A stretch of DNA of 34,331 nucleotides from Lenisia limosa (taxonomy: Eukaryota > Protista > Breviatea): positions 1 through 34,331 of the forward strand of contig LPNZ01008459.1 in NCBI GenBank assembly GCA_001655205.1, written 5' to 3'. Within the stretch, counting starts at the first letter, position 1. Each line of letters opens with the position of its first letter. The notes beneath the pieces are model-generated. The model saw only the letters and a program-made list of their open reading frames with translations. It was not told the origin of the DNA and did not search any database. Position numbers and translations under genes: made by a program. Shown here piece by piece: positions 1-34,331 of this stretch.

Positions 1-104
1 CCACAAATCTTGGACTGCTGTTCTCAAGAGAGTGGAAGACGTTAAGATGACTCTATCTCTTATTTTTTTTTATACTCTTGGAATCTAATTTTACTTCAGC
101 TCGA

Positions 105-3100
105 ATGGGATCAGTATCTGCTGTCAACGTTTCGGTCACTGAGTGTAGAAAACTGTAAGTACCAAACTATTCTGGTTGTTGTTTTATATAGAGATTATTT
201 TTCATATAATATTAAGATTCTTGCATTGATTCTGTGATAAACAGGCTGGTTCAGATTACGCTCAGATTCTGAGTTCACTAGTCTCATATTTCTGATGTCA
301 TATTGACTTAACGTATCTATAATGCACATCACAATGAATAGAAATGTCACATTCCAGCAAAACCCTCCTGAAACACTCCCCTGATGCCTATGCCATGGTA
401 TATGTTAATGACAAACCATTTGCCTCCACCGCACAAGTCATTGAATCGGGAAAGGTAACTGAGAATATCTCAAGTTTTATTTGAACCCAAAAACAAACAT
501 CATTTTCTCATCTGCTCCTCAGAACAAAGATGAAGTATTCTGGGGTGAGGATGTGGCCGTTGAAGTTACGGACGAGTTTACTAACGTTCGAATAGCGGTC
601 TGGGATGGTTCTAGAAAGTAAGTGGACTGGAGCACTGGTATGATGCTCCACAGAGTATGCTAACGCTTCAGGCATTGTCGTGTTGATTATTGTGTTGGAC
701 AGGCTAACTTCACTCGTGAGTCTCTGAGTGACTACAAGCTGCACCAGGGATGGTACGATTTACTGCAACCGCCTTTCCTCGTTGGATCTCCTGGAGGCCT
801 GGTAAGTGATATGCCATGTATTCGCCATGCTGTCTGTTGACATGGTAATTAATCTTACAGGTCCGTCTTGTTCTCTCCAAGATCGACCCAGTGGTCAAAA
901 CAACGGGGCGGAGTAGCACCATCACGAGGGGCAAGCTCGAGGTCACTGTGGTTGAGGCTCTGAAGTGCGTCGGAAATTGATCATTGAACTGTCTTGATGG
1001 GACCACTGGAAAACTGAACTTGACATTCATGTAGTGTGGCAACTTCAAGAAGAGAGGGTAACCTGTCTGTGACTGTCAACTTTGACCGTAAAACTAAAAG
1101 CACCAAGGTTGGTTGAGGAAAACAACTCATTACGTTAAGAGGACCGTTTCCGCAACTTGAGTCTTCTGCTTACCTCCACAGGAAGTTGCACGAGGATCAC
1201 ACCCCGTTTGGAACGAAGTTTTAGATTTTGACCTGGGGGATTACGATGTCCGAGACTATATCACAGTCAACCTCATGGAAGGCACTCAGATCCTTGGTAG
1301 GGCTGGGTGACACTCCGAAGATTTGATCCACATGACTAACTGGATAGGAACACATCGTCTTGCTGTGACCGACTTCAAAGAGTTTGAACAGTTTGAAGTC
1401 AGAGCTCCAGTGTGTCTCATTGCTGACCCAAAGGAAACTGTAGGCTTTCTAGAATATCCTATTATGATATGTAGTATCATATGATATACATAAATGTATA
1501 TTTATGTTATCTTTATTTCAGCCTATTGCTTGTTACAACTTATGTTGTTAGGTTTTTGGAGAGGCCCGACTGAAAGTGCAGTGGACAGAAGATGAAGTTC
1601 TCGATTTGCCTGCGTACAATGCTCTCTTATGTGAGCGAAGGAACTGGTGGATTTGAAGCTGTTTTTTATTGCCACCATTTACATTTGCAGCTATTATTCT
1701 GCGACCTCCTTTCACGCCTCTTCGTCGTCTCTTCGATTTGTCTGGAAATAGGAACGAGGTAGGAGGGTTGTAATCTTCATTTGGGTCAAAAATTCTTGAA
1801 TGTTGTGTTTCATATTTAAGCTTTCAAGACTTGTCATCACGACGTTCTCTCATTTGGGTAAGTCATGTGATAAAAAGTCTCCTGTTGGCCATCTTTGTTG
1901 ACAATTTAGGTGCTATTCATGATTTCTTTTCCTTCATTCTTGCTGAAGAGATCTTTAGCACTGGTAGGAGATGTCTTGTTATCTTTGATGTCTGAACCCA
2001 ATACTTCTGGTTCTTTTGTTGAGTGTGTGTGGATTTAAGTTATACGTATAGCTGACCTCAACATCATCTTCCGTGGTAACTCTTTGGGCACTAAGACGTT
2101 GGATGCCTTCATGAAATACGAGGGTGAGTGCCCTTCAATTAAATGCTGGACGTAATATTTATGAACTTCCATATGATTATCTATTTTTTTTTTGGATTTT
2201 TTTTTGGGAGGCACCTTATACCACAGGCCTTCCTTGGATGCATAGTACTCTGAAAGAGTTGGTCAACACCACCATCTCTAGTACCTTGATGTTTGAAGTG
2301 AGTAGGATAGAAGTACCAGTGTCGTTGGCATTGTCTTGACCCCTTCAATGGTTTCATTTACTGGAGTAATGTTCTCAGGTCGACCCTACTCGCGTGAAGA
2401 AAGCAAAGGATGTGGACATTGGTTGGAGTAACTTGATGCCGCTGGTTGAAAGCTTCATTGATGCAATCTTCAATTCCGCTTCCTCTTGCCCAATGTAAGA
2501 TTTGATAGGGATAATCTCAACTCTACGATTGTCATGTTCTCCATTGTTAACACAACAGCCCCATGCGACATGCATTCCATGTGTTGCAGTCTGCTCTCAT
2601 CACACGATCTGGGAATGATGGAGTGGGTGGGACTCTCTTGTTATATCATATCATTATATTTATTATATACTGGTATAATATATGATATATATATCATATA
2701 CTATATACTATGGCAGTTTGACGACTTTAGTGTATTTCCAATTATTCTGATCTCGTAGACATCATCTGCAGTTTCACGGTACACAGTTGTGAGTGGATTT
2801 GCGTTCCTTCGGTTCTTCTGTGCTGCCATTCTCGGACCCAAACTCTTTGGACTGGCTTCTGGTTGGTTCACTCTTAAGGAAACTGATATGATATCATATG
2901 ATACTAGAATGTATTTTGGTCAGGCTGACTCTTCAGACCACCCCCCTCCTGAACAAGCCCGTACATTGACCCTGGTATCAAAATCCGTGCAGAACCTCAG
3001 CAATCTCGCTCGTAAGTATCCGGAATATTCCAAGATATACCCTCAGTGCTAGAATATCACCTAGATAAGAAGGAAAAATTCGATGAGAAACATGACGTTT

Positions 3101-4308
3101 CAGTTTTCGGAGACAAGGAGCCGTACATGGAGAGGATGAACACGCTGCTCAAGTCGAAGATGGAGGGAATGAAGGCCTTCCTTGATACTGTCGCGGTTGG
3201 TAGTCCATGGGCTAACATCTCATTTCACAGTCACCGCCGCCGCCACTGAAGATTCTGTCCTTGGAAGAAACCAAGTCGGCTACGAAGCCTCTTGCTCGTC
3301 TGGTATCGCACTTCAAGAACGCCACGTGGGCCTTGCCATCCTCAGATTTATATTCAAACTATTACTCTTTCATGTTATTTCTTACTGTTGCAGAGCTGAC
3401 CTTGAAAAGTCAGTGGAAAAGAACCCAGACCCGGCCACCAGTCAGACCGTAATGACCCTCAATGAATTGAACTCTCGTCTCGCGCAGGGTACCATCAACG
3501 CCGCTATTCGTATGCAGCTTGGGGTTTTTATATGTTGAATTCCAATTACTGACTCTTCAGATGAGCTTGACAACGCAACCGCCAAAGAAAGAGCAAGGAA
3601 GAAGCGAACGTTAATGAGAGATGCGGCTGAGATGTTACAAGAAGGTGTGACTTAGTCCCATACAATATCTTATGCGCTCGAATCATTTATTTAGGAGCCA
3701 CTTTATTGAAGCATGGCCAACGAGGCAAACCTCATTCAAGGTATGGGCGGTGGATTAACGATTGTAGCACTTATGTAGCACCTTTGTTTTATTCTGTGCT
3801 GAAGTTTCAGATAATATGGGTCCCAGTTAATCATAATCTTACAATATTCATAAATTGCGATTTTTACTTGAGCAGATTTGTGTGGGTGACTTTCAGCCAG
3901 CCTCCACAGCACGTTACACCTGAGGAGAACGGCGGCGGTGAGATGGATATTTGTATTGTGTCATTGTTTTGACTTGGTATTCATAACTCCTTCAGTTCTG
4001 CATTGGACGAAAAAGAAAGGGGACAAGTCGGACCGTGGGTCTATTGAGCTTGTCAATGTCATTCAGCTGACCTCCGGACATGGCACCCCTGTCTTCAAGA
4101 GAACAGGAACGAGTGAGTGATTAACATCGTAATTGAAGCCCAAAAGCCGTTTAACGTATTAGGAGGGGCAGCTGCACGAGCCTTTAGTCTGGTCACACAC
4201 CAGCGTTCGTTTGATGCTGAAGCAGACACCCCCGCTCTGGCTGAAAAGTGGTTTCAAGCGTTGTCAATGGTCGTCAGTCCAACTGCTGTCGCCAAGAAAA
4301 CCACTTAG
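105..4308 (+). CDS. Multi-exon Ras GTPase-activating protein, GAP1-like architecture (C2-C2-RasGAP-PH)
   Basis: Spliced exons give two C2 domains (SPDAYAMVYVN..., VFWGEDVAVEV...VRIAVWD; KLEVTVVEAL...HPVWNEVLDFDL). The RasGAP domain has the arginine finger IIFRGNSLGTK (Arg codon 2072-2074) and SGFAFLRFFCAAILGPKLFGL. A PH domain (LLKHGQRGKPHSR...FSLVTHQRSFDAEAD...KWFQAL) ends at TAG 4306-4308. An acceptor at 98-99 and an open frame over 1-40 mean the true start may lie left of the window. Confidence 0.92.
2641..2711. repeat. Intronic AT-rich self-complementary tract (ATATC/GATAT-type)
   Basis: Contains the perfect 22-bp palindrome TATATGATATATATATCATATA at 2679-2700. Related tracts occur at 1462-1505, 2885-2903, 5006-5070 and 33363-33427. 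Confidence 0.8.
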
Positions 4309-4449
4309 ACATCATGTGTATTCTTTTGATACTCTGTGTATATGCTTATGTACTATGTAATATGATTGATAGAATTTGTTCAAACTTACTTTGAAAAACC
4401 AGCATTTCTAATAAAACATGCAATAGAAGAGGAAAACCATAAAAGGGAA

Positions 4450-6315
<1,866 letters not shown>

Positions 6316-6623
6316 TGCAGTGTCGACTTAATTCTGCTTTAATCGACCCTGTTCTTATCAAAAATTGAAGAACGATGTGTAATTGTGTATGTTGGGGGAG
6401 AGAGAGTTGTTCAAGAGGCCTTTTTGGGAAACGAAGGCGCGTTAAATACTTCGCCGCCGGAGGACTAGTACCTTGAAGTTTTGAAAATGAACAAATCTTT
6501 TTGAGCTTTGTTGCTTTTGTACTCTATAAACTTAGTACATTGGTAAAGCGAATCAGTTTTTCAAATAGGTTCAAGGGAATAGAGCTATGTTCTAAAGTTT
6601 ATTTCGCGTTTGCTTAAGCCAAA

Positions 6624-9600
6624 ATGAAGTAAGTTATTATGAATTTATAGTATTTCTTATGTAATAAACGGGAGCTAATCTCCTTTAGCTTTGGAGACAG
6701 ATCTCAAGGTGGTGGAAAACCTCGCTCTTTCGGTCTGCTTGGGTTTCCCTTGTTTTAATATTGATTTTTAAGATTGTTGTTTCGAGAATATTCCCCTTTT
6801 TATGGGTTTACCACTCGATTGCAGTCATTTTTTATTCAACATAAATATATGTTCCTCTAAAAGCTCAGGGAAGCTTAGTCCCTATAGTTGTTAATGATTT
6901 CGTTCCGAAGGATAACTCTCCTTTCAGCTCGTGATGAAGGCAGATCCCTCTTTGTTGGCGGCAGTCATGAACTAGAGTCACTCAGACATTTGTTTGCTCA
7001 GTATGGCGAAATTGAGCAGATTGTGGTATGATGGTGGTGAAGCATGATTTCAGGAATTAGTAAAGAGTTATATGATAATGGTCTCTGTTCTTTGCTGACA
7101 CACAAGCAAATGCAAGGGTTTGGCTTCGTGAGTTACTGCACGAAGGCGGATGCTGATCGTTGCGTTCGGGAAATGCCAAACCTCCCGGAGATAGCTAGCA
7201 CACGAATCAGAATGAGTATTGCTGAACCTCGCAAGCAAAAGGTTCGGAGCTACATCTTTAATAATGAAGAGGTTTCTTTAAATTCATTCGCAAACTAAAT
7301 CTTTGTTCATCACGTTTGACCGCCTAGCCTCCTGGAGGACCACAGGGTTTCAACCAAGGTGGCCAGCAGGCACCACAAAGCATGCATCCCGGAGGATACC
7401 AACCCCGTAATGAACGCTTCAACCAGAACCAGCCCAGGGTATTCTTCTTTTAATTTTTCACTTTTTAAGAGCAACAATACTGGATTCCAATCCCTCGATG
7501 ACACTGAGAATGATCGTGGAGGAAACTATGGAAATGGTTTGTGTTGGCACTTGCTTCAATGAAACGAAACACTATTTACTCTTCCAGACATGGCGGGAGT
7601 ACCAAGAGCCGATATTGGTGGAAGAGGAAACAAGATCCAACCCAGAAGCGTGAGTGGACTAAAATGCTTCAGGGTCAGTTATTTGAATTAACTCATTAGG
7701 GTGCCAAAATCGATAACCTTGTTGAACCACCTTTCGCTGATGCCCCCTCTGGTTTGCTGAGATATTATCTTATTACCAGCATTTTTTCCTTCTCTTTTCT
7801 TACAATTGCATTATTACAGAATTTAATCCACCATCCCACAGATTCTGATATGGCCGGACACATTCGAAGGGTAGCAGAACACATTGCTACTTCGCCGCCG
7901 TCTTTGGAAGCCAAAATCAGACAACAGCATGGCAAGGATGAACGAGTTTGTCGGGGGTGACTCTTTCAAACAGGGTTAACTCATATCCAGTTTGGTTTCC
8001 TCAACGCTACTCATCCAAACCATGCCTACTTCAAATGGGTGGTGTACGCAATCAAGGCTGGAGTACCCAAGGGTGCGCCTGGATGTTTAGATATTTATGT
8101 GGAGAGTCATCTAGTTTTACTTTACTCTTTAGATGTCCGACCTGCATCCCAACCCATCCCTCCTCCTAGCCAGGCACCGCCTCAGGTATGCCAACATTCC
8201 TCAGAGCGTCTAATATCGTAGAACGTACCGCAGTACCACGACCAGTCTCTTTTCATGCAGCAGCTTGACCAAGCCAACCCTCAGTCGTATGTGGACTTTA
8301 TCACAAGCTTATTAGTTTTAGTGCATTCCCAGGCTCTATGGCCCCCATCCAACAAGTCTCCAAATCCCTTCCTGTTGAACAGGTAAATTTTCTGATGCTT
8401 TAAAATACCCCTCGCCCTCCTGCCTCGTTTTGCTTTTCTTCCTTCTTTTGACTATGAAGCCCCTCGCTCCCCCTGTCGTTGAAGAGACTGCCGAAAACTC
8501 TGTTGATCCTCAGAACGTTTACTGGCTATTCAGCCAAGAAGAGCTGGTAGGTTGCGTCTTCTCTTCGTGTCATTTCTGGCACTTATTTTACCGATGGGCA
8601 AATATGAACTTCCCACAATTTGACTCATTGATTAGCCACCATGCGGCCCCAGTATCCCCTTCGAGGAACAAGAGGTGTTGAAAGAGTTACTTCGCGCTCT
8701 CAGCGGCTCAAGAAGCTCAATCGCTGTGGGCCCTCCCCTGTTGCTTTCTTCTGTGTTTATTCAGCTAATTACCCAGGCTGCCAAGAACTATATGTCAGCA
8801 CATGAGGAAAAGAGCGCAGCAGTGGCAGCGTGTTTGAGTGAACGAATGGAGGAAGTAGCGTCTGCGCAAGAGAGATTGCACGTCATCTACGTGGCAAGTG
8901 ATGTGCTTCATCATCAGTGGGGCGAGTCAACTCTCAACTATTCTCCTCGGGGCGTTTTTTCTTAACTCTTCCAGGAAGCGTAAAAATCGTTTGAATGATC
9001 CGCTGAAGCTCTGCATTGAGGTAAGTGCCAAGACCTCCATTGATTGCTCACCCAATAGGCCCATTTGCCGTTCCTTGTCGGGTGCTTAGTTACGGCTTTT
9101 GACGTGACTGAAAAACACAAAGGTGCCTTAGAAAAGGTCAGTTGGAAATTCACTCTTATGACATGTACCTACCTTCCGCCCATATTGACAGTTTCTCTAA
9201 CCAAAATAGGTTCTTCAAATCTTTGAGAATGGTCTTGTGGGTAAAAAGCGATGCGAGTTCCTTAGGGCTATTCAGAGCTTCCAGGTGAGTGTGTTACAGA
9301 GAACCCCCCTTTCTGTTGCACCCCATTATTAATATCTTAGGCCACCGCTCCCGTTTCCCCGCCCGTTATTCCCCTCGTTAAACCCGCCATCAAGAAGGCC
9401 AGTCCTTCGGATCTCTATGAGTAAGCTCACTTTGTTAGGAAGTCATACTGACCGGGCTTTGTCCGATATTACTGTCGCAGACCCTCAATGCCAACATATG
9501 ATTCGCCACCCGCTCAAGACTTCCCCCAAGGTCCCCCTGGCTTCTCCAATACACAAAGCTTCAACAACCCCCAGCAGTATGGCAACAGCGACTTCCCCCC

Positions 9601-11954
9601 TCCCCAGGTTGGTGTAGTCGTAATCTTACAGCCCTTCTCCTCCGATATTTTCTTTGATCCCCTAGTCTTTCAACCAACTTCCTCCCCAAACCTTTAATCA
9701 GGGCCCTCCCGGGTTCCCTCCGAAGCCACCCCAGTCCTTCGACCAGGTACGTGAATAAAACTTTTTTCTTTGGTAATTGTTTTGTTTTGTTTTGTTTTAC
9801 TTTTTAGCCACCCCCCGGATACAATCCCTCCCAGCCGCCACCCGGCTTTGACCCGTCTCAGCCCCCTCCAAACCAGGTAATGCAACGAACACTACCCGGG
9901 TAGATTTGAATTGACACACTCATTGAATTCGAATTTCTTATATTCCACAGCCGCCACCATCCTTCGATCCCTCGCAGCCTCCGCCGGGATTCAATCCTAA
10001 CCAGCCACCTCCCAATTTCAATCCTCAGGTGCGTTTAATTGAAATCTTCTCTTTCGTGTTGCCTCATATTCATGATATAGTTCAACCAGTTCAACCCCCC
10101 GCCTCCTGGTCAGGCTCCGCCAGGCGATTCGTGGTCTGACAAGCCCCAACAAAAAGTACGTCTTATCTCTTACTCACCCCCAAACTGCTAGTTTTTTGTC
10201 TGACCCCTCAGCCACCCGGTCAGTACCCCCCCTCCAATTATGACGGACCGTCTCGAAATCGCTTCGGCCCCAAAGTCGATAGCGCTATGGATTCGTATGT
10301 TCTGTGATCACTTGATCATTCCTTACGTGTTTGGACCAAGTTGACCTTTGTAGCAATCAGCCCCGGTCGCACCCCGACCGAGCCAGTCGGTTTCAGACCG
10401 ACCGTTTAGGAAATGACATGCCACCTGGCGGCTTCGATGACCGAGGTTCATTTAGCGGGCGTGGCGGTCGCGGCGGTCGCGGCGGTCGTGGAGGCAGATT
10501 CGGCGGCAGGGGAGGCCGCTTTGATCGTGGTGACAGAAACGACAGATTTGATGACCGAAATGATGGTTTCGATGATCGTGATAGAAATGATCGCTTTAAC
10601 GATAGAGACAACTTCGACAGAGGAAATAGTTTTGACGACAGAGGGGGACTTTTTAATCGTGGTCGTGGCAGAGGTTTGTTTATTTGTTTAGTTAAACTGA
10701 TTTGACCGTATTAGGTCGAGGAAGAGGCCGTTTTGATAGCTTCGAAGATAGGCCGAGACGTTTTGATAGAAATGACAGAAGTGACAGATGGGATAACCAG
10801 CAAAGGGATCGTCGTGATGGCTGGGGAGATAGAGATAGACCCCCTCGCGGCCGTGCTCCTGAAGATGGTTTGTTGATGCCAATTAAAACGAATACTGACC
10901 CCTCAGACATGGATTTCGACTCCCTCACCGGGCGGAATGTCAACCGCGAACGCTCAATGTCTCTTTCACCACCACCTGCCCAGGTTTTTTTTAGTTTTTT
11001 TTTTTTAGGTTTTTCTGCCTTATCCCATTGTATCGTTCTTACTACCAAAGCTTACTATCTAGAACCGTAGAAGAAGATCACCTAGATCTCGTTCACCATC
11101 ATCCGTGTCAAGGCGGCCAGACAGACTTGATGATGACTCTCCCCCTGAATGTGAGTCCCTCCGAGCTCAAACTCACATCCTTGTTATCACAAATGAATAT
11201 GTAAATCCTACCCAAATTGTGTTTTTCATCATGTTTTAGCGCCAGTACAATCGAGTGCCCCCAAAAGCCCTATTGGTAAGCACCAGTGATTGTTTTGACA
11301 AGTCATCTCCTTTTTACTTTGCAGCATTACCCGCTGCTGCCCTCTTGCAACCCTCAGGGAAGTCTGTCGACACTAGTTCTGAAGTTAATAGTAGGCTTAT
11401 TGGCTGCTGGAGAAGGCTTACCCTGTAGTCCCCATCCCTCTGATGGAGAAGGAAGTTCCCCCTCCTGACTTTAACATTGAAGACGCCCTGGCACAGGCAA
11501 AGGCCATCGCAAGCAAGGAGCTGGTTGGCTCTTCTTCTTTGAATACTGTACCTTGTTTGCTTTTTTGACTGTGAAGGTTGAAGCCCCTGTGGTGGCGGAA
11601 CCAGCTGAGGAAAGGCGAGCTGCACCCCTTTTGCCCCCTGGTATGCGCCATGTCATGTTATGGAGGGTTATTAAATAAGAATATCCCAACAAGTTATGTT
11701 TTACAGAACTTTTGTTCTCTTGGGGCAATAATAAAGATAAATTTTGCGCTCGGTTTCGGTTCTATTCGTACTAAATTTTGATTGAGATCTGTTTTAATAG
11801 TACTCTTTGTTTTTGTGATTAAAAATCAGGTGTTGCACCAGTTTCTTCAGTGCCACCCCTAAGAGATTTGGAGTGAGTTTGGGGAAGCCGATCACTTTCA
11901 ATTCTTTTTTGTTGCAACTCACCTTTTAGTGATGAAATGGAATTGTCAGATTAA
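6624..11954 (+). CDS. CHERP-like RNA-processing protein: RRM + SURP/SWAP + CID + Pro-rich + RGG/RD-rich + RS-like tail
   Basis: RRM with RNP2 SLFVGG and RNP1 QGFGFVSY. SURP: HIRRVAEHIATSPPSLEAKIRQQH...FGFLNATHPNHAYFKW. CID: SIAAAKNYM...ERLHVIYVASDVLHH. These are followed by PPP(G/S/N)FxPxQ repeats, RGG and RD repeats, and RRRRSPRSRSPSS. The last exon gives ...RDLDDEMELSD* (TAA 11952-11954). The 5-nt first coding exon is ATGAA. Confidence 0.8.
10463..10489 (+). repeat. Coding 9-bp tandem repeat (GGCGGTCGC)x3 encoding RGG box
   Basis: Seen directly, translated as RGGRGGRGGRGGRFGGRGGR. Confidence 0.9.
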
Positions 11955-12134
11955 TGCATGTACAATAGTTAAATGAAATGTTTCTTTTACATTCGAATGG
12001 ACATAAATAAATACATAAATAACAAGATGTGTAAACAAGATGATCCGTCACAACAATACGATGCAGGTAATCTGAGTCTAAGTTGATGAGAAAAGAAGCA
12101 GTGGTCAAGAAGCCCAAGCGTATCTCACCCACCA

Positions 12135-12432
12135 TTAAAAAGCCTGTCTACACATTGGACAATTCGATTGGGATTCATTCCATTGTTTAATACAGTGGTC
12201 GTGAAAAATGTGACTGCATTTCCCTGTGACTGAAGAGTCATGTTCAATACTCTGAGCCTACCAAGAGGACAAGAAAGGCCACCATTTTTGCAACCTGGGC
12301 AAGGCAGATCAAATTCAATCCTACAAATACCACATGTGTCATCCCCATGCCCCCATGTCCACTTGGATATCATGTCCCATCTACAAGATTAGAAGTAAAC
12401 TGTTTTGCTCACGATTTGATCTTGACTTTCAT
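12135..12432 (-). CDS. APC11: Anaphase-promoting complex subunit 11 (RING-H2)
   Basis: Three exons and two 32-nt GT-AG introns (12381-12412, 12230-12261) give MKVKIKSWDMISKWTWGHGDDTCGICRIEFDLPCPGCKNGGLSCPLVTGKCSHIFHDHCIKQWNESQSNCPMCRQAF*. The RING-H2 ligand pattern is complete and the N-terminus is APC11-type. Confidence 0.93.
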
Positions 12433-12451
12433 AAGGTCCTATTGAATTAAT

Positions 12452-12512
12452 CTACAAGAGATTAATGTTAGCTCTTGATATTTACTGATTTACAGGTGAG
12501 ATTATAGCTCAC
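12452..12512 (-). other. Probable 5'-UTR intron of APC11
   Basis: On the minus strand there is a GTGAGC donor, a CTAAC branch-like motif and a CTTGTAG acceptor 20 nt upstream of the ATG. Confidence 0.55.
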
Positions 12513-13037
12513 CAGGTGAGAGAAGGATCCAGTATATGACCAAAGTAAGTATTGAATTCGGAAGGGAAGAGACAAAAGTGGTAAATACTATGTTGAATAT
12601 CTGTAATTAGTTAATGTAACTGGATTCGAGATATGGTGATGACCCGAGACTGACCAAGAAAAGAAAACAGTCTTCAGTGTTACAAGGCACACTACTACCC
12701 CTTTAACTAATTCAAGGTTTGTTGTGTTTCAATATTTTCTCAGTTTTAGGGAGGAAAAGGATGACTTAGGCCATTCCAAAAATTACCCATACAATAAAGT
12801 AATAAAAATCTTCATAAACAAAGCTGCGAATTGTTCTCCCGTTTGGTCACAGAACAACTATTCACAAGAGATACGAACGATTGGATAAANNNNNNNNNNN
12901 NNNNNNNNNNNNNNNNNNNNNNNNNNNNNNNNNNNNNNNNNNNNNNNNNNNNNNNNNGTTCAGTTCATGAACTGAACTCCCCTTTTCTCCAGTTTTTTTC
13001 TTTTTTTCTTTCCTTTTATCTTGGTTGAGGATATAAA

Positions 13038-13696
<659 letters not shown>

Positions 13697-14354
13697 GTCG
13701 CAATATAATCCTCTTTAACCAAGAACCATATTGAAGGGTTGTTTTCAAGCAGTGTGGGCATGACTTCAAATATTTTGTTGATTTAATACTTTCTCCATCA
13801 TTTTGATTTATTTATTATATAATAAAGTAGTATTTTTTTATTTTTCTTTACACCCTCTTTCCTCCCTCTCTTTCTTTAAAACCGCTAGCTAGCATAATCA
13901 CAAGAATCAAGATTGAGACAAATCAAATTTAGCGAACCATAAAATAATATAATTGTTGCCGGCAGGCACTTAGCTCGGTTCACTTTCCTATCAGCCACAC
14001 CCATTGTATGACAAATGGACAAACAGATAGCTTTAGGATGTATGGAGATTTCATTCATGTAATGAGTGTACTCTATGCCAAAAAAGGAATGTAGCAACAT
14101 CCTTGCACAAAATTCTGACAAGCAATTTCGACAGTGATACTCCACACTGCCACCTTCCATTGTAATAAATAAAATACATTACTTTCAAACCAAAGTAGCC
14201 ACTCGCTCAAGAACCCTAGAGAACCAACAACATATCAAAATCCAATAGTAAAGAAAAGAAAACATTACAAAAAACAAGTGTACATCTGACTTGAGAAAGT
14301 AAAAAAAAGATGGGGACAGACACAACCAAACCTCATCATCAATCATGAATGGAC

Positions 14355-17300
14355 CTAGGTCCAAGTAGTAGGGGCAGCATCGGGGTCAAACCCAGTCTTA
14401 ACGATCATTTCCTAAGTAATGAACAAGGAGCAAAGAAGATCCAAAGGGGTATCCCTCATACCTGGAGCTTAGCCTCAGCCTTGGCAGCACGACTTGACAT
14501 TGCCAAACAGTCGGTCATGCATCGGTCAAGAAGCTGACGGTACTTCTTTTCTGTTGCCTGCTGCCTTTGCTCAAAGGTTGTTCTACTCTGTCAAACCAGG
14601 ACATTTCCAATGATAGTGCAACCAAGCTGAACCACCAGCCAACCTATATGCTCTGAAGATTTTGAAGTACTCTTTTTGCACACCCTCAAAATCTGTATGA
14701 ACTCTGTCAGCATCCGCTTCAGCTTCTATCTCAACTTTATGCATCTGGAGTGAGTGTCAAAAGAGTTTTGGTGGTATCACCCTACCTGTTTCTTCACTTG
14801 GGCAATCTCATTTTCAAGGAGTTTACTCTTTGCTTTCTCTTCAGTCAATTGCATCTGGAAGGTTGGAAGAGAAGTGGAATCATATTATAAATGGAATTTA
14901 CTTCAAACCTCCAGGTTGGTAAATTCTTCCAACGAAACAGTGCCGCCCTGTTTGAGTCGTTGCTGCGCTAAATCAAGCACACGCTGTCGCTCAGCTTCAA
15001 GCTCAGCTCTCTGAGAGGTAACTTTCTTTTCAAGATCATATTCTCCAAACAAAAAGTGAGGTCACCAACCATTTGCTCTTTAGCTTCTTCCAATTTCTGT
15101 TGGTGTTCTTCCTCCAAACGAGCTCTTTCGTCCTCCTATAATGGCATAAAAGCAATTCAAAAAAAAACAATACTGATTGATCATACCTGAATTTGACGAC
15201 GAATCTCAGTGTCCCCAAGAAGAAGCTGGGTGGCTGCTTTTGCATCCTCCTATGAAAGTGATTCGAAGCCCTATGCCAAACTGCCAGGATGCATTTGTCT
15301 TTGGCTAACCTTGTGCTGCTTTTGCTGATCGGCAATGGACTTGAGTTTCATTTTGATGTTTTTCATACTGTCGTTTTCAGTCATCAGAACGTTCTTAAGA
15401 CTTTCGATTCGATCTCTTCTCTTTTTACTGTCTTCCTCCGACATCTAGTTGGTGTTATTAACGAAATGAATATGTGATAGATAAGTCTCAATNNNNNNNN
15501 NNNNNNNNNNNNNNNNNNNNNNNNNNNNNNNNNNNNNNNNNNNNNNNNNNNNNNNNNNNNNNGTCTTGGATTTCCTTCTGAAGCAATGCCTTTTGCTCTT
15601 CAATTTTCTCCTTTTGCTCCGAATATTCTGTCATCATCTGGACAATGAGACTCATGGGATACATATATCACATAAAAGGGCCAGTGAAAAGAGCCCACTC
15701 ATCTTGTGAAAAAGAATAAGGTCATCCCCACCTTTTCTTTTTGTTTTGCAAGATCAGCAATTTTGCCTTTAAGTTGCTTGTTTTCTTCCTTGAGACTTTC
15801 CATCACAGTCTCCATCATACCTAAAATCACATAAATATAGTGCGAAATTATTGTTAAATATTAACTAAAGCAGACACTCACCTCTGGCTTCAAGATTCTT
15901 TTTTCTATCAATCAGAGCCTGTTGACTCAGTCTCTCCTTCTCTTCCCATGTTTGGGCCTTAGCAAGTTCCAAATCTTGGATTCGCATCTATGGAATAAGA
16001 CAGCAAGACAGAAAGGCAGCAATAAGACGAGTTCATTATTGCCGTATCTCACCTGCATCATCTCAAACGTCTGTAAATCAAGTGCAGCTAAATGGTGAGA
16101 TCATGACCCCGAATGCCAAATGAACAAAGCCTTGGAACCCCGCCAACTTCCATCAGTGGCAGTGCCAGAGACTTGTGAACGCAGTTTGTCAATCTCCCCA
16201 CGAAGCTCTCGGATCAACCTAGTTAAATGAATTCCCAAGAAAATCACCAAAGATGGTTCCACTCGACATCCAACAAAATGAATAAAGGCAACATAAAAAA
16301 CGAACCTTGTATTTTCATCTTCGTTCTTACTCGCAACATTTGTGATGTTCTTGGCTCGGTTTGCGTACTGTTTTCCGTAAAAACAAAAAAAAACAAAAAC
16401 AAGATTTGCATAATAAAAACACACACCTGGAGAGTTGAAAGGGTCTCTTCGAAGTTAATTGAAGCAGGGGAGAGAGCAGCAAGCATGACAGTGCGAGTAT
16501 TTCCACCAAGAGACTAAAATATTATTATCTCCACGTATTATCATTTTCTTCCAAGCACCTCACCTCTTGAAGAATTCGTGTCAGCCTGGAGTCACGATAG
16601 GGGATATGGCCTTTTTTTCCTTCGGCAAGGGCATTAATAACGTTACCAAGAGCGGATAAACTAGAGAGTTAAGACAGAGAAAAAAAAAAAGACCAGTGCA
16701 TTAAGCTGGTACTCACCTCTTGTTAATAGCAGCTCCTTCCTTCAACCGTGCACCCTCAGCTCCAGTCGATGTCTGAAGTTTGAATATGAAGACGATGGAT
16801 GAAAAACAATGAATACAAAACGTCCATCATACAGCTCGTTCGGATCCTGCTAAATCTACAAGATTGATTTTGGCATGGTGGCCCATTGATCCTTCCTTCT
16901 TCTGCGCAATTTTTAGGGTGAATACACTGTGTGATCTGGAACGGTGAAAAAAAATCGGTCCACTCCCTTGGAAATTACCTTGAAGATTGGGCATTCATAT
17001 TTGTCGACCCCACGGCACGCACTTTCGTTCCTTGTTCCATGAGCCTGGAGCATAAAACGCAACCCAAAGTACTTATAAGAACCAACCCATATTTTAGAAG
17101 AATATAACAGAAAGGAACTTGTAGTAACAAACCTCATAACATCAGCATGGTTTTTGACAACTAGTTCAGCAAGGTTTTCCACAAATACCCCCAATTTGGG
17201 GTGTTCACGAATCTTAAGATCCTGACCTGAGGTATAAACCACAGTAATGTGAATTGAAATTGTTTTGTAATTAGTGTAGAAGAAACAGATAGCGCAACCC

Positions 17301-18558
17301 TACCAGTAGGATTCAAGAGATCTTTCACTTCTTCCATATAAATCTCCAAAAAGGATACTGTGACTACAGATATGAGTAATGGGGGAGTGGGGGGGGGGGG
17401 GNNNNNNNNNNNNNNNNNNNNNNNNNNNNNNNNNNNNNNNNNNNNNNNNNNNNNNNNNNNNNNNNNNNNTGGAAAGCCTTGACCAATACGACTCAGATTT
17501 CCCTCAAAAAATCAGTTAAGATTTTCACGGTCAGTTTATGGTCACTCAAAAATAGCATACCCATGAATTTGACTTCTGTTGCACCTTCAATTCTCTGGAA
17601 CACTTCTTCGTTCATCTTCAACGTCAAGGCTGTAAAAGAAACCATTTAATATCTAGCAATTCTATTAATTAACATATCATATAGTTAGCAGAACTGATAT
17701 AATACAACTAGCAAACCAGTGGAATGATACCGACATCTTCTCCAAATCCTGTCATTGAGTATGACTTCCCAGACCCAGTTTGACCTGTTTGGTAAGCTCA
17801 CACAATGTAAAAATGTTTTGACTAAAAAAAGAAGTACACTCTTACCATAGGCAAAGATGGTTCCATTGTAGCCATCAAATGCTCCATTGAGAATAGGTTT
17901 TCTAAAAAAGAATTATTGGTTAGGGAAGACTGAGCAAGGACAATAGAGTTAGTAAGACTCCAGATGTTAATTCAATAAAAAAGATTCAATTCAGGACATT
18001 TATAAAAGAATAATACCCACCAACCCTAAATCTGTATAGACAGTTGCCTGGGCAGTGTCAAGCCAGTAAGAGTGATCAAACGTGAATCGATGTTTCTGAT
18101 GGTTACAAATTGCCAACGAAGAAAGATGCCAATTACGGGGGTGAAATTATAAGAGTATCGGAGAAATATTGTATATTTATTTAAAATATATTCGTCTCAC
18201 AAAAAGAGTAGCAACAGAAAAAGAATATGAAGAAAAGTACAATTCTTCCACTTCACTTGAAAACCGATCATATGGGGCGTGTTAAGGGCATCGTGACAGA
18301 CCTTATCGGAAGCTGGATTTGTAATAACTGTTGTTCCTTCCGACATTTCAAGGCAAATGGTGGAGTTACGTTCCTTCTCACGACCTGGGAAGATAAACTT
18401 TGAAGACCACAGCCAGATCAATAAACCGTTTTAAAAGCATACCATTGAGTGGACGAAGTCTAACCGCCACCTGAATGAAATAGGTTAATAAGAGTTGAGT
18501 TACAAAGATAAACAATTACCTTGACGTTGACTGAATCTCCTTTCTTATTGGATGACAT
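14355..18558 (-). CDS. N-terminal kinesin motor protein, kinesin-3-like, with coiled-coil tail
   Basis: [49 protein letters not shown] (P-loop), [16 protein letters not shown], switch I NAQSSRSH, switch [56 protein letters not shown]. Coiled-coil exons follow, ending ...[10 protein letters not shown]. Two N-gaps lie inside the gene. Confidence 0.93.
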
Positions 18559-18946
18559 ATTTTTTTGCTTTGTATCAAACTGAGGGTACCAGCTTTCACT
18601 GTACTATCCTCAGAGATAAAGAGTTCAAAAAAGTAGAGCTCGGAAGGATTCGTCTACATTATTCTTGAATATATAATAGTCTTATTCCTCAATATAGATA
18701 TTGTCTGTTCCTGTCTTTTCTTTTAAGAAAATTTGAAAATTGAAATTTTTACGAATTCGCAGGGGGTAGTCAAATTTATATCTATATTAACGTCTCCTTG
18801 ATGGAAACGGCCGTCTTGGTAGTATAAAAAAAAAAAAAAAAAAANNNNNNNNNNNNNNNNNNNNNNNNNNNNNNNNNNNNNNNNNNNNNNNNNNNNNAAT
18901 ATTACCAAATAATAGACAATAATAACAATTTCATAGAATAAATAGA

Positions 18947-20209
18947 ATGGCACCGGTGAAACTTATTGAAAACTCTCGCGAGAGGGAGAAGTATGACAAT
19001 ATGGCAGATTTATTCGCACTTGTTAGAGCAACTGAGCTGTTAGAGAAGGCGTATATCCAGGATTCGGTCACAGCTGATGAGTATGAACCCTCTTCTTCTT
19101 TGGTGCTCTCTTCTCACGGATTCTGACACGAATTTAGGTATACCGTTGAATGCAAAGCTCTTATTGCAAGATTTAAGACAGTAAAGAAGCTTCTCGAACC
19201 TATTGACGTTGTTGCCTTTCTCCAACTTCATGGGGTTTGAGGAGATGTTCTAAGTTCTTCTTTTGCAAATTGATTTCCTCCAATATGTTTCTATAGGCTC
19301 AATAAAATGGCTATTATCTTTTATTCAGTTTATCACGTTATTTAGCTAGATTGCCCTGCTGCCAGGAACCGCCTTCTTGAAAGTGGTGTTCCAGCAACTG
19401 TGGAACATGGAGTAAGCTTTTGATTTGACCTTTTTTTTTGTTTTGTGGAGTCTTATTCCGATAACTGCATTGTGTTATTATCGTTATCTTCAACCAGGGT
19501 ACCGCTACAACTGGAAATGATACACGATATGTTGCCGAAGCGGTGCAGTACTTCATTACAGGTTTGTAGAAATTCTGTTTTTTTCTTCTCTGAATTTGTT
19601 TTAAAATCATCTTCAAAAGAGGGACGTTGTCGTTTGCTTTTCTTAAGTTGAGAATTTGTCGTGTTCACTACGTTACGAAACAGACTATTTCCATCTTCAA
19701 TAAATATCTATATTATCATGGTCTTATACGGCGGAACAGGGAACCATAACTATACCCCAAATGTTTTAACTTAAAAGCTTTGCCAAACCCCCATTTTTTA
19801 TTTATCTTTTAATTTTACTCACTTATTATGTAGCCATGGATTCGCTAAAGTTGAACATGGTAGCAGTCGACGAGCTCCATCCTCTCATCCAAGTTAGTGG
19901 CTGTTGGAGTAATTTGGCTTCTTTTTGTGATGGTGTTGGTATTGATCCCCTTTTAGGATATTGTAACAGCGTTGAACAAGGTACCAACCCTTAGTCCTGA
20001 CTCTGAACCAATAACTAAGGTTAAAACCTGGTATGTGGATGGGGCCAGGTTAATATTCCAATTATTTTGTTCGCTTAACTTATAGGTTGGTGACACTAAA
20101 CAAACTTCAAGCAAGTGATGAGTTGGATGAGAACCAAATGAGACAGCTTCTGTTTGACCTCGAAACAGCCTACAACTCATTCCATCGCCATTTGTCGGAA
20201 AGACCATAA
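18947..20209 (+). CDS. VPS28: ESCRT-I subunit VPS28
   Basis: MAPVKLIENSREREKYDNMADLFALVRATELLEKAYIQDSVTADE, YTVECKALIARFK, LDCPAARNRLLESGVPATVEHG, VAEAVQYFITAMDSLKLNMVAVDELHPL, DELDENQMRQLLFDLETAYNSFHRHL. Confidence 0.96.
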
Positions 20210-20289
20210 ATTGCTGGTTCTGGGTGTGTAAGTGTATTTCTTTTATTTATTTTTGATACAATCCGTTGTTTGTTTAATCGCCTCACCTG

Positions 20290-20304
20290 CCCCCCCCCCC
20301 CCCC
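20290..20304. repeat. G/C homopolymer tract abutting assembly gap (one of six)
   Basis: C15 here. Others are G12 at 6123-6134, G13 at 17389-17401, G13 at 23979-23991, C13 at 27414-27426 and G12 at 33262-33273, each directly beside or within 4 nt of an N-run. Confidence 0.85.
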
Positions 20305-20664
20305 NNNNNNNNNNNNNNNNNNNNNNNNNNNNNNNNNNNNNNNNNNNNNNNNNNNNNNNNNAAACTCAAGGGGGGATTTTGGGGGTCCAAAGAAGAATTC
20401 CCCACTGCATATCCCATTCCTTCCACAATGTCGGATTTACCCCAAGAAAACTGATGTGCTGAAGGTGTTGGAATTAACATCAAGCAGCCTGGTTGGCAGT
20501 GTCAGATCAGGGAGCCGTGGTCTATTTTAATATTTTTTTTTTGATCAAGTTTGAAACTAAAATTACTTAAAACCAGTACTAATTAACGAAACAACTAATC
20601 AGCTAAATTGAGAAAGAGGAAAATAAGGATAAAAAGGTGAGACAATCAAATTGACAATTGGAGT

Positions 20665-22583
20665 ATGAGCAAGCCAAATCAGACGAGATTTGCTGCAGTA
20701 AGTGTCTAATGTCCAGTACTGGACCGTCTTATCATTTAGGCAAGACTTAAGCGTCTTATGCAGGCAGATGAGGACGTTGGAAAAGTCAATACCGCTGTAA
20801 CAGTGGCTGTTGGTAGGTTCCTCTCTTTCACTGGCATTCACGTGACCCTTCTTAGGTTGCATATTAGAGGACTTTATTAAAGATGTTGTTTTAAAGAGCA
20901 GCCAGATTGTGACAGCATCTTCAGGAACCCAAATCCTTCCCCATCACTTGTAGGTGGTCTCAATTTTGGAGATGAGAATTTGCTTATTGGAGCAAGTTTT
21001 TTTGAATGAATATATCAAAAATTATGCTTTTTATATTATTTCTTATCCGATCAGCTATTATTGCGGATTCAAAAGGGAACATTTGTGTTTGTTGGTTTCT
21101 TGACATCCGCAGGAAACAAGTTATTGAGAACGATGAGCAGTACGATTTCTTGAAGCCAACTTTCCAAAATGTTGTTGAAATGCAAGAAGAGAGTAGGGTT
21201 TGGTTGAATTATACTTATTTGTTGGGATGTTTTGATAATTTTCGCATATTCTCATTCTCACTCTCCAGAGCCCGCTGCCAAGAGTTTGTGGAGTTTAGTT
21301 GAAAGTGGAGTTTTGACTTTTTGAATACTCTGTGTTGGATGGAAATTAGTTTTACATTGCCTTACCTTCACTATTTCAGAGAAACGGGCTCCTAAGGTTG
21401 GACCAGTAGCTGAAACTAATTAGGGTTTTGTTGTGACTCTATGTTTTTCTGTTACTGTTCAGCGTAAAGCAGCGGGGAGTCCTGATGAAGCTTCACCGAA
21501 ACCTCGAGCCAGAAAGTAGGGCATGAATTAGACGCAGAGGATTTTCTGTTTTTCAGGACAAAAGCCATCACGTTAAGTTATTTAAATATTATAAATCCAC
21601 CAAATAGTCCTTACAATTCCAACACACCATATTCTTAGATAAGAAAATGACGCCTGTAGGAAGTCAGCGAAGGCTGCTGAAGCTGCCTCAACTCCCTCGC
21701 CACCTCCAACTTCTAGCCCCCTTAGTGCCCCCTCTCTCACAAGTCCTTCGGTAATGGGGTTTGAAATTACACGTACTGCAATAGTGCATTTGTGTGGGCT
21801 CATTACAACACTCGTTGACTTGATTTCACGTTTTTTGTGCTTTACTTCTTTACCCCTAGGGTCCAAAGACATCAGCTTTACGCTCGGCTCTTTCGTCACA
21901 ACCTTCTGTTTTCAGCTCCTCACTGTATGTTTATAAATTAACTTGATGGGCTGAGTTAATTGCATAATGATGTGTTCATTTTATAATTTAGTCCCCCTTC
22001 AACTCCATCTTCAGCCACATCCAGTAAGCGTTAAACCATGCCATGATGCCAATTATAAAGCGGATTTCCCCCTAGATTACAGTGAAACTGACGCAACAAA
22101 TATCTGAATGAATTGTATCTAATTGATGGGGTAAACTTCTTAGGTCAATCCGTATTGGTAAGTCCCATTCCCAACCACCCGTCAATGGAGCCTCCAAGGT
22201 GGGGCTTTCGTCTTGTTTAGGTTTACAGGTGATTGGCTCCTCATTGTTGTATAGTGTGGAGGCGGGAATCGATTTTAAGAACAAAATGGCAAGTGAGCAT
22301 GTCCCAACTGCTCTGTTCGCACCCAACCATGCACAAATTGATGCTGTCAGCCCCTTGTTAGGTGAGTAAGGCCAGGCTACATAAATTACATGGTTCAAAA
22401 CTGTTATTGGAACAATTTGATTATTATATTTAGGCTCACAGCTGAATATGCTTTCTCCCACCCCACCCCCGCATCACCCAAAGGTACGATCAGTTATTTG
22501 TTCGAAGATTTCAGCCCAAATCAGTATAAGTTTACCTCTAGGTTTCAGTTCCAGAGTCCCAGTTACCGCATCCTCACCAATAG
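20665..22583 (+). CDS. DRAP1: Negative cofactor 2 alpha (DRAP1/Bur6-type histone-fold protein) with long basic and Pro/Ser-rich extension
   Basis: Histone fold TRFAAARLKRLMQADEDVGKV...AILEDFIKDVVLKSSQIV...ILPHHL-KQVIENDEQYDFLK. The downstream exons splice in frame to TAG 22581-22583. The histone-fold assignment is firmer than the extension, because not splicing at 21516 would stop the protein at TAG 21517-21519. Confidence 0.8.
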
Positions 22584-22717
22584 AGTGTCTTCTCTTTAGT
22601 TATTCACAGTTTTGTGTCATTTGATATGATTGATATAGCGATGATGTTTACTGAATGATTAAAAGTTGAAGAAATAACATTAATATACAATTGGATAATG
22701 GTACAACGACAGTGAAC

Positions 22718-23622
22718 TTAAAGGGTATCTACATAAGTGAGAAAAAAAGTTGTTAGATTGACCAATCAAATGAATCCCCTTACCATGGGCAGGGGACTCT
22801 TGTTTGGGAGTTTTCACGTACTCAACCTGAAAACATCAATCACAGAAAATTGATATTTACAAACCGTAGTGCCCTTTTCGTTCTTGAAAGCTCCGAGAAT
22901 AAAGATGACACCAACGCCGAGGAAACAAAGGGCTGCCAAAATGGTTGCAGGGCAGAAAAAAAGTGGGAATGACATACTAAACAATGAAAACAGGATTCCA
23001 TTTGAGATGGTTCTCTCTTGATCATACCCATCCCTCTTACACAACATAAAGAGAACCACGGAAGATGTAGTCAGTTAAGAAGTTCTGAATTGGTTATTGG
23101 AAGGCCGAGAGAGGATTGCAATGTGGGTGAGCGCTAACCAGATACTGGGCGAGAATAGGCCATGGGAATTCCAGAACTGACATAAAAGCTCCACAAAGGC
23201 TAGAAGCATTATGGATCATTAAAACAACCAATTAATCATTTATTCCACTAACATTCCAATGATTCCGACAGGAATACACCCAAGGGCAATGGCGAGGATA
23301 GAAAACAAAATCGTTCCTAAATATTGAGAAGAATTGAGAAAAGCAAACAAAAGAACGAATAATATGAACAACAAATCAACATTATTATGGGTTACATTTC
23401 AGTTTCGATGCTTACCAGGACCGATGAAACGACTGCACAAGGAGGCGAATTTACCAAAGCTGAAAGGAGTGAAAACAAGGAAAGAGTTGATTGTATTTCC
23501 AAATCCAACCCAGATGGTTAATAATAATCATAATAATACAATTTAAGGGTGAGGGGGATCCAAGGTGATTGGGTGAACCAGTAGGCTTACTTTTTGGTCG
23601 CTAATTTCGCTGTTTGCATCAT
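22718..23622 (-). CDS. Small multi-pass membrane protein, TVP18/Flower (Cg6151-P)-like Golgi protein
   Basis: Spliced product MMQTAKLATKNFGKFASLCSRFIGPGTILFSILAIALGCIPVGIIGM...FVELLCQFW...NFLTDYIFRGSLYVVMSFPLFFCPATILAALCFLGVGVIFILGAFKNEKG...ESPAHDTL*. It has 3-4 hydrophobic segments, and the NF-x-FG-like start and FRGSLY motif resemble TVP18/COPI-associated proteins. The family call is from memory of motifs only. Confidence 0.6.
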
Positions 23623-24194
23623 CTTGATCAGATCTTAGTGGGTTACTACGGTATTATTAAGGTATTCAGATATTTCCTGGGTATATCTTTTCTGCTTCTT
23701 TCATGATTTTTGGTGGCGCTGGTTTTAAACCTTGGCGCGAGCGTAATTAATGCCCTCCTTTTTGCCTCTTTTTCCACGGCTCTTTCTTTCTTGAAATTGC
23801 CTTGATTTAACCCTGATTCACACACATCATCATACATTTACCCTGGGCCACAGGGGCGTTTTAAAATTTTACAAATAGTGTAAGATTTTAATAGTTTACT
23901 TGGGTGTCTTTTCTTTCTCATCTTGCAATTGTTGCACACCTCCCTCTGGTGTCTTTTGTTTAAAGAAGAAAAGTAGGTGGGGGGGGGGGGGAGAANNNNN
24001 NNNNNNNNNNNNNNNNNNNNNNNNNNNNNNNNNNNNNNNNNNNNNNNNNNNNNAAATGTCACCTTCCAGACTCACTGGTTTGCATCCTTCAGGGACCCTC
24101 TAAGGAGGAGTCCAGCATCCTCGGTTTCCATTCTTTGACAAAGGTGCGCACTGATATGAGGAAATATGATTCATTGATTATGTAGTAGTTCAAA

Positions 24195-27100
24195 ATGAGT
24201 CAACCAAATTTTTCGAGCGAACCCCCAAGCCCAACTCCGGAACCATTTAGACCTAATTATAGGTATGTTCTACAGATAGGCAATTGTTTGCACCAATGAT
24301 TGGTGTGATAATGTTTGATTTCTGAGTTTCACACATAGCAGCACATCATCGCTCAACTTTCCTGGCACAGCCCCTGCAACTCCGTCTTCAGGACTCCTCC
24401 CTCCGTCCAACATCCCAAGGAACTCGTCACGAGGGCGTCTTATTAACCCCGCTGTCCCCTTTGTCCAAGAGGGCACGGCGCGTGGGGACCGCTCAACTGT
24501 GTTTTCCCTTGTTCTTGACAGTATCCTGGCAGTGGTTAAGGAAAACATTGGTGATGATGCAGTGCAAGAGGTACATGGGTGTCTTGTTCGTTGTGTTATT
24601 GTGGGAGGGCAAACAAGAAGGGTGAAATAAGTGAAAGCAGTCGCTTTGATTATTTTTTGATGACCTTTTATGTTTATTACTTAATGAATGTCTCAGATAT
24701 TAACGTCGGTGACTGGCGGGCCTCAGCCGCTTCAAGACCTTTCATTCCTTCCACCATCACAAGTAAGCTGTCCTTGATCAGCTTTCGATGAATTGGTTTT
24801 TATATTAGTGCGAAAGAGTTTTGAGGAAGTTCTCATATGACCTAGGCCAAAGGCATTGCTGAAGCAGCTGCCCGAGTTGTTGACCTCACACAGCCTGAAC
24901 TAATGCGAGCAGCGGGCAAGCAGTGGTGAGAACTAGGGAAGATAGCATTTCTTTTCACAGTAATAATGCGTCTTTGTTTCTGGATAACAAACCCACATAA
25001 GTAGTGTTTATTTACAACTGTAGTATCAATGTATTGTCTGAAGGTCCACTGAAGAATTTGGTGCGATCAGTGACCTCTTTGGAGTACATGTGTATAAATT
25101 GGGACACTATCGCAAAAGAAGTAGGGAGGAAGGACCGTTGATTGTCCCTTTTAGCCCTATATAACGCATATGATATATTTTGATTGTCACNNNNNNNNNN
25201 NNNNNNNNNNNNNNNNNNNNNNNNNNNNNNNNNNNNNNNNNNNNNNNNNNNNNNNNNNNNNNNNNNNNNNNNNNNNNNNNNNNNNNNNNNNNNNNNNNNN
25301 NNNNNNNNNNNNNNNNNNNNNNNNNNNNNNNNNNNNNNNNNNNNNNNNNNNNNNNNNNNNNNNNNNNNNNCCGATCCTGGCGAATTCTTCTCACTTGGTT
25401 TCTCAGAGTTCCTTTGCGGTGTGGAAGGAGGGACTTAAATTTTTACTTCCCTGTTCTTCTAGATGCTCACTAACGCTACAGGTGTAATTGAAACGATTGC
25501 GTCCCTTTTTGAAATCAATGTGGATATTGATTTCATACCCAGGCCGCCGGGAACATCAACCGACCTTTTTGTTGTTCATATTTCGGCACTTGCAAGTATG
25601 AAGGGAATGCCTCACTATATGATGGATATTTTGGCCACTCCATTTTCTTCACTGATTTTGCAGCTGCGAGACCCAGTTCAGCCCACAACGACAATGTTGT
25701 TGTTCCTTACTTCAAGCTCTCCCTTCCCCCTTCTATTGTTCAAAGCCTCTTCCCTTACCATATTGTCTTCAGCAAAAACCTTGAAGTACAACAAATGGTG
25801 AGATAGGGTTTAAAGGCAATTCTTGGATTGTATGAGTTGTTGCTTGTATTTAATGCTTATTTTTAGGGATACACACTTCAAAGACTCCTACCTAAAGTGG
25901 CATGCAACCGCAGCACATTGGCATCAGAAATCCTGGTGGTGTCGTACCCATACGACTGGTCTTGGTTTGTCAATTATGCAACCTGAATCAGTCTCACCCC
26001 TCAGGGACTTCAATCAAATGAAAGCTCTTGCCACTTTGAACTCCCCCGAGCAGATTCACATTCAGGTTGGTCCTGCTGCTTGTGTCAGTTATCATCCTTT
26101 TTGCGTTGCAACAATTTAATCATCCAGATTCGGGTTGAGGGTGCTTCTGCCAATTTGATGCTGAGAGGCCGGCTCATGGTTTGTCATTGTCATTCTAACA
26201 TATATTCAGTATGAGTCGAGCAAGAATGTTGTTATGGCAGTGCTTACTCCTCAACTTAAGGACAAGGTATGGTAGTGATTTTTTGACACGCATTCATCTC
26301 ACAGATGGAAGCTTACTTGATGGGAATTACACGAGAAGACTTTCCTCCAGAGAGTCTTGCACGCGCAATGGTTGTGTCAAGGTTCGACCATGAACAGTAT
26401 TTGACACTTATTCTTTTTCTTCCGCACATTTTCACCCACCAGAGTTCCGATACACCGTATGGCCTCTAAAATGGATACCCATAAAATCAAACAGGTTGGT
26501 CTGCTTTGCTGTTGTCATTTACCTTATTAGTTGGAACGGTCAGACCGATTACTTCTGAACACTCTTCCTCGATCCATTTTAACAAGACTAAAGGTTTGTA
26601 AGCCTGTTGAACCTCTTTTATCCCCCTTTAGAGGGGGGAGAAGATGATGGCTGACTTCTTCCCCGAATGCACTGTCGGCTTCTGCGACATCGTAAACTTT
26701 CAAAAAGCGGCCAAGTTTCTCACTCCCCTTGCTGTTGTCCATCTTCTTGCTAAGGTCTGGTCTTCACGTCAAATTCTGTGTAACTCTCCAGGTTGTTGCA
26801 GAATTCGACATTTGTTGTGGTCAGTTCGAAGTTGAAAAGATCAAAACAATTGGAGACAACTACATGGTTGCGTCAGGCCTGCCAATGAAAACTGAGGGAC
26901 ATGCATTAAATGGTGGGGCAACGCTTATGTCTTCAGTTAGTTGGTGGTATTTATTTTTTTAGTCGTAGAATTAGCCATTCAATTACAACGGTCCCTTCTG
27001 CGGCTGAATTCAACCATCAACCTGCCGGATGGAGTGAAGTTAGACGTGCGGTGCGGTATCAACACGGGCCCAGGTGGGTGAAGTCTTTTCATCGTTTTTT

Positions 27101-28953
27101 GATGCTTTTGTTCACCTCTTAGTTGTTGCTGGAGTGATTGGAACCAAGAAAGTGGCTTATGATCTTTGGGGAGACGCCGTCAATACCGCATCAAGAATGC
27201 AGTCAACGTGCGCCATTGTTACTTCACAACATTCTCAATTCCTTGAGAGTTTTAACTTTTTAGTGGTATTCCAGGCTACATCCAAGTGTCGTACTCCTCT
27301 TATTCCTACCTGAAGGATATTTTCCTCTTTGACAGACGAGGGCCTATTGCTGTAAAAGGCAAGCGGGGTGAACTGTAGCATCTCAAAAGTCAGAATTGAT
27401 AAGTAAAATCTAACCCCCCCCCCCCCNNNNNNNNNNNNNNNNNNNNNNNNNNNNNNNNNNNNNNNNNNNNNNNNNNNNNNNTTATTGATGATGAGACTGG
27501 TCAGAGGTACTCAGACAGGAACGGCAGGTTCCTTTGGACAAGAATCGGCTCACATTTGAGAAACTGGTGAGCTTCAGGATAGTATTTAGTTAATCAACGA
27601 AACTGTCTAATATTCAGGTGGGAGTATTTGGAAGATATTTCGAACCGAAACGACAAAGATGACAACGTGACCCCTCCAGCAATTTTGAGAGCAAAACAAC
27701 TGTGAGTTAGGATCCAAGGTGAATGATTAATTGTCCAAAATTGCACGTTCTCACGAAGTAGTGAGTCAACCCAGCGTTTGTCTGCGCCACGTAAGGGAAC
27801 CAAAACGGAGGTGGCTATCAAGCCGGACTCCCCAGAGCCTTTTAGGTACCCATACTGCTACACCACACTGTGTTACATATATCAACTCACTAACCTCCCA
27901 AGGTTTGGTAAAACGAAAACGCGTCAGAATGCCACCGGATTCTGTCTTGGAGAACAGGAAGTTTCCAGAGTGGGGGGGGGGTACACTTTGGGCTTCACTT
28001 CAGTTCGAAAAAAGCTTTCTCGATAAATCCTTGAAAATTATCGATATTTTACTTGTCTTTTTCGAGCTAAAGTGAAGCCTTACCTACACTCAATACCAAG
28101 AGATCACTCCTTTAATGGCAACCTCTTATGAGACAGGCAAGCAGTAGACGAAAGTCTTTGGAGCAGCGAACATCTGTGTTTGATGAAGGTTTGTGCTACT
28201 TCGGAGGTGGAAATGAACGTTTACCACTACAGATCGACTCAGACAATCACACAGTCGATTGGAAAGGGCAGAGGAAATTGAAACCAAACCCAAGGTAAGA
28301 AATTCTCATTGTTTCTGATCTTTGGGTTAAAAGTTATTGTCTTCAATAATCACTTTTTTTAGAAGAAACCAGAGGTTCCGGCACACACACGGCTCTATGT
28401 TGCCCCGCCAAACATAAAGCCAAAGGTAGATAGTCCACTATATCAAATCCAAAATCTTTATGCATTGAGTGCCATTACCCATCCCCAGAAAAAGGCAGTC
28501 AGTGGTGCCGAATACCGAACGCAGCTGCGCGACCGTCTGAACGACCTCGTTTTAGCTAGTGTAGGCCGCATTTTCATATTTATGTCATGACCCTGCAGTC
28601 GCCTGGGGTGCCGGCGGACTTTAAGGCATCGCACCGGCCGCTTGTGGCCAAGTCCACCAGGGCACCGTCAGCGGCTTCCAATTCCCGGCCCAACTCAGCC
28701 ACCAAATCTTTCAGGCCGGCATCGGCAACCAGGTGGGTGGCGATCTTATGATCTTTGATCTGATATTGAAGAAAAAAGGTCCCTCCTCCATCCTCGGCAC
28801 CCCTCAGTCGGCCAAAGCCAGTCCGGGCCAAGTCGCGTGCGGTCGAGCCATCCAGTAGGGCATTTGGACATATATGACCCTTGTCTTTCTTCCGCTCTAT
28901 TTGGGAATGCCGTTCACCGTGTAGATGACCCTGTTGATATGGACGATCTGTAG
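24195..28953 (+). CDS. H-NOX(HNOB)-like + HNOBA/PAS + class III nucleotidyl cyclase with adenylyl-type specificity residues; long disordered C-tail
   Basis: H-NOX-like helices [25 protein letters not shown]...[12 protein letters not shown]...[33 protein letters not shown]...LMLRGRLM. Signalling helix [21 protein letters not shown]. Cyclase [64 protein letters not shown]. The last exon gives [10 protein letters not shown] possible extra exon at about 24094-24148 means the start may be upstream. Two N-gaps lie inside the gene. Confidence 0.88.
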
Positions 28954-29436
28954 TGGGTTCTGATCACCCTAATTGTATCATGGTTTTGATGTGTTTTCTT
29001 GATGTATACTATTTGTTTCACTGAAGGTTCATAAGAGTTTGAGTGATTTCTGTTGTGTGCCTGCTGTGTGTCTGCTGTCCGTGTTCGACGTTTGAAGTTT
29101 GCCACTCCACTAAACAACTGTATGTAAAACTGTAAACCCCAGGCAATCTAGGCAACCAATGGGCAACAAAAGGGTTCCTGACTGGCTCCTATACGCTCCT
29201 ATTATTGCCCTCCTCACATTCACATAACTGGAACCCAGCAACACAGATCACTCAGATCATTTATAAAAACGGCCGGATTTTTTTTTTTTTTTTTTGAGGA
29301 AGAANNNNNNNNNNNNNNNNNNNNNNNNNNNNNNNNNNNNNNNNNNNNNNNNNNNNNNNNNNACAAGGAGAAATATTTATGGTTTAAAAAGCCATTAAAC
29401 GCAGTATCATACGCTCGGTTTAATTATATCATCAAG

Positions 29437-32400
29437 ATGCTGAGACACGTTTCTCAAAGGATGCTCCTTGTCTTTTTGGCACTCTTTATGACGTTACAGG
29501 TGAGAATACGAAAATGTGGAATGTTTGGGTTGTTTATTTTTCTCAATAGATTTGGTTGTCTCAAAGAATTTTCCCTTTGCTCCTTCTCTCACTGTCTATG
29601 GCCATTGCATATTCACAGATTTTTCTAAATAATAATAAAAAAAACAAGTTTGTTCAGTTTAATCCCTTAGATCTCTAGAGCTGTCAAGATTTCCAACTGG
29701 ATTGTTCAGGTTTGGCTTGGTCTTGCGAGGGTTCCACACAGGTCCATATTATTACATTGACTAATTACATATATATTTTGATAGTTTGATAGTTTCAAGA
29801 TGATCGCTTCATAACAGCACATAGTTTGCTCGCTATGATTGCTAAATACGTCTGTAATCATAACACACACGCAGGACTTTGCATTGAGAGATGACACCGC
29901 CACACAGCCTTCCATGACATCTGTCGGACTTACTGGTGCGATGATTTGCTTTCCCCATGTCATCCTTTGAACTTTCTCATCACTGTCTTCTCGTGGAATG
30001 GCATCTGATGACATAGGAACGGGAGTGACAATGGGACTCGTGCATAAGGGTGTCGACCACAACCACTGCATGTTCACAGACGATAACGCACCCGGTAAGG
30101 CAACGAAGGATTGATGTTTTAATTCTCCAGCTCCTTTCCAGAAGAGAGCTTCCTCTGGCAACCCCTCCATTCACAGAAAAGTAGGAAGGTTTTCTGTATT
30201 ATTTAAGAGGCTGTCATCTATTGGTGGGAATCTTACACCCTAGTTTTCCAGCTATTTAGCCGTCGGAGACACTTCGGACGAATATAATGGAGAGGGGACC
30301 CACATTGCCTCCATTATGACGGGACATACCAGGTTTGACAATAAAGAACTCACATACTCTCGCTCCCTTTTCTAGTGCATCTAGTCTTGACTCCCTTTTC
30401 ACACTCTAGAGCATCTAGTCTTGACTCCTTCAATGGAATTGCTCCTACTGCTTCTGTAAGTTTTTACTGCTTTGCTGTCAAGTTTACTCTCAAGCTTGCC
30501 GTTGTCGATGTTGCTGTTGAGGATGCAGTCAGCTCTACGGAGGCTGAGAAGGTCACTGTAAGCATTCTGGATTACTGAATGCATAGTCTTACACTTTTTA
30601 CTATCCAGGAAAATTTGACTAAACTCCACTCTGCTGGCGTTCGTGTTACTCTGTAGGATTTCTATTAGTAAATTGATAAAGACGGGTAGATATTACTTTT
30701 GAGTTCCTGATAACCTTAACCTCTTCCTACAGGCTTCCAGAATTTGTTGATCAAGGTTACGGAAAAACGTCGGTTGTTACTCAGTTGGATAATGTGGGTG
30801 GTGGGGTGAGGACAGCTTGCTGTTGATCTGACCGCTTTGACATTTCAGTTCATCTCCAACAACCCTGACCATGTTGTCGTCGTTTCAGTTGGGTCCCACG
30901 GCCCCTTCAACTCTGGTCTCAAGTCTCTGGGTAAGTCCTACGGTTCCATGCCCATCTCACCGTGCAGCTAACTCAAAGAACGCTATCGTTGTTGGCACTG
31001 CCACTGGTCTTGCCTCTACCACCTACGGTTTGAGTGCAGTGTGGTCCTACATGATTTACTTGAGTTTTCACACCCTAGGCGCCGACTTGTCTGTTTCTGC
31101 AGTGAAGGACCAAGTAAGCCGCATAACATGCTATCTTTTTTGGTATCAATCACTCATCGTAATCGTAATCTCATGCCCTTCACTAATCGTAATCGTAGCT
31201 CTGCCCCATGAATGTCATGCCCTTCAATGAGGAGTTTTGCAGTTCTTTGGGCGAAACTACTCCCTGTGTAAGTGCAACTGNNNNNNNNNNNNNNNNNNNN
31301 NNNNNNNNNNNNNNNNNNNNNNNNNNNNNNNNNNNNNNNNNNNNNNNNNNNNNNNNNNNNNNNNNNNNNNNNNNNNNNNNNNNNNNNNNNNNNNNNNNNN
31401 NNNNNNNNNNNNNNNNNNNNNNNNNNNNNNNNNNNNNNNNNNNNNNNNNNNNNNNNNNNNNNNNNNNNNNNNNNNNNNNNNNNNNNNNNNNNNNNNNNNN
31501 NNNNNNNNNNNNNNNNNNNNNNNNNTGGGCTGCACTTCAGAGATTCAGCACGCCGCACTCCGCGTTTGGTCTTCTTCCGCCCGCGGACCCTCTTTTGATG
31601 GCAAAATCAAGGTGTGCTACCGGGGCTATCCACTCTATTTCTGCCTGGTTTACCATTACAGCCCGACATGATTGCGCCAGGCGTAAACGTTCGCGCAGCC
31701 AAGAGTCTTGGACTTCGCAGCGCAGCGTCCGCTTCTTGTACTGAGGTATGTGGGTTGCCGGGTGGAGTGGTATTGCTTTAAACGTCTTTACCTCCAGGAC
31801 GACCTAACAACACACTCCGGGGGTGACGTGGCAGGAGCGGCTGTTGCCGGCGCTGCGGCAATCGTCAAACAGTACTTCAATGATGGCTTCATGGAGACTG
31901 GTTTGTCAGCCCTTTAGAACGCAGAAGTGACCCTTCAGGCATCAGTGGAGGAGCATCAGTCAGTGCTTCCGCTGCCCTTGTCAAGGCTGTTCTGGCTGCC
32001 GGTGCCACGGGGCTTTACGGACCAATTGCCCTCCATCAAGGGGGCGAGTATGTCGAAACTCCCATCAACTCAGGACACGACAACGAGCAAGTGAGCGGCA
32101 GCGGGATGGGGGATGGGCTGTGTTGGAAGATTTGTTTCTCTTTAAAATTGTATTGTGGAAGATTTGTTACTTTTTAGGGAGCTGGTCTCATCAACCTCTC
32201 AAAGTCTCTTCCCCTTCAAGGTCAGAAGAGGGGCGGTGTGTTTTAATGTGGCGTGTATCTTTGTTCAATAATGTGTTTCGATGGCCAAAATGTTCCCGTT
32301 ATCACGCCTCAGCCCATCGTGCTAGTGGGGCCTCCCCCTTTTACTACGTCACCTCCATTGGAGCTCGCCAAATTAAAACTGCAGCCAATTTCACTGTGGG

Positions 32401-34331
32401 AAGGGGGTTGAATTATTTTTAATAAAAACAGAAACAAGATAGAAATTTAGGACCATATTTCAGGTAAGGTTTATATTAGAGCCTGAAGTCCCTATTTGAC
32501 CTTTTTAAGGCATCATCAACTGGGGCAGTTCGGGTGGTGGTGGCCTGGACGGATGCGACCACTGCGTCGGCCAACATTGTAAGCCATGCTGCTTCTTGCT
32601 GACAACTGACTTCTCCAGCCTCTCGCAGCTGACTTGGACGTTACCATTTGGAGCGACTCTGATTCCACCAAGTACCCCATCAACGCGGTAGAAAGCCCTG
32701 AAACCGGTCTCTACTCCGATTCCGTATGCCTCTTTTTTCCATGTTCGCATAACTCCATAGGTCAATAACATGGAAATCGTCGACTTCACGGCCAAGGCTG
32801 GTGTGACTTATGAGATCCGTGTCCACTCCAGTGACATCGGTAAGAATAGCTCTAGTTGTCTTATATCATATTGTCATATTAATCGTCTACAGGAAGCTCA
32901 GTGACCTTCCCTGTTGTTGTCGTTGGTCGAGACCTCACCTTCAACGTTATTGACACGGACACCACATGCAGCATTGCGACCTGGGGCGAAGACTGCGGTG
33001 AGTGGCAAGTCTTTCTTCTCTCTTGAGGGCTCGTTTGACTCTTCAGCCAAGTCAACCTGTATCGGCATTTGCGCCAATGGTGGAGTCTGTGAGGCTGGTG
33101 TCTGCCAGTGTGTTTCCGGCTTCTCAGGTATGCCTTCAGACCTGAAGTGAAGCAGCTGACACCCCAGGTGCCAATTGTGATGTTGTGCCAACCTGCTCTC
33201 TCACTTCGCAATGCAATGACGGCACGTGCCTTAGCGGCGATACCTGCCTCTGTTACAGCGTGGGGGGGGGGGGNNNNNNNNNNNNNNNNNNNNNNNNNNN
33301 NNNNNNNNNNNNNNNNNNNNNNNNNNNNNNNNNNNNNNNNNNNNNNNNNNNNNNNNNNNNNNTGATATATATATATCATAACTACATGACATACATATAT
33401 ATATCATATGATATGATATATAGTATGTAACCAATACAGGGCTTTGGCAACTTCTGCGACCAACTCCAGAACTCAACGTAAGCTTTTTTTTGTGCTTAAT
33501 TGGGTGAATGCAGTTTTTAAAACAAATACTTGAACAAACAAAATCATCCGAATCACTAAAGCTCCAGAATGGCTACCCAGCTGTTTGTCCCCAATGGAGT
33601 TGACATTGTCGTCACAGTTGATATTGTAAGTACCACATGTACCAATGACATTTCAGCCCATGAGCCACGACCGAACCTTTGTTTTCCATGCCCAAGACAC
33701 GCAACCGACAATGCCGGATACCAAGGTCGGAGCCGCAGCGATCATAGATCTGATATTGACTTTTCAGTGGACCCTCAACGGTGTCGGTACTTTCAGCAGC
33801 TCTTTTGTAACTCTTGACAAAACTGGAGTATTAGGGATGTCACTTTATCTGGCCGGCTGTTTTTTTTTCTTACAGTTTCAGACGATTCGCCACATCATCG
33901 ACAACACAGAAGTGACAGGCACCACCAAATTCCTGACTGTTGTTGTTGCAGCTGGAGACTATGGTTTGCCTTCTTCAACTGTCTCGAACATTCTTTTGGT
34001 TCTCACGGAACACTATATTTTTATGGATTTTTGATAATAATCCCGACAGGACAGCTCCATGTTGGCCAATCAGCCCTCAACAAACAATGCTCATTAATAG
34101 GAGCTACTGGACAGGCCTACCCCGTAAGTCATCACACTAGCGTATTACGTTGACCCCCCCAGTGCCCTTGTTCCACTGGGTTCACAGGAGACCGATGTGA
34201 CACCTGCGACACGGGCTACTATGGTGACGAGTGTCAGTACCAACACGGCTGCCCGTCAACGTACAAGTGTGTAGTAGTACTATTATTCAATACCTCTTAT
34301 AAGCGTGGCCTTGTATCATTTCTCCTTTCCA
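29437..34331 (+). CDS. Secreted KP-43-type subtilase (S8) homologue with substituted catalytic triad, beta-barrel domain and EGF-like repeats; 3'-incomplete
   Basis: Signal peptide MLRHVSQRMLLVFLALFMTLQ. S8 scaffold motifs GLTGTGVTMGLVHKGVDHNHCMF, NGEGTHIASIMTG, NGIAPTA, VVVSVGSHG, ANSKNAIVVG, SSARGPSFDGKIKPDMIAPG, SGGDVAGAAVAGAAAIVKQYF. KP-43-like C-domain VVVAWTD...DLDV...VNNMEIV. EGF-like CANGGVCEAGVCQCVSGFSG and CPCSTGFTGDRCDTCDTGYYGDEC. Confidence 0.87.
30363..30428 (+). repeat. Local tandem duplication of a 3' splice-site region
   Basis: The exact 18-mer GCATCTAGTCTTGACTCC occurs at 30377-30394 and 30411-30428. Each copy follows a pyrimidine tract ending in CTAG. Confidence 0.85.
33363..33427. 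repeat. Intronic AT-rich self-complementary tract
   Basis: Palindromes TGATATATATATATCA (33363-33378) and ATATCATATGATAT (33401-33414), next to an N-gap. Confidence 0.8.

Follow-up and report, generated by a model that had tools for sequence, protein, structure and literature searches.

To our knowledge, proteins of the soluble guanylyl cyclase (sGC) type are regarded as guanylyl cyclases restricted to animals, choanoflagellates, and green algae. The sGCs of animals, choanoflagellates, and chlorophytes are soluble and share the domain order HNOB, HNOBA, helix, and class III cyclase; their purine-specifying pair is Glu/Cys, and their catalytic residues are split over alpha and beta subunits. 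The proximal heme-ligating His of H-NOX is His105 of sGC beta1. Mycobacterial Cya/Rv1625c and the C2 domain of mammalian membrane adenylyl cyclases carry instead Lys/Asp and the signature YD(I/L)WG-x-VN-x-ASRM, with Rv1625c being a homodimer that has all of its catalytic residues in one chain; these adenylyl cyclases are membrane-anchored and contain neither an H-NOX nor an HNOBA module. CyaG of Spirulina/Arthrospira, an adenylyl cyclase with a catalytic domain and linker similar to those of guanylyl cyclases, is mentioned in a passage of PMC1435932 as a possible ancestor of the latter enzymes. An HNOBA-containing cyclase, BeGC3, has also been described, as a guanylyl cyclase, in the blastoclad fungus Blastocladiella emersonii (PMC9730499).

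The DNA analyzed here, a contig of the protist Lenisia limosa (LPNZ01008459.1), was considered over a window of 34,331 nucleotides, the whole stretch, and contains a gene whose product combines the sGC order with the adenylyl-type residue pair. Judged from its sequence, this product is rather likely to be a cytosolic class III cyclase that would act as a homodimer, convert ATP to cAMP, and carry an H-NOX-like domain without heme. It represents an atypical member of an established enzyme family rather than a new kind of system. By description, it is like BeGC3 in being an HNOBA-cyclase found outside animals, choanoflagellates, and green algae, and like CyaG in having the Lys/Asp that sets specificity, but unlike CyaG, which is bacterial, membrane-bound, and devoid of HNOB and HNOBA. 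A disordered N-terminus leads into a divergent H-NOX-like domain, which is followed by an HNOBA/PAS-like domain, a short helix, a single catalytic domain, and finally a long tail that is disordered and basic; these parts are encoded as follows.

24054..24194 (+): 5′ leader; exon about 24054-24143, an intron, then 24189-24194
24195..24483 (+): N-terminal extension, low-complexity and Ser/Pro-rich, about 73 aa, with the probable start; exon 24195-24262, an intron, then the first part of 24339-24570
24484..25120 (+): N-terminal two thirds of the H-NOX-like domain; end of 24339-24570, then 24697-24762, 24846-24925, and 25024-25120
25191..25370 (no strand): assembly gap, inside the H-NOX-like domain
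25371..25595 (+): C-terminal part of the H-NOX-like domain; exon from the gap to 25418, intron 25419-25481, exon 25482-25595
25664..26381 (+): HNOBA (PAS-like) domain, six exons; 25664-25797, 25867-25964, 26005-26065, 26128-26178, 26210-26266, and 26305-26381
26443..26593 (+): short signaling helix (coiled-coil linker); exons 26443-26494 and 26531-26593
26632..27363 (+): class III cyclase catalytic domain; exons 26632-26754, 26792-26912, 26963-27073, 27123-27207, and 27264-27363
27364..27481 (+): intron plus gap 27427-27481, on the basis of an RNA contig
27482..28953 (+): C-terminal tail, 11 exons; 27482-27566, 27618-27701, 27762-27845, 27903-27969, 28137-28188, 28233-28294, 28363-28425, 28489-28560, 28599-28732, 28772-28854, and 28925-28953, with the stop at 28951-28953

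RNA contigs place the coding region from about 24195 to 28953 on the + strand, replacing the limits 24493-27360 given in a preliminary description of this DNA, and we estimate about 31 coding exons and a product of roughly 920-950 aa. The gene is transcribed and spliced: its introns are absent from the polyA RNA-seq contigs, in which 14 GT-AG junctions on the + strand were found in addition to the joint from 27363 to 27482. Bacterial contamination or recent transfer was rejected on account of the approximately 30 spliceosomal introns and the polyA RNA.

At the 5′ end, RNA contig 10 extends 177 nt upstream of 24340 with bin depths that fit only a split leader, within which a short upstream ORF begins at ATG 24056. 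The start codon at 24195 is probable but unproven because the leader frame, if acceptor 24189 is used, is open up to the gap at 23996-24053. The GT-AG junction 24262/24339 preserves the frame, 24340-24568 is covered unbroken by one RNA contig, and the exon lengths of the N-terminal part of the H-NOX-like domain agree with the bin depths of contig 10. Acceptor 25024 is the only one yielding at least 54 nt in phase, and a GT donor together with a stop at 25139 suggests that this exon ends at 25120. On the other side of the gap, an RNA contig runs from 25418 directly on to 25482, with its 13 loose letters corresponding to 25405-25417; a 12-nt micro-exon at 25407-25418 was also considered, and is unlikely because the frame is open for 30 nt into the gap. 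RNA confirms the junctions 25595/25664, 26178/26210, 26266/26305, and 26381/26443 in and around HNOBA, and RNA pieces cover 26630-26752, 26790-26911, and 26962-27071 over the catalytic exons. Where the catalytic domain ends, 27363 is joined to 27482 in an RNA contig; the 37 coding letters between them, which are present in RNA only, are assigned to the gap and supply the rest of the motif KGKGDMQPYVLIG. The donor at 27363/27364 reads CG, not GT, in the assembly, and the TAG at 27376-27378 is intronic and spliced out of the RNA, that is, a stop in appearance only. Ten GT-AG junctions of the tail were observed in one RNA contig, with the frame open through all of them, and the model following the gap at 25191-25370 reads open for 714 aa. 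The tail itself, about 270 aa, is disordered, with a basic composition in which Ser, Pro, and Lys are abundant; no Pfam domain was found in the four of its exons that were searched, including 27484-27564, 28489-28560, and 28599-28730.

The gap at 25191-25370 conceals some 25-60 residues and one or more intron boundaries. DNA contigs of run X1 reach 113 nt and 61 nt into it without meeting, and it is spanned by none of the RNA and DNA contigs, as would also be the case if its two sides were separate genes or a misjoined scaffold, with the H-NOX-like piece unfused to the cyclase. Such an arrangement is highly improbable: both sides lie on the same strand, the depths of their RNA contigs are alike (5.1 and 6.9), the left side lacks both a stop and a terminal exon, and the right side lacks a start and has a coding frame that runs open into the gap across the 30 letters (10 codons) before 25371. 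The two sides also match separate stretches of a single domain, profile positions 3-75 and 139-182, without overlap, and because the H-NOX-like domain is thus colinear on both sides, they likely belong to one gene.

Pfam and PDB searches were made with single exons as queries, and the spliced protein was scored with custom profiles. The five catalytic exons match Pfam Guanylate_cyc (PF00211) with 15.9, 36.9, 11.8, 36.5, and 16.3 bits, colinearly over profile positions 6-173 (6-36, 40-75, 78-110, 112-138, and 140-173), and the domain is 45-52% identical to Pfam-verified bacterial cyclases. Codon checks placed the Lys at AAA 26843-26845 (in EKIKTIG), the Asp at GAT 27161-27163 (in VAYDLWG), and the two metal-binding Asp residues at GAC 26686-26688 (in GFCDIVN) and GAC 26855-26857 (in TIGDNYM), with the transition-state Asn and Arg in VNTASR at 27179-27196; the metal Asp and Asn/Arg columns are invariant in 27-28 of 28 aligned relatives. 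In alignments, the Lys falls opposite the C2 Lys of AC8 and the Glu of sGC alpha, and the Asp opposite that of the YDIWG motif in the C2 domain of AC9. The purine pair, both metal Asp residues, and the Asn/Arg are all located in one chain, unlike in the sGCs. In 19-residue windows no membrane segment was found, the maximum Kyte-Doolittle value being 1.65 and falling inside the cyclase fold. The substrate-specifying pair, the complete single-chain catalytic set, and the lack of a transmembrane segment proposed in the preliminary description were thus borne out, as was the domain order, by colinear profile matches in which the H-NOX-like label corresponds to a weak score.

The Lys/Asp pair predicts ATP as the substrate, and a single catalytic domain that contains this pair together with every catalytic residue makes a homodimeric adenylyl cyclase the natural prediction, as for Rv1625c. 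A product of cGMP or a mixed specificity despite Lys/Asp, as in a guanylyl cyclase that had diverged within the sGC lineage, is a reading of low probability that draws on the sGC architecture and on the exon encoding the Lys, which scores 29.2 bits with sGC alpha1 and 28.7 with AC8. Furthermore, most bacterial relatives have Arg rather than Lys, so this site varies within the family. Both specificity residues are, however, those of the ATP pair, and mutating these two positions switches specificity, according to a passage of PMC1435932 that cites Tucker et al. (1998) and Kasahara et al. (2001). The Asp exon sides with adenylyl cyclases as well (32-39 bits for AC9, AC5, and AC8 C2 and mycobacterial Cya, versus at most 23 for guanylyl cyclases), as do the sums over the exons: 77-82 bits for mycobacterial Cya/Rv1625c and 77 for AC8, versus approximately 60 for GC-A/GC-C, 29 for sGC alpha1, and 37 for Chlamydomonas CYG12. 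Among solved structures, the catalytic exons match mycobacterial Cya/Rv1625c and the mammalian C2 domains best, and the protist domain has in common with these both the Lys/Asp pair and the YD(I/L)WG-x-VN-x-ASRM signature. By these sequence scores, the catalytic domain lies, across the exons, nearer to adenylyl cyclases of solved structure than to guanylyl cyclases.

The HNOBA domain scored 19.6 bits (E = 7e-4) with Pfam HNOBA (PF07701) from its first exon alone, the cut-off for a whole protein being 23.4, and 33.4 bits with a custom profile built from Pfam-verified bacterial HNOBA, the highest-scoring of 1000 shuffles reaching 8.9; the HMM check called for earlier therefore came out in favor of HNOBA. 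Its top PDB match is the Nostoc H-NOXA domain 2P04. The signaling helix aligns with the linker of bacterial HNOBA-cyclases and is about five residues shorter. Residues 82-441 align end to end with Pfam-verified bacterial HNOBA-cyclases (E = 1e-67). The HNOBA and cyclase assignments are solid.

The H-NOX-like domain is far more divergent. A custom HNOB profile built from 67 bacterial H-NOX proteins gave a weak total of 16.6 bits, where the highest-scoring of 1000 shuffles reached 5.7; it was made up of 11.0 bits over profile positions 3-75 before the gap and 7.8 bits over 139-182 after it; the middle third of the domain is either unaligned to the profile or in the gap. The HNOB exons, searched singly against Pfam (PF07700) and the PDB as pieces of 22-37 aa that are little informative, gave no match. 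No His is present in the pre-gap part (residues 61-181 of the pre-gap model), with 25-60 residues unread in the gap. In a weak alignment, NWDTIAKE occupies the N-L-D-x-x-His site of H-NOX, the N-x-D anchor placing Ala at the position of the ligand. A frame of the exon before the gap that does contain His was rejected, being out of phase with exon 24846-24925, and acceptor 25024 is the only one that fits the RNA. The site of the heme-propionate motif YxSxR, before the G-L/G-F anchor, reads G-E-F-F-S, and no such motif occurs in the 10 codons that continue into the gap. The domain seems from these residues to have lost heme binding: heme would no longer be held, since YxSxR is absent and no His lies at the expected ligand site, although a displaced His could be among the residues hidden by the gap.

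These observations bear on whether the domain is a working heme-based sensor of small gases that couples NO, CO, or O2 to cAMP formation. The retained sGC domain order, scores above chance for the H-NOX-like parts, the unread portion of the domain, and bacteria in which a genuine H-NOX with His and YxSxR is paired with Lys/Asp or Arg/Asp HNOBA-cyclases are all in keeping with such a sensor. It is nevertheless unlikely, given G-E-F-F-S at the YxSxR site with the frame open for 10 codons into the gap, a pre-gap part without His, and a domain middle without any alignment to the H-NOX profile. The proposal of a homodimeric adenylyl cyclase under an H-NOX/PAS sensor is thus supported in its enzymatic half, through Lys/Asp and the full catalytic set in one chain; NO/O2 sensing by the H-NOX-like domain is not supported by its residues. 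A heme-less H-NOX/PAS module might sense a different ligand.

Compared with the sGCs, the protist protein has a shorter helix and an added disordered tail of about 270 aa, lacks YxSxR, and has no proximal His that was found in the weak and partly gapped alignment; dimerization through HNOBA and the helix is presumed to be common to both. On sequence it would not be classed as an NO-sensitive sGC, having neither the Glu/Cys pair nor residues split between alpha and beta. Its seemingly heme-less H-NOX-like domain presumably resembles that of sGC alpha subunits, and HNOBA and the helix are dimerization modules, both of which would suit an alpha-like subunit active only as a heterodimer with a heme-binding, beta-like chain encoded elsewhere. 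This is quite improbable, since the chain carries all six catalytic residues and thus needs no partner. The protein is instead probably a homodimeric adenylyl cyclase with a heme-less, sGC-alpha-like regulatory module. Two chains would pair via HNOBA and the helix, as in sGC and bacterial HNOBA proteins, to form two symmetric active sites converting ATP to cAMP. The H-NOX-like domain, heme-free like that of sGC alpha, would serve as a structural or regulatory module and not as an NO/O2 sensor, so that the enzyme would more likely be controlled by a partner protein, by a different ligand, or through modification of its tail.

The closest bacterial counterparts of the HNOBA-helix-cyclase core are HNOBA-cyclases of Chloroflexi, which match it end to end over approximately 365 aa with 33-34% identity (E = 1e-67). 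They belong to two-gene units (P0231-P0258; for example, L003:3399-3995 and L003:3995-5098) in which a stand-alone H-NOX gene precedes a gene for an HNOBA-helix-cyclase protein of 365-375 aa. As in the protist protein, the catalytic set is complete and the second specificity site is Asp, with the first mostly Arg (Arg/Asp) and, in one cluster (P0258), Lys as in the protist (Lys/Asp). The separate bacterial H-NOX keeps the His and YxSxR (observed for the L001 H-NOX and for four family members in the alignment), whereas in the protist the domain is fused and YxSxR is absent; the bacterial units also have no introns or tail, unlike the protist gene. In a catalytic-domain tree of 82 rows, built without eukaryotic sGC, the protist branch lacks a well-supported partner and falls outside the well-supported Chloroflexi clade. 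Queried with the Lys exon, a protein search yielded adenylyl cyclases of the twelve-helix type along with TPR-, Cache-, and Tll0287-cyclases from bacteria, with HNOBA in P0096 only, and neither an sGC nor a copy of the protist protein; word searches seeded from a bacterial HNOBA-cyclase returned bacteria only and no eukaryotic sGC. A bacterial link is partly supported, in that a split H-NOX/HNOBA-cyclase version exists, but not by the tree, which places the protist domain outside the bacterial clade. That the gene is the surviving fused form of a bacterial H-NOX and HNOBA-adenylyl-cyclase unit, the sGC architecture having been first a cAMP-forming homodimer, is a doubtful proposition; if it were true, Glu/Cys specificity, the splitting into alpha and beta, and NO-cGMP signaling would have arisen later.

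Annotation from architecture alone would mislabel the protist protein as a guanylyl cyclase. The likely loss of heme binding reduces its value as a gas sensor, and the protein is a natural test of an H-NOX/PAS/helix module driving a homodimeric adenylyl cyclase. Together with the uncharacterized bacterial gene pairs of H-NOX and HNOBA-cyclase, it bears on the origin of NO-cGMP signaling.

In class III cyclases, a chain that carries both metal-binding Asp residues, the purine-specifying pair, and the Asn and Arg residues assembles head to tail into a homodimer that has two active sites, and a Lys/Asp purine pair selects ATP. A codon check recovered every residue that the preliminary description had named in the predicted Lenisia limosa cyclase, as follows:

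26686-26688, + strand: metal Asp 1 (GAC), context GFCDIVN
26843-26845, + strand: specificity Lys (AAA), context EKIKTIG
26855-26857, + strand: metal Asp 2 (GAC), context TIGDNYM
27161-27163, + strand: specificity Asp (GAT), context VAYDLWG
27179-27196, + strand: Asn and Arg, context VNTASR

The five cyclase exons match Pfam Guanylate_cyc colinearly (profile positions 6-173). Against solved structures, the specificity Lys aligns with its counterpart in the AC8 C2 domain and with Glu in soluble guanylyl cyclase (sGC) alpha, and the exon carrying the Asp scored 32-39 bits against AC9, AC5, AC8 C2, and mycobacterial Cya, with guanylyl cyclases at no more than 23 bits. Bit scores summed over the exons that match each solved structure were 77-82 for mycobacterial Cya/Rv1625c, 77 for AC8, 67 for AC9, ~60 for GC-A and GC-C, 37 for Chlamydomonas CYG12, and 29 for sGC alpha1; such exon-wise sums are crude, and all run in the same direction. 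The higher totals for adenylyl than for guanylyl cyclases argue that the catalytic domain as a whole is adenylyl-type, as opposed to an sGC catalytic domain in which two residues have been altered. Applying the class III rules—the full residue set in one chain, and Lys/Asp for ATP—we read the protein as a predicted soluble homodimeric adenylyl cyclase. Mutagenesis on the Lys/Asp pair is attributed to Tucker et al. (1998) and Kasahara et al. (2001) in PMC1435932.

The window is eukaryotic in character, with a GC content of ~42%, many short assembly gaps, short GT-AG introns, and exons of 50-130 nt. Two sequencing runs from one study were compared: all sampled words of 25371-27426 were present in X1 (DNA-like), and 37% in X2 (polyA RNA-seq), approximately as expected from exons alone. 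With contigs of both runs placed on 23300-29250, the RNA contigs confirmed many junctions and corrected the model at three places, so that both of the limits 24493-27360 originally proposed were moved. Upstream, the exon ending at 24570 has its start at 24339 instead of 24493 or 24522, and is preceded by:

24195-24262, + strand: exon with the probable start ATG
~24054-24143 and 24189-24194, + strand: 5′ leader pieces, from depth arithmetic of a 608-nt RNA contig

The ATG at 24195 is the probable start codon rather than a proven one, because the leader frame with the acceptor at 24189 is open as far as the gap at 23996-24053. The leader also holds a short upstream ORF (24056-24103; ATG 24056, 15 codons). 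The exon at 25024-25120 was set by phase: an RNA contig demands 54 nt after exon 24846-24925, and acceptor 25024 is the only one whose frame remains open there for 54 nt or more. Past the assembly gap at 25191-25370, the acceptor is 25481/25482, not 25462/25463, and the exon emerging from the gap ends at 25418, because the RNA has 13 letters equal to 25405-25417 before this acceptor. Downstream, the TAG at 27376-27378, an apparent stop, is unused; the RNA connects 27363 through 37 letters in the gap 27427-27481 to 27482, a join encoding KGKGDMQPYVLIG, a typical cyclase-domain terminus, and continues through ten more GT-AG junctions to the stop at 28951-28953. The predicted protein comprises 181 aa before the 25191-25370 gap and 714 aa after it (~920-950 aa in total), with no membrane-like segment in the residues read.

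Other features of the locus were also observed. The donor at 27363-27367 is CG in the assembly; C 27364 is absent from the RNA, its removal leaves GT, and the CG may reflect an assembly error near the gap, an allele, or a non-canonical intron. Introns of 31-39 nt, unusually short for spliceosomal introns, were confirmed by RNA at 26179-26209, 26267-26304, 28561-28598, and 28733-28771. Within intron 27970-28136, X1 DNA depth rises from ~38 to 2575 at 28016-28053, where many contigs end; this segment resembles a short repeat (~38 nt) present in high copy number. The upstream boundary of the cyclase gene is a strongly expressed, spliced minus-strand gene at 23415-23691 (RNA contig depth 93; intron 23460-23590, CT..AC as read on the + strand).

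The gap at 25191-25370 was spanned by no X2 RNA contig or X1 DNA contig among those placed on 23300-29250. At least 174 nt is absent there, because X1 contigs enter it by 113 nt and 61 nt without meeting. Indirect evidence favors a single gene across it: both flanks are spliced on the + strand with comparable RNA contig depth (5.1 and 6.9), a stop is missing on the left and a start on the right, the right-hand coding frame stays open for 10 more codons through the 30 letters directly left of 25371 (the other two frames contain stops), and the flanks form colinear, non-overlapping pieces of one domain.

Of the sensor module initially proposed, HNOBA, the PAS-like H-NOX-associated domain, was borne out, with 33.4 bits against our own profile from bacterial HNOBA-cyclases (best of 1000 shuffles, 8.9) and a match of the first HNOBA exon to the Nostoc H-NOXA crystal structure 2P04. 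The H-NOX (Pfam HNOB) assignment held less firmly. Single exons of this domain matched neither Pfam HNOB nor any solved structure; against our profile of 67 bacterial H-NOX proteins, the spliced N-terminal region scored 16.6 bits (best of 1000 shuffles, 5.7), with 11.0 bits before the gap (profile 3-75), 7.8 bits after it (139-182), and the middle third of the domain unaligned. By these scores, the resemblance is weak but real. A working heme sensor is disfavored: G-E-F-F-S occupies the profile-aligned site before the G-L/G-F anchor where H-NOX proteins carry Y-x-S-x-R, the pre-gap part contains no His, and NWDTIAKE lies at the site of N-L-D-x-x-His, placing Ala at the ligand position by a weak alignment with 25-60 residues unread. 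The H-NOX domain of sGC alpha subunits is heme-free, and these substitutions suggest that the H-NOX-like domain here is probably heme-free.

An exhaustive protein search with the Lys exon returned 187 proteins at E <= 0.001, mainly twelve-helix adenylyl cyclases and bacterial TPR-, Cache-, or Tll0287-linked cyclases. One match, P0096, has HNOBA and comes from a 1.4-kb metagenome contig on which a bona fide H-NOX, retaining His and YxSxR, is encoded as well; tracing P0096 into bacterial genomes led to Chloroflexi/Anaerolineae loci. At one of these, L003, the start of a cyclase gene shares four bases with an H-NOX gene (Pfam HNOB, 151.7 bits), and the 368-aa cyclase scores 94 bits for HNOBA and 204 bits for Guanylate_cyc. 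Such HNOBA-cyclases form 28 clusters in the searched database, all with both metal Asp residues and 27 with Asn/Arg (the remaining row is gapped there); the purine positions are Arg/Asp in 27/28 and Lys/Asp in one, P0258, whose gene lies 56 nt downstream of an HNOB gene. In Chloroflexi/Anaerolineae genomes, a conserved two-gene unit—stand-alone H-NOX, then directly a 365-375-aa HNOBA-helix-class III cyclase that has the full catalytic set—was seen at L003:3399-5098, at L002, on the P0258 contig, and in clusters P0151-P0230 and P0231-P0258, with at least 10 H-NOX and cyclase clusters on contigs of equal size. In a metagenome, L001:1-1366 carries an H-NOX + HNOBA-cyclase unit interrupted by frame breaks; the helix is missing, as are parts of the cyclase. 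This copy has either decayed or arisen through an assembly artefact. Two further bacterial proteins (P0351, P0352) have an HNOBA that shares 66-67% identity with the HNOBA of the bacterial cyclases but is fused to a histidine kinase, which points to output-domain swapping inside one bacterial group.

Protist residues 82-441 align with Chloroflexi HNOBA-cyclases from the HNOBA start to the cyclase end (33-34% identity, E 1e-67). In a tree of catalytic domains (82 rows, without sGC sequences), the protist branch has no resolved partner and falls outside a well-supported Chloroflexi clade holding 10 of the 11 sampled HNOBA-cyclases. For the bacterial origin raised in the preliminary description, the searches give relatives in bacteria, but the tree does not show direct descent from the Chloroflexi clade.

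According to a choanoflagellate preprint, chlorophyte algae were the only protists earlier known with the metazoan sGC architecture; an HNOBA cyclase occurs in a blastoclad fungus, and Acanthamoeba has H-NOX proteins unlinked to cyclases. No open-access publication was found on an HNOB/HNOBA adenylyl cyclase or on bacterial H-NOX + class III cyclase gene pairs (a "split sGC-like" unit), and class III cyclases are absent from the H-NOX partners named in the accessible portion of an H-NOX review.

In the predicted cyclase, HNOBA and the helix would mediate dimerization and relay a conformational signal, in line with cryo-EM work on sGC (PMC6839917). We infer that the enzyme more likely takes its input from a partner protein or another ligand, or through modification of the Ser/Lys/Pro-rich tail.

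Follow-up and report, generated by a model that had tools for sequence, protein, structure and literature searches.

A KP-43-type subtilase domain with all four catalytic residues replaced heads a putative extracellular EGF-repeat protein in Lenisia limosa

There is growing recognition that pseudoenzymes with a protease fold serve as receptors and regulators, two examples being CspC, a sensor of bile salts, and PIMMS2, which helps in the invasion of tissue. Such a protein would be of particular interest in the breviate Lenisia limosa, an organism that lives with epibiotic bacteria and whose lineage bears on the origin of animal-type adhesion machinery. On contig LPNZ01008459.1 of this species (GenBank assembly GCA_001655205.1; the whole stretch of 34,331 nucleotides that we analyzed is called the window below), an initial annotation made from the letters alone noted a gene resembling a subtilase in which the Asp-His-Ser triad and the oxyanion Asn are all different. 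The question is whether this gene encodes a protein that no longer cuts, a protease site turned to other use, a decaying relic, or only an error of the draft assembly.

The proposed subtilase (S8) scaffold was borne out by a profile comparison. A 368-position HMM, built locally from 29 canonical prokaryotic S8 domains, aligned with the spliced window protein from position 30 to position 351 at 101.7 bits, whereas the best of 2000 shuffles reached 8.3 bits. The parts before and after an assembly gap in the gene scored 48.0 and 57.1 bits and matched in colinear order, so that the full-length similarity places the protein in peptidase family S8 (subtilase fold, PF00082), with identities of ~23-29% to prokaryotic S8 proteins. 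A tblastn search with bacterial S8 proteins found no second S8 copy within the window. The S8 part of the gene consists of the following features.

29437..29935, forward strand: tentative 5' exons 29437-29499 (ATG, hydrophobic N-terminus), 29550-29651, 29679-29741 and 29875-29935; open frame with GT-AG introns, prediction only.
30017..30094, forward strand: exon with the Asp site, GLVHKGVD; donor 30094/30095 by an RNA joint, with profile alignment and codon check.
30131..30180, forward strand: 50-nt exon adding PFQKRASSGNPSIHRK between the Asp and His motifs; RNA joints 30093>30130 and 30180>30244, frame kept.
30244..30332, forward strand: exon with the His site, NGEGTHIAS; RNA piece 30244-30330 with identical letters, and profile alignment.
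30410..30793, forward strand: four exons, 30410-30455 (NGIAP), 30495-30557, 30609-30652 and 30733-30793; all boundaries are RNA joints.
30849..30930, forward strand: exon with the oxyanion site, VVVSVGSHG; RNA joints, profile alignment and codon check.
30968..31279, forward strand: exons 30968-31027 (AIVVGTAT strand), 31079-31113 and 31199-31279; joint 30929>30967, later two boundaries inferred.
31281..31525, no strand: assembly gap, with a DNA contig spanning it and an RNA loose end after 31279.
31528..31745, forward strand: post-gap exon to 31611 (RVWSSSARGPSFDGKIK), starting at 31541 or in the gap, and exon 31662-31745 (PDMIAPGVNVRAAK...); predicted from GT-AG ends.
31798..31900, forward strand: exon with the nucleophile site, HSGGDVAGAAVAG; RNA contig 31804-31899 joined to 31938 with identical letters, and profile alignment.
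31939..32220, forward strand: exons 31939-32090 and 32178-32220, the C-terminal lobe of S8, ending GAGLINLSKSL; RNA piece 31938-32090 and profile alignment.

Each of the four replaced residues was found at the codon that the initial annotation had assigned to it. A codon check on the window gave His for the catalytic Asp (CAT 30043-30045, in MGLVHKGVD), Glu for the catalytic His (GAG 30292-30294, in EYNGEGTHI), Ser for the oxyanion Asn (TCC 30894-30896, in VSVGSHGPF) and Asp for the nucleophilic Ser (GAC 31825-31827, in HSGGDVAGA). In the HMM alignment they stand under the D of 'DtG', the H of 'HGThVag', the N of 'aGNeG' and the S of 'GTSmatP', respectively, and a Ser three residues upstream of the nucleophile site is one that canonical SGTS motifs also have. 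How unusual this is was judged from 121 background S8 ORFs, which had been retrieved with a motif independent of the triad. In these the triad and oxyanion columns are essentially invariant, with H in 105/105, S in 118/118, N in 112/114 and D in 76/79 of the aligned positions. The window protein thus has none of the Asp-His-Ser triad and lacks the equivalent of Asn155. With the Asp, His, Ser and oxyanion Asn all gone, the protein cannot work by canonical serine-protease chemistry, and the earlier statement that this cannot be a serine protease holds in that sense.

The changes extend beyond these four residues. The window protein keeps 27 of 46 conserved S8 columns, 10 of the 46 being set by the retrieval motif itself; those kept are mostly Gly, Ala and Pro together with the block GP.DG.IKPD..APG, and the losses are concentrated around the active site and along the substrate strand. 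The equivalents of Thr220, Pro225, Ser125 and Gly127 are also gone, the first two in exon 31798-31900 and the last two in the substrate strand, whose 'NSWG'-type sequence reads LLPEF within the exons of 30410-30793. Since these neighboring features are lost as well, the pattern resembles a general release of catalytic constraint and not a redesigned site.

Transcript data show that the gene is spliced and expressed. PolyA RNA contigs from a separate library confirm its tiny GT-AG introns. They agree with the Glu, Ser and Asp codons without base differences, while the His codon is covered by a DNA contig only, because the RNA contig starts at 30049. The DNA run probably comes from the same sample as the assembly and is therefore not independent evidence. 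RNA depth is modest, ~2-8, and RNA contigs are absent over 29192-29983 and over 31370-31765. In the latter region the exons within 31528-31745 were placed by the S8 profile alignment, and bacterial S8 proteins match exactly these exons in tblastn. Over ~900 codons and ~30 exons the model contains no stop or frameshift, and its introns all begin with GT and end with AG, which agrees with the initial view that the gene does not look like a decaying pseudogene. The exon model of that annotation itself needed correction: the RNA joints reveal the overlooked 50-nt exon 30131-30180; a 678-nt RNA contig requires exactly 176 genomic bases within 30968-31279, making 31199-31279 coding; the exon at 32619 extends to 32723, as supported by the RNA contig 32619-32708; and coding sequence inside the N gap had been missed. 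The exon 31199-31279 encodes a Cys-containing insertion (LCPMNV...CVSAT). A model with an intron 31114-31242 and a donor at 31267 was discarded, as it conflicts with the length of the RNA contig and creates a TAG at the post-gap acceptor.

The gap within the S8 part was written as 245 letters, but 166 is the real number, as one DNA contig from the same sample spans it; both sides therefore belong to a single molecule and point the same way. RNA extends 21 nt beyond 31279 as seven in-frame codons (ICNDTIP) without a stop, and because this extension is found nowhere else in the window, the gap must hide coding sequence, amounting to 21 bases or more, along with one or more intron boundaries. The frame could possibly join across it to the post-gap exon, for example via one intron with a length of 1 mod 3. 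In the profile alignment the gap holds no catalytic motif, as it sits in inserted sequence that separates 'VGA' from 'SSRGP'. An exact 49-mer adjoining it had no match in the metagenome collection.

Downstream of the S8 core the gene continues with the following features.

32313..32997, forward strand: KP-43-type jelly-roll, exons 32313-32395, 32510-32578 (VRVVVAWTDAT), 32619-32723 (DLDVTI...), 32761-32839 and 32893-32997; colinear alignment to L102/P0008.
33047..34331, forward strand: region containing EGF-like exons 33047-33127 and 33168-33262; Pfam EGF_2 and hEGF below cut-off.
33274-33362: second gap, real length 48 letters.
~33568-34017, forward strand: beta-rich stretch.
34163-34268, forward strand: laminin-type EGF exon; Pfam EGF_laminin.

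A jelly-roll that comes immediately after the S8 core is the arrangement of the KP-43-like subgroup of S8A, which includes the Bacillus sp. KSM-KP43 protease (PDB 1WMD) and SubHal (PDB 5FAX). By phmmer the window protein is colinear with residues 461-712 of L102/P0008, a KP-43-family protein that served as our guide, matching 1WMD at E 1.4e-76 and PF00082 with 141.9 bits; the colinear part includes the WTD and DLD motifs, and the series L.W.D ... DLD ... N.E.V is common to the KP-43 jelly-roll and the window protein. Within the core, the structural glycines, GIAP, VG(A/T) and SS.RGP..DG.IKPD..APG are likewise kept. In contrast to KP-43, the window protein has replaced all four catalytic residues, has lost the substrate strand and Pro225, carries the Cys-containing insertion and a eukaryotic EGF stalk behind the head, and probably has no propeptide. 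Members of the KP-43-like subgroup have an N-terminal propeptide that is removed on maturation. The predicted 5' exons, which include a 27-nt intron and lie in a region free of RNA contigs, leave only ~50 residues from the hydrophobic start to the S8 core, which would be too few for a subtilase propeptide; judged from this prediction, the protein probably begins with a hydrophobic N-terminus and has no propeptide.

For the stalk, PF00053 (EGF_laminin) exceeded its cut-off of 21 with 24.5 bits at 34154-34330, while EGF_2 (19.9 bits) and hEGF (20.5 bits) at 33049-33126 both stayed below cut-off. RNA covers 33548-34331 at a depth of ~4, and an RNA loose end at 34266 continues as ...NEETGECTCS, so the transcript runs past the window. 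This succession of S8 core, jelly-roll and EGF/laminin-EGF repeats fits one option raised at the outset, that of a secreted or surface pseudoprotease with EGF repeats, and an extracellular location is what the architecture suggests.

Relatives of the protein were sought in several collections. Searches of Pfam and PDB with single exons gave none in Pfam and none or marginal matches overall, because the pieces are short; exon 30244-30332 matched the His motif of aqualysin-1 weakly, and the language-model look-alikes of exon 31798-31900 were S8 clusters. The longest exon (50 aa) retrieved only low-complexity matches from the protein representatives, none homologous by local phmmer, and the protein itself and its close orthologues seem to be absent from that set. 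A 60-aa read-through piece found no related loci, and three window ORFs had no match among the recorded encoding contigs. With the KP-43-like guide, the 120 listed of 6902 matches contained only close Chloroflexi relatives and no eukaryote. Among the metagenome S8 homologues, L201, L121 and L162/L195 (87-146 bits) read GEGTHVAG and thus also have Glu at the His site, and their Ser and Asn are replaced too. These dead bacterial proteins differ from the window protein in that they keep the Asp, have their Ser replaced by Ala and their Asn by Asp or Lys, and are prokaryotic with other architectures. No relative with the same His/Glu/Asp set appeared among the protein representatives, the listed matches of the KP-43-like guide or the metagenome S8 homologues.

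Taken together, we consider it fairly probable that the gene encodes an expressed KP-43-type pseudoprotease head on a large extracellular EGF-repeat protein, serving as a non-catalytic binding or structural module. The locus appears to combine what characterizes a pseudoprotease, namely a kept fold, lost catalytic residues and an intact, expressed gene, and with all four catalytic residues replaced it is most likely non-cutting; the loss of all peptidase activity is what these replacements predict. The loss is complete and apparently old, in a gene that is still expressed and whose frame looks intact. The alternative that the gene is a functionless transcribed relic, a duplicated S8-EGF gene that became inactive and drifts while still being spliced and polyadenylated, would account for the disappearance of the catalytic residues and several conserved neighbors as well as for the low RNA depth and the uncovered stretch, and a defect could hide in the gap. 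We regard it as unlikely, however, since the frame and splice sites are intact throughout the model, the jelly-roll is retained together with structural Gly, Pro and hydrophobic residues, and several replacements lie two or three base substitutions away from every canonical codon, which would point to a long period of divergence with the frame staying open. An artefact of the draft assembly is harder still to accept. The window has 12 N gaps, whose written lengths were wrong where compared (245 vs 166 and 89 vs 48), and the DNA run offers no independent check; but RNA from the separate library matches three of the codons and confirms the splice joints, and it is not credible that four separate errors of several bases each would hit precisely the four catalytic codons, so we give this reading almost no weight.

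A further rival, favored by the initial annotation, is that His, Glu and Asp converge on a metal or on a new acid/base centre, which would endow the fold with new catalysis or with binding that depends on a metal. Each of the three is a classic metal ligand, and small inert residues such as Ala or Gly are absent from the four positions, unlike in the bacterial dead S8 proteins. The triad positions touch each other in every S8 structure, so by homology the new residues would do so as well. There is also a precedent within clan SB: sedolisins (S53) have Glu at the catalytic His position, with the Ser nucleophile kept and Asp as the oxyanion residue. The window protein shares the Glu, but it has Asp at the Ser position and Ser as its oxyanion residue; as the nucleophile position is Asp, it does not carry the Ser-Glu-Asp set of a sedolisin. 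Against a new centre, none of the relatives listed in the searches above has the same residue set, the simultaneous loss of the Thr220, Pro225 and Ser125/Gly127 equivalents fits general decay of the site, and Glu at the His site recurs in plainly dead bacterial homologues with Ser changed to Ala. We therefore think such a function quite unlikely, and the stricter form of the idea, a selected metal or carboxylate site made of the H/E/D set plus the oxyanion Ser, performing new chemistry or metal-dependent recognition and conserved in breviate orthologues, is likewise improbable. If the three residues were indeed conserved and metal-binding, they would offer a rare example of how the site of a serine protease can turn into a different centre. 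That the protein still cuts by other means, through a Glu/Asp-based mechanism or a nucleophile in the gap or the insertion, could draw on the tolerance of the clan for Glu as general base in sedolisins and on the insertion between 'VGT' and 'SSARGP' being partly unread. We find this very improbable, because no Ser stands at a place equivalent to the nucleophile site, both the oxyanion residue and the strand that binds substrate have changed, and the gap falls in a variable loop of the profile alignment.

Under the pseudoprotease reading, this is a known kind of protein rather than a proven new enzyme. It would be a large secreted or surface protein of L. limosa whose N-terminal KP-43-type head has given up catalysis but retains the fold and the attached jelly-roll, with the EGF/laminin-EGF stalk behind it. 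In such a head, His and Glu may simply maintain a buried polar pair at the former Asp and His positions, its polarity being swapped. By analogy with other pseudoproteases the head most likely has a binding or structural role, and it might act at the cell surface as a module for recognition of a ligand or partner, or for adhesion. If true, this reading adds a eukaryotic KP-43-type example on an EGF stalk, and in a breviate, to the proteins of this kind.

Two such proteins offer a comparison. CspC and CspA of Clostridioides difficile, subtilisin-like germinant sensors, are described as subtilase folds with incomplete triads that serve as sensing or regulatory modules and not as proteases (PMC7200643; bioRxiv 10.1101/461657). 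They can be likened to the window protein only at the level of the S8 family, as they are bacterial, intracellular in the spore and of another S8 lineage, retain the prodomain and have no EGF stalk. Plasmodium PIMMS2 is an ookinete-surface subtilisin-like protein without the HGT and GTS motifs, which is considered a pseudoenzyme that takes part in interactions between cells or with tissue (PMC5520436). It resembles the window protein in being eukaryotic, secreted or surface-bound and subtilisin-like; it differs in being apicomplexan, SUB1-like and not KP-43-like, and in having a transmembrane segment in place of the EGF stalk. P. berghei PIMMS2 retains the D/H/S-equivalent residues, while other PIMMS2 orthologues vary.

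The initial annotation had claimed that an S8-like gene on the forward strand carries substitutions at the whole catalytic triad and at the oxyanion Asn, and all four codons, re-read in the window, lie exactly where it had placed them and with the letters it had given:

Codons at the S8 catalytic positions
30043-45, + strand: CAT, His in MGLVHKGVD (Asp position)
30292-94, + strand: GAG, Glu in EYNGEGTHI (His position)
30894-96, + strand: TCC, Ser in VSVGSHGPF (oxyanion Asn position)
31825-27, + strand: GAC, Asp in HSGGDVAGA (Ser position)

RNA confirms the Glu, Ser and Asp codons, since no mismatches to the window were reported. The His codon is covered by DNA only, as the RNA contig begins 4 nt downstream of it.

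Since a single exon gives Pfam and PDB searches too little sequence, homology was analyzed with a profile. A degenerate pattern for GPT.DGRIKPD, which has no connection with the triad, retrieved 120 prokaryotic loci; a local HMM was built from 29 canonical S8 domains in their ORFs, and the spliced window protein served as the query. It scored 101.7 bits. The portion preceding the gap at 31281-31525 scored 48.0 bits and the portion following it 57.1 bits, on successive stretches of the profile, whereas shuffled window proteins (n=2000) reached 8.3 bits at best. In the alignment, the window His occupies the D column of 'DtG', Glu the H column of 'HGThVag', Ser the N column of 'aGNeG' and Asp the S column of 'GTSmatP', and in 121 comparison ORFs the same columns are invariant or nearly so (D 76/79, H 105/105, N 112/114, S 118/118). 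By the score against shuffles, the alignment and these counts, the four substitutions at S8 catalytic positions are confirmed, far beyond chance.

Of the columns conserved at 70% or more (n=46), the window protein keeps 27; 10 of the 46 were fixed by the fetch pattern itself. Among those kept are GIAP, VG, the GP.DG.IKPD..APG block and most of the structural Gly, Ala and Pro positions. The losses are concentrated near the active site. Besides the catalytic quartet they affect the Thr that precedes the nucleophile Ser and the Pro that follows it four residues on, and also Ser and Gly in the substrate-binding strand of 'NSWG' type, which in the window protein reads LLPEF. Judged from sequence, this pattern is that of a retained fold whose entire catalytic apparatus has been freed from constraint. 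There is no second S8 copy within the window.

The closest prokaryotic relatives are KP-43-like. The guide protein L102/P0008 of this family matches PDB 1WMD (E 1.4e-76) and Pfam PF00082 (141.9 bits), and the window protein is colinear with it across both the C-lobe of the S8 domain and the jelly-roll at the C-terminus (aligned segments VRVVVAWTDAT..., DLDVTI..., VNNMEIV... and GVTYEIRV). Downstream follow EGF-like exons and a laminin-type EGF above the Pfam cut-off, and RNA runs past the window end, reading ...NEETGECTCS. Between EGF modules lies a beta-rich stretch of ~120-130 residues (~33568-34017; RNA depth ~4) with no Pfam match. At the other end, a predicted and plausible 5' part, for which there is no RNA support, starts at ATG 29437 with a hydrophobic N-terminus and places only ~50 residues ahead of the S8 core, which would leave no room for a propeptide. 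This model requires a 27-nt GT-AG micro-intron (29652-29678), also without RNA coverage. Several DNA contigs are identical up to 29647 and then diverge, one joining 33393; an A-rich repeat there probably confuses the assembly.

Two public runs of one study, a DNA-type run and a polyA RNA run, contain the stretch, and contigs of both were placed on 28400-34331. The window DNA is eukaryotic; its GT-AG introns are very short, and it contains twelve N gaps. A 678-nt RNA contig has eight GT-AG joints listed, and its length demands 176 genomic bases from 30968 to 31279, which three exons fit exactly:

Joints and exons of the S8-like gene
30093>30130, 30180>30244, 30330>30408, 30455>30495, + strand: 5' four RNA joints
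30557>30609, 30652>30733, 30793>30849, 30929>30967, + strand: 3' four RNA joints
30968-31027, 31079-31113, 31199-31279, + strand: exons fitting the 176 bases

The first two joints set a 50-nt exon (30131-30180) between introns of 36 and 63 nt, which the exon model of the initial annotation had missed. A second RNA contig splices 31804-31899 to 31938-32090, and a third spans 32619-32708, in an exon corrected to 32619-32723. All introns of the gene have GT-AG ends and measure 36 to 114 nt. The longest (32396-32509, 114 nt) has an internal AG with GTAAGG immediately behind it (32463/32464), and could therefore be two abutting introns or contain a recursive splice site.

A single DNA contig bridges the gap at 31281-31525 with 166 letters against the 245 N written, so both flanks belong to a single molecule and share their orientation; the bridging run probably comes from the sample used for the assembly and is thus not independent. 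The RNA departs from the window after 31279 (window letter G) and continues for 21 nt that occur nowhere else in the window and read in frame as ICNDTIP with no stop; the gap therefore conceals coding sequence. A splice donor probably lies at 31280, and one intron of length 1 mod 3, for instance, would suffice to carry the frame into the post-gap exon (...RVWSSSARGPSFDGKIK), whose end is at 31611. RNA contigs are absent over 31370-31765. Aligned to the profile, the gap maps to an insertion flanked by the 'VGA' strand and the 'SSRGP' motif and therefore conceals none of the catalytic positions. A second gap (33274-33362) has a spanning DNA contig with 48 letters against 89 N, and poly-G/poly-T runs adjoin some gaps (e.g. 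33263-33273, 29270-29296).

No relative with the His/Glu/Asp set was found in cluster representatives, the listed matches of the KP-43-like guide or a metagenome scan. The longest exon (50 aa) gave only low-complexity matches against 1.84 billion cluster representatives, the guide had only bacterial relatives among the 120 matches listed, and the window ORFs were absent from the contig index. Scanning metagenomes for GEGTHVAG yielded three distinct S8 homologues from bacteria (87-146 bits), in which Glu takes the place of the catalytic His:

Bacterial GEGTHVAG homologues on metagenome contigs
L201, 7472-10483, reverse strand
L121
L162/L195

They have two architectures, ~1000 aa and 499 aa, the latter with a hydrophobic C-terminal segment, and are apparently dead subtilases. 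They share Glu-for-His with the window protein but keep Asp where it has His; their Ser position carries Ala, not Asp, and their Asn position Asp or Lys. From these three, Glu-for-His is recurrent in dead subtilases, and the His/Glu/Asp set has been seen once.

The most likely reading, which we favor with some reserve, is that a large extracellular protein with EGF repeats carries an expressed pseudoprotease as its head. By analogy, such a head would serve as a binding or structural module; precedents are the subtilisin-like pseudoproteases CspC/CspA (PMC7200643) and the Plasmodium surface protein PIMMS2, which is regarded as a pseudoenzyme (PMC5520436). His and Glu at the old Asp and His positions could, we infer, be a polarity-swapped stand-in for the buried polar pair. 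The earlier proposal that His/Glu/Asp form a metal site or neo-catalytic centre would have the three side chains converge, as expected from homology to the S8 fold alone; it is possible but unsupported, and we consider it quite improbable. The main other rival to the pseudoprotease head, a transcribed relic, is unlikely, as the frame is open across ~900 codons and ~30 exons and structural positions are retained.

Elsewhere in the window, a separate upstream gene (28423-29020, + strand) encodes a Ser/Pro/Ala/Arg-rich product, with RNA-confirmed introns of 38-70 nt, an RNA contig end at ~29020 and an RNA depth (13.6) higher than that of the S8-like gene. By eye, ORF fragments at 5049-5360 (- strand) resemble a GET3/ArsA-type ATPase and those at 13206-13559 (+ strand) ribosomal protein uL15 (L27a); if so, both are ordinary housekeeping genes belonging to this intron-rich genome.
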